DNA from: Akkermansia sp.
Lineage (GTDB): Bacteria > Verrucomicrobiota > Verrucomicrobiia > Verrucomicrobiales > Akkermansiaceae
Reading direction: 5' to 3'
DNA length: 64,000 nucleotides
Assembly (NCBI GenBank): GCA_024405455.1
Contig: JAKSOT010000002.1
Coordinates: forward strand, 166-64,165
Shown here: in pieces, positions 1 to 64,000 of the stretch
Layout: each line of letters starts with the position of its first letter
Numbering within the stretch: the stretch's first letter is position 1
Translations under genes and position numbers: made by a program
The notes under the pieces: model-generated
The model's input: only the letters and a program-made list of their open reading frames with translations
What the model was told of the DNA's origin: nothing
The model's database searches: none

Positions 1-2
1 CC

Positions 3-179
3 GCCTCCTACGGATTCACCGACACCCTGGGCCGCATGCACAGCGACGCCCAGTTCGCCGGTTCCTCCTCCGTGCCCGCGCACGTGGAGATGATGGGCCT
101 CATCGGCATGGGCAACAACCCCATGGTGGGCGCCACCGTCTCCGTGGCCGTCGCCGTGGAGGAAGCCATGAAGAAGTAA
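3..179 (+). CDS. 3' end of a GGGtGRT-family protein (partial, runs in from the window edge)
   Basis: Frame from nt 3 reads ASYGFTDTLGRMHSDAQFAGSSSVPAHVEMMGLIGMGNNPMVGATVSVAVAVEEAMKK*, matching my recollection of the conserved GGGtGRT C-terminus; stop TAA at 177-179. Confidence 0.8.
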   Translation, partial: ASYGFTDTLGRMHSDAQFAGSSSVPAHVEMMGLIGMGNNPMVGATVSVAVAVEEAMKK

Positions 180-205
180 CCTCCTTCATCCATCCAACCA
201 ATCAC

Positions 206-245
206 CAGCCGCCCCCGCCGCCACGGCGCCGGGCGGCTGTTTTGC
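206..245 (+). terminator. Rho-independent terminator
   Basis: cagccgccc...gggcggctg stem followed by ttttg, just after the GGGtGRT stop. Confidence 0.6.
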
Positions 246-307
246 GTATATCCCCCCCAAAAAAAATCCCCAATCCTACATCCCAAATCCTCAATCCAAA
301 ATGATGT

Positions 308-387
308 CATGTGTGTACACACATGCTGGGAAGAGTTTGAGCGCCAACGAACAGCGGCGCGCGGCGGGGAATGTGTGTACACACATG
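308..387. repeat. Two copies of the perfect palindrome ATGTGTGTACACACAT, 62 bp apart
   Basis: catgtgtgtacacacatg at 308-325 and atgtgtgtacacacatg at 371-387. Confidence 0.9.
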
Positions 388-442
388 GCATTGCCTGCCG
401 CCCCAATCCAGAACACCCCAATTCCGGAATCCCTGTTTGAAG

Positions 443-471
443 TTGACAGGGTGGGGGATTTTTTCTATAAG
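443..471 (+). promoter_or_regulatory. Sigma70-type promoter
   Basis: TTGACA(443-448)-N17-TATAAG(466-471), upstream of the ORF at 495. Confidence 0.7.
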
Positions 472-494
472 GGTAGGCATAGAACACCTGCATT

Positions 495-833
495 GTGAAA
501 GCGACACTAATCATTTCCCTTTTGGCTCTGTGCCTCTGCCCGGTTTCCTGCTCCCAGGCGAATCCCCAGGCAACGCTGCAGCATCTCAAGACAACGGATA
601 GCGGCATCCAGGGTGGTGACGGCCAGTCCATGGAAACAGCTATCGTCCTCACTGAAAAGACCCCGGCGGTCATACGGCAGGAGTACGTCATTTTCGAGTC
701 TCTTTATGGATTCAGGCCGGATATCCAGGGGCTTTCCGAGAAAGACGGGCATCACTACGACGTGCTCAGAGGCAAAGACAAGACCCTCTATTTCGACATT
801 ACCGCGTATTGGCAGCACGAGTACGGCAAGTAG
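495..833 (+). CDS. Small secreted or lipoprotein-like hypothetical protein (112 aa)
   Basis: Hydrophobic N-terminal signal (MKATLIISLLALCLCPVSC); strong promoter upstream; compact domain with GGDG-S-ETAI...EY...YDVL...LYFDIT motif; GTG start. Confidence 0.7.
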   Translation: MKATLIISLLALCLCPVSCSQANPQATLQHLKTTDSGIQGGDGQSMETAIVLTEKTPAVIRQEYVIFESLYGFRPDIQGLSEKDGHHYDVLRGKDKTLYFDITAYWQHEYGK

Positions 834-903
834 CCTCCCCCGTGAATGGGATTGCCAAGCGGCGGCGGTTGTGGTATTTTCCATGTGAACCACCCTATAC
901 CCT

Positions 904-1542
904 ATGCAGGAGACCACACATTCCGCCTGGCTGAAAGACGCCGCCGCCAAGGGAAACGCCCAGGCCGCGTTCGAGTACGGACGCTGGATGATGCGCCGCG
1001 CCGCCACGCCAGATGATGAGAAAAGCGGACGCGACTACGTGCGCCGCGCGGCAGAGGGCGGATACCTCCCCGCCATCTATGATGAAATCATGGAGCCCCT
1101 GTACCATGGCATCGACAACCCGGAGGAGCTGGCTTCATGGTTCCGCTTCGCCATCGGCAGGAACAGCGGCCGCGCGCTGGTACGCTTCATTCACGGCTTC
1201 CTAATGCATCAGCAGATCTGGTACGCCCTCGCCAATCCGCGCAGGGTGCGCATCGGCATCCGTATGTGCTACATGCTGCTGGACTCGCCCCAGTCCGCCG
1301 CCATGAACTGTCCCACCATGGCCAGGATGGTATGGTGCTTGTCTGAAAGCGAACGCCCCTGGGCGGCCACCCTCGGCAAGCCCCTGCTGCGCCGCCTGGT
1401 GGACGTCAACGGCGCGGATTTCTGCGCCTCCATGGCGGATTTCCTGGAGTGGGCGTCGCATCGTCCCTTCCTCCCGAATGATTGCAAGCGCCAGGCGCAG
1501 CTCTGGAGAAAACGCGCCGACGGAACAAATGGAGTGCAATGA
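904..1542 (+). CDS. Sel1-like repeat protein (212 aa)
   Basis: WLKDAAAKGNAQAAFEYG and YVRRAAEGGYLPA fit Sel1 repeats; upstream TTGCCA-N17-TATTTT promoter candidate. Confidence 0.65.
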   Translation: MQETTHSAWLKDAAAKGNAQAAFEYGRWMMRRAATPDDEKSGRDYVRRAAEGGYLPAIYDEIMEPLYHGIDNPEELASWFRFAIGRNSGRALVRFIHGFLMHQQIWYALANPRRVRIGIRMCYMLLDSPQSAAMNCPTMARMVWCLSESERPWAATLGKPLLRRLVDVNGADFCASMADFLEWASHRPFLPNDCKRQAQLWRKRADGTNGVQ

Positions 1543-1654
1543 TTGCCCTGTTCCCGCAAATCATTTTCCATTGGGATACAGGAGGTGTCTTTGCTCGCGG
1601 CATGTCAGAATGGGTTTGCCAAATTCGGGGTTTTCTGGTAGGCTTTCCGCAACG

Positions 1655-2746
1655 ATGAAAGCTTTGCACACCTACCGCGCGCTAGCGTTTGGCGCCGTCC
1701 TGCTGGCGGTTGTTTCCTGCACCCACCAGGATGATGCGAAAATCCCCGGCCTGCATCCGGAGGACACCCCCGCCGTTCCCGGCAAGCCCACCACCACGAC
1801 CACGCAACCCGGCACGGGGATGGCCACGGAGCCTGTCACCCGCGCCACGCCGCCGGGACGCCGCATCTCGCGCCTGGCCGTGCCCGGCAACTATGTGGCG
1901 TTGACGTTCGACGACGGACCCAGCGCGGCCACCACGCCGCGCGTGCTGGACATCCTGCGCAACCACGGCGCGCACGGCACCTTCTTCGTGGTGGGCGAGA
2001 GCGTGAACCGCAATGCCGGAATCCTCTCCCGCGCCGTCTCGGAGGGCAATGAAATCGGCGTCCACACCTGGAGCCACATCAAGATGACAGGCAGCAGCAG
2101 CGAGCGCATCAACAGCGAGGTCTCCCGAAGCATCGACGCCATCACCGCCGCCACGGGACGTGCCCCGCGCCTCATCCGCCCGCCCTACGGCGCCACCAAC
2201 GCCTCCATCGTCAACTCCATGTTCGAGAACTACGGGCTTACCTCCGTGCTGTGGGACGTGGACACGCGCGACTGGCAGCATCCCGGCGTGGATGTGGTCA
2301 TATCCCGCGCCGTGGGCAACGCGCATTCCGGCTCCATTATCCTGGTGCATGACATCCACGCCTCCACGCTTGCCGCGCTGGAGGGCATCGTGAGCGGCCT
2401 CCAGGCGCGCGGCTTCAAGCTGGTGACGGTGTCCGAGCTGATGGCGCTGGCCAACCACGCCGCGGCGGCACCCGCACCCGTAGCCGCACCTGCGCCCACT
2501 CCCGCACCCGCGCCCGCCGTGGCGGAACCCGTCACACCCAACTCTCCGCCCGCACCCGTTGAGGTTGCCTCCGCGCCCGCCATCCCCACCCCGGTGAATG
2601 TGTCCGCCAGCAACCTGGTGCCGCGTGTCATGCGCAACATGGGCAGCGCCACCATCGGCAACGCCCCCGCGCCTACGCAGGAACCCGTGCAGCCCGCAGC
2701 ACCTGCTGCGAGCGGCGGTGCTTCCGCCATCTCCGGCCAAAACTAA
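1655..2746 (+). CDS. Polysaccharide deacetylase (CE4/NodB) lipoprotein with Pro/Ala-rich tail
   Basis: VALTFDDGP, EIGVHTWSH, RPPYG, LWDVDTRDW and ILVHD motifs; lipobox-like LLAVVSC. Start reassigned to ATG 1655. Confidence 0.92.
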   Translation: MKALHTYRALAFGAVLLAVVSCTHQDDAKIPGLHPEDTPAVPGKPTTTTTQPGTGMATEPVTRATPPGRRISRLAVPGNYVALTFDDGPSAATTPRVLDILRNHGAHGTFFVVGESVNRNAGILSRAVSEGNEIGVHTWSHIKMTGSSSERINSEVSRSIDAITAATGRAPRLIRPPYGATNASIVNSMFENYGLTSVLWDVDTRDWQHPGVDVVISRAVGNAHSGSIILVHDIHASTLAALEGIVSGLQARGFKLVTVSELMALANHAAAAPAPVAAPAPTPAPAPAVAEPVTPNSPPAPVEVASAPAIPTPVNVSASNLVPRVMRNMGSATIGNAPAPTQEPVQPAAPAASGGASAISGQN

Positions 2747-2762
2747 TCTTTTTTCCTTTCCC

Positions 2763-4292
2763 ATGCCAGCCAAGAAAATCATCGGCCGCGTGGCCCTGGT
2801 GGGCGCCGGCCCCGGCGACCCCGAGCTCATCACCCTGCGCGGGCGCAACCTCATCGCAGAGGCCGACTGCCTGGTGTACGACGCCCTCTCCTCGCCCGAA
2901 ATGCTTGCCTGGGCCAAGCCGCAGTGCGAGCGCGTCTACGTGGGCAAGCGCGCGGGCAAGCACGCCATGCCGCAGGAGGACATCTGCCGCCTGCTCGTGA
3001 AATGCGCGGGCAAGCACGCCCTCACCGTCCGCCTGAAGGGCGGCGACCCCTATGTGTTCGGCCGCGGCGGCGAGGAGGCGCAGGCACTCCATGCGGCCAA
3101 GGTTCCGTTCGAGGTGGTGCCGGGCGTTTCATCCGCCATCGCGGGCCCGGCGTATGCGGGCATCCCCGTCACCCACCGCGACTGCTGCTCCCAGTTCACC
3201 GTCTTCACCGGACACAAGGGCGCGGACTCCGACGAACCGCTGGATATCCCCGGAATCGCGGCGGTGCAGGGCACCAAGGTCATGCTCATGGGCATGGCGC
3301 ACCTCAAGGAAACCCTCGCCTCGCTCGTCAAGGCCGGACAGTCCGCCGACACCCCCGCCGCAGCCATCCAATGGGCCGCCACGGGCCGCCAGCGCAGCGT
3401 TTCCGCCACCGTCGGCACCCTGGCCGCCGCCGTGGACAATTCCGGCATCTCGTCCCCCGCCGTTGTGGTCATAGGTGAAGTCGTCTCCCTCGCCCCGCAG
3501 CTGGACTGGCGCAGCCGCCTGCCGCTGGTGGGCAAGCGCATCGTCATCACCCGCACGCGGGAGCAGGCCAGCGCGCTCTCCGCGCAGCTCCGCGGCCTCG
3601 GCGCTGATATTTTGGAGCTGCCCACCATCCGCATCACCGACCCCACCAACAAGCAGGACTTCGCGGAGGCTGTGGTGGACGCTCCGCACTACGACTGGCT
3701 CATCTTCTCCAGCCCGAACGGCGTGCAGCGCTTCTTCCGCGCGTTCTTCGCCGTGTACGAGGATATCCGTGAAATCGGCGGCGCGCGCATCGCGGCGGTC
3801 GGCCCCGGCACCGCGGCGGAGCTCCGCAAGGTCGGCCTCATGGTGGACGTGATGCCCAAGAAGGCCGTGGCGGAGGAACTGATCGCCGAATTCGACCGCA
3901 AGGCCGACGACTTCGGCGGCGTGGCCAACTCCACCATGCTCTGGGTGCATTCCGAGCAGGGGCGCGACCTCATCTACAAGGAGCTCATGAAGCGCCAGGC
4001 CATCGTGGACGAGTGCTGCGCCTACAACACCGTGCCGGAGACGGACGACCCCACCGGGGCACGCGAGCGCCTGGCCGCGGAGGGCGCGGACATCATCACC
4101 TTCACCAGCTCCAGCACCGTGCGGCACTTCATGGCACTCAACCTCCCGCTGCCCAAGGGCTGCCGCATCGTCAGCATCGGCCCCGTCACCACCGCCACCC
4201 TCGCGGAGTTCGGCCTCAAGCCGCACGCGGAGGCCGCGGAGCACGACATCCCCAGCCTGGTGCAGGCCATCCTCTCGCTGTCCAAGGCATGA
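2763..4292 (+). CDS. cobA: Bifunctional uroporphyrinogen-III C-methyltransferase / uroporphyrinogen-III synthase
   Basis: VGAGPGDPELIT, RLKGGDPYVFGRGGEE and VVPGVSS (SUMT), then a HemD domain (VITRTREQA, WLIFSSPNGV, TFTSSSTV, SIGPVT). Confidence 0.95.
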   Translation: MPAKKIIGRVALVGAGPGDPELITLRGRNLIAEADCLVYDALSSPEMLAWAKPQCERVYVGKRAGKHAMPQEDICRLLVKCAGKHALTVRLKGGDPYVFGRGGEEAQALHAAKVPFEVVPGVSSAIAGPAYAGIPVTHRDCCSQFTVFTGHKGADSDEPLDIPGIAAVQGTKVMLMGMAHLKETLASLVKAGQSADTPAAAIQWAATGRQRSVSATVGTLAAAVDNSGISSPAVVVIGEVVSLAPQLDWRSRLPLVGKRIVITRTREQASALSAQLRGLGADILELPTIRITDPTNKQDFAEAVVDAPHYDWLIFSSPNGVQRFFRAFFAVYEDIREIGGARIAAVGPGTAAELRKVGLMVDVMPKKAVAEELIAEFDRKADDFGGVANSTMLWVHSEQGRDLIYKELMKRQAIVDECCAYNTVPETDDPTGARERLAAEGADIITFTSSSTVRHFMALNLPLPKGCRIVSIGPVTTATLAEFGLKPHAEAAEHDIPSLVQAILSLSKA

Positions 4293-5344
4293 CCGCTCCC
4301 GCCCCAGCGCCGCACATGCTCTGCCTGGGCGTGAACTTCCGCACGGCCCCCGTGTCCGTGCGCGAGCGCTTCGCCGTGCTCAAGGGCAAGTTGGTGGGCG
4401 CCAACCGCGCCATTGCCGCGCTGCCCGCTGTGCAGGAGTGCGTGCTGCTCTCCACCTGCAACCGCACGGAAATCTACCTGTGGAGCGCGGAGCCGCAGGA
4501 CGCCGCGTGCGCCGTGCTGGCCCACCTGTTGGGCGCGGATGCCGCCGCCGCGGACTGCTTCTACACCCACGCAGACACCGATGCCCTGCAGCACCTCGCC
4601 ACCGTGGCGGCGGGCATGGATTCCATGGTGTTGGGTGAGACGGAAATCTTCGGCCAGCTGAAAGACGCCTACCGCGCCGCGCAGGAGGCCGGTACCACCG
4701 CCTCCTTCGCCAACCGCACCTTCCAGCACATCTTCACCGTCGGCAAGCGCGTGCGCTCCTCCACCCGCATCACCTCCGGCCCCACCTCCGTGGGCGCCGC
4801 CGCCGTTCAGATGGCCCGCGAAATCCTCGGCGACCTCGCTGGCAGCCGCGTCCTCATCGTCGGCGCGGGCGAGGTGGCGCGCTCCACCGCCAAGAGCCTC
4901 GCCTCCCGCGGCGCGGAGCACATCTTCGTCGCCAACCGCTCGTATGACCGCGCCGTCGCCCTCGCGGAACAGGTCGGCGGCTCCGTCATCCGCTTCGCCG
5001 ATTGGATTCCCTATCTGGAGAACATCGACATCGTCATCGTCTCCACCGCATCGCCCGCATATGTGGTGTCGCCCGCGCTGCTGGAGCGCGTGCAGCCGCA
5101 GCGCAAGCGCCCGCTCTTCCTCATCGACCTCTCGGTGCCGCGCAACGTGGACCCCACCTGCGCGTTGGTGCAGGATGTCCACCTGTACGACATGGACGCC
5201 ATGCAGGCCATGGCGGAGGAATCCCTGCAGGGTCGCGCGCGCGAGCTCGCGCACGGCGCGGATATCATCCGCCAATGGGTGCGCGAGGAGGCACCCTCCC
5301 TCCTGAACCCGAATTTTCCCGCTCGTGAAAACGTTGAAAAATGA
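4289..5344 (+). CDS. hemA: Glutamyl-tRNA reductase (351 aa, short C-terminus)
   Basis: GVNFRTAPV, STCNRTEIY (catalytic Cys), GMDSMVLGETEIFGQ, GAGEVA, DLSVPRNVD; ATGA overlap with the cobA/hemD stop. Confidence 0.93.
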   Translation: MTAPAPAPHMLCLGVNFRTAPVSVRERFAVLKGKLVGANRAIAALPAVQECVLLSTCNRTEIYLWSAEPQDAACAVLAHLLGADAAAADCFYTHADTDALQHLATVAAGMDSMVLGETEIFGQLKDAYRAAQEAGTTASFANRTFQHIFTVGKRVRSSTRITSGPTSVGAAAVQMAREILGDLAGSRVLIVGAGEVARSTAKSLASRGAEHIFVANRSYDRAVALAEQVGGSVIRFADWIPYLENIDIVIVSTASPAYVVSPALLERVQPQRKRPLFLIDLSVPRNVDPTCALVQDVHLYDMDAMQAMAEESLQGRARELAHGADIIRQWVREEAPSLLNPNFPARENVEK

Positions 5345-5441
5345 GAGCATTGCAACTAAAATAAAAAAAGTTGTGGACAGATTGAACGGATAATTGTTAG
5401 GATGTGTCTACACTTCATAAGCAAAGCTTGAAGGGCATTAT

Positions 5442-5987
5442 ATGAACGGTAACAGGTCAGACGTAAGCGAGGAGACATTGGTGGCCATTTTGGCGACCAT
5501 GCGCGTGGAAGCCACACCGGAGGCTGATTTCGAGGAACGCTTCCTCTACAACTTCCACGAGAGGGTCACCCAGGAAATCGTCTGCACCCCCGCCCGCCGC
5601 CGTATGCTGGACCACGTCCTTCAAGCGCTCCAGAACTTCGGCATGGGCAAGCTGGCATTCGGTACCTCCGCTCTCGGCGTCGGCGCCCTCGCCCTCGGCT
5701 GCTGCGCCGCCCCGGAGACCCAGGAGAACGGCATCGCCTCCGCCCATCGGCATAACCGTTTTGAGACCAGCCTCGCCTCCCTCGCCCCCTCCCTCCGCTC
5801 CGACATGGATTCCTGCACCTGCGTCCGCGTGCTCAGCGCTCCCAAGCAGAACGCCGCAGACGACGAGTTCATGGCCCAGGGCGGCCCGGAGGAGTCCAAC
5901 GGCTTCACCAGCAGCATGAACAGGGGCTGGGCCGCCGATTTCGAGACTCCCGCCAACACCTCCGCACAGCGCGTGTTCGCCTATTGA
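5442..5987 (+). CDS. Hypothetical protein (181 aa) with a central hydrophobic segment
   Basis: AT-rich upstream region, typical codon usage, followed by a strong terminator. Confidence 0.7.
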   Translation: MNGNRSDVSEETLVAILATMRVEATPEADFEERFLYNFHERVTQEIVCTPARRRMLDHVLQALQNFGMGKLAFGTSALGVGALALGCCAAPETQENGIASAHRHNRFETSLASLAPSLRSDMDSCTCVRVLSAPKQNAADDEFMAQGGPEESNGFTSSMNRGWAADFETPANTSAQRVFAY

Positions 5988-6027
5988 TTTTCGTTTCTGA
6001 TTGTTTGTTGTAGTTTGATTGTTCCAT

Positions 6028-6063
6028 GACGCGCAGCTCCGAAAGGGGCTGCGCGTTTTCTTT
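6028..6063 (+). terminator. Rho-independent terminator between convergent genes
   Basis: acgcgcagctcc-gaaa-ggggctgcgcgt followed by tttcttt. Confidence 0.85.
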
Positions 6064-6068
6064 GGAGG

Positions 6069-9000
6069 TCAATCCAACCTTTCTGCGGCGGCCTGGAGCT
6101 TCTTCACGGAGGCGCGTCCCTTGAGGGCCAGGGCGGGGGCAAACACGGTGAGGCGGAATTCCTGAACGAGCAGGCCGTAGGCGAGCCAGGCGGCGGAGCG
6201 CGGGTGGTTGGGGTATTCCTGCGCGAAGGCGGGGTTCACGCTGGCGGCCACGCTTTCGATGCGCTCCAGCTCCTTGGCGGCGGGTTGTTCCCTGATGCGG
6301 CGCAGGCGCTCGCGGAAGCCGCGCAGGAAGCGCGTGTGGTCGATGAAGGTGTCGCGCGTGAGGTCGGCGAGCGCGCCCTCACGTGTGAGCCAGGCCCACT
6401 GCTGCGTCAAATCGGCGGCGATGCGCTGCGCGAAGCGGTCGCGGGCGGTGAGGGTGTATTCTCGCAGCTCCCGGTCGGCGGCGGCAAGCTGCTCCCAGAG
6501 CTTGGCGAGCGGGCCGGAGAGCGTGTCGTACAGGTTTTCGCGCACGCGGGTGCACGCAGCGTCGAACTGCTCCTGCGTGCGGGGCAGGGGGCTTGGCAGG
6601 CAGAGGTTCACGGCGGCGTGCAGGGTGTCCGCCACGTTGCCCTTGGGCTTGGCGCCCACGGTGGTCATGGCCAGCTTGGCCTCCATGGAGGTGATGGGCA
6701 TGCGCTTGCGGATGCTGTTGACGAAATCCGCGCAGCGGATGAGCACGAGCCGCCGCACGCCCGCCAGATGCGCGAAGTCCGCTTCCTCGCGCGACGGGAA
6801 CACATGCACGCGCACGCGCTCGCCGTCGTCCTGCAGCGCGGGGAATCCCTCGCCGTTGCCCACGTCCACGGTGTCGGGCAGGGTGCCGCAATCCCAGCGG
6901 GTCATGGGGGTGGACGAGAACCCGCGGTTGGCCTTCTTGCGGAAGCGGCGCTGGCGGTAGTCGGCCAGGCGCTCGCGCAGGGCGGCCACATCGGTGCCGA
7001 GCGCCAGCTCGTTGCCGGCGTCGTCGCACACCCAGATTTTGGTGATGAATTCGGGCGGCAGCTTCTGCATGTCGAACTGGGAGGCGTTGCAGAACTTGCC
7101 CGTGCGGCGGGCGGCGAACTCCGCCAGCGCCTGCGCCAGCGGGCGGTCCGGCTCGCGGTCGTACCATTCCTCGAAGAAGTCCGCGGCGGATTCCGCCATC
7201 GGCATCAGGAAATTGCGGAGGTCCTTGGGCAGGCTGCGCAGCAGCATCTCCGCGCGCTGCGCCAGGTGCGCGGGCACGCCCCAGTCCGGCAGGTAGTCCG
7301 GGAAATCCTCCAGCTGGTCGATGTGCACGCCGATGGTCACGCCGTCGTCCTCCTCGCAGGGGGCGTGATTGTAGTACACGGGGTAGTCCTGCCCCGCGGC
7401 GTGCAGCTCGTCGGGATAGAGGTCGGCGGGGGTGTCGTCCTCGCCGGGGTAGATGCAGTCCCCGTACGGGATGAAGAGGGCTTTGGGCTTGCGGGCTTCC
7501 ACCTTCTCGCGCCAGGCGCGCAGGGCCTTTTCGCTGTTGATGTCGGCGGGGATGCGCTCGTCGAAGAACCGGTACACGCCCTCCGCGCACCACACCAGGT
7601 CGCGCCGCCGCAGCTTGGATTCCGCCTCCCGCACGGCCTCCCGCATGTCCTGCAGGTGCGCCAGGAACGGCGGGGTGTCGCGCAGCTCCATGGCCATGAT
7701 GCCGTCGCGTATCATGATTTCGCGGGCGGCGGCGGGGTTGTAGCGGGCGTAGCTCACGCGGCGGCTGTCCACGATGGTGAGGCCGCCGCAGGTGACGCGC
7801 TCCTTGGCGTAGACCACGCCGGCGGCCTTGTCCCAGGCGGCGTCGTAGGCGTGGTAGGAGCAGAGCTGCGGTGCGACCTGTTCCACCCACTTGGGGTCCA
7901 GCACGGCGCAGCGGCGCATGAAGAGGCGGCTGGTTTCCACGAGCTCCGCGCCCATGAGCCACTCCGGGCGCTTCTGGCGGCGGAAGAGCCCGCTGCCGGG
8001 GAACACGGAGAACTCCCGCCCGTTGGCGCCGCGGTACACCTTGTCGTCCGCGCGCCAGAAGCCGATTTGCAGCGGCGCGCCCGCCAGCAGCGAGCGGTGG
8101 ATCATCTCCGGCGTGGCCTGTTTGTCCTCCGGCGGCAGCTCCGGGATGCGCCAGCGCAGGTTCTGCTGCAGCGCGAGCGTGAGGTCCAGGGTCAGGTTGT
8201 GCCACTCCATGATGCGCAGGTAGCTCACGTAGTTTTTGGAACACCACTTGCGCAGCTGGTTGCGGCGCATGCGGTGGTGCTCGCGGAACGCCAGCGTGGC
8301 GCGCCACAGCTTCAGCATGCCCAGGAAGTCGCTGTCCGCGTCCTTCCATTGCGCGTGCGCCTGGTCCGCCTGCGCGGCCTCCTCCTGCGGCCTCTCACGC
8401 GGATCCATGATGCTCAGCCCCGCCACCATCACCAGTATCTCCGGCAGAGCCTGCTGGTGGCGCGCCTCCAGCAGCATGCGCCCCAGACGCGGGTCCAGCG
8501 GCAGGCGCGCCAGCTTGCGGCCTATGTCGGTGAGCTCCTTCTTGCGGTCGATGGCGCCTATTTCACGCAAACTTCTGTAGCCCTCGCTGATGAGCCGCGG
8601 GCTGGGCGGGTCCGGCAGCGGGAACTCGCCGAGCGGCGGCAGGTGCAAATCCGCCATGCGCAGGATGACGCCCGCCAGCGCGCTGCGCTTGATTTCCGGG
8701 TCCGTGTACGCGTCCCGCGCCTCGAAATCCGTTTGCGAGTACAGGCGGATGCAGACGCCCTCCGTCACGCGGCCGCAGCGCCCCGCGCGCTGGCGGGCGC
8801 TGGCCTGCGAGATGGGCTCAATCTGCAACCTCTGGATTTGCCGGCCCGGCAGGTAGCGCGAGATGCGTGCCACGCCGCTGTCGATGACGTAGATGATGCC
8901 GGGGATGGTGAGGGAAGTTTCCGCCACGTTGGTGGCGAGCACGATGCGGCGGCGCCCCTTGGCGGGGTGGAAGATGCGCTGCTGGTCCGCCAGCCCCAGC

Positions 9001-9770
9001 CGCGCGAACAGAGGCAGGATGTCCGTGCGCGGAAGGTCCATCATGCCCAGCGCGTCCGCGCAGTCGCGGATTTCCCGCTCGCCCGGCAGGAACACCAGCA
9101 CGTCGCCCTTGGAGTCGTATTCGGAAAGCCATTCCACGGCGCGGCAGACGTGGTCCGCCAGCTCCTCCTCGGTGTTGCGCGGGGGCATGTAGTGGAGGTC
9201 CACATGGTAGGTGCGGCCCTCCACGTTGACCACGGGCGCGCCGTCGAAGAATTCCGAGAAGGCGGCGGCATCCATGGTGGCGGAGGAGATGATGAGCTTC
9301 AAGTCCCGCCGCCGCGCCAGCAGCAGCTTCATGTAGCCCAGCAGGAAATCGATGTTCAAGCTGCGCTCGTGCGCCTCGTCCAGGATGATGGTGTGGTACT
9401 GCCGCAGGTCCGGGTCGTTTTGCGTTTCCGCCAGCAGGATGCCGTCCGTCATCATCTTGATGCGCGTTTCAGGCCCGGTGCGGTCGTCGAAACGTACCTG
9501 GTAGCCCACGAATCCGCCCACCTCGCCGTTCAGTTCATCCGCAATGCGGCGGGCCACGGCCACGGCGGCCAACCGGCGGGGCTGGGTGCAGCCCAGGCGG
9601 CCGCGGCGCTCGCCGGCCACCTCCAGGGCAATCTTGGGCAGCTGGGTGGTCTTGCCGCTGCCGGTCTCGCCCACCACTACCACCACGCGGTTGCGGCGCA
9701 ACGCCTCCGCTATCTCCCGCCGCTTGCGGGAAATGGGCAGGTCGGGGTACTGGAAGCGGGATTCGGGCAC
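6069..9770 (-). CDS. hrpA: ATP-dependent RNA helicase HrpA (with C-terminal DUF3418-like region)
   Basis: GETGSGKTTQLP, TQPRRLAA, DEAHERS, SATMD, ATNVAETSLT, QRAGRCGR; probable GTG start at 9770, just after the aguB stop. Confidence 0.93.
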   Translation of the reverse strand: MPESRFQYPDLPISRKRREIAEALRRNRVVVVVGETGSGKTTQLPKIALEVAGERRGRLGCTQPRRLAAVAVARRIADELNGEVGGFVGYQVRFDDRTGPETRIKMMTDGILLAETQNDPDLRQYHTIILDEAHERSLNIDFLLGYMKLLLARRRDLKLIISSATMDAAAFSEFFDGAPVVNVEGRTYHVDLHYMPPRNTEEELADHVCRAVEWLSEYDSKGDVLVFLPGEREIRDCADALGMMDLPRTDILPLFARLGLADQQRIFHPAKGRRRIVLATNVAETSLTIPGIIYVIDSGVARISRYLPGRQIQRLQIEPISQASARQRAGRCGRVTEGVCIRLYSQTDFEARDAYTDPEIKRSALAGVILRMADLHLPPLGEFPLPDPPSPRLISEGYRSLREIGAIDRKKELTDIGRKLARLPLDPRLGRMLLEARHQQALPEILVMVAGLSIMDPRERPQEEAAQADQAHAQWKDADSDFLGMLKLWRATLAFREHHRMRRNQLRKWCSKNYVSYLRIMEWHNLTLDLTLALQQNLRWRIPELPPEDKQATPEMIHRSLLAGAPLQIGFWRADDKVYRGANGREFSVFPGSGLFRRQKRPEWLMGAELVETSRLFMRRCAVLDPKWVEQVAPQLCSYHAYDAAWDKAAGVVYAKERVTCGGLTIVDSRRVSYARYNPAAAREIMIRDGIMAMELRDTPPFLAHLQDMREAVREAESKLRRRDLVWCAEGVYRFFDERIPADINSEKALRAWREKVEARKPKALFIPYGDCIYPGEDDTPADLYPDELHAAGQDYPVYYNHAPCEEDDGVTIGVHIDQLEDFPDYLPDWGVPAHLAQRAEMLLRSLPKDLRNFLMPMAESAADFFEEWYDREPDRPLAQALAEFAARRTGKFCNASQFDMQKLPPEFITKIWVCDDAGNELALGTDVAALRERLADYRQRRFRKKANRGFSSTPMTRWDCGTLPDTVDVGNGEGFPALQDDGERVRVHVFPSREEADFAHLAGVRRLVLIRCADFVNSIRKRMPITSMEAKLAMTTVGAKPKGNVADTLHAAVNLCLPSPLPRTQEQFDAACTRVRENLYDTLSGPLAKLWEQLAAADRELREYTLTARDRFAQRIAADLTQQWAWLTREGALADLTRDTFIDHTRFLRGFRERLRRIREQPAAKELERIESVAASVNPAFAQEYPNHPRSAAWLAYGLLVQEFRLTVFAPALALKGRASVKKLQAAAERLD

Positions 9771-9774
9771 GGAA

Positions 9775-10638
9775 TCAGTTGCCGTCCTTTCCCCAGCGGC
9801 GGGTGATGCCGCCGTAGGAATCGATGCGGCGGTCACGGAAGAAGGGCCAGATGCGGCGGTGGTCCTCCAGGGCTTCCAAATCCAAATCCGCGTACAGGAT
9901 GCAGCGCTCCTTCACGGGTGCCTTGGCTATCACCTGGCCGCAGTAGTCCGCGGCGAACGACTGCCCCCAGAAGGTGGTTTCCCCCTCCGTGCCGCAGCGG
10001 TTCACGGCGCAAACGTAGCAGGCGTTGGCCACGGCGTGCCCGCGCTGCACGGTCTCCCACGCGCAGTGCTGGGCCTCGTACAGCGGCTCCTCGCCGGGTA
10101 TCCAGCCGATGGCGGTGGGGTAGAAGATGATTTCCGCGCCCTCCATGGCGGTGAGGCGCGCGGCCTCCGGGTACCACTGGTCCCAGCAGATCAGCACGCC
10201 GATGCGCCCGTGTTTCGTTGCAAAGCACTTGTAGCCCAAATCGCCGGGCGTGAAGTAGAATTTCTCCTCGAACCCGGGGTCCTGCGGGATGTGCATCTTG
10301 CGGTACACCCCCAGGAACTTCCCGTCCGCGTCCACCACGAACGCCGTGTTGTGGTACAGCCCGGTGGCGCGCTTCTCGAATCCCGCCACCACCAGCACCA
10401 CGCCCAGCTCGCCCGCCAGCGCGCACAGCTCCTCCGTCCACGGCCCCGGTATCGGGTCCGCCATGTCGAACAGCGCGCAGTCCTGCGTGCGGCAGAAATA
10501 CTGCGTGGTGCACATCTCCTGCGTGCAGACGATTTGCGCGCCGCCCGCCGCGGCCTCGCGGATGGCTTCCACGGTGCGGCGCTTGTTCTCGGCGGGGTCG
10601 GACACGGCCTCTTGCTGGATAAGGGCGATTCTCGGCAT
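9775..10638 (-). CDS. aguB: Carbon-nitrogen hydrolase, N-carbamoylputrescine amidase-like
   Basis: Nitrilase Glu-Lys-Cys triad: TQEM, YRKMHIPQDPGFEEKFYF, ICWDQWYPEAAR; C-terminal WPFFRDRRIDSY. Confidence 0.88.
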   Translation of the reverse strand: MPRIALIQQEAVSDPAENKRRTVEAIREAAAGGAQIVCTQEMCTTQYFCRTQDCALFDMADPIPGPWTEELCALAGELGVVLVVAGFEKRATGLYHNTAFVVDADGKFLGVYRKMHIPQDPGFEEKFYFTPGDLGYKCFATKHGRIGVLICWDQWYPEAARLTAMEGAEIIFYPTAIGWIPGEEPLYEAQHCAWETVQRGHAVANACYVCAVNRCGTEGETTFWGQSFAADYCGQVIAKAPVKERCILYADLDLEALEDHRRIWPFFRDRRIDSYGGITRRWGKDGN

Positions 10639-10719
10639 GCCCGAATCATACCACGCCCCCGCCCGCATGGAAAGCGTAAACAGGTGCGGAAAGTTGTTTC
10701 ACAATTGGTGTTTCTGGAG

Positions 10720-10747
10720 TTGATTTTCCGATTATTTGTGATAAAAT
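10720..10747 (+). promoter_or_regulatory. Promoter of the first giant PEP-CTERM gene
   Basis: TTGATT-N16-TAAAAT with an extended -10 TG, in an AT-rich intergenic region. Confidence 0.5.
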
Positions 10748-10798
10748 TTACCGCGCGACATACAACACGTCACAACAGACAGCTTTTATACATAGACA

Positions 10799-13700
10799 AT
10801 GAAACTCCACCTGCCGCATTCACTCCGCACGGCGCTGCTGTGCACCTTCTCCCTTCTCACAACCCTCGGAACTTCCAACACGTACGCCGGCGGCATGCAT
10901 TCGCAGGTGAGCATGGTGACCTACACGGATTTCGGCCAGAACATGGGGCGCTACCGCGTGAGCGGCGTGAACGATCTGCTCAGCTCCATCCGCCAGCGGG
11001 AGGGCGGCGTGGTCATCACCTATATCGAGGGGCACGACGACTACACGCTGGACCACTACATGCCCAGCTTCGAGAGCCAGGGCGACAACGGCGCGTATGC
11101 CGCCGTGGGCTACAACTTCATTGCCACCGTGGCCCACAACGGCTGCCAGAACCCCACCTTCACCGGACGCTACATCGAGGAGGCGGACTCCCTGCACTAC
11201 ATGGGCGTGGAGTACCGCGACGCCTTCACTTTCTGCCTGCAGCCGGGGCGGGGCATCAATGTGTCCTACGCCTACGACTACAAGATGACCCGCCTGAACA
11301 AGCTTGTCACGGACGTGGTGCCGTCCGGCCTGGTGCCGCGCTTCGCGGACGACTTCAACTACGCCGACCTGCACGGGCTGATGGAGTACCGTGCGGGCTC
11401 CGGCACCATGACCCGCCGCGAGCTGGACGGCAGCGTCACCTCGCTCACCGGGGCGTATGCCTACGTCACGGGAGCCGTGCAGCACATCACCACTGGAGAG
11501 ACCACGGACCAGGCGGCCGGGTGCTTCACCGCCGGCGCCACCTTTGACCCCTCCGCCAAGGGCATCAACGAGGACAACCCGCTGCCGTTCGTGGGGCAGG
11601 CGGGCGACTCCGGCAGCCCGGTGTGGCTGTGGGACGACGCCTCGCAGTCCTACCTGTACCTGGCGGCGTACCAGTCCGGCAGCGATTGGTTCGGCCAGGC
11701 GCGCGGCTCCATCAACTTCTCCTGGGACACGCTGCCCAAGTTCGACAAGCTGGTAAACATGGAGCAGGGAACGGCCCAAACCGTCCACATCAAGGGTGTG
11801 AAGGCCCAAGCCGGGGACGAGGTGGTGAGTGAGGACTTCTTCAAAGACGACGGCAGCATCGACCACACCTACTCCACCACGCTGCACAAGGGGCGCGTGG
11901 TGGACGGCCAAGGCAACCTCATCACCGACTACGTGGGCGTGAAGGGCGAGAACAACCAGTATATCAACACCTGGCTCAACCTCGCGGAAGTCAAGGACAA
12001 CGAGAAGTGGTACACCTACAATGAAAAATACTACAACGTGGGCGACTACAAGGAGAACGGCGTCACCACCCACCGCGAGCGCAAGATCGAGGACATGTTC
12101 TTCACCAGCAACCTGGTGTTCTCCGCCTCCACGGAGACTGGGAACGTGGTGGCGGTGGACGAGGACACGGACCTGGGCGTCGGCTACCTGCAATTCTCCA
12201 TCAACCCGGATTCCCACCTCACCCATGCCGAGTTCACCCTGCAGAGCAACGGCACCACCTCCGACGGCCGCGGCGGCCAGCGCAACTACATGGTCAACAG
12301 CGCCGGATTTGTGGTGGAGGACGGCGTGGACCTCCATGTAAAGCTCACCAACACCCAGTGGGACACCTCCAAGAACGACTACTACTACCGCGAGTGGCGC
12401 AAGGTGGGCGACGGCGACCTGCACCTGGAGGGGTTGGGCAACAACCAGATTTTCCTGAACGTGGGAGGCTCCGGCACCACCTATCTGAATGAGACCGCGG
12501 GCTACGCCGCATACAACGTGTACGTGGGCAGCGGCTCCACCGTGGCGATGGACAGCACCGCCCAGATCGCGCGGGACTTCACCTTCGGCTACAACGGCGG
12601 CACGCTGGACATCCGCGGCAACAACTCCATGGACTGGTACCGCACCAATCCCAACGTGGCCGCGCAGGGCTTCTCCATCAACTCCCTCTCGGAGGACGCC
12701 TTCATCACCAACAGCAGGGCAGACTCCACCCTCACCCTCACCTACAGGGAGACCGGGGAAACGGAATACCTCGGCTCCTTCGTGGACACCGAGGACGGCG
12801 GCAACGTGCGCATCGTCTTTGACGCGGGCCCCACCTCCACCACCACCCTGCGCAGCATCCACACCAACCTGCAGAACGAGGGCAGCGGCATCACCGTGAA
12901 AAGCGGCACCGTGGTGCTGGAGGGCACCAACACCGTGCACGCCCTGGGCTCCCTGGACGGCCACAGCGCCGCCCGCTACACCTCCGCGGAGGACTGGCAC
13001 TATGCGGACTCCGCCACGGATGTGCTGGTGGAGGGCGGCATCTTCCAACTGGGCAGCCACGCACGCCTCACCGGTGATGTGCAGCTGCGCGGCGGCTCCC
13101 TCGTCATCAATCAGGGCGTGCTGCACCAGTACGAGTACATCGAGGGCGGCCAGCGCCTGGAGGACACCACCTCCGCCTTCTACCGCCGATTCTACGGCCT
13201 GCACGGCAACGTGGACGGCGACGCCTCATCCTTCGTCTCCTTCGACTTTGACGTGCGCACCACCGCGGAGCAGGTGTATTCCGGCAACATCACCGGTGAA
13301 ACCTCTGTGCTTGTCAATCTCGGCGGCAACGGCGCCAGCCTGCGCCTCTCCGGCGAAAGCAGCTTCTCCGGAATGAAGGCCGTTTCCGGCGGCGGACTGA
13401 TTTCCGACAACGGATTGAAATCCCTCGGCACCGTCACGGACGACGAGAACGCATGGCTCGTGTTTGACGATGCGTTCATTGCCGCCAAGGGAGCCACGGG
13501 TGAAGGACTGCTGGACATGATTGCATCGTACAGCACGGGCACCCTCGCCCTCACGCAGGATCAGGCAACGGACCTGAACCTGCAGGCCCGGGGCTACAGC
13601 TCGCTCATCGTGGGCGCGCTGGAAGGGATGGACGTCCACTACGGCACCGCGAACGCCATGCTCGCCACCGTGCAGAACGGGGGGAAGGAACAGTGGCTGC

Positions 13701-16700
13701 TGGGCGGCGGCAGGGGCAACCTGGTGGTGGATTTCCTGCTGGTCAACCGTAACGCGGAGCTGGTGTTGGGCAACGAGTACACCACCGGCACCGTCACCCT
13801 CACCAACCCCGGCAACGACATCGGCTCCATCTCCTTCATGGGCCGCGTCACCCTGGACTACACGGACGAGCGCGCCCTGGGCAAGGCCGCCGTGAACCTG
13901 GCCTACGGTAACCGCCTGCTCCTGCCCTCCGCAGACGAGCAGTCGCGCGTGGCCGCCGACTCCCAGGGCGTGATGCTGGTGGACCGCACGGGAGGCGGGC
14001 GGTACGACATGAGCAACCACCCCGGCCTGTACATCGGCGCCGCCACCTCTGCGGAGCTGGATGAGGCCCCGGTCCTCGCGGCGGGCGAATCCTACCGCTT
14101 CGGCGGCATCACCGGAACCCTCACTGTCAACACCGCGCTGGCAAACCAGAACGGCGCCACCGGGATGTACGTGGACGGGCAGACCTACTCCGGCGGCGTG
14201 CTCGCGCTTGCGCAGGCCGCCACCCTGACCGGGAACGTGGACGTGCGCGGGTACGACGAGGGCAAGATGCTCGACGCCATACCGCGCCAGGGCGACATCA
14301 CCCTGCGCCTGGACGTGCAGGACGCCATTGCCACCGCGGGCAGCGTCTCCATGGGCCCCGGCGGCATCATCGACATCAACGGCACATCCCAGACCCTGCA
14401 CAACCTCACCATGGCGGAGGGCTCCCTGCTGACGGACGGCACCGCCGCGCGCAAGGGCAGCGTGGTGGTGGACGTGGCGGGCGGGCGCACCACGCGCCTG
14501 GAGGGCAGCGTGGATGTGGCGCGCCTCACCAAGACCGGCGGCGGCAACATGGTGCTGGCGGGCGTGAACGATTGCGGCACCTTCACCATTGCCGGCGGCA
14601 CCGTCACCCTGCTGAACGGCGACGCGCTGAACGCCTCCGGCACCACCATCATCGCCGAGGGCGGCACGCTGGACACCACCGCCGCGAACATCACCCAGGC
14701 CATCCACTTCCAGGGCGGCACCATGCTGGTGGGCTCCACCGACAACGCCACGCTGGGCGGCACGCTCATTGCGGATGCCGGGAGCAACGGCACCGTGCGC
14801 CAGGCCACCACAGGCGGCTCCACCAGGATCACCGCCAACCTGGACGCCGCGCAGGCCGCCATCCTCACCCTCTCCGGCGCCAACGGCACCTTCAACCTCA
14901 CCGGCACCAGCCTCAACACCTCCGGCGGTACCATCGCCCTGGAGGGCAAGCAGCTCACCCTCGACACCAACAGCGAGGTCACCATCGGCGGCACACTCAG
15001 CCTCAACTCCCAGGACCTCGCCTCCGGCCAGCGCGTCACCCTCCGCAGCGGCGGCTCCACCGACAACATGACCCGCAACATCAACGAGCTCCACATCGTG
15101 GACGGCTCCAACGCGGAAATAATAGAGAACACCTGGAACACCATCTGGAACATCCACAGCCTCACCGGAAGCGGCGACCTCAAGTGGACCTCCAACACCA
15201 CCCATTGGTTCTCCGCGCGCCTCATCCTGGACGGCGACAACGACTTCAGCGGCAGCTTCACCGCCGACCGCATCCACGGCAATGTGACCAACCGCCCGTA
15301 CCAGACCTACCTGGAGGCCCGGCACGACGGCGCCATGAAGAACATGGACGTCACCCTCAACGGCAAGGGTGCCCAGAGCAACTTGTCCCTGGCCGTGAAC
15401 ACGGACAACCTGCGGATGAAGAGCCTGGCCGGCAACCAGTACACCGTGCTGTACGCCGGGGCGGCGCACGAGGGCACCAAGAACGACGAGGGACAGACCC
15501 TGGTGCCGGTGCCCACCTCCACGCGCAACGCCACGCTCACCATTACCGGCGGCAAGAGCGCCACCTTCTCCGGCCTGGTGCAGGGCGGTGAGGACGGTGC
15601 GCTGAACATCGTGAAGCAGGGCGGCGGCACGCAGACCTTCAACGGCTCCACCGTGGTGGTCAACGATGTGTCCGCGCTCGGCGGCGGGCTGACCCTGAAC
15701 TCCGCCGGACTGTCGGTGCGGGGCAACGTGACGATTGCGCGCGGGGCCACGCTCACCATGAACAGGGCGTACACCCTGGGCAGCGGCAAGGTGCTCACCG
15801 TGGCGGGGCAAGAGGGGGATACCTCCGCCAAGCTCGCCGGCACGCTCACCCTGCAGGGCGGCACACTCAACTTCTCCGGCCTCGCCCTCAACAGCGCCGC
15901 CGCCGCGCTCTCCGTCAATTCCCTGACCGGAAACAGCGTCAACATCGACTTCTCCGACACCTCCGCCCTGAAGACGGGCACCTATTTCCTGGCGGCGGGC
16001 AACTGGAGCGGCGTCACCCTCACCTGTGCGGAGCAGTCCTACTGGAACGTGACCCTTACGAAGAACACCAGCAGTCTGAAGGCCATATTCGCCTTGAAGA
16101 GCGGCAGCCACATCTGGAACGGAACGGAGGACAAGCACCAGTGGAACGCCGGAACCTTCGGCCAGGACTCCATCTCCTTCGGCACCTCGGACACCGCCGT
16201 GTTCACGGATTTGGCCAGCGGCAGGGAGGTCGCCGTCGGCACCACCCGCACCATCGCCTCGCTCGTCTTTGACTCCTCACGCCAGTACACCGTCGGCAAC
16301 ACCTCCGGCAACTACGTCACCGCCGCCACGCTGGAGCAGCTGGGCAGCGGCACCACCATCGTCAACGGCGGCCTCAAAGCCTCCAACATCATCATCAAGA
16401 ACGGCGAGCTGCGCGTGGCGGACGCCGCCCTGCTGAGCAGCGCGGATTCCATCACGGGGGCAGGCACGCTGGGGCTCGACATCTCCGGCACCACCACCGT
16501 GAACGGCAAGCTCTCCGCGGAGAACCGTCTCGGCGCGCTGCACATCCACTCCGGCACATACGCCTCCGCCGGGGAAGTGTATGCGGATAACGTGCTGCTG
16601 GATGCGGGAAGCACCTTCCAGCTGCAAGCCGATCAGAGCGCGAACATCACCGCGAACGCCGATGGCGGCGCGGATTCCCAGGCCACCGTGGCGCTGGGGT

Positions 16701-19700
16701 CCCGCACCCTGAACGGACGCCTCACGCTGGCGGGCGACACCACGGTGACCGCCTCCGGCGGCACGCTGGCGGCGGATGTGCGTACGGAAGGCCACCTGCT
16801 GACCACGGCGGGCAACATGACCATCAGCAACACGGCGCTGGCGGGCAGCCTGCGCGTGGACAGCGGCACGCTGAAGCTCCAGGGCGGCCTCTTCAACAGC
16901 CTCAGTGACATCACCATCGGCTCCGGCTCCACCCTCTTCTTCGGCTACGGCAACAGCATCACCAGCGGCGCCACCGTCAACATGGAGGACGGCGCCATCC
17001 TCTCCTCCGAGTCAGGCGGTGCCGACAACCACCAGCTCACCATCAACGTGAACGTGCTGGGCGGCACCGCGGAAATCCAGGGCTGCTACAACGGCAACAA
17101 TCTCAACGTGAGCGGCGGCATCTCCGGCAACGGCACTCTCAAGCTCGGCCAAAACCACGGCAACAGTTGGACCGTTTCCGCCCCCATCAGCGATGGCGCG
17201 AATCCCGGCGACTCCCTGGCCCTGCTCATCAATTCCAAGGTGAAGGTGTCCGGCGCGAACACCTATTCCGGCGGCACCACCATCAGCGGCGGGGAGACGG
17301 TTGCCTCCAACGCCTCCGCCTTCGGCACCGGCGCGCTCACCATGAACGGCGGCTCGCTGGAAACCACCCAGGGCCTCCGCATCGCCTCCATCGGCGGTTC
17401 CTCCGGCTCCATCAACTTCGACAGCATGACCCTCACCCTCACAGGGGAGGGAAACGCCTCCTTCGGCGGTGCCGTGCAGGGCACGCCCAACATTGTGAAG
17501 CTGGGCGGCGGCAGGCAGACCTTCTCCCAGGCGGCCGCCTACGGCAACGTGGCGGTGCAGCGCGGCACGCTCGCGCTCAACGCCACGGAGCTGGGCCGCC
17601 AGGTGAGTGTGGAGTCCGGTGCCTCGCTGCTGCTGGGCGGGGAGAGCATCCTCCTGCACGCGCCCGTGTACAATGCGGGTGAAATCACGCTCACGGGCTC
17701 CTCCCCCGTGCTGAACCTGGCCTCTGACGGCGGATTCTCCATGCAGGGCGGCGGCTATATCGACATCGACGGCAACGAATCCGCGGACGGCAACGGATTC
17801 CTGCGCGGCGGCAGCATCCAGGTTGTCTACATGGCGGAGGGTGCCACCCTGAACAACCGCGCCGCCACGGTCACCTACCAGGGCAGCACCCTGCAGCTGG
17901 ACGACCTCGGCACGGCCTGGCTCGGCGAGAAGAGCAGCCACTCCTACTCCGTGCGGCAGGGCAAGGTGACGTACGACGAGGCGTTCGCCACCAAGGCCGC
18001 CACGCGCGAGCTGGAAGCCTTCATCCTGGCCACCGCGCTGGAGGAGACGCCCGCCGAGCTGGAAATCATCGAGGAACTGCCGCAGGATGTCGTCATCCAC
18101 ACCTCCGGCCTAGGCGGCATCCTGAGCTTGGGCAAGGACGTGACCCTTTCCTCCGCGCGCCTGGACATCGGTGCGGCCACCGTGTTGAACGGCGCGGGCC
18201 GCCTGGAGCTGGCGGCGGGGCAGGCATCCCTGCCGCAGGCCGTGTCGTTCGGCCCGCAGTGGACGGGCACCGTGGCCGTGAGCGGGGCCTCCTTCACCGG
18301 GGCCTTCACCTGCGCCTCACTGGGCACGGAGGACAGCTGGCTGGAGCTCAAGGGCACCAAGGGCTACCTGAACAACAATCCCACCATCGCCAACAACCTC
18401 ATCCTTGCCAGGGGCGAGGACGGCTGGGCCTTTGAGCAGAACAACGGCAACGACGGCACCACCGTCAGGTTCACCGGCGCCATCAAGGGCGACGGCAACA
18501 TAGGCCGCTCTGACGGTACCGGCAGCACCTACACCTACGAGTTCAGCGGCGACATCAGCGGGTGGACCGGCCAGTTCATCAGCCGCAACAACAACGACAA
18601 GTACACCATGTTCCGCGTGAAGGACGCCGCCACCGAGGTGAACGCGGACCTGCTGCTGGGCGACCCGAACGCGGCCAACAACGATTTCCGCGTGGAGGTG
18701 AGGAACGATGCGCGCTTCAACGGCCGCATCCAGGCCAACAGGCTCGCCGTGGTCGGTGGCGCCAATGCCACGCTGGCGGGCACCTCATCCTTCAACCGCT
18801 CCGTTTCCGTGGCGGAGGGTGCCTCCCTCGTCAACACGGGCCACGCCACCATCGGCGGGGAGGTCTCCCTTGCCGGCACCTTCACCAACGAGGGCACGCT
18901 GAATATCGGCAGCGTCTCCTCCTGGTCCGGCGAGCTCGTCAATGCCGCGCAGGGCAACGTGGTGCTGGACGCCACCCTCGCCACCGGATCCATCCTCAAC
19001 CGCGGCACCATCACCGTGAGCGACCTCATGGTCGGCCCCAATGCCACCTACAGGGACGCCAGGGGCAGGACCACCTCCGGCAACGGCTTCGCCACCTCCA
19101 CCATCGAGGTCTGCGCCATCGGCACCATCCGGAACGAGGGCGGCACCATCATGTACGGCGGGCAGGATGTCACCCAGACCGTGCTGAACACCGGCAGGCT
19201 GGTCAATGTCACCAACAACGCCTCGTACCGCATCAACACCACGGATTCCAACGTGGCTTTCAGCAACATCCAAAGCGCATCCGACGGCATGCTGGAACAC
19301 ATTGTCTTTGCCTCCGGAACATCCCTGAAGGTGGACTACGCCGGCGGCGTGCATCTGCACAGCTCGCAGGTGACGGGCGCAACCAACGCCACGCTGCAAC
19401 TGCAGGCCGGTGCCGCCATGGTGCTGGATTCCGGCTTGTCCGCCACCATGGACGTGGCGAGCGGGGTCGGCACGCTGCAGGCTGCGGCGGAGGGAGAGAC
19501 GGCTTCCCCCTTCGCCATCACCAAGACAGGCGATGGCACGCTGCGCATCACGGATGAATCCGACGGGGTCGCCGCCACCTACCGCGGCACCCTGGCCATC
19601 AATGCGGGCACGGTGGAGCTGGACTCGCAGAACGTCGTCTTCTCCTCCGTCTCCGTGGGAGCCAACACGCTGCACGTCACGGCGGAGCACGCCACGGCGG

Positions 19701-20944
19701 AAACCGTGAAAACCGCCTCTGGCAGCCATGTCACCGTGGACGGCGGCCTGAACGTCGCCACGCTCAACCTGGTGAACGGCAGCAACGTGGGCGGCAGCGG
19801 CACGCTTGATGTGCAGAGCCTCGCCCTCGGCGGTGACGTCACCATCTCCGGCATGAACCGGATGAACGTGTACGGCACCGTCAACCAGACCGGCGGCACC
19901 GTCAAGTTCGGCAACGCTCTCAGCCGTGTCGCCTTCCTCTCCACGGAGGGGGTGAACCGTTTCGCCAAAATCGACATGGGCAACAGCAAGCAGGCCTTGG
20001 CGGAGGTGACTTTCGCCGAGGGTACGCAAAACACCGTGAACGAGCTTTGGATGAACAGCAGGGAGGGCAACCGCATCCTGCTGGAGCGGAACGCCTCCCT
20101 CTCGGTGGGCGGTGCGGCAATCAAGGGGCTTTCCGCGCAGGAGGATGCCGAGGTGCGGCTTGTGCAGTCCGGTGCCCAGACCCAGGGAGGGCAGTATTCC
20201 ATGGGCAACGGCTCCTTCCGCATCAGCCATGCCGAGGTGGCTGTGGACACCTCGTCCGGTGCCAAGACCATCGGCAACGCCCTGCTGGATGTGCGCCTGG
20301 TGAACGCCGGAGCCAACACCCTCACGGAGAGCAACGGCGCCAACACCTCCCTGGCGGCGGCGGAGGCCGTGCGCGGTGATATCACCTTCCTCAACAAGGC
20401 CGCCGGAATGGAGGTGCAGGACATCATGCTGGGGGCCGACCGCACCCTGTCCGTGTACAGGAACGGCACGGCCAACGAGGCCAACGAGACCACCCTCACC
20501 ATCCGCGGCAGGCTGGAGACGCAGGGTGCGGGGGGAACCATCAACGCCAACGTGGTGATGGAATCCGGCTCGGAGCTGGATGTCTACCGCACGGAGGGGC
20601 AGGGCATCTGCCTGGGCAGTTCCCTCACCATCAAGGAGGACATCGGCCTCTCCTCCTCCGACCTCGCCGCCCTCTACGGCCTGGCCGAGAATGAGCAGTA
20701 CAACCTCTTCACCGGGGTGGACGAACTCGTCCTCGACACCACGCCGTACCGGGCCATCCTCCCGCAGGACCGCATCGACGCCGCCGGCTGGTTTCGCGGT
20801 GTGGAGCCGCAGCACATCTACATGGTGTACGACGGCTCCAACGTGGGACTCTACTGCGTGGCTCCCCTCCCGGAGCCGACCACGGGTACGCTGAGCCTGC
20901 TGGCGCTGGCGGCCCTGGCCGCCCGCAGACGCAAAACGGCTTGA
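10799..20944 (+). CDS. Giant PEP-CTERM surface protein (3381 aa) with an N-terminal S6/SPATE-like serine protease and autotransporter-associated beta-strand repeats
   Basis: MKLHLP signal peptide; YTDFGQNMGRY, ATVAHN (His), YDYKMTRLNKLVT (Asp), GDSGSP (Ser); many K-G-G-[LQ] passenger repeats; C-terminus PEPTTGTLSLLALAALAARRRK. Confidence 0.92.
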   Translation: MKLHLPHSLRTALLCTFSLLTTLGTSNTYAGGMHSQVSMVTYTDFGQNMGRYRVSGVNDLLSSIRQREGGVVITYIEGHDDYTLDHYMPSFESQGDNGAYAAVGYNFIATVAHNGCQNPTFTGRYIEEADSLHYMGVEYRDAFTFCLQPGRGINVSYAYDYKMTRLNKLVTDVVPSGLVPRFADDFNYADLHGLMEYRAGSGTMTRRELDGSVTSLTGAYAYVTGAVQHITTGETTDQAAGCFTAGATFDPSAKGINEDNPLPFVGQAGDSGSPVWLWDDASQSYLYLAAYQSGSDWFGQARGSINFSWDTLPKFDKLVNMEQGTAQTVHIKGVKAQAGDEVVSEDFFKDDGSIDHTYSTTLHKGRVVDGQGNLITDYVGVKGENNQYINTWLNLAEVKDNEKWYTYNEKYYNVGDYKENGVTTHRERKIEDMFFTSNLVFSASTETGNVVAVDEDTDLGVGYLQFSINPDSHLTHAEFTLQSNGTTSDGRGGQRNYMVNSAGFVVEDGVDLHVKLTNTQWDTSKNDYYYREWRKVGDGDLHLEGLGNNQIFLNVGGSGTTYLNETAGYAAYNVYVGSGSTVAMDSTAQIARDFTFGYNGGTLDIRGNNSMDWYRTNPNVAAQGFSINSLSEDAFITNSRADSTLTLTYRETGETEYLGSFVDTEDGGNVRIVFDAGPTSTTTLRSIHTNLQNEGSGITVKSGTVVLEGTNTVHALGSLDGHSAARYTSAEDWHYADSATDVLVEGGIFQLGSHARLTGDVQLRGGSLVINQGVLHQYEYIEGGQRLEDTTSAFYRRFYGLHGNVDGDASSFVSFDFDVRTTAEQVYSGNITGETSVLVNLGGNGASLRLSGESSFSGMKAVSGGGLISDNGLKSLGTVTDDENAWLVFDDAFIAAKGATGEGLLDMIASYSTGTLALTQDQATDLNLQARGYSSLIVGALEGMDVHYGTANAMLATVQNGGKEQWLLGGGRGNLVVDFLLVNRNAELVLGNEYTTGTVTLTNPGNDIGSISFMGRVTLDYTDERALGKAAVNLAYGNRLLLPSADEQSRVAADSQGVMLVDRTGGGRYDMSNHPGLYIGAATSAELDEAPVLAAGESYRFGGITGTLTVNTALANQNGATGMYVDGQTYSGGVLALAQAATLTGNVDVRGYDEGKMLDAIPRQGDITLRLDVQDAIATAGSVSMGPGGIIDINGTSQTLHNLTMAEGSLLTDGTAARKGSVVVDVAGGRTTRLEGSVDVARLTKTGGGNMVLAGVNDCGTFTIAGGTVTLLNGDALNASGTTIIAEGGTLDTTAANITQAIHFQGGTMLVGSTDNATLGGTLIADAGSNGTVRQATTGGSTRITANLDAAQAAILTLSGANGTFNLTGTSLNTSGGTIALEGKQLTLDTNSEVTIGGTLSLNSQDLASGQRVTLRSGGSTDNMTRNINELHIVDGSNAEIIENTWNTIWNIHSLTGSGDLKWTSNTTHWFSARLILDGDNDFSGSFTADRIHGNVTNRPYQTYLEARHDGAMKNMDVTLNGKGAQSNLSLAVNTDNLRMKSLAGNQYTVLYAGAAHEGTKNDEGQTLVPVPTSTRNATLTITGGKSATFSGLVQGGEDGALNIVKQGGGTQTFNGSTVVVNDVSALGGGLTLNSAGLSVRGNVTIARGATLTMNRAYTLGSGKVLTVAGQEGDTSAKLAGTLTLQGGTLNFSGLALNSAAAALSVNSLTGNSVNIDFSDTSALKTGTYFLAAGNWSGVTLTCAEQSYWNVTLTKNTSSLKAIFALKSGSHIWNGTEDKHQWNAGTFGQDSISFGTSDTAVFTDLASGREVAVGTTRTIASLVFDSSRQYTVGNTSGNYVTAATLEQLGSGTTIVNGGLKASNIIIKNGELRVADAALLSSADSITGAGTLGLDISGTTTVNGKLSAENRLGALHIHSGTYASAGEVYADNVLLDAGSTFQLQADQSANITANADGGADSQATVALGSRTLNGRLTLAGDTTVTASGGTLAADVRTEGHLLTTAGNMTISNTALAGSLRVDSGTLKLQGGLFNSLSDITIGSGSTLFFGYGNSITSGATVNMEDGAILSSESGGADNHQLTINVNVLGGTAEIQGCYNGNNLNVSGGISGNGTLKLGQNHGNSWTVSAPISDGANPGDSLALLINSKVKVSGANTYSGGTTISGGETVASNASAFGTGALTMNGGSLETTQGLRIASIGGSSGSINFDSMTLTLTGEGNASFGGAVQGTPNIVKLGGGRQTFSQAAAYGNVAVQRGTLALNATELGRQVSVESGASLLLGGESILLHAPVYNAGEITLTGSSPVLNLASDGGFSMQGGGYIDIDGNESADGNGFLRGGSIQVVYMAEGATLNNRAATVTYQGSTLQLDDLGTAWLGEKSSHSYSVRQGKVTYDEAFATKAATRELEAFILATALEETPAELEIIEELPQDVVIHTSGLGGILSLGKDVTLSSARLDIGAATVLNGAGRLELAAGQASLPQAVSFGPQWTGTVAVSGASFTGAFTCASLGTEDSWLELKGTKGYLNNNPTIANNLILARGEDGWAFEQNNGNDGTTVRFTGAIKGDGNIGRSDGTGSTYTYEFSGDISGWTGQFISRNNNDKYTMFRVKDAATEVNADLLLGDPNAANNDFRVEVRNDARFNGRIQANRLAVVGGANATLAGTSSFNRSVSVAEGASLVNTGHATIGGEVSLAGTFTNEGTLNIGSVSSWSGELVNAAQGNVVLDATLATGSILNRGTITVSDLMVGPNATYRDARGRTTSGNGFATSTIEVCAIGTIRNEGGTIMYGGQDVTQTVLNTGRLVNVTNNASYRINTTDSNVAFSNIQSASDGMLEHIVFASGTSLKVDYAGGVHLHSSQVTGATNATLQLQAGAAMVLDSGLSATMDVASGVGTLQAAAEGETASPFAITKTGDGTLRITDESDGVAATYRGTLAINAGTVELDSQNVVFSSVSVGANTLHVTAEHATAETVKTASGSHVTVDGGLNVATLNLVNGSNVGGSGTLDVQSLALGGDVTISGMNRMNVYGTVNQTGGTVKFGNALSRVAFLSTEGVNRFAKIDMGNSKQALAEVTFAEGTQNTVNELWMNSREGNRILLERNASLSVGGAAIKGLSAQEDAEVRLVQSGAQTQGGQYSMGNGSFRISHAEVAVDTSSGAKTIGNALLDVRLVNAGANTLTESNGANTSLAAAEAVRGDITFLNKAAGMEVQDIMLGADRTLSVYRNGTANEANETTLTIRGRLETQGAGGTINANVVMESGSELDVYRTEGQGICLGSSLTIKEDIGLSSSDLAALYGLAENEQYNLFTGVDELVLDTTPYRAILPQDRIDAAGWFRGVEPQHIYMVYDGSNVGLYCVAPLPEPTTGTLSLLALAALAARRRKTA

Positions 20945-20965
20945 TTTCAACAATATAGAAAATAT

Positions 20966-21006
20966 ACGGGCCAGGACGATAGCTGTCGTCCCGGCCCGTT
21001 TTTTTG
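20966..21006 (+). terminator. Rho-independent terminator
   Basis: acgggccaggacga...tcgtcccggcccgt stem followed by a T-run. Confidence 0.85.
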
Positions 21007-21026
21007 AACGTTTACATTTATATGGC

Positions 21027-21055
21027 TTGATTTTTCAACAAGGGTTTGATAAACT
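21027..21055 (+). promoter_or_regulatory. Promoter of the second giant PEP-CTERM gene
   Basis: TTGATT-N17-TAAACT with an extended -10 TG; same layout as 10720-10747. Confidence 0.5.
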
Positions 21056-21100
21056 CACGCGCGCTCAGGCGCTGCCGCCTGTCCCTCTTTCATTCCGATT

Positions 21101-24100
21101 ATGAAACTCCATCTTCCGTATTCCTTCCGCAAGGCGTTGCTGGCAGTCCTTGCAAGCACCATGTGCATTACATCCGCATATGGCGCCGGCATGCATTACC
21201 AGGTGAGCTACATCACCTACACCGACTTCGGCCAGAACATGGGCCGCTACCGCGTGAGCGGCGTGAACGACCTGCTCTCCAGCATCCGCAAGAAGGAGGG
21301 CGGCGTGGTCATCACCTACAAGGAGGGGCATGACGACTACACGCTGGAGCACTACATGCCCAGTTTCGAGAGCCAGGGCGACAACGGCGCGTATGCGGCC
21401 ATAGGCTACAACTACATTGCCACCGTGCAGCACAACGGCTGCCAGAACCCCATCTTCACCGGGCGCTACATAGGCGACGCCAATTCCCTGCGCTACTATG
21501 GCGTGGAGTACAACGACGCCCTGGATTTCTGCATGGTGGCCCAGTCGCCGGACAAATCCGCCACGTTCGACTACAAGGTGACGCGCCTCAACAGGCTTGT
21601 CACGGATGTGATGCCCTCCACCCCCATAGAGCGTTGCGATGACGGGGACATCTTCTCCCGCCTGCTGGGGCAGATGGAGTACCGTTCCGGCTCCGGCACC
21701 AAGTCCCTCTGGGATTTGGACGGCTATAGGACCGGTATGGGAGGAGCCTACAGCTACGCCACCGGCGGCGTGCGCATCATCACTGGGGGCCAGAACAACA
21801 ATCCCACGTACGGCTTCTTCACCACAGTCGGAAACATGGACTACTCCGAGGCCGGCATTTCCGAGAGCTCGCCCTTGCCCTTTGCACCCGACGGCGGCGA
21901 TTCCGGCAGCCCGGTTTGGATATGGGACGAGGCCTCCCAGTCCTACCTCTACATGGATGCCTACCAGTCCATCTTCGGCGACGGTGAAAGGTCCGCCAAC
22001 GCCCGCGGAGCCATCAACTACACGTGGGACTCACTGGAGAGGTTCGACCAGGACGTGGCCGTGAACGGCTCCACCGTGCACATCCGGGGCGTGGTCGCCA
22101 GGGATGGCGACGAGGTGGTGACGGAGAATATTGTCAGGGACGGCCAGGTGCATCACACATACTCCACCACGCTTCACAAAGGCAGCGTGGTGGACGCCCA
22201 GGGCAACGTCATCACCGACTACGTGGGCGTGAAGGGGGACGGCGACGAGTACATCAACACCTGGCTCAACCTGGCCCCGGAGAAGGACAAGGCCACTTGG
22301 TTCGCCTACGACAACAAGTACTACAACGTGGGAACGTACGATAAGAAGCAGCGCGAACTGGAGATTCAGAACCTCTTTTTCACGGAGAACCTGGTGTTCC
22401 AGTCGGACTCGGCGTCCGGCAACACCGTGGTGGTGGATGCGGACACGGACCTGGGCATAGGCTACCTGCAGTTCAAGCGCGCGGAGGGTGCGCCGGAGGG
22501 GCAGGCCGTGGTGTACACCCTGCAGAGCGCCGCGAACAACCTGGGGCGCGACTACATGGTCAACAGCGCCGGATTTGTGGTGGAGAAGGGCGTGGACCTT
22601 CATGTGAAGCTCACCAACACCGAGCGGGTTGACGGCGACTACTACTACCGCGAGTGGCGCAAGGTGGGCGACGGCGACCTGTACCTGGAGGGGCAGGGCG
22701 AAAATGGAATTTTCCTGAACGTGGGCGGTTCCGGCACCACCTACCTGAAAGAGAGCGGGGGCTTTGCCGCGTACAACGTGTACGTGGGCAGCGGCTCCAC
22801 CGTGGTGATGGACAGCACCGCCCAGATTGCGCGGGACTTCACCTTCGGCTACAACGGCGGCACGCTGGACATCCGCGGCAACAACACCATGGACTGGTAC
22901 CGCACCAACACCAACGTGGCGGCGCAGGGCTTCTCCATCAACTCCTACTCGGAGGATTCCTACATCACCAACAGCCTGAAGGGCACCACCCTGGAACTCA
23001 CCTACAAGCAATCCGGCAACACGGAGTACCTGGGCTCCTTCGTGGACACCGAGGACGGCGGTGCCGTGCGCATCCGCTTCGACGCGGGCGAGGGCTCCAC
23101 CACCACCCTGCGCAGCATCCACACCGATTTGACCCACCAGAAGGGGGAATGGGCCACCGGCAGCGCCGCTTTCGTGGATAGCGGCAAGGTGGTGCTGGAG
23201 GGTTCCAACACCGTGCACGGACGCGGCTCCGAGAACGGGCTCAACACCAACCGCTATTCCTCCACGGAGGACTGGCACTATGCCGACATGGCGGGCGATG
23301 TGCACGTGAATGATTTCGGGGCGGAGTTCGAGCTGGGCAGCCATGCCCGCCTCACCGGCGACGTGTACGTGTACACGGGCGGCATCCTGACCATCCGCGA
23401 GGGCGTGCATTCCACCTACGAATACATTGAGGGCGGCCAGCGCCTGGAGGACACCACCTCCGAATTCTACCGCCAGTTCTACGGCCTCCATGGCGACATT
23501 GAGACGGATCTCGGCACAGAAGTGCGCTTTGAGTACTCTGCCGGAACCACTGCGGAGCAGGTCTACACCGGAAACATCACCGGCGGCGCGGATATCTACA
23601 TGAACCTCGGCGGCAGCGGTGCCACCCTCCGCCTTTCCGGCAACAATACCTTCTCATGCGGGTTGTCCCTTTCCGGAGGCGGCCTGATTTCCGACAACGG
23701 ACTGGCCGCCCTGGGTGCCTATGAGGGATTGCGCTCCCGCTGGCTCATGGCAGAGGACTCCTTCATTGCCGCCAACGGCGCCACGGGCGACGAGCTGCTG
23801 GGCATGCTGTCCTCTGACAGCCAGGGTATGCTGGCCCTCACCCAGAACCAGACGACGGACCTGAACCTGCAGCTGCGGGGCTTCTCGAACCTCTTTGTCG
23901 GCGCGCTGGCCGGAAAGACGGTCCATTACGGCGAGGCGGGCAAGGCTCTGGCCACCACCCTGGAGGGCGGCAGCCCCAAGTGGCTGCTGGGCGGCGGCGG
24001 CGGCAACCTGATTGTGGATTTCCTGTTGGACAACAAGGCGGCTGTGCTGGTGCTCGGCAACGGCTACACCGACGGCACGGTAACCCTCACCAACGCCCGG

Positions 24101-27100
24101 AACAGCATCGGCTCCATCACCTTCTCGGAACGTGTCACCCTGGACTATACGGAAGCCGCGGCCCTGGGCGGTGCGGATGTGACCCTGGACTACGGCCGCC
24201 GCATGCAGCTGGCCGCCGCCGAGGATGTGGCGCACGTGACCCCCGGCTCCCAAGGCGCGGTTCTGGTGGACAAACTGGGCGGCGCAGTTCCTGATATGCG
24301 CGGGCATGCGGGCTTGTACGTCGGCTCCACCGGCTCCGTGGTGCTGGACGCCGCCCCGCAGATTGACACGGGCGCAACATACCGCTTCGGCGGCATCACC
24401 GGCACGCTCACCGTGAACGCGGAACTGGCGGACGTGGAGGGGCAGCCCTCCGGGCTTTCCGTGGATGCCCAGGGCTATTCCGGCGGCGTGCTGGAGCTGA
24501 CGAAGGCCGCCACCCTCACGGGAGACGTGGTGGTGCGCGGGTACGATGCCGATTTGCTGCCCGCCGCCGAGCAACGGGGCGACATCACGCTGAACCTCAC
24601 CTGCAACAACGCCTTGGCGGATGCCGCCAGCGTCACCCTGCTGAACGGCTCCGCCCTCAACCTGAACGGCACCTCCCAGACCTTCCACAACCTGGCCGCG
24701 CAGGCGGGTACGGCGATTTCCTCCGCCGACCCCGGCTCCAGCCTCACCCTCGTCAATTCCACCCAGTCGGAAATTGCCGCCGATATGCAGTTCGACTCCC
24801 TCGTCAAGCAGGGCGACGGCCGCCTCATCCTTTCCGGCTTCAACCATGTGGACAGCTATGATGTGCTGGAAGGCACCCTGAAGTCGGCCACGGTCAATTC
24901 CCTCTACCGCGGCGTGGTGAACGTGCATGCCGGTGCCACCCTGGGGCTGGCCAACGGCACCGCGAACGTCTCCGTCGTCGTACATGACGGCGCCAGCCTG
25001 GAGGTGCAGCACGGCGAAACCGCCGCCCTGACGAAGTCCTTCACCTTCCAGGGCAGCGCCACCGTATGCGGCACCGGCACGCTCAACATCGGCTCCACCA
25101 CCCAACTGGGCAAGGATGGCTCCACGTTCACGATAAACGATTCCACCGTGCTGCTGACCGCCAACGGCAGTTTCACGCAAAAGGGCATTCTCCACGGCGA
25201 GGGGAACGCCACGCTGCGCATTCTCGGCGGCGACAAGACGCACTCCTACCAGCGCGTGCTCGAGCACCTGGACGTGGCGGACGGTGCCACCCTCACCGTG
25301 CAGCAGGACCAGGTGGAAACCAACCCCACCTACGAGATTCACAATATCACCGGCAGCGGCGAGCTCGTCCTTTCCGCCGGCGGTGCCAAGGACTCCCCCA
25401 GCTACTACCGCCTCAACCGCGACACCGATTTCAGCGGCACCTTCACCTTCCGCGCAGGCACGGGACACAGCGCCCACCCATACATGAACTACGCCGTGAT
25501 TCAGGCGGACAATGCCCTGCACAACGCACAGGTGCAGATGTACTCGTGGAATTCCAACACCGGGTACATCACGCTCGGCGTGGACACGGAGAACGCCCGC
25601 ATTCAGGGCTTGAGCACCACCAACAAGGAGTTCGCCATCCTGATGGCCGGCGGCACCGGGTCCGACACCGTGAGCCGCCCCGTCTCCACCCGCCGCGCCA
25701 CCCTCACTATCACCGGCTCTGATACCAAGGTCTATAACGGCCTCGTCGTCGGCGGCGCCGCCGGCACGGATCACGGCCTGAGCATTGTGATGGACGGCAC
25801 GGGCACGCAGACCTTCAGCGGCAGTTCCGTGTTCAACGATGTCTCCGCCCTGCGGGGCACTCTCAAGATTACGGCCACGGACGACGACACGGCCATCAAC
25901 GGCGACCTCACCGTGGCGCGCGGCGCCAGCCTCACCATCGGCAAGGAGTACGCCTTGGATGCAGGCAAGACCATTCATGTGGTGGGAAGCGCGGCAGACT
26001 ATCCGGCATCGCTCGATGCGCCGCTCGCGCTTTACGGCGGCACCATCGAGTTCTCCGGCACGGCCATGGACACCCGTTCCTTTGCCCTGATGCTGGACAC
26101 CACCCTGAGCGGCCGGGCCACCGTCTCCTTCTCCGATACCTCCTACATCCAGTCGGGCTCGACCTACCTCCTGGCGAACGGCGATTGGAGCGGCGTTGCC
26201 CTGACGGCGGGCGGGCTGGACTACCTGGATGTCAACCTGAACGGTACGCTCGGCGGCTTGACCGCCACCTTCTCCCGGAAGTCCGGCAACTATATCTGGG
26301 ACGGCGATTTATCCAACTATGCGTGGACGGATACCCAGTTCGGCCGGCAAACCGCCACCTTCACGGAAACGGACAGCGCCGTGTTCACGGATGCAGCCGA
26401 GTTCAAGACAGTGAATGTGGCGTGTTCCCGCGATATTGCATCCCTTGTCTTCGACTCGTCCGATGAATACACCGTGAACGCCAACAGCGGCACGGTTACC
26501 GCGTCCACGCTCCGTCATACGGGTTCCGGCACCACCGTTGTCTACGGCGGCGTGCGTGCGGACAACATTCAGCTGGAGGCGGGCGAGCTGGAGGTTCGGG
26601 ATGCCGCGCTGCTTAACGGAGCCTCCTCTGTCTCCGGCGCCGGAACGCTGTCCATCGATATCGGGGCGGAAACCGCCATCAACCTGCCCACCATTGGCGG
26701 GGACGGCATCGGGGCTCTCCACTTGGTCTCCGGCGCGCTCAACGCCTCGGGCACGCTCAATGTGATACGTGAGGCATTCGTGGAGGAAAGGGCCTCCCTT
26801 ACTTCCAATACGGTGGCCTTCCTCAAGGGCGGGGTCCCCCTGCACCTGGCGGGCAACCTCACGCTCAACCTCTCCGGTTCAACCAACCTGAACACCTCCA
26901 TCACCGGCATTGACGGCCGTGTGGGCACGCTGGCGCTCACCGGCGGCACGGTCACGGTGAACAAGGCGACCGCCCTGCAGGTGGGCACGCTCGACCTCCG
27001 GCAGGGCTCCATGGTAGTGCACCGGGACGGCGACTCCGTGCGGGAAATCGGCACGCTGCAGCTGGGCAACAACACCACGTTCTCCCAGTACAGCGACACG

Positions 27101-30100
27101 CAGCCAGGCACGGCCATGGAAATCGGCAGCCTGGTGATGACGGGCGGCACCGCCACCCTCAAGGAGGAATACAATTCCGGAGCCCTGGCCATCCACTCGC
27201 TTTCGCACTCCGGCTCCGGTTCCGCCACGCTCAACCTGACCAACAGCGCCACGTCCACCATCATTGCCACCTTCTACCTCGGCGGGGAGGATGAGAGCGC
27301 GGACGATTTCGCCGGCACCATCAACCTCTCCAGCACGGATGGCGGCGGCAATCGCTCCGCAGCCATCATCCTGAACGATGCCAACGTTGCCGCCCGCGCG
27401 GCCGTCAACTTGGCGTCCGCGGCTTCCGGCGGTGCCCTGCTCGGCCTGGGCGTCAATGCAGGGCGCGTGGAGATTGCGGGCCTTTCCAGCGGAAGCGATT
27501 TGGGGAACAGGGCCCGCGTGTTCTCCGGCGGGCTGGGGGTCAACACCAACACCTCTGATGCCGCCCTTGCCGGGGATGACACGGTGCGGAATTTGGCCAT
27601 CACCACCACCACCGGCGCGGATTGCGTCTTCAACGGCACCATCGGGAAGAACCTGAACATCACCGTCGGGGGCGAGGGCTCCCAGAGCTTCAACGGCGAC
27701 AACACCGCGTTCAACGGCACACTCACCCTCACGGGCGGCACGCTGGCTCTCGGGAACTCGGGCATCGGCTCGAAATCCTCCGCCGGCGGCTTCAACGCCA
27801 CCCTGGCGGGCGGCACCCTGAAACTGGCTGACAACACCGTCAACCTCGGAACAGGCACGCTCGTCCTTTCCGGCAGCTCCACCATCAGCCTGGATGCAGC
27901 CTCCACGGATCCCGCCGTTTCGCACTATGCCGATGGCGGGGACCGGGAAAACGGCTACCTCTCGTTGACGGTGCTGCGTGCGGCCGCCGTGGAGGACCGT
28001 GGCGCCACGCTCGCGGGAGCGGGCGTGCTGCAGGGCATGGAGTTCACCGTGACCGACACCGCCATCACGGCGCGGGCGGGGGCTTCCGAGCGCAGCTACT
28101 TCGTGAACACGGCCGTGCAATACGGCGCGGACGCCCCCAACACGGCGTATGCCGAGGCCAACGCCTTGGTGCTCAACGCCGATGGCGCGGTGCTCAACAT
28201 GCAGAGCGGCCTCAGCGCCGCGGCCGAGGGTAAGGGTCTCACCGCAGCCGTGGCCGGTGGCACCGTGAACCTGGCGCAGGGTGTCACGCTCCACCAGAAC
28301 AAGCTGACCGACAACCAGAACGTGAAGGTTGGCGGTGCGGGCACCTACCAAATCGCGCTCAGGCAATCTTCCGAAAATATCAATACCTATCTGGGTGTCC
28401 AGGAACACGTCACCCTTGCAGATGACTGGACCGGCACGGTGGAAGTGCTGGGAGCGGGCGGAGACCATTCCCACATCAGTCTCCAAGATTACGGCAACAG
28501 CCTCTCCACCGTCAAGCTGACCGGCAACAGCGGCTGGTTGGATGGCGGCTCGTTTGATGTGAACCTGCTGCTGGAAGATGCAGGTTCCGGTTCCGCCATG
28601 ATTATCTCCAACGGCAGCAATAACGCAACGGAAACATTCAACGGCTCCATCAGCGGCTCCGGCACCTTGGAGAAAGTGTGGTACAGAACCCTCAACTTCA
28701 AGTTCAACGGTGATTTGAGCAACTGGACAGGCGGCTTCAAGACCACAGGCGGCACGGCCAACGTGTACCTGCTGGCCGGCGTGACCAATGTGGGCGCCTC
28801 CATCCAGGCCACCTCCCTCACCGTGGGCGCGAGCGCTACCGAAACTGCCAACGTCACCTTCTTCAACACCGTGAGCGCTGCCACCATCACCGCGCACGGC
28901 AGCGTTACCGTGGGGCTCAACGGCACGCTTGACCTCACCGCCCTGACAAGCGCCGCCACGCTCGATTCCCTGACTTTGGCCTCCGGATCCACCCTGGCGC
29001 TGAATCACACGGGTTGGCTCACCACCTCCGGCACGCTGGCCGTGGCGGACGGATCCACCCTGGACCTGACAGGGCTTTCCGTTTCCAGCGACCCGCAAAG
29101 CTATGTGCTCGCCACGGGCGGGAGCGTTACCCTGGGCGACAACGTGGGCTTCACCCTGGCAGACGAGTCCCTGAAGGAGCGTGCGAGCCTGGGTGTGGTG
29201 GGGAGCGACCTGGTGCTCACCGTGGCGCGCGGGGCCAGTGACCTGCTGTGGCGGGGAGCGGACGGAATGTGGACCACGGATGCCTCCGCCATGAACTGGT
29301 ACTTTGACGGCACATCCCGAGAAACGGCCTTTGTGCAGGGCGACAGCGCCCGCTTCGGCGCGGACTCCAACAACCGCACGGCAACGCTGGCGGAGGATAT
29401 TACCGCCGGTGCCGTTGCCGTGGATGGGAACGCCGCCGTGACCGTGGCCCTCAACAACCATGACCTCACCACCGGCAACCTCGCGGTGGAATCCGACAGC
29501 ACGCTGAACATCAACGGCAATGGCAGAACCCTGGAAGCCGCCGCCGCCAACATCAGCGGGGCGGTTTCCATCGCCGACGGCACCACGCTCAAGCTCAACG
29601 GCGAGGAGGCATCCTTCTCGCTCGGCAAGCTGACCCTGAACAACGGCTCCAAGCTGAATGTGGCAGCCGCCGCTTCCGTGACGGCGGAGTCCCTGTTGGT
29701 GGAGGACACTTCCGGCGCGGAAATCTCCCTGGCGCAGGATATGGACATCACCGCAGGGGGAAGCGCCGACAGCAAGGCGGGCGCCCTCTACACCATGGGC
29801 GCAACGAAGACGCTGAACATCCACTCCGCGGATGCAGCGGACATCAAGACCCTCACCGTGGACAAGCTGGACATTGCCAATTCCAACACGGGCGTCTCCC
29901 TGCGGGATGTCGTCATGAATGTGCGGGAAGCCGCCACCGTGGGTGTCCTCATCACGGACCGCTCACATGACGTCGGCCACATGACCGTGGGCGGCGGTGC
30001 CGAGCTCAACTTCAACGGCAGCGTGAATTGGCACAACTCCGAGAATGTGGTCTCCCTCACCGTGCAGGACGGCGGCGCGGTCAACGTGAACCACGGCGCC

Positions 30101-33100
30101 GCCAACACCCTCGACAACATCACCGTGAATGAGGGCGGCTCGCTCAGCTTCGCCGCAGACACCACCACCGCGCTCTTCGGCTCCGTCACCCTGGCGGAGC
30201 AGATTGCCAACGACGGCACGCTCGACTTCGGCGGCCGCGCCGTCGCCATCTCGCTCGCCGATGACGCCGCCACCTTCCACGTCAAGGACGCGGGCTACAC
30301 GAACATTGACGGGGATGAGGACGAGAACGGTTTCAGCCACTCCATGATGGGCGCCGTCACCTCCGGTTCCGGCAATATCGCCAACGGCGGCAGCGTGGAC
30401 GTCACGCTCGGCGGCTTCTCCTTCATCGGGCTGAATGCCGACGGCACCTTCGGCACGATTGACAACGCCACCTACCACGTGCGCAGCGGGGAGGTGGAAT
30501 ACTCCACCCTCAAGGGCTCCTCCACCATCACCTCCGTGGCGCTTTCCGACAACGCCACGCTCAACCTGGACGCCGCGCTCGCCGGCGGCGTGCGCATCAA
30601 TTCCTCCGGCGGCACCGTGAACATCGGCAGCGGCACCGTGTTGAATGCCGGAGCGCTCACGGCCACCGGTAACACCATGCTGACCGGCAGCGGCGTCTAT
30701 GCCGTCAGTTATGGAAACGCCACGCCTTCCCTGGGAAACAATGTTAGCCTCGGCTCGGATTGGAACGGCATCCTCCGTTTGTCGGGCGGGGGCAGCGGTG
30801 CCAATATTACCTTGAACGATCTGACCCGCTATGCAAGCGCGTCCGGTACATCCTATTCCGCCGTTGAGTTTGACGGAGCTTCCGGTTATTACCAAGGCGG
30901 CGGCGACAATACGTTCTCCATGGATATCATGTTGGCAGCCGACAAGGGCAACGCCTCTGCCATGAACGTATCCAACGGCAACACCGGCGCCACCTACACC
31001 TTCTCCGGCAAGGTGAGCGGCAGCGGCACCTGGGAGCGCTCCGCCACGGGTCCTGTCAACCTCGCGTTCACATTCACGGGCGCTGTCTCAGAATGGACGG
31101 GCTGCTTCAAGCTCTCCAACGCCAAGAACAACACTGCCGTCACCACGCTCAACTTCACCGGCAACGCACCCTCACGCGAGGACGGCAAGGTGTTGATTGC
31201 CGCGGGAGTGGTGAACGCCGCCAACGGCAAGACCCTGAACGTCACCGTGACCAACGGCAAAGAGGTGGTGTTGACCGGCGACTTCACCAGAACCACAGGC
31301 ACGCTCAACCTCACGGTTGACGCCAACGCCACGTTCACGGGAACGCTGTCGGACGTCTCCACCCTGACAATCAAGAGTGGGGCTTCCGTGCAATTGCCGG
31401 CAACCCGGGAGACTCCCGTGCAGCACTCCGTCGGCACCATTGCGTTTGACGGCGGGAATGCGTACAACCGTAACCTCCTGGTGGCGGAAGGTGTCAAACT
31501 GACTGCGGCCAACATCAACAACGCCTGGGGTGTGGGAACCCTGTGCGTAGAGGGTGAAATGGACGTGACCTCCCTGCTCAAATTCTCCTCTGGCGGCAAC
31601 GGCAGCACGCTGAACAACATCATCACGGGCGGTGGCACCATCAATACGGCGGCGCTGGAGTTCAGCAACATCGGCACCTACAACGTCACGGACCTCCATG
31701 AGCTCAACGTGAGCGGCGCCACCACGCTCAACACCTCCAACACCGTGAATGTCTCCGCCTCCACGCTCAACCTCAACGGAACCGTCACCACAAGCCGCGG
31801 TTCCCTGAACCTGAAGGACGGCGCGGTCGTGAACATCAACGGCACTTCCGGCACCAACACGCTGCAAAACCTCAGCACCTCGGCGTCAAGCCGTCTCGCG
31901 TTCGCCCAAGGCACCACCGCCACCATCTCCGGCACCGGCAGCCTGGCCGCGACGATTGTCAATGCGGGCAACCTCACGTTGAGCGGCACCTATTCGCTGG
32001 ATGGCTTCGATATTTCGCAGTCCGGCAACTTCACCGAAGGCCAGCAGTCCGGCAACGGCTTCCTGACCGGCGACTTGAGCATCCGGCTGGTGTCCGGCGG
32101 CACCGTTCAGGAGGGCGATGCGCTGGTGTTGACGTATTTCGGCAAGCAGGGCACCCTCAATACCGAGACGGGCTGCGTTGCCTTTGCCGGCGCGGGTCAA
32201 CCGCAATACGACACCTTCTATGTGAACAAGGCCGACACCGTGGAAAGCTTCGCCAACGCCATCCAGCGCTCTTCCGGGGCCATGGAGAGCATCCGCATGG
32301 CAGACGGCACCATCCTTGCCATGGACCGCGATGGCGCCACGCTCGGCCACCTGGTGCTGGCGGAGCGAGCCTCCGCCACCATCAATGTGACGCAAAGCGG
32401 CACCATCAACTCCGTGGAGGGGCTGGGCGCAGGGCAGACGCTGACCGTTTCCGGCGCCGCGGGCAAGGTGCTCACCCTGAACGCCGGCAACGCCTTTGCC
32501 GGCTTGCTTGACGTGCAGGCCGGCACGTTGCAACTGGGCGCCAACCTCACCCTCGCCGGAGGCTTGGCCAACGGCGGCACCATCAACCTGAACAACAAGG
32601 CCATGACCATGAACGGCCAGGCGGGCGGCACCTCCTACACCATGGGCACGCTTTCCAACGGCGGCTCCTCTGATATGACGCTCAACAGCCATGCCGAGGC
32701 CGTGTTCGACAAGGATGCATCCGTGCGCCGCGTGGTGGGGAACGCAGGGTCCGCCTTGGTGGTGGGAGATAACGCCACGCTGACGCTGACTTCAACCGAC
32801 CGCAACGCCTACTACACCCAAGTGAGCGACCTGGACGTCCGGGGCACGCTCCGTCTCAAGGGCGGCAACGGCGCCATCCGCATCGCCGGATATGAGGACG
32901 GCCAGGTGTTCAACCTGGGCCATCTGGACATCGATGGTGCGTCCGGCACCACCTATGTGCTCACGTCCGGCGGGGTGAACTACACCACGAACATTGTGGT
33001 GAAATCCCTCTCCGGCGGTGGCGCGAACCACACCCTGCAGGCGTCAGATTGCTACACCGGCGGCTCCCAAGGCCAGGTAATTGACTTCATCATAGGCGAG

Positions 33101-38636: not shown

Positions 38637-41277
38637 GGCGGTATCGGTTGGGTCGGAAGATGAGGTACACCAGTCCACCCGCCAGCAGGCATGCGAAGAA
38701 CTGCCCGCTGCGGAACACGCCCAGCTCCGCCCACTTGCCGAGCTGGTTCACCAAGAACGCCACCAGGTACGCCCAGGCGGTCATGAAGCCCACCGCCAGC
38801 ATGGTCCAGCGGGAGCTGTGCATCTCTCGCCGTATCGCGGCGCAGGCCGCCACGCACGGAGCGCACAGCAGGTTGAACAGCATGAACGACAGCGCCGCCG
38901 CCCGCGTGCCGAACAATCCCGCGCTTCTGATGGCGCGGGCGATGCCGTTGGCCTCTTGCCCTTTGTTGTTGTCCGTATGTGCAGCCTGCTGGGCGGGAAC
39001 ATCCATGTGCGGGTGTTCATGGAGCCACCAGTGCCAGAGGGCGATGGTGGGCGCGGTGAAGGCGTTGAGGCGCGGCAGGTCGCCGGTGCGGGGCAGGGCG
39101 GTCGTCTCATCGTCCTTGGCGGAGCCGTAGAGCACGCCCAGGGTGCCCACCACGTTTTCCTTGGCAATGATGCCGCTGATGGTGGCGACGGTTGGCCGCC
39201 AATCGCCCCAGCCGAGGGGCGCGAAGACGGGGGCGATGTTGCGCCCGGCGTCCGCCAGCATGCTCTGCTCCACGGCGGGCTTGTTGTGCGCGGTGTCCAG
39301 GAATCGCATGTCCCAGCTGTAGTTGCTGGCGAACCAGATGAACGCGGAGGCGAGGAAGATGATGGTACCGGCCTTCTTGACGAAGGCGCGGCAGCGCTCC
39401 ATGGCGCGGGTGTTGATGCTGTCGCCGCTTGGGCGGTGGTAGGGCGGCAGCTCCATCACGAACGGCGTGTAGCCCCCCGCGAACATGTGCGATTTCCGCA
39501 GGATGAGCCCGCCCAGTATCACGGAGCCGATGCCCGCGAAGTACGCCAGCGTGGCGATGGTGGCATCCTGCCCCAGCACCGCGCCGAAGAGCGTGATGAG
39601 CGGCAGCTTGGCGCTGCACGGGATGAACGTGGTGAGCATCACCGTCATGCGCCGGTCCTTGTCGTTCTCGATGGTGCGGGACGCCATGATGCCCGGCACC
39701 CCGCAGCCCATGGCCACCATCAGCGGGATGAACGACTTGCCGGAAAGCCCGATGGTGCGGAACACGCGGTCCATCATGAACGCCACGCGCGCCATGTACC
39801 CGCAGTCCTCCAGCAGCGCCAGCAGCAGGAACAGCACCGCCATTTGCGGCAGGAAGCCCAGCACCGCCCCCACGCCCGCCACGATGCCGTCCGTCACCAC
39901 CGCCACAAGCTGCGGGCTGCAGTCCATCTGCAGCCGTCCCAGCAGGCCGATGCCGAAGGCCAGCGCGCCCATGGTGGCGAGCCGGAAGATGTAGTCGCGC
40001 CGGTTGGCGCGCCCGTTGAGGCGCATGCCGTGCGGGTTGATGCCGCGGGGCACCGCGCCGTAGCGGTTGGCGTGCGCATCCCCGCGCCACAGCAGGCAGT
40101 ACAGCATGAGAGCCGCGTTCACGGCGTACAGCACCCACATAATGCCCGCGTGCAGCGCTTCCGGCAGGTGCGGGCACATGTACTCCAGCAGGAACGGCGC
40201 CACCGCCAGATACAGCCAGGAGCCCCCGCGCCCCAAATCGTGCAGGCGGCGCAGCGTGGCGGGGAACACCAGGCACATGGCCAGGATGCAGCTGAACATC
40301 ACCATGCTCTCCAGCTGCATGGGCGCATTGCCGATGAACCCGCGCAGCCAGCCCAGCACCACCGGGCCGAACACCACGTCGCTCGCCCAGTCCGTGCCCC
40401 ACTTGCCCACGGTGTTGATGGAAAGGTAGTAGATGCACCACATCACCAGCGCAAAGATGGCGATGCCGAAGACGCGGTGCGTGGCCACGCGGTCGATCTG
40501 CGCGCTGAACGCGCTCGGCTCGCCCGTGCGCTCCACCGCCTGAGGGATGATGTCCATGATGGCGTCGTACCGCCCGCCCGCGATGATGGACGCGATGTCG
40601 TCCCCCAGCTCGCGCTCCACGTCCTCGCGCAGGTGGTCCAGCAGGTGGCAGATGTGGTGGCTGTGCTCCGGGATGAGCCCCAGGTCGTTCTCCAGCAGCT
40701 TCACCGCCTCCCAGCGCGTGCACGCGTGCTCCGCAATGACGCTCTCCAGCGCGCGCTCCACAGCGGGCGGGAAGGGCAGGGGATTGCCCGGTTTCACCAC
40801 CGCGTCGCCCGCTATCAGCTCCCGCAGCTCGCGCAGTCCCTTGCGGTGCAGCGCGCTCACCTCCAGCACCGGGCAGCCCAGCGCCTCCGCCAGCGCCTCC
40901 GGCCTGATGCGCAGACGCCGCCGCTCCAGCAAATCCGTCATGTTGAGCGCCACCACCATGGGCAGCCCCGTCTCCAGCAGCTGGCTGGTGAGGTACAGGT
41001 TGCGCTCCAGGTTGGTGGCGTCCACCACGTTCACCACCAAATCCGGCTTCTCATCCAGCAGGTAGCGCCGCGCCACCACCTCCTCCGGCGTGTACGGCGA
41101 AAGCGAGTAGATGCCCGGCAGGTCCACCACCTCCACGTCCGCGTGGTCCCGCAGGTGCCCGGCCTTGCGCTCCACCGTCACCCCCGGCCAGTTGCCCACG
41201 TACTGGTTCGCGCCCGTCAGCTCGTTGAAGAGGGATGTCTTCCCGCTGTTCGGGTTGCCTGCCAGCGCCACCCTCAT
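38629..41277 (-). CDS. feoB: Ferrous iron transporter FeoB (882 aa) with two insertions
   Basis: GNPNSGKTSLFN, NWPGVTVE, DLPGIYSL, DATNLERNLYL, LNMTD, LEDCGYMAR, GCGVPGIMASR, FIPCSAKLP, PCVAACAAI. Confidence 0.96.
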   Translation of the reverse strand: MRVALAGNPNSGKTSLFNELTGANQYVGNWPGVTVERKAGHLRDHADVEVVDLPGIYSLSPYTPEEVVARRYLLDEKPDLVVNVVDATNLERNLYLTSQLLETGLPMVVALNMTDLLERRRLRIRPEALAEALGCPVLEVSALHRKGLRELRELIAGDAVVKPGNPLPFPPAVERALESVIAEHACTRWEAVKLLENDLGLIPEHSHHICHLLDHLREDVERELGDDIASIIAGGRYDAIMDIIPQAVERTGEPSAFSAQIDRVATHRVFGIAIFALVMWCIYYLSINTVGKWGTDWASDVVFGPVVLGWLRGFIGNAPMQLESMVMFSCILAMCLVFPATLRRLHDLGRGGSWLYLAVAPFLLEYMCPHLPEALHAGIMWVLYAVNAALMLYCLLWRGDAHANRYGAVPRGINPHGMRLNGRANRRDYIFRLATMGALAFGIGLLGRLQMDCSPQLVAVVTDGIVAGVGAVLGFLPQMAVLFLLLALLEDCGYMARVAFMMDRVFRTIGLSGKSFIPLMVAMGCGVPGIMASRTIENDKDRRMTVMLTTFIPCSAKLPLITLFGAVLGQDATIATLAYFAGIGSVILGGLILRKSHMFAGGYTPFVMELPPYHRPSGDSINTRAMERCRAFVKKAGTIIFLASAFIWFASNYSWDMRFLDTAHNKPAVEQSMLADAGRNIAPVFAPLGWGDWRPTVATISGIIAKENVVGTLGVLYGSAKDDETTALPRTGDLPRLNAFTAPTIALWHWWLHEHPHMDVPAQQAAHTDNNKGQEANGIARAIRSAGLFGTRAAALSFMLFNLLCAPCVAACAAIRREMHSSRWTMLAVGFMTAWAYLVAFLVNQLGKWAELGVFRSGQFFACLLAGGLVYLIFRPNRYRHE

Positions 41278-41513
41278 GACACTTCGATGCATGCCGCCTC
41301 CGCCTTGCGCAGCGAGAGCATGTAGCCCCGCACGCATATCTCCAGCGGGTCGCCCAGCGGCGCCATCCGCTTCACCTCAACCTCCGCTCCGCGCGTCAGT
41401 CCCATGTCCAGTATCCTCTGCCGCAGCGGCCCCGTTCCGTTCACGTGCACCACGCGCACGGGCCTCCCCACCTTCGTCTGGTTCAACGTCCTTCCTGTCG
41501 CTCTCTCTGCCAT
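41274..41513 (-). CDS. feoA: Ferrous iron transport protein A
   Basis: LRQRILDMGLTRGAEVEVKRMAPLGDPLEICVRGYMLSLRK; ATGA overlap with feoB. Confidence 0.95.
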   Translation of the reverse strand: MAERATGRTLNQTKVGRPVRVVHVNGTGPLRQRILDMGLTRGAEVEVKRMAPLGDPLEICVRGYMLSLRKAEAACIEVS

Positions 41514-41533
41514 GGCTTGTCTTGTTTGCAACG

Positions 41534-41596
41534 AATGTTAGCCCAGACTAACATTTCGGTCAAGCACAAAAGTTAGTCATGTCTAACTTTTGTGCT
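41534..41596 (-). promoter_or_regulatory. feo promoter with two palindromic operators (GTTAG-N6-CTAAC)
   Basis: aatgttag-cccaga-ctaacatt (41534-55) and agcacaaaagttag-tcatgt-ctaacttttgtgct (41563-96); minus-strand TTGACC-N17-TAACAT overlaps the first palindrome. Confidence 0.8.
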
Positions 41597-41653
41597 GCGC
41601 CGCGCTCCACGAAATGCCTTGCATCGCAGCGGGGGTGTGGTAGAGTAGGAAGC

Positions 41654-43123
41654 ATGGTAACCAAGACGATTTCCGCATTGTGCATGATGGGGCTCAGCCT
41701 GGGCGCGTTCGCCGGGCAGCCGGGGGAGAAGGCGCCCGCCGCGGCGGAGCAGCCGCAGGCCAAGGTGGTGCTTCCGTGGGAGGAGACGGACGCGCAGCGC
41801 GACGCCCGCATGCAGTGGTGGCGCGACGCCAAGTTCGGCATGTTCATCCACTACGGCCTGTACTCCGGGCTGGGCGGCTTCTTCAAGGGGCAGTTCGGCG
41901 GCGGCGAGTGGATTCAGCGCAACCTGCGGCTGGATACCGACACCTACGCGGCGGAGGCCCTGCCGAAGTTCAAGCCGGCTCCCGGCTGCACTGAGGCCTG
42001 GGCGGAGCTGGCCGCCTACGCCGGATGCAAGTACGCCGTGCTCACCACCAAGCACCATGAGGGTTTCGGCCTGTTCGACACCGACTCCACCGACTACTGC
42101 GCCGGCAAGGCCGTGGGGCGCGACATCGTGCGCGAGTACGTCGATTCCTTCCGCAAGCGCGGCATCAAGATCGGCTTCTACCACAGCGTCATCGACTGGC
42201 ACCATCCGTCCTACGACAACACCATCTGCCCGGACCTCTGCTACCCGGAGGACCAGGAGGCCATGCTCAAGCAGAAGGGCATCCCGCGCGACCAGGAGGC
42301 CTACCTGAAATACCTGCACGGCCAGGTGCGCGAGCTGCTCACCAAGTACGGCGACATCAGCGTGCTGTGGTGGGACTACTCCCAGGGCGCCGCGGAGGGC
42401 GACCGCGCCTGGAAGGCCACCGAGCTCATGACCATGGCGCACACCCTGCAGCCCGGCATCATCATGAACAACCGCCTCTACAACCTCTCCGGGTTCGATG
42501 CCTCTCGCGACGGTGAAATCCTGCCCCGCCGCCACGGCGACTACACCTCGCCGGAGAAGCGCATCCCCGCCAAGGGCTACCCCGGCACCGACTGGGAGGC
42601 ATGCATGACTGTCGGCGACAGATGGGGCTACTGCCAGGTGGACCTGAACTTCAAGAGCCCGCAGGAAATCATCGCCAAGCTGGAGGAGTGCACCGCCAAG
42701 AACGGCAACCTCCTGCTCAACATCGGCCCCAGGGTGGACGGCTCCATCCCGGAGCCCCTGGTGAACGTGTTCCGCTGCGTGGGAGACTGGATGAAGGTGA
42801 ACTCACAGGCCATCTACGGCACCCGAGGCGTGCTGGACATCGATCTGCCGGAGGGCGTGGGCGCCAGCATCGCGGGTGAGGAGATGTACGTCTTCCTGCC
42901 CGCCGGAGTGCAGCAGGACTACGTGCTGCGCATCCCCGCGCCCCAGCTGGACAACGTGGCCCCCTCCATCCTCGGCCAGCCCGATGTGAAAGTGGGCATG
43001 CGCCGCGTGGAGGAACCCGGCGAGGACGAGCCGCGCGCGTTCATGGAATTCACCGTGCCCGCCGCCGCCTGGAAGAACGCCGTGCAGGGTCTGCCCGTGC
43101 TCAACCTCACCCACAACCCCTGA
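41654..43123 (+). CDS. Alpha-L-fucosidase (GH29), secreted
   Basis: Signal peptide; WWRDAKFGMFIHYG, LTTKHHEGF, GFYHS..DW, VLWWD (nucleophile), NGNLLLNIGP. Confidence 0.93.
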   Translation: MVTKTISALCMMGLSLGAFAGQPGEKAPAAAEQPQAKVVLPWEETDAQRDARMQWWRDAKFGMFIHYGLYSGLGGFFKGQFGGGEWIQRNLRLDTDTYAAEALPKFKPAPGCTEAWAELAAYAGCKYAVLTTKHHEGFGLFDTDSTDYCAGKAVGRDIVREYVDSFRKRGIKIGFYHSVIDWHHPSYDNTICPDLCYPEDQEAMLKQKGIPRDQEAYLKYLHGQVRELLTKYGDISVLWWDYSQGAAEGDRAWKATELMTMAHTLQPGIIMNNRLYNLSGFDASRDGEILPRRHGDYTSPEKRIPAKGYPGTDWEACMTVGDRWGYCQVDLNFKSPQEIIAKLEECTAKNGNLLLNIGPRVDGSIPEPLVNVFRCVGDWMKVNSQAIYGTRGVLDIDLPEGVGASIAGEEMYVFLPAGVQQDYVLRIPAPQLDNVAPSILGQPDVKVGMRRVEEPGEDEPRAFMEFTVPAAAWKNAVQGLPVLNLTHNP

Positions 43124-43126
43124 TTC

Positions 43127-43837
43127 ATGGAAGAGGCGCAGACCTACAACCTGCCGAGGGTCATCGGGGAGCAGTACATCCTCTCCTCCATCGTGCAGGA
43201 GACCCCCACCACCGTCACCTACGCCGCCACCCAAAAGGACATGCGGCGAGAGGTGCTGGTGGAGGGACTGCGCCCCGCCGCCGCGCAGGACCGCCGCAAG
43301 GCACAGTTCTTCATTGAGAGCGCACGCGCCAAGGCACAGGTCAGGAACATCCACATCGCCGCGCCGCTGGAGCTCCTGCAGGACGAGGACACCTGGTACC
43401 TCGCCAACGAGCGCATCAAGGGCGAGCCCCTGGACATGATGATTTCCAACGGCCGCCTCCTGCCCGCATCCGTCGTCTGCGGCCTCCTCAAACAGCTCTG
43501 CCGCGTCTGCTTCTACATGGACGTGGAGCGCATCGCCACGCTCCCCTTCACCCTGGAGCACACCTACAAAATGGACATGGGCTTCAGCTTCGACAACATG
43601 GCCGTGGCGGGTCCCCGCAAGCACGGTGAGAGCCGCAGCTACATGAAGGGCGCCGCCGTCCTCATCACACCCCTCCTGGACACCACGTCCACCCTCTCCG
43701 GCCCCGTGGAGATGGTCCTCGCACGCCTCCGCTCCGGCAGCGACTGGGAACCCCTCAGCCCCATCGTCTTCGACGAGGAGCTCACCCGCCTCCAAATGGA
43801 CATCATGCACGCCAACGCCAAAGAGGCCCAGGCGTGA
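43127..43837 (+). CDS. Ser/Thr-kinase-like fold protein lacking catalytic motifs (pseudokinase)
   Basis: IGEQYILSSIV...VTYAATQKDMRREV...FIESARAKAQV...YLANERIKGEPL follows the Hanks-kinase N-lobe pattern; no VAxK, HRD or DFG. Confidence 0.55.
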   Translation: MEEAQTYNLPRVIGEQYILSSIVQETPTTVTYAATQKDMRREVLVEGLRPAAAQDRRKAQFFIESARAKAQVRNIHIAAPLELLQDEDTWYLANERIKGEPLDMMISNGRLLPASVVCGLLKQLCRVCFYMDVERIATLPFTLEHTYKMDMGFSFDNMAVAGPRKHGESRSYMKGAAVLITPLLDTTSTLSGPVEMVLARLRSGSDWEPLSPIVFDEELTRLQMDIMHANAKEAQA

Positions 43838-43854
43838 ACCCACGATACAAAAAT

Positions 43855-45600
43855 ATGAAATACGCATATATTGCCGCTGTTTTGGCGTGCGCGCTCTCCG
43901 TGGGCGCGTGCAAGGATTCATCCCGGGATGAACAACGCGAGCGGGAGAACGCCCAGGTTCGCGAGGAAATGGAGCGCATGCGCGCCGAGCTGGAAGCCAT
44001 GAAACGCGCCGCGGCGGAGAGCCATGCCCGTGAGGAACAGGCCAGGGCCGAGGAGCGCAGGGCACGCGAGGAGGAGGCCCGCGCGCGCGAGTTGGAGTTG
44101 CAAACGCCCGCCCACGCCCGCACCAACCGCGATACTGGAATGTCCGTGGACGATATCGTCGCCCAGCTTCAAAAGTACGCCTCGGTGGGGGATATCCGCT
44201 ACAACGAGTTCACTCAAAGCTCGTACACGGTGGGCGAGGGCCTCCTGCAGCACTACAACCTGATGAAAGACGGGCTGGAAACCATCACGGACTACCCGTA
44301 CGTTGCGGTTGTCATGAGCCTGGCGTTGCAGAACGGCCCGTCCTCCCTGCCCAAGGAGAGGTATCTCAAGACATTGCTGGCCGCCGGCGCCAGCCCCAAC
44401 GGGTTTTGCGATGGCGAGCCGGCGTTGGTGTATGCAGCAAGAAACGGCCTTGAAGAATGCGTGCGGATACTGCTGGAGGCCGGGGCGGATGTGGACGCGC
44501 AGATGAATTCCTTTTATGATACCGCACTGGGCGAGGCCTGTGCCAGGGGCCATGCCGGTTGCGTGAAACTGCTGCTGGAGGCCGGGGCGGATGTAAACGC
44601 CAAGGCGGATAACGGGCGCACTCCCATGGAACGGGCCACCTTCGGGGAGCACATGGATTGCGTGCGGCTGTTGCAGGCATCAGGCAAGGTGAGCTCCACC
44701 CAATACGGGGCTGCCTTGGAGGAAGCCGCGGACAGCAATGATGCCGCCGCGGTCCGCCAGATTCTGGATGCCGGCGGCGCTGCCGCGGATAGCTGCTCCA
44801 AAGCCTTGTTGAAAGCCTTGGATAAGGGGAGGGACTACTTGAAGCCCGAAATTGTGGAGATGTTGCTGAAATCCGGGGCCGACCCCAATGTGGAGAACTG
44901 GAATGAGGTGCCCGCCTTGTCGCTGGCATGCGAGAAGGGAAGCGAAGCGTGCGTGAAACTCCTGCTGGAGGCGGGCGCGAACGTGAATGGAACCGATAAG
45001 ATGGGCGATACGCCGCTCGCGTACGCCGGCAAGCCCGCCTGCGTGCAGCTCCTGCTGGACGCCGGGGCGGATGTCAACGCCAAGAACAGCGAAGGCACCA
45101 GTGTCCTGGGTAAGGCGGTTTCCAACAACATGAGCGAGGTCGTGGAGCTTATGGCCGGCACAGGCAAGCTCGACCGCACTCTCTGTACCCGGGAGATGGT
45201 CAAGGTGCTGGCGGACCAAAGCCAGGGAAGGTTGGAAGCGGACTGCATCAAGCACCTGCTGGCCGCCGGAGCTAATCCCAACGCCAAGGACTCAGAAGGG
45301 TTTACCGTACTCATGCTGGCATGCGAGGAGGGACGCGACGAGGTGGCGCGGCTCTTGCTGCGCAACGGAGCCAAGGTGAACGCCACCGGTCCCGGCAACA
45401 CCACCGCTCTCATGACGGCCTGCCGGCGCGGGCACGCCGAATGTGTGAAGCTGTTGCTGAAGTCCAAGGCCAATATCAATATCAGGAGCGTGCGCAACAT
45501 GACGGCGGTGGACTACGCGGATGAAAACAACTATCCCGAGTGCGAGGAATTGCTGAAGGCCGCGGGTGCCGTGGAAACAAGCCCGCTGGAGCGTCAGTAG
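43855..45600 (+). CDS. Ankyrin-repeat lipoprotein with an N-terminal coiled coil
   Basis: Lipobox LSVGAC; E/R/A-rich coiled coil; about 10 repeats of the form TPL..A...G...CV+LLLEAGADVNA. Confidence 0.9.
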   Translation: MKYAYIAAVLACALSVGACKDSSRDEQRERENAQVREEMERMRAELEAMKRAAAESHAREEQARAEERRAREEEARARELELQTPAHARTNRDTGMSVDDIVAQLQKYASVGDIRYNEFTQSSYTVGEGLLQHYNLMKDGLETITDYPYVAVVMSLALQNGPSSLPKERYLKTLLAAGASPNGFCDGEPALVYAARNGLEECVRILLEAGADVDAQMNSFYDTALGEACARGHAGCVKLLLEAGADVNAKADNGRTPMERATFGEHMDCVRLLQASGKVSSTQYGAALEEAADSNDAAAVRQILDAGGAAADSCSKALLKALDKGRDYLKPEIVEMLLKSGADPNVENWNEVPALSLACEKGSEACVKLLLEAGANVNGTDKMGDTPLAYAGKPACVQLLLDAGADVNAKNSEGTSVLGKAVSNNMSEVVELMAGTGKLDRTLCTREMVKVLADQSQGRLEADCIKHLLAAGANPNAKDSEGFTVLMLACEEGRDEVARLLLRNGAKVNATGPGNTTALMTACRRGHAECVKLLLKSKANINIRSVRNMTAVDYADENNYPECEELLKAAGAVETSPLERQ

Positions 45601-45654
45601 GACGCGCGCCATATTCTCTTGACCATGATTGGTGCGGGTGGTATGGTGTGTACC

Positions 45655-47067
45655 ATGAACATGAAGCATGCCATTTGCACGCTGGCGCTGGCTGCGGCGC
45701 TCGGTTGCAATTTGCCCGGACTTGCGCAGGACGAGGCTGCGCAGGATCCTGCCGCCGCAGAGGCGAAACCGCTTTCCCTCAAGGCCGACCCCGCCAAGGA
45801 CAAGGAGGCGGGCAAGCAGCTCCGCAAGCTCATCAAGGAACACGCGGAGCAGGGGGATTTCGACGGCTTGAAGGACGAGCTGGCGAACCTGTTGAAAGAG
45901 GCGTTTCCCGGCGCGTACCCGGATGCGAGCCGCCCGTGCTGGAAGGCGGCGGTGAAGGGCCCGCTCGCCAAGCACGCGCTCGCCGTGAACGCCTGCATCG
46001 CGCTCGCGCAGCGCAGCGCCGATGGCTTGGACGAGGAATCCCTGCAAAAGGAGCCGGAGTTCCTGAAGTGGCTCGCCACGGACGGCAAGTCCCCCGCCCG
46101 CGCCTTTGTGGACGGGCTCAACAAGGCCAAGGTGTCGGATGAGGAAGATGCCGTTGCCATGATGGGCGACCTCCGCGGCGCGTACCTGGACCTCGGCAAG
46201 AAGGCCGTCTCTGAAATCAAGAACATCACCAATCCCGCCGGAGGCAGCGTGAGCCGCAAGTTCTACCCCATGGACAGGAAGGAGCTCACCAAGCGCATCA
46301 ACGACCTCCTGGCCGCCAAGCCCTCCCGCGGGGCGGACAAGAACCAGCAGGACGCCGTGAACGTGGCCAACGTGTACCGCCTGCTCTGCGGCGTGCCCGC
46401 CAACATGAGCTATGACGCCTCCTACGCCAAGGATGCGCAGCAGGCCGCGGAAGCATGCCTGAAGGCAGGCACCATCGACCACGGGCTGGGGCATCACACC
46501 GACGAGTGCAACCTGCACATGGGGCCCGCCGGATTGAGCTCCGCCGACAGCGTGCGCGAGTACATCGAGGACCCCGGCCAGAACAACTACGAGGACCGCG
46601 GCCACCGCGCCTGGATCCTCTACCCCAAGTCCGTCAAGACCGGGTTCGGCGTCAAGGGCAGCTTCCACGCCATGCGCACCAGCGACCTCTCAGGCTCGCC
46701 GCTCTCCACTGCGCACAGCTACCCCGGCCGCGGATTCTTCCCCAAGGAGTACCTGCTGGGCGACGGCTGGAGCTACTATCCCGCGCAGGGCCAGTCCGTG
46801 GGCGGCAGCGCCACCGTGCGGATCTGGCGCCTCTCCCGCAGCCCCAAGTCCGCACCCTCCGCCAAGGAGCTCGCCTCCGCCGAGGAAATCAAGGTGAAGA
46901 AGGTCTGCGCCCATCCCGACAACGGCATGTTCCCCGTCGGAAACTCCATCGTCTTCATGCCGGACTACAGCCAGATGCCCTCCAAGAACGGCAAGCCCGT
47001 CGGCGTCTACTGGATCAGCATCGTCTCCGGCGCACTCCATGACGAATACGTCGTCGACCTTTTCTAA
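45655..47067 (+). CDS. Secreted CAP/SCP-domain protein
   Basis: Signal peptide; NVYRLLCGVP, IDHG, YIEDPG, GHRAWILYP CAP-family motifs; promoter TTGACC-N17-TATGGT 7 nt upstream. Confidence 0.72.
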   Translation: MNMKHAICTLALAAALGCNLPGLAQDEAAQDPAAAEAKPLSLKADPAKDKEAGKQLRKLIKEHAEQGDFDGLKDELANLLKEAFPGAYPDASRPCWKAAVKGPLAKHALAVNACIALAQRSADGLDEESLQKEPEFLKWLATDGKSPARAFVDGLNKAKVSDEEDAVAMMGDLRGAYLDLGKKAVSEIKNITNPAGGSVSRKFYPMDRKELTKRINDLLAAKPSRGADKNQQDAVNVANVYRLLCGVPANMSYDASYAKDAQQAAEACLKAGTIDHGLGHHTDECNLHMGPAGLSSADSVREYIEDPGQNNYEDRGHRAWILYPKSVKTGFGVKGSFHAMRTSDLSGSPLSTAHSYPGRGFFPKEYLLGDGWSYYPAQGQSVGGSATVRIWRLSRSPKSAPSAKELASAEEIKVKKVCAHPDNGMFPVGNSIVFMPDYSQMPSKNGKPVGVYWISIVSGALHDEYVVDLF

Positions 47068-47166
47068 TCAATTGGGGTGCCGCCGCACGCGGCGCGAAAC
47101 TTTCGGCATCGCGCCAAATTTATGACTCAGCGTCAACAAGGGGTGATTGGCATGCAAACCGACCCC

Positions 47167-47565
47167 GAATCCACACCCCCATCCGGGGGCGTTCCGTGAA
47201 TTGCCTCGCACGCGGGGACGCCCACGGATTTCATCCGAGGCTATAGATAGACGTTCCTGCGGAACTAGAAATAGGCGCCTGCGGCGCGGCACAAATGATG
47301 TTTCATCTGGCGGAGCGCCAGATGAAACTTGTAATCCACCGCGCCGTATGGCGCGCTGGATTTAACCCCGCCGAAATGGCGGGGTGTTCCCGCAGGGGCG
47401 ATAGCCACGGATGAAATCCGTGGGCAAAGCCGGTTACGGCCGTAAGGCGGATTGGACAAACCGCGAAGCGTGTTTGCCCCAGAGGGGTGAGGTGCCGTGG
47501 GGCGGCAGCGAATCAACCACCCCCGCATACCCACCACGGAACGCCCCCGTATGGGGGGTGGACTC
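47167..47565. mobile_element. Nested inverted-repeat element (MITE/REPIN-like)
   Basis: ~31-bp imperfect terminal IRs (47167-98 / 47535-65), inner 24-bp IRs with 1 mismatch (47221-44 / 47401-24) and central hairpins; non-coding, between convergent genes. Confidence 0.6.
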
Positions 47566-47748
47566 ACGTCAAGGGTTGCAGCTCTCATGCACCTGTTGGC
47601 ACCAATCATTGCATACCAACAAGGCCTTTCTCCAAATTCCTTTGGGGCACATGCAAGCTAAACCCAAATTTCCGATTTTCCCTGACTATAGCCTGCATCC
47701 ATGCAGGTTGGCGGTCTGCTACCAGAGCGCTATGGAACGGCAATGATT

Positions 47749-49560
47749 TTACCTGCGGCGTCTCCGCAGGCTGAGGGCGGCGAGGGCAAGCAGGTCCAGC
47801 GTGCCTGTGGCGGGCTCCGGCGTCTGCACCGTGGCGTGGAACACGAGCGCGCCCCCTTCCGCGAGCTTAAACTCGGTGTCGTAGCCCTTCATGCCCAGCC
47901 GCACGCTGTCGACGGGGAGAATGTTCACCTGATCCCCGAAATCCAGCTGCACGGCGGCATCCTGCAGATTGAACTCCAAATCCGTGGCGTCAAGGTACAC
48001 GTCGCCCAGCAGCAAATCGCAGTGGAACATGCCCCTGAGGTCGAAGTAGTAGACGTCTTCCAACAGCTGGTAGGTGGCATCGGAAAGGTCGATGGTCACG
48101 TCGTTCCACAGCGTGATGGTTCCGTTCTTTGCAGTGGTCGTGAACGAGTTGTCCGCACCGATGGTGAGATACCTGAATCCGATATTCTGCCCGGTGGTGA
48201 AATCGATGTCGTCGATGCGGCTCCTCTCGGCGGATTCGCCCATGAACCAGCTGTAGCCTTGGATTTGCACGTTGTGCAGGGTGGCTTGTTCCGCCTCGCC
48301 AAGCACGGCGAGAGCGGACTTTTTCTCCCATACGGGTTCCTCGTCGACAACCTCGCTCCCCAGGCTGATGGAGCCGCCTTTCAGCAGCTTCAAATCGCCG
48401 CCGTTCTGCATGTTCAGCGAGCCGGTTTCCAGCTTGCCCTCCACGGTGAGCGCGTGGGTGTCCACCAGCACGCTTTTCAGACGTCCGCCGTTGGAGAGCA
48501 GGGTGGAGTCTCCCCGCGCCTGCATGGTGTTGGTTGCCCGGTGGTCCGCCAGGTCCAGCGTGCCGGCGTTCATGATGATGTCGCCGCCGTTGTCGCCGCC
48601 GAAGGCGTAGTCCTCGGCGGCGCGGAGGGTGCCGCCGTTCACCACGGTGTCGCCATGGTAGGAGTTGTAGGTGTTGGTCCCGTCGAAGTATCCGATGGTG
48701 AGCGTTTCGTCGCCCTCCTTGGTGAACCCGCCGTTGCCCTCAATTTTGTTGGTGAGCGCGCCGTTGAGGATGGTGGCGGTGTTGTCGCCGGCCAGCTCAA
48801 CCCTGGAGGCGCAGGAGAAGCCGCCCAAATCCAGCGTGCCGCCCTCCAGTTTCAAATCGTTGTTGTTGGCTGCGAATACCTTGTCGTTTCCCGCCACAAG
48901 CGTTCCCTGCTGCAGCGTGATGTGGCTCACGCTGTTGCTTTCCGCCAGTGTGAGCGTGCCGTCCGACACCTTCACCAGCGTGCCTTGCCCGCTGATGGAG
49001 CCAACGGTGGCGGCATCGATCTTCGCCTCCGCCCGCTCATCCACGCTGATGCTTCCCAGCGTTCGCCCGTGCACCAGCAGGGTGGCGCTGTCTGTGAATT
49101 GGATATTCTGCCCGCTGAATCCGGCCACGTAATCCGCCACCTCCAGCGTGCCGCCGCCAAGGTTCACAGTGCCTTCCACATGGGTGTTCGGCGTTTGGAT
49201 GGTGAGCGTGCCGCCGCCGCCCTTGTTCAGGTTGCCGTGGATGTGCAGGTTGGCGAAGTCGTACCCCGCCGTGAACGTGTAGTCCCCGCTTCCGTACACG
49301 GTGATGTCGTATGCGTGGATATCCTTCACATCTCCCGCGGGTGACAGTACAATCTCCCCCGCACCGTCGCCGCGGAACTCCGCGTAGTCGTATTGCTGGA
49401 AAACCGTTGCTTCCAGGGTGCTCCCCCCGGTATTCCAGTTGGCGGTTTTGCCGACATCCCAGACGCCGTTCCCCTCGGCGTTGTCCCAGACGACGGTGCT
49501 TGCGGCGGCGTGGCCGCAGCAGGCGGCCAGCAGCAGGGCGAGTGTGCGTGCAATTCTCAT
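47749..49560 (-). CDS. PEP-CTERM protein (603 aa) with autotransporter-associated beta-strand repeats
   Basis: Signal peptide MRIARTLALLLAACCGHAAA; VVWD...W...NW module; NKGGGGTLTI, TKEGDETLTI, GDTVVNGGTL; C-terminus PEPATGTLDLLALAALSLRRRR. The ORF track start at 50013 is spurious. Confidence 0.88.
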   Translation of the reverse strand: MRIARTLALLLAACCGHAAASTVVWDNAEGNGVWDVGKTANWNTGGSTLEATVFQQYDYAEFRGDGAGEIVLSPAGDVKDIHAYDITVYGSGDYTFTAGYDFANLHIHGNLNKGGGGTLTIQTPNTHVEGTVNLGGGTLEVADYVAGFSGQNIQFTDSATLLVHGRTLGSISVDERAEAKIDAATVGSISGQGTLVKVSDGTLTLAESNSVSHITLQQGTLVAGNDKVFAANNNDLKLEGGTLDLGGFSCASRVELAGDNTATILNGALTNKIEGNGGFTKEGDETLTIGYFDGTNTYNSYHGDTVVNGGTLRAAEDYAFGGDNGGDIIMNAGTLDLADHRATNTMQARGDSTLLSNGGRLKSVLVDTHALTVEGKLETGSLNMQNGGDLKLLKGGSISLGSEVVDEEPVWEKKSALAVLGEAEQATLHNVQIQGYSWFMGESAERSRIDDIDFTTGQNIGFRYLTIGADNSFTTTAKNGTITLWNDVTIDLSDATYQLLEDVYYFDLRGMFHCDLLLGDVYLDATDLEFNLQDAAVQLDFGDQVNILPVDSVRLGMKGYDTEFKLAEGGALVFHATVQTPEPATGTLDLLALAALSLRRRRR

Positions 49561-49606
49561 GCCCCCATTGTGGCATGAAACGCGGCGCGCGTCAAGGCGT
49601 TGGAAA

Positions 49607-50740
49607 TCAATATACGTCCTTGCGGTACTGTTTGGCGTCGCGCATGGCGGCCAGGTATCCCACGGCCTCCTCCGGGGAGTGGTTGCCCTGTGAGGAGATG
49701 ATGCCGAGCAGGGCGGCCTCCACGTCCTTGGCCATGCGCATGGCGTCACCGCACACGTAGAACACGGCGCCTGCGCGCAGCCACTTCCAGATGTCCGCGG
49801 CGTTCTGCTCCATGAGGTGCTGCACGTAGACCTTGTGGTCCTGGTCGCGGCTCCAGGCGGCGGAGTAGCGCATCTTGCCGGCGGCCACCAGCTCGTTGAT
49901 TTCGTCTTCGTAGCAGGCGTCCGTGGCCTGGTGGGGATTGCCGAAGAAGAACCACATGCCGCCCTCCGCCTTGTCGATTGTGCGCTGCTGCCAGAACGCG
50001 CGGAACGGCGCAATCCCCGCGCCCGGCCCCACCATGATGACCGGCGTGGTCGGGTCGTCCGGCAGGCGGAATCCCGGCTTGGGTTGCACGAACACGCGCA
50101 CCTTGTCGCCGGGCTTCACGCGGTCCGCCAGGTAGGTGGAGCACACGCCGCCGCGCGGGCGTTCGCTGTGCTTGGGGGTGTAGCGCACGGCGCCGACGCA
50201 GAGGGAGACCTGCCCCGGCACGGCGTCCGGGCTGCTGGCGATGGAGTAGAGGCGCGGGGCGAGCTTGCCGAGGCAGCCCACGAGCTGGGAGGCGTCCGCA
50301 AAGCGGGCGGTGGTCTCCGGGTCCTCCGCCAGGTCCAGCACATCGCGGCCGTGGGCGAAGTTGCGCAGCAGCTCGGAGTCCTCGATGAGCGCGTCCAGCT
50401 TGGCGCTCTTGGCCACGGCGTTCCACTTGCTCAGCACGCCCTTCTTGATGGTGGTGATGTCGTACGCGGTGACGAGTGCCTCCCGCAGGGGGGCCACGGC
50501 GCCGCCGGGCAGCGCCACGCTCTCGTCCGCGTTCATGCCCAGGCGGGCGATGAGCGCATCCACCAGCCCGGGGTCGTTCATCGGCTGCACGCCCAGCACG
50601 TCGCCTGCCGAGTATTCCAGCCCGGAGCCCTCCAGGGAGAAATCGATCTGGTTGGTTTCCTTGATGCTGCCGGGCTTGGTGACGGGATGGACGGCCACCA
50701 CGGTGGCGGGGAAGGGGTTCTTGAGGCTGTACTGTTCCAT
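49607..50740 (-). CDS. Sulfite reductase flavoprotein alpha-like FAD/NADPH oxidoreductase lacking the flavodoxin domain
   Basis: PRLYSIASS, GGVCSTYL, IMVGPGAGIAPFRAF, AWSRDQ..KVYVQH, YVCGDA..MAKDV, YRKDVY. Confidence 0.88.
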   Translation of the reverse strand: MEQYSLKNPFPATVVAVHPVTKPGSIKETNQIDFSLEGSGLEYSAGDVLGVQPMNDPGLVDALIARLGMNADESVALPGGAVAPLREALVTAYDITTIKKGVLSKWNAVAKSAKLDALIEDSELLRNFAHGRDVLDLAEDPETTARFADASQLVGCLGKLAPRLYSIASSPDAVPGQVSLCVGAVRYTPKHSERPRGGVCSTYLADRVKPGDKVRVFVQPKPGFRLPDDPTTPVIMVGPGAGIAPFRAFWQQRTIDKAEGGMWFFFGNPHQATDACYEDEINELVAAGKMRYSAAWSRDQDHKVYVQHLMEQNAADIWKWLRAGAVFYVCGDAMRMAKDVEAALLGIISSQGNHSPEEAVGYLAAMRDAKQYRKDVY

Positions 50741-50809
50741 GGCTGTAAAGAATTAAGGCGGCGCATTATATTCGCCGCCCGCCCGCCGTGTCAAGCCAAT
50801 AACCGGGCA

Positions 50810-52045
50810 TTACCCGCGGAATTTTGCCTTTTGGTGCTGCCACAGGGCAAAGCCCGCGCACAGCACGTTGGGCAGCCACAGCAGGATGTACGGCGCTATC
50901 CCCCCGCTCTTGCGCGACAAATCGCAGAACACCAGCGCCATGAAATACACCGCCGCCACCAGGATGCCCAGCGCGAAGCCCGTGGACGTGTCCCTGCGCC
51001 GCGCGGTGATGGCCAGCGGCACGCCGATGAGCGAGAAGACGATGCACGCGCAGGCGAACGACGCTCGCTTCACGCCCTCCGTCTTGAACGAGAGGTAGGT
51101 CTTGCGGTCCATGCTGGAGGCATAGTATTCCGCGTCGCGGCGGGCCTCCGCCCACAGCTTGCCGGCGCAGGGGAAGGCGGGCGCGGCCGCTGCGGCCTTC
51201 TCATAGCGCTGGATGGCGGGGATGTCCAGCGCGTCCACCAGTTCCTTGTGCTCCAGCTCCACGGCAATCTCCGCGTTGGTGAAGCGGTTGGGCTTGAGCT
51301 TGCGGTGGGTGCGGATGGGGATGTGGATTTGCAGGGGCATGCTGCCGATGACGGGCAGGTTGGTTTCCGCGCCCTTGGTGAACTCGATGGTGGCGTTGTG
51401 CAGTGTGAGGTTCAGCAGGCGCGTGGAGGTGTCGAACTCCCCGATGGTGGCGCTCTGCGCGTGGATGGCGTCGAAATCCCCGTCTCCCGCCGCGATTTCA
51501 TCGTCCTCCCCCAGCGGGTAGAGGTGCAGCCCCTGCAGGTCGTCCCCCTCCCGCCGCTCGATGTAGAGCTGTACCTTGTCCAGCTTGGTGGCGCTCTGGC
51601 TGGAGCTCAGCAGGTTGCGCGGGTTGTCCATGGCGGCGTGCATCACCAGCTCGCTCATGGCCTGCTTGCCCCTGGGCGCCACGTCGATGTTGATGTAGTA
51701 GCAGAGCGCGGAGAGCGCAACGCCCATGCCGATGGCCGGCGCGCTCAGCCGCCACAGGCTCAGCCCCGCCATGCGCATGGAGGTCAGCTCGTTGTCCGCC
51801 GCCAACCTCCCGTACACCAGCAGAACCGCTGTCAGGAACCCCCACGGCACCGTGAACGTCAGCGAGAACGGCACCACCTGGCTGATGAAGTCCAGCACAA
51901 TGCGCGGCGGCGCCCCGCTTTCCACCAGCAGGGAATGCAGCTCCTTGAAGAGCTGCCCCAGCAGCATCAGCAGCGTCAGCGACAGCACTCCCAAAAAGGT
52001 GATGCCGATGAGCTGGCGGAGGATGTAGCGGTCGAGCGTCTTCAT
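50810..52045 (-). CDS. LptF/LptG family LPS export permease
   Basis: MKTLDRYILRQL, PWGFLTAVLLVYGRLAADNELTSMRMAGLS, LIGVPLA, WLPNV. Confidence 0.9.
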   Translation of the reverse strand: MKTLDRYILRQLIGITFLGVLSLTLLMLLGQLFKELHSLLVESGAPPRIVLDFISQVVPFSLTFTVPWGFLTAVLLVYGRLAADNELTSMRMAGLSLWRLSAPAIGMGVALSALCYYINIDVAPRGKQAMSELVMHAAMDNPRNLLSSSQSATKLDKVQLYIERREGDDLQGLHLYPLGEDDEIAAGDGDFDAIHAQSATIGEFDTSTRLLNLTLHNATIEFTKGAETNLPVIGSMPLQIHIPIRTHRKLKPNRFTNAEIAVELEHKELVDALDIPAIQRYEKAAAAAPAFPCAGKLWAEARRDAEYYASSMDRKTYLSFKTEGVKRASFACACIVFSLIGVPLAITARRRDTSTGFALGILVAAVYFMALVFCDLSRKSGGIAPYILLWLPNVLCAGFALWQHQKAKFRG

Positions 52046-52145
52046 GCAAAGAACAACGGGAAACCCCTGGCCGGATTCTACCAGAGCTGCGCCGCGCATG
52101 CAATTCTTATCTTGCCAAGCGCGGGGCGGCGCGTATAATGGGGGC

Positions 52146-52937
52146 ATGACCGTAGTGGAAATCCTCAGGGCCTGTTTCGAGATAGCGGTGCTCTGGGTGC
52201 TGATATACCAGCTGTACCGCCTGCTGAGGGGCGCGCGCGCCGGGGCCATCCTGGCGGGCCTGCTGGCGCTGGTGGTGGTGTGCTTTGCCGTGCTGGAGGT
52301 GACGGAGGCGCGCGTGCTGCAGAAAATCGCCGCGCTCATCCTCAGCCCCGGCCTCCTGCTGGTGGTCATCTTCCAGCCGGAAATCCGCAGCGCGCTTGCC
52401 AAGTTCGGATCCAAGCGCCTCATCCGCCCCATCTTCAAGCAGCGCGAGGAAAAGAAGGATTTCGTCGACAAGGTGGTCGACTCCGTCCAGTACCTCGCCA
52501 GCAAGCGCTTCGGCGCCCTCATCTGCATCTGCCGCAACGACAAGCTCCACGAGGTCTCCCAAAACGCCACCAAGGTGGATGCCCTCTACTCCCGCGAGCT
52601 CATCGGCACCATCTTCTTCCCCAAGACCCTGCTGCACGACGGCGCGGTAATAGTGGACGACGAGCGCATTGTGTGTGCGGCGGCCATCCTGCCGGTGTCC
52701 AACCGCGAGCTGAAGGACCGCTCCATGGGGCTGCGCCACCGCGCCGGCATCGGCATTGCCGAGTCGTCGGACGCCGTTGTCATCATCGTTTCGGAGGAAA
52801 CGGGCTGCGTGTCGCTCGCCATCGGCAATGCCATCCTGCGCGACCTCTCGGAAGACTTGCTCAAGGACCGCCTGAACAAACTGCTTAACACGAACGCCCA
52901 TGCAAACGACCAAGACATTGAGGAAAATGTTCGTTGA
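52146..52937 (+). CDS. cdaA: Diadenylate cyclase CdaA (3 TM helices plus DAC domain)
   Basis: FQPEIRSAL, RFGALI, IFFPKTLLHDGAV, GLRHRAGIG, VIIVSEETG; promoter TTGCCA-N16-TATAAT 6 nt upstream. Confidence 0.93.
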   Translation: MTVVEILRACFEIAVLWVLIYQLYRLLRGARAGAILAGLLALVVVCFAVLEVTEARVLQKIAALILSPGLLLVVIFQPEIRSALAKFGSKRLIRPIFKQREEKKDFVDKVVDSVQYLASKRFGALICICRNDKLHEVSQNATKVDALYSRELIGTIFFPKTLLHDGAVIVDDERIVCAAAILPVSNRELKDRSMGLRHRAGIGIAESSDAVVIIVSEETGCVSLAIGNAILRDLSEDLLKDRLNKLLNTNAHANDQDIEENVR

Positions 52938-53067
52938 CAACTGGAAGCCCAAGCTGGTCTGCCTGGTGGTGGCCGTGCTGGTGTGGCTTTTGGTCAACCG
53001 CATTGTGGAGCAGGAAGAAACACCCGTCTGGGAAATCGACGAGGTGCTCACCAGCCAGCCCGAGTGA
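52900..53067 (+). CDS. Miniature CdaR/YbbR-like membrane peptide (55 aa)
   Basis: Not in the ORF track. Reads MQTTKTLRKMFVDNWKPKLVCLVVAVLVWLLVNRIVEQEETPVWEIDEVLTSQPE*; the NW..KL..L..AV..W pattern matches the YbbR TM anchor, and the gene sits in the canonical position after cdaA. Confidence 0.65.
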   Translation: MQTTKTLRKMFVDNWKPKLVCLVVAVLVWLLVNRIVEQEETPVWEIDEVLTSQPE

Positions 53068-53074
53068 CGTTCCC

Positions 53075-53707
53075 ATGGAGGGCTATTTCATAGCAGGCAC
53101 GGATTCCGGCTGCGGCAAGACGCATGTGTGCGCCGCCCTGCTGCGCGATTTCCGCGCCCGCGGCGTGAAGGCCGTGGGCTGCATGCCCGTAAGCTGCGGC
53201 GACCGCCGGGACGCGCGCCTGCTGCGCGATGCCATGGGAGAGCCCGCGCAGCCGCTGGACCTGGTGAACCCGGTTCACCTGCGCACGGTGGCGGCCCCGC
53301 TCATGGCGGCGGAATTGGAGGGCAGGGCGCTCTCGTTGGACGAGCTTGAACAATTCTGCCGGGCCATGGCGGGTCAGGGAAGCCCGCTGCTGGTGGACTC
53401 GTGCGGCAGCTGGGCCACGCCGCTCGCCCCCGGCCTCATTGTGGGTGATTTGGCGGTGCGCCTGCAGCTGCCCGTCATCCTGGTGGCCGCCAACCGCCTC
53501 GGCGCGGTGGGGCAGGTGGCCTTGGCCGTCAACGCCATGCGCCTGGTCCGCGTCACCTGCCGCGGCATCATCCTCAACAGCGCGTCCGATGAATGGGACA
53601 CAGCCTGCGTCACCAACGCCGGCCTTATCGAACGCTGCACCGGCGTACCCGTGCTGGCCCAGCTCATTGCCGGGCAGGACGACTTGGATTCCGGCGTGCT
53701 GGAATAG
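53075..53707 (+). CDS. bioD: Dethiobiotin synthase-like protein
   Basis: YFIAGTDSGCGKT P-loop, VNPVHL..AAP..AAE, LPVILV...RLG; several catalytic positions deviate. Confidence 0.72.
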   Translation: MEGYFIAGTDSGCGKTHVCAALLRDFRARGVKAVGCMPVSCGDRRDARLLRDAMGEPAQPLDLVNPVHLRTVAAPLMAAELEGRALSLDELEQFCRAMAGQGSPLLVDSCGSWATPLAPGLIVGDLAVRLQLPVILVAANRLGAVGQVALAVNAMRLVRVTCRGIILNSASDEWDTACVTNAGLIERCTGVPVLAQLIAGQDDLDSGVLE

Positions 53708-53721
53708 ATGCACGCGCCCCG

Positions 53722-54654
53722 CTATTCCCCTTGGTTCCAGTCTGCCCGCGGATGTGCCTTCAGGTACGCTTCCTTGAGACGGGCCTTGGTGACGTGGGTG
53801 TAGATTTGCGTGGTGGAGAGGGATGCGTGCCCCAGCAGCTCCTGCACGGAGCGCAGGTCCGCCCCGGCGTCCAGCATGTGCGTGGCAAACGTGTGGCGCA
53901 GCTTGTGCGGCGAGATGTGGAACGGTATGCTGGAGATGCGCAGGTACTTGTCCAGCATCAGCTGGATGCTGCGCCCGGTCATGCGGCGGCGCAGACGGCT
54001 GATGAACAGCGGGCCGCGCGGCTCCAGCCCCGCCAGCTCGCGGTACCGGTCGATGGCCTCCCGGGCGTAGTCGCCCACGGGTATGAGCCGTACCTTGCGC
54101 CCCTTGCCCAGCACGCGCACGCAGTCCGCATCCGCCTGCAGGGCGTCCGCGTTCAGGCTCACCAGCTCGCTCAGGCGCATTCCGCAGGAGTAGAACAGCT
54201 CCAGGATGGCCGCATCCCGCAGGGGAAGCCACGCCGGGCTCTTTTTGTCCACGGGGGTGCGGAGGGGCAGGGCCAGCAGCTCTTCCATCTGGGAGATGTT
54301 CAGGTGCACGGGCAGGCTGTGGCGCGCCTTGGGCAGGGCCAGGGTTTCCAGCGGGTTGGCGGCAAGCCCCTCCCTGCGCATGAGGTAGAGGTAGAACGAG
54401 CGCAGGGCGGCGAACCTCAGGCGGATGGTGGCGGGCTTGAGCTCCTGCTCCAGCGCGTCGTACAGCCACGCGCGGAAATCCCCGGTGGCGCAGGCATCCC
54501 AGGCGGTGAAACGTTCCCCCATCCACCCGCGGAACTGCCCCAGCGACCGCCGGTACGCCTCCACCGTCCGCGGCGATGCGTTCTTCTCCGCCTCCATGAA
54601 CGCCAGGAAGCGCACCACCGTCACATCGTCCGGCCCTGTCGGGGTATCACCCAT
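53722..54654 (-). CDS. xerC: Tyrosine recombinase XerC/XerD family
   Basis: SPRTVEAY, GMRLSEL, GKGRKVR, HKLRHTFATH, LLGHASLSTTQIY. Confidence 0.88.
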   Translation of the reverse strand: MGDTPTGPDDVTVVRFLAFMEAEKNASPRTVEAYRRSLGQFRGWMGERFTAWDACATGDFRAWLYDALEQELKPATIRLRFAALRSFYLYLMRREGLAANPLETLALPKARHSLPVHLNISQMEELLALPLRTPVDKKSPAWLPLRDAAILELFYSCGMRLSELVSLNADALQADADCVRVLGKGRKVRLIPVGDYAREAIDRYRELAGLEPRGPLFISRLRRRMTGRSIQLMLDKYLRISSIPFHISPHKLRHTFATHMLDAGADLRSVQELLGHASLSTTQIYTHVTKARLKEAYLKAHPRADWNQGE

Positions 54655-54701
54655 TCCGTCTCCATTATACCACGGTGTGCCGCACGTGCAACCGCGTGAT
54701 T

Positions 54702-55823
54702 CTAAATGTTGGCATCCCCGCCGTAGTATTCCCTCATGAACAGCGCGTTCCTCTCCGCATACAGCGCTTCCGCCAGCTCGTCAGCCAAACGGATGAACAC
54801 TCGCTCGGCGGAGCAGAGGAAGGGGGAGACGCGGTCGATACGCCCGCTGGCGGCGTAGTTGGAGCAGCCGCAGCCGTTCATGCAGCGTGAGCGCAGGGCG
54901 CAGAGTTTGCATTCCGGGGTGGAGTTGCCGCGCGTGGCGATGAGGTAGTTCTGGCGGGCGCGGTTGATGCCCTCGCGCACGTTGCCGAAGTTGAAGGAAT
55001 CGGAGTTGCCCTCGCCCACCAGGCGGGAGCAGGGGAAGAAGTTGCCCTCCGCGCTCACGGCGATTTCCCGCTCGCCGATGCGGCATTGCGCGCAGGTGTC
55101 GCCGTTCAGGTGCGTGCGGATCTTGTCCTCGAAGTTCTCCAGCTTCACGGGGCGCTCCCCGCCGCGGTAGGACTCCAGCACCATCTCCTGCACCTGCTCC
55201 AGCTGGGCGCAAAGCACATCGAACTGCTCATCCGTCCACTCGTGCCAGTAGTCCAGGTTCAGGCCGATGCCGTGGTCGTAGTGTTCATGCAGCCACGCCA
55301 CGCCCTCCGCCAGCAGGTGGCAGTTGGCGGCGTTCACCACGCACACCGCCTTGGTGCGCAGGTTCGGGTACTTGCGGATTTCCTGCAGGGCGGGCTGCAG
55401 GGCGGCGTGGCTGCCCGTGCCGTCCGCAAAGCGGCGGTTGATGTCGTGCATGGCGGGCGACCCGTCGACCGATACGCCCACCAGGAAATCCCGCTCCGCC
55501 ATCCAGGCCAGCTTCTCCGGGGAGAGCAGAGTGCAGTTGGTGGTGATGCCATAGCGCGGCGGCATGCACATCTCGCCGCGCCGCTCCTCCATGTACGCGT
55601 GGCAGCGCTGCAGCAGCTCCCACTCCAGCAGCGGCTCCCCGCCGAAAAACGACACATCGAGCGGCAGTTCCAGGCGCTTGGCCTCCGCCACGCACAAATC
55701 CATCGCGGCCCGCGCCGTCTCCCAGCTCATGGAAGCCGCATGCTTGCGCCCCGCGTAGCAGTACAGGCAGCGCAGGTTGCAGTTGTGCGTGAGACACAGG
55801 GTCAGCTCTAGAGGCTGTATCAT
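54702..55823 (-). CDS. Radical SAM/SPASM-domain protein (anSME / peptide-maturase superfamily)
   Basis: CNLRCLYC, FFGGEPLL, SVDG...HD..R; SPASM cysteines CAQC...FPCS...CKLC...C.NGCGC. Confidence 0.88.
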   Translation of the reverse strand: MIQPLELTLCLTHNCNLRCLYCYAGRKHAASMSWETARAAMDLCVAEAKRLELPLDVSFFGGEPLLEWELLQRCHAYMEERRGEMCMPPRYGITTNCTLLSPEKLAWMAERDFLVGVSVDGSPAMHDINRRFADGTGSHAALQPALQEIRKYPNLRTKAVCVVNAANCHLLAEGVAWLHEHYDHGIGLNLDYWHEWTDEQFDVLCAQLEQVQEMVLESYRGGERPVKLENFEDKIRTHLNGDTCAQCRIGEREIAVSAEGNFFPCSRLVGEGNSDSFNFGNVREGINRARQNYLIATRGNSTPECKLCALRSRCMNGCGCSNYAASGRIDRVSPFLCSAERVFIRLADELAEALYAERNALFMREYYGGDANI

Positions 55824-55826
55824 CAC

Positions 55827-55864
55827 ATTCCCAATCCCAAATCTTAAATCCCCAATCCTAAATT
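55827..55864. repeat. Heptamer tandem repeat (ATCCCAA-like, about 5 copies)
   Basis: attccca atcccaa atcttaa atcccca atcctaa att. Confidence 0.8.
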
Positions 55865-55911
55865 GAACCGCCCGGTGTCTCGCGCGGATGCGCCTTGCAA
55901 CAATCAAGGCC

Positions 55912-56619
55912 CTACCGCGTTTCAATGATCACCTCCGCCCGCACGGGGTCCGCCCCCACCAGGTAGCGGCGCTGGTTTTCCTGCACAGCCCCGGCTATCT
56001 GCACCGCCTCTCCCGCCTGGGTCTCCTTCTTGAATTTGAGCTGGATGGCAAAGGGCTCTGCGGGCAGGGGTGCGGGGTCGTGCTCCAGCACCCAGATGAG
56101 GTAGGCGGAGTTGTTGATGTGGCCGTTGAAGTCGGTGTCTCGCCGCGGCGCGGGGAACGGCTCGCCGAACGCGGCATCTGCGGGCCACGCGAGCTTCTGC
56201 AGCGGCTGCGTGATGGCGGGGCAGGGCGCCATGATGTCCAGACCCACCTTCTTGAGCGGCACGGGGCCGCGCGTGGTGATGTCGATGAGGCACCACTGCA
56301 GGTCTGCGCGCGCCAGCACGGTGCCGTCGGGCGCGGTCATCTCGATGAAGCGGCGAGCCTTGAGCGGGCCTGCGGCGCCGGTGTTGGTGCGCAGCAGCAC
56401 GCGCTCCTTCCAGCGCGGGCGCTTCAGGAACTCGTAGTTGGCCTGCACCTCCACCCAGATGACGTGGCGGGAGAAGCCCCAGTCGAACCCGAAGCCGTTG
56501 CCCTCCGCATGCCGCTCCGCCATTTCCTGGCAGAACATCATGAAGCATTCCGGCTTGAGCACGTGGTCCGCCCCGCACTCGTAGCTCGTCACAATGTGTT
56601 CCTGTATCAAGTCCTCCAC
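55912..56619 (-). CDS. Acyl-ACP thioesterase (FatA/B-like, double hotdog fold)
   Basis: RPRWKERV, DTDFNGHINNSAY; GTG start 6 nt after the GAGAAT -10 box. Confidence 0.88.
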   Translation of the reverse strand: MEDLIQEHIVTSYECGADHVLKPECFMMFCQEMAERHAEGNGFGFDWGFSRHVIWVEVQANYEFLKRPRWKERVLLRTNTGAAGPLKARRFIEMTAPDGTVLARADLQWCLIDITTRGPVPLKKVGLDIMAPCPAITQPLQKLAWPADAAFGEPFPAPRRDTDFNGHINNSAYLIWVLEHDPAPLPAEPFAIQLKFKKETQAGEAVQIAGAVQENQRRYLVGADPVRAEVIIETR

Positions 56620-56661
56620 GCTCCCATTCTCCCATCTCACGCCCCGCTTGTCAAGAATCCG

Positions 56662-57297
56662 CTAGCGTTCCCAACCGGGCGGCGACGGGCATTGGCCCAC
56701 GCGGACGCTGGCCATGCCGGCCGTGGCGGCGGCGTGCAGGCCGGGTTCTCCGTCCTCGAAGACCACGCAGTCGTGCGGGTCCACGCCCATGAGTTCCGCG
56801 CAGCGCAGGAAGATGTCCGGTGCGGGCTTGCCGCGGCCGGGCGGCACGTCGTCCGGTGTGACGATGATGGGAAACCAGTCCTGCATGCCTGCGGAGCCGA
56901 GGGTTTCCAGGGGTCCGGGCATGATGCTGCCTGTGCCGATGGCGTACGGGATGCCGCGCCCGCGCAGCGTGAGCACCAGCTCCCGCATTTCCGGGATGGC
57001 GGGCAGCTGCTCGGTTTGCAGCAGGCGGGTGTAGCACTCGCGCTTGTACTGGGCCACCGCCTCCGCATCCATGTGGAGGTTGTAGGTGCGGTAGAGGTCG
57101 CGCACGATATCGGGTGCGGCCATGCCGCCGTGGGCGGTGAACTCCGGCCACAGGAAGGCGTGCGGGGGCGCGCCGTGCTCGGCCAAAGCCTTGCGCCAGG
57201 CGCGGTAGTGGGTGGGCATGCTGTCCACCAGCGTGCCGTCCAAATCAAAGATGTACCCGCCGTAGAGGCGGTCCGGCAATTCCACGCGCGCAGCCAT
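56662..57297 (-). CDS. HAD-superfamily phosphatase (beta-phosphoglucomutase-like)
   Basis: FDLDGTLVDS, GKPAPDIFL, VFEDGEPG; TGATG overlap with trkA. Confidence 0.88.
   Translation of the reverse strand: MAARVELPDRLYGGYIFDLDGTLVDSMPTHYRAWRKALAEHGAPPHAFLWPEFTAHGGMAAPDIVRDLYRTYNLHMDAEAVAQYKRECYTRLLQTEQLPAIPEMRELVLTLRGRGIPYAIGTGSIMPGPLETLGSAGMQDWFPIIVTPDDVPPGRGKPAPDIFLRCAELMGVDPHDCVVFEDGEPGLHAAATAGMASVRVGQCPSPPGWER

Positions 57298-64000: not shown

Follow-up and report, generated by a model that had tools for sequence, protein, structure and literature searches.

The feo locus

The window, the 64,000-nucleotide stretch of an Akkermansia sp. contig that we analysed, contains a feoA-feoB locus with the following features:

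41537..41587, no strand assigned: two palindromes, GTTAG-N6-CTAAC, upstream of feoA (observed twice in the window, expectation 0)
41274..41531, minus strand: feoA, operon gene 1 (PF04023 FeoA, 75.4 bits)
38629..41277, minus strand: feoB, 882 codons from M21, in an open frame that reaches 41337 (TIGR00437 and Pfam matches)
37334..38491, minus strand: OprB-family outer-membrane porin gene, directly downstream of feoB (PF04966 OprB, 48.3 bits)

All peptides quoted in an earlier note on this DNA fall within one minus-strand open reading frame of 902 codons (38629-41337). The most likely feoB start in this frame is M21 at 41277, whose ATG overlaps the TGA stop of feoA as ATGA. Among 80 related loci, feoA is found upstream of feoB in 76 and the porin gene downstream in 70; the porin gene probably belongs to the operon as its third member. 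The core of the palindromes (TTAG-N6-CTAA) occurs at the identical position in 71 of 71 loci, compared to 6 matches in 793 kb elsewhere in those loci, and we regard the pair as a putative metalloregulator operator. An Rfam scan of 36-44 kb revealed no riboswitch, with only sub-threshold chance matches.

The feoB product scores 514.8 bits against the TIGR00437 feoB equivalog (cutoff 315.65) and contains FeoB_N, FeoB_Cyto, two Gate stretches (PF07670, the first at residues 493-584 of the 902-residue frame) and FeoB_C (PF07664, 51.1 bits). Its G-domain is of the FeoB type (PF02421, 217.9 bits, residues 22-173) and the closest solved structures are NFeoB domains, both by sequence (E=7.6e-57) and by fold (TM-score 0.87). 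The PDB copy searched, by sequence and by Foldseek on the full model, yielded no full-length FeoB template but N-terminal FeoB domains only. The protein thus combines the G-domain with a polytopic, two-Gate permease that exceeds the equivalog cutoff, and its gene adjoins feoA. It shares with the canonical E. coli FeoB (b3409) a G-domain with GNPNSGKT, the helical domain, both Gates, FeoB_C, the conserved GCGVPG and CAPC cysteines and the upstream feoA partner. In contrast to the E. coli system, the Akkermansia locus has no feoC and carries the OprB-type porin gene instead.

We conclude that this FeoB is complete. The feo genes of A. muciniphila are induced under iron limitation (PMC12552655), which suggests that a feo operon of this type is iron-responsive; by analogy, we predict that the protein would import Fe2+ in a GTP-driven or GTP-gated manner.

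A membrane module between TM1 and TM2 of FeoB

The loop that follows the first transmembrane helix is greatly enlarged, and its parts read in the direction of translation are:

40402..40470, minus strand: FeoB TM1, residues 270-292 in the 882-residue numbering (AF2 helix 270-314; aligns with E. coli FeoB TM1)
40315-40401, minus strand: native post-TM1 helix/loop of FeoB (aligns with the E. coli FeoB TM1 loop)
39928..40326, minus strand: entire insert, residues 318-450, a DUF805 module in circularly permuted order (PF05656; absent from E. coli FeoB)
40252..40314, minus strand: insert helix a, counterpart of DUF805 TM2, predicted outside-to-inside (AF2 helix 322-347; mean hydropathy 1.93)
40219..40251, minus strand: RRLHD-LGRGGS(W) loop with a family-wide DUF805 motif, predicted cytoplasmic (3 Arg/Lys in 11 residues)
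40180..40218, minus strand: insert helix b, DUF805 TM3, short at 13 residues (AF2 helix 354-366; P361 invariant)
40150..40179, minus strand: turn MCPHLPEALH, predicted outward-facing (zero Arg/Lys)
40090..40149, minus strand: insert helix c, DUF805 TM4 (AF2 helix 373-396; N387 invariant, within the membrane span)
39997..40089, minus strand: permutation junction, NRYG, 13 residues and GRANRRDY, in a loop predicted to be cytoplasmic (seven Arg in 31 residues)
39934..39996, minus strand: insert helix d, counterpart of DUF805 TM1, predicted inside-to-outside (AF2 helix 426-448; moved to the front, it restores the match from profile position 3)
39859..39933, minus strand: junction LQMDCS with the conserved C453, then FeoB TM2 and the start of the first Gate region (aligns with E. 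coli TM2)

The earlier note had proposed that FeoB segments flank an insertion of about 130 amino acids at 39931-40320 which adds several transmembrane helices. Alignment to E. coli FeoB, whose TM1-TM2 loop has only about 40 residues, places the extra residues in that loop. We set the boundaries of the insertion, of about 133 residues, at 39928-40326. The AF2 model gives the insert four helices (pLDDT 80-94), all of them additional to those of E. coli FeoB. Because the RRLHD and NRYG/GRxxR loops are strongly positive, we predict that both are cytoplasmic; the distribution of Arg and Lys (3 and 7 in these two loops, 0 in the two predicted outer loops) fits the positive-inside rule. Four is an even number of helices, so that the topology of FeoB would be preserved. 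A Foldseek search of the PDB with the isolated insert model found no solved analogue (best E=2.6).

The module is a circularly permuted DUF805 domain

DUF805 proteins of the YhaH/YhaI type are small inner-membrane proteins with the motifs GRxxRxE[YF], RRLHD-G-xSGW and NRYG and hydrophobic spans between them. Members of this large family (PF05656) are still listed as uncharacterised, without known function. Some of them lie behind orphan DUF805 RNA motifs.

The PF05656 profile matches the insert in two stretches, with 38 bits for the whole protein and 48.5 bits (E=1.4e-12) for the isolated insert, both above the Pfam gathering score of 25.7, so that a DUF805 insertion within FeoB, as first suggested from sequence inspection, holds in a Pfam scan. 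Five other members of the clade score 46-58 bits. All three signature motifs are present (GRANRRDY, RRLHDLGRGGSW and NRYG), and their residues are either invariant or conserved to 90 % or more.

The order of these elements is unusual. A canonical DUF805 protein reads N-terminal motif, TM1, TM2, RRLHD, TM3(/4) and NRYG, whereas the insert reads TM2, RRLHD, TM3, TM4, NRYG, a short linker, GRxxRxxY and TM1, and in its native form it matches only profile positions 49/50-111. We de-permuted the insert in silico by shifting its last 35 residues to the front. The result is a single full-length DUF805 match covering profile positions 3-111 of 111 with 54.6 bits. The control constructs (four shuffled, one reversed and two with FeoB helices) reached 40.0-42.7 bits with matches starting at profile positions 22-49, and never extended to the DUF805 N-terminal motif. 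The gain from de-permutation is therefore specific, at 12-14 bits over the shuffled, reversed and FeoB-helix controls, and the full-length match also appears in 5 of 5 diverse homologues after the same operation.

The permuted order RRLHD, NRYG, GRANRRDY that had been read from the sequence is thus borne out by the de-permutation match. The insert holds every part of a DUF805 domain of the YhaH/YhaI type, in circularly permuted form, and its order is beyond chance. Since the full-length match is obtained only after the cyclic shift, we consider the insert a permuted derivative and not a canonical member of the family, from which it also differs in being embedded in another protein instead of free-standing or in tandem.

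Distribution and selection

All FeoB homologues returned by our homologue searches carry PF05656 (132 of 132, at 55-99 % identity to the queries). In addition, species-representative genomes yielded about 120 insert-encoding stretches, whose labels are Akkermansia, Akkermansiaceae, Verrucomicrobiales or uncultured bacterium only, and in the representative library the DUF805-FeoB fusion is confined to this single lineage. A homologue search seeded with a human-gut MAG returned the same clade and no protein named A. muciniphila. A profile of the insert alignment returned a single fragment from an index of 5.8 billion proteins, which reflects a limitation of the word index and not the size of the clade.

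A read-derived contig spans 39400-40675, including both insert junctions, with zero differences. Independent metagenome studies provide contigs across both junctions and none that skips the insert, and contigs from a metatranscriptome cover it as well. The findings on which the earlier note would have given up the insertion, namely no HMM match or an insert missing from reads or relatives, did not materialise: the HMM match, the read-derived contigs and the 132 relatives all speak for it, and the contigs, the relatives and the genome stretches refute an assembly artefact.

The insert is under purifying selection, with omega of 0.03-0.2 in most close pairs. In the high-GC subclade of the window itself, omega rises to 0.37-0.8. 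The mean frequency of the top residue is 0.66 in the insert compared to 0.89 in the permease core. A covariation analysis between the insert and the permease core (mutual information with APC) was dominated by clade markers and, at a Neff of 35, showed no interface; we discarded it.

Origin of the module

The earlier note had left a choice between a circular permutation and a junction where two tandem copies meet. The representative library does contain natural tandem DUF805-DUF805 proteins (e.g. P0124, P0125, P0128, P0139 and P0149), and one of them, P0124, can be aligned as a single block with insert residues 23-132, across the junction from NRYG to GRxxR. For this reason, the two alternatives are probably one event seen from two sides. 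The tandem proteins share with the insert the contiguous stretch of RRLHD, TM3/4, NRYG, linker, GRxxRxEYW and TM1; they differ in having two complete copies, a linker of about 20-33 residues compared to 13 in the insert, and no association with FeoB. The simplest origin that we infer is the capture of an internal fragment from a natural tandem DUF805-DUF805 gene. Two further candidate architectures were rejected, P0122 (1402 aa, 19 matched stretches) as a junk repeat translation and P0143 as a frameshifted fragment.

Topology offers a rationale for the permutation. Tandem proteins with short linkers suggest that the old N and C termini of DUF805 share one side of the membrane, and both the positive-inside count and the four AF2 helices are in keeping with this. 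In a four-pass DUF805 protein both ends would be cytoplasmic and the TM1-TM2 loop outside, so that opening the domain in this loop and joining its ends would produce a cassette with both termini outside, which would fit an outward-facing loop without inverting FeoB.

We take the acquisition to be older than the radiation of a large gut Akkermansia-type clade. A recent horizontal insertion was rejected, because the GC content of the insert equals that of its flanks and the insert is common to genomes of 51-66 % GC.

A clade-specific Cys/His motif on the predicted outer face

The predicted outward-facing turn MCPHLPEALH together with E365 forms a clade-specific motif, E-x-x-C-P-H-x-P-x-x-x-H. 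Across 121 sequences E365, C368, P369, H370, P372, H376 and, at the exit of the module, C453 are each at least 90 % conserved. The C-P-H motif in the TM3-TM4 turn is absent from the free-standing DUF805 proteins that we inspected.

We propose from the sequence pattern that this may be a metal-binding motif. The intramembrane Cys-Pro-X (CPC/CPH/SPC) metal sites of P1B-type ATPases offer a lead: the arrangement here is similar in that a Cys-Pro-His triplet interrupts a helix within or close to the membrane, and a further His and a Glu are nearby. It differs in that there is no sequence or fold relationship and that some Akkermansia clade members have no such Cys. C368 is replaced by Phe or Tyr in two loci and one library protein (L027, L028 and P0063), C453 by Val or Ala in six loci and P0120, and H376 by Gln in three loci; a metal site built from all of these ligands is therefore not universal. 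An obligate C368-C453 disulfide was rejected, since in several species only one of these two Cys is retained.

Possible roles of the module

Taken together, we favour as the probable explanation a genuine feoA-feoB operon whose FeoB has acquired a four-helix permuted DUF805 module in its first periplasmic loop. How such a module would act is much more tentative. One mechanism, which we infer with considerable reserve, is that the module serves the permease as an integral accessory subunit. It would keep the ancestral DUF805 motif cluster at the predicted cytoplasmic face, on the side of the FeoB GTPase domain and FeoA, while the gained Glu/Cys-Pro-His/His cluster, predicted to face outward, would adjoin the start of TM2. 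In that position it could bind Fe2+, or a different soft metal, and pass it on to the FeoB pore or gate that pore.

It is also conceivable, though on balance unlikely, that the activity resides at the cytoplasmic face. The Arg-rich cluster of RRLHD, NRYG and GRxxR would then be a binding site for an anionic ligand or a lipid, or a docking site for the G-domain or FeoA, coupling the GTPase state to the permease, and the outward Cys/His motif would be secondary, for example structural. The strictest conservation in the insert does fall on the family-wide DUF805 motifs (R343, R344, H346 and D347 invariant in 121 sequences, R423 likewise invariant, N404, G407 and R426 at least 90 % conserved, and G422 conserved), both loops that carry them are strongly positive and predicted cytoplasmic, and C368, C453 or H376 has been lost in some members. 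This proposal nevertheless offers no reason for the appearance, in the FeoB-embedded form only, of a new motif on the opposite face that is conserved to 90 % or more, and the covariation analysis, with too few effective sequences, showed no interface.

A structural passenger would be a lipid-facing helix bundle, kept for the folding, stability or oligomerisation of FeoB with no metal or regulatory role. The lower conservation of the insert relative to the permease core, the relaxed constraint in the window's subclade and the occurrence of the fusion in a single lineage agree with such a passenger. A spacer, however, is expected to keep its hydrophobicity and not RRLHD, NRYG, GRxxR and C-P-H, and here the polar and charged motif residues, which are important to free-standing DUF805 proteins, are invariant despite divergence down to 55 % identity, with low omega in most lineages. 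We judge this explanation to be decidedly improbable. As for a chimeric assembly or bin, or a mobile insertion that recently disrupted feoB, we found nothing that speaks for either. The metagenome-type source of the window makes the question a fair one, but the contig with no differences over both junctions, the independent contigs without an insert-skipping joint, the frame open throughout, the matching GC of insert and flanks and the presence of the insert in all homologues returned and about 120 genome stretches make them practically untenable.

Implications for FeoB and the DUF805 family

In the literature that we searched, we found no description of a permuted DUF805 module in FeoB. Lineage-specific changes of Feo architecture in gut anaerobes do have a precedent in the FeoA-FeoB fusion proteins of Bacteroides fragilis and Porphyromonas, which join two Feo components end to end on the cytoplasmic side (PMC8980893). 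The Akkermansia FeoB differs from them in that a foreign membrane domain lies inside the permease and FeoA is encoded by a separate gene.

For the DUF805 family, the fusion is, within our analysis, the first to connect the domain with a defined transport process, and it provides residues to mutate. Coming from one lineage-specific fusion, the connection between DUF805 and metal uptake is a weak one and should be read as a clue only. The wider hypothesis that the embedded DUF805 is a metal-handling element, whose predicted outward Glu/Cys-Pro-His/His turn captures Fe2+ on the periplasmic side and feeds or gates the FeoB pore, and that free-standing members such as YhaH and YhaI are accessory subunits of cation transporters, seems to us rather improbable.

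Under anaerobic conditions bacteria import iron mainly through FeoB, and we know of no settled account of how the metal reaches its pore. A FeoB variant with a confidently modelled four-helix module and candidate metal ligands on the outer face would be a useful comparison for the mechanism. The module also shows cleanly how a circularly permuted domain can be inserted into a polytopic membrane protein, with the topology deciding which permutation is possible. Its carriers are relatives of gut Akkermansia, a group of applied interest, and if FeoB of the cultivable A. muciniphila (MucT, Amuc_1088) has the insert, the genetics would be straightforward.

FeoB carries an internal DUF805 segment

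The region under study lies in a long open frame that NCBIfam assigns to FeoB (TIGR00437; score 514.8 bits, cutoff 315.65). Besides FeoB_N, FeoB_Cyto, two Gate stretches and FeoB_C, Pfam finds PF05656 (DUF805) in this frame, scoring 38 bits when the whole protein is scanned and 48.5 bits (E=1.4e-12), in two stretches, when the segment is taken alone. Both values exceed the gathering score of 25.7 and bear out the claim of the earlier note that a DUF805 segment sits inside FeoB. The feoA gene (PF04023) is directly upstream and its TGA stop overlaps the feoB ATG (GTGTCATGAGGG), which makes 41277 the most likely FeoB start and gives a protein of 882 residues. E. coli FeoB aligns with it over its full length except for about 133 unmatched residues in the window FeoB, the insert.

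38629-41337, minus strand: long open frame, feoB, containing the region under study
39928-40326, minus strand: insert, FeoB residues 318-450, without an E. coli FeoB counterpart in the alignment

The insert follows TM1 and the native post-TM1 segment (WGTDWASDVVFG…GFIG) and precedes TM2 (…DGIVAGVGAVLGFLPQ). As the FeoB G-domain is cytoplasmic, the TM1-TM2 loop faces the periplasm, which is the established FeoB topology. A second candidate insertion, in the variable region near the FeoB C-terminus, was rejected because E. coli FeoB has a matching loop, making this region ordinary.

The DUF805 module is permuted

In native order the insert matches the Pfam DUF805 profile only from position 49/50 to 111 (TM2, RRLHD, TM3/4, NRYG). 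Placing its last 35 residues (MRLNGRANRRDYIFRLATMGALAFGIGLLGRLQMD) in front yields a single match over profile positions 3-111 of 111 with 54.6 bits. Controls carried in the front position four shuffles of the 35-residue segment, its reverse, or FeoB's own TM1 or TM2; they score 40.0-42.7 bits, with alignments starting at profile positions 22-49 only. The specific contribution of 12-14 bits shows this segment to be a genuine DUF805 N-terminal motif plus TM1. Five of five diverse homologues behave likewise, matching positions 49/50-110/111 in native order and 2/3-110/111 when de-permuted, a gain of 4-5 bits. The permuted motif order that had been proposed thus stands, and we are highly confident in describing the insert as a permuted DUF805 module within FeoB.

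An AlphaFold2 model built on a 121-sequence alignment (mean pLDDT 77.9; 80-94 over the insert) predicts four helices in the insert (a, b, c and d, equivalents of DUF805 TM2, TM3, TM4 and TM1), in line with the several added TM helices that had been expected.

Residues 322-347: predicted helix, with RRLHD at its end
Residues 354-366: predicted short helix
Residues 373-396: predicted helix
Residues 426-448: predicted helix
Residues 455-473: FeoB TM2 in the model

Arg and Lys residues number three in the RRLHD loop, seven in the NRYG…GRANRR loop and zero in the MCPHLPEALH and LQMDCS loops. By the positive-inside rule the insert would make four passes (out to in, in to out, out to in, in to out), and this even number would leave the remaining FeoB in its normal orientation. 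A canonical DUF805 unit, having both termini inside, would be unsuited to splicing into an outward-facing loop, while one cut open in its TM1-TM2 loop, which faces outward, would fit there. From this termini-inside topology we infer that the domain had to be permuted for insertion into FeoB.

The architecture is confined to one lineage

PF05656 is present in all 120 best FeoB homologues (56-93% identity). A second homologue search, seeded with a human-gut MAG, added 12 new proteins to what was essentially the first set; all 12 carry PF05656. Scanning species-representative genomes gave 122 insert-encoding stretches; the 80 kept all come from gut MAGs (horse, rabbit, goat, sheep, chicken and human) that bear the label Akkermansia, Akkermansiaceae, Verrucomicrobiales or uncultured bacterium. 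The local GC of insert-encoding loci spans 51-66%. When 1.84 billion cluster representatives were searched exhaustively with HMMER, the whole insert was matched by two FeoB-length proteins only, the remaining matches being free-standing or tandem DUF805 proteins aligned over the core only. The FeoB-DUF805 architecture is thus limited to one, Akkermansia-type lineage.

A 1471-nt contig from one read run spans 39400-40675 with zero differences, each junction is crossed by contigs of other studies, and metatranscriptome contigs cover the insert. No joint skipping the insert was seen in read-derived contigs. The insert is real and fixed: its presence in these contigs and in all homologues retrieved disposes of the assembly artefact that the earlier note had raised.

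Genomic context

37334-38491, minus strand: OprB-family outer-membrane porin gene, directly 3' of feoB
35733-37304, plus strand: 523-residue protein with an Ala/Lys-rich tail, no Pfam match, present in only 4 related loci
41537-41552 and 41572-41587: two palindromes GTTAG-N6-CTAAC, between feoA and the divergent fucosidase gene
41579-43123, plus strand: GH29 alpha-L-fucosidase (PF01120, 256 bits)

Among 80 related loci, feoA is upstream of feoB in 76 and the porin gene downstream in 70. The conserved porin gene suggests a feoA-feoB-porin operon, possibly with a dedicated outer-membrane Fe2+ route. Two GTTAG-N6-CTAAC palindromes were found versus 0 expected by chance. Their core, TTAG-N6-CTAA, recurs at this position, 250-450 nt ahead of the FeoB G1 motif, in 71 of 71 related loci, and has 6 matches elsewhere in 793 kb of these loci. 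We regard the palindromes as a probable conserved operator through which a metalloregulator, plausibly one of the DtxR or Fur type, would act on the feo promoter. The A. muciniphila feo cluster is induced by iron limitation and co-varies with a DtxR-family regulator (PMC12552655). The fucosidase neighbour is consistent with an Akkermansia-type organism that degrades mucin or glycans.

An open frame of 953 codons lies antisense to feoB (38464-41325, plus strand), along with several other long antisense frames. Such frames are expected in DNA of 67% GC and have no protein-family support, and were rejected as genes.

Origin and constraint

Natural tandem DUF805 proteins exist (P0124, P0125, P0128, P0139 and P0149 of our representative library). 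P0124 aligns with the insert contiguously, from RRLHD of copy 1 through NRFG to GRISRQEYW of copy 2, and a tandem-gene fragment bounded by two successive TM1-TM2 loops shows precisely the order and topology of the insert. The simplest explanation is therefore that the insert arose from a tandem DUF805 gene by classical 'permutation by duplication'. The event is old, since the insert has the GC of its flanks and is common to the whole clade.

Tandem duplications are numerous among the library proteins inspected (these five and P0126), and a protein of 724 residues holds a pair of DUF805 units with large hydrophobic regions between them. The DUF805 family is thus prone to duplication and fusion.

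Mean top-residue frequency is 0.66 in the insert, 0.89 in the permease core, 0.58 in the cytosolic helical domain and 0.55 in the variable loop. Most close pairs give the insert an omega of 0.03-0.2. The high-GC subclade to which the window belongs, with L001-L004 and L020, shows 0.37-0.8 for the insert and 0.07-0.2 for the rest of feoB. The insert values there stay below 1 but suggest relaxed or shifting constraint.

The conserved residues form two classes. One consists of family-wide DUF805 positions (R343, R344, H346, D347, G352, W354, Y356, P361, N404, G407, G422, R423 and R426), each of them either within helix b or predicted to be cytoplasmic. The other comprises E365, C368, P369, H370, P372 and H376 in the predicted outward-facing b-c turn, N387 within helix c, and C453 where the insert meets TM2; none of these was found in the free-standing DUF805 proteins inspected. 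An obligate C368/C453 pair was rejected, as several loci keep either cysteine without the other: L027 and L028 (Candidatus Akkermansia intestinigallinarum / intestinavium) have Phe at 368 and keep C453; L046, L048, L051, L059, L061 and L063 have Val at 453 and keep C368. H376 is replaced by Gln in three loci (L046, L051 and L063).

Possible function

The searched literature on DUF805 assigns it no role, offering only gene lists, the E. coli y-ome and YhaH as host factor for two phages, and has no mention of DUF805 together with FeoB. Automated Pfam annotation already assigns PF05656 to FeoB proteins of the clade, and databases therefore show the two together. The searched literature yielded no account of the insertion, its permuted order or the topology logic.

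Our best guess makes the module a built-in accessory subunit of FeoB. It would keep the activity of the DUF805 cytoplasmic-face motif cluster, whatever its nature, and would have acquired a Glu/Cys-Pro-His/His cluster whose predicted position is outward-facing, beside the start of TM2. For the accessory subunit, periplasmic metal capture or gating is a tentative possibility: the Glu/Cys-Pro-His/His cluster is chemically suited to Fe2+ binding and is a candidate site, which we take, as a lead only, to resemble the intramembrane Cys-Pro-X sites of P1B ATPases. We give a mainly cytoplasmic or regulatory role about the same weight or slightly less, and consider a purely structural passenger improbable. 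The loci in which ligand residues vary (L027, L028 and the L046-L063 group) could serve as natural comparisons for tests of metal binding.
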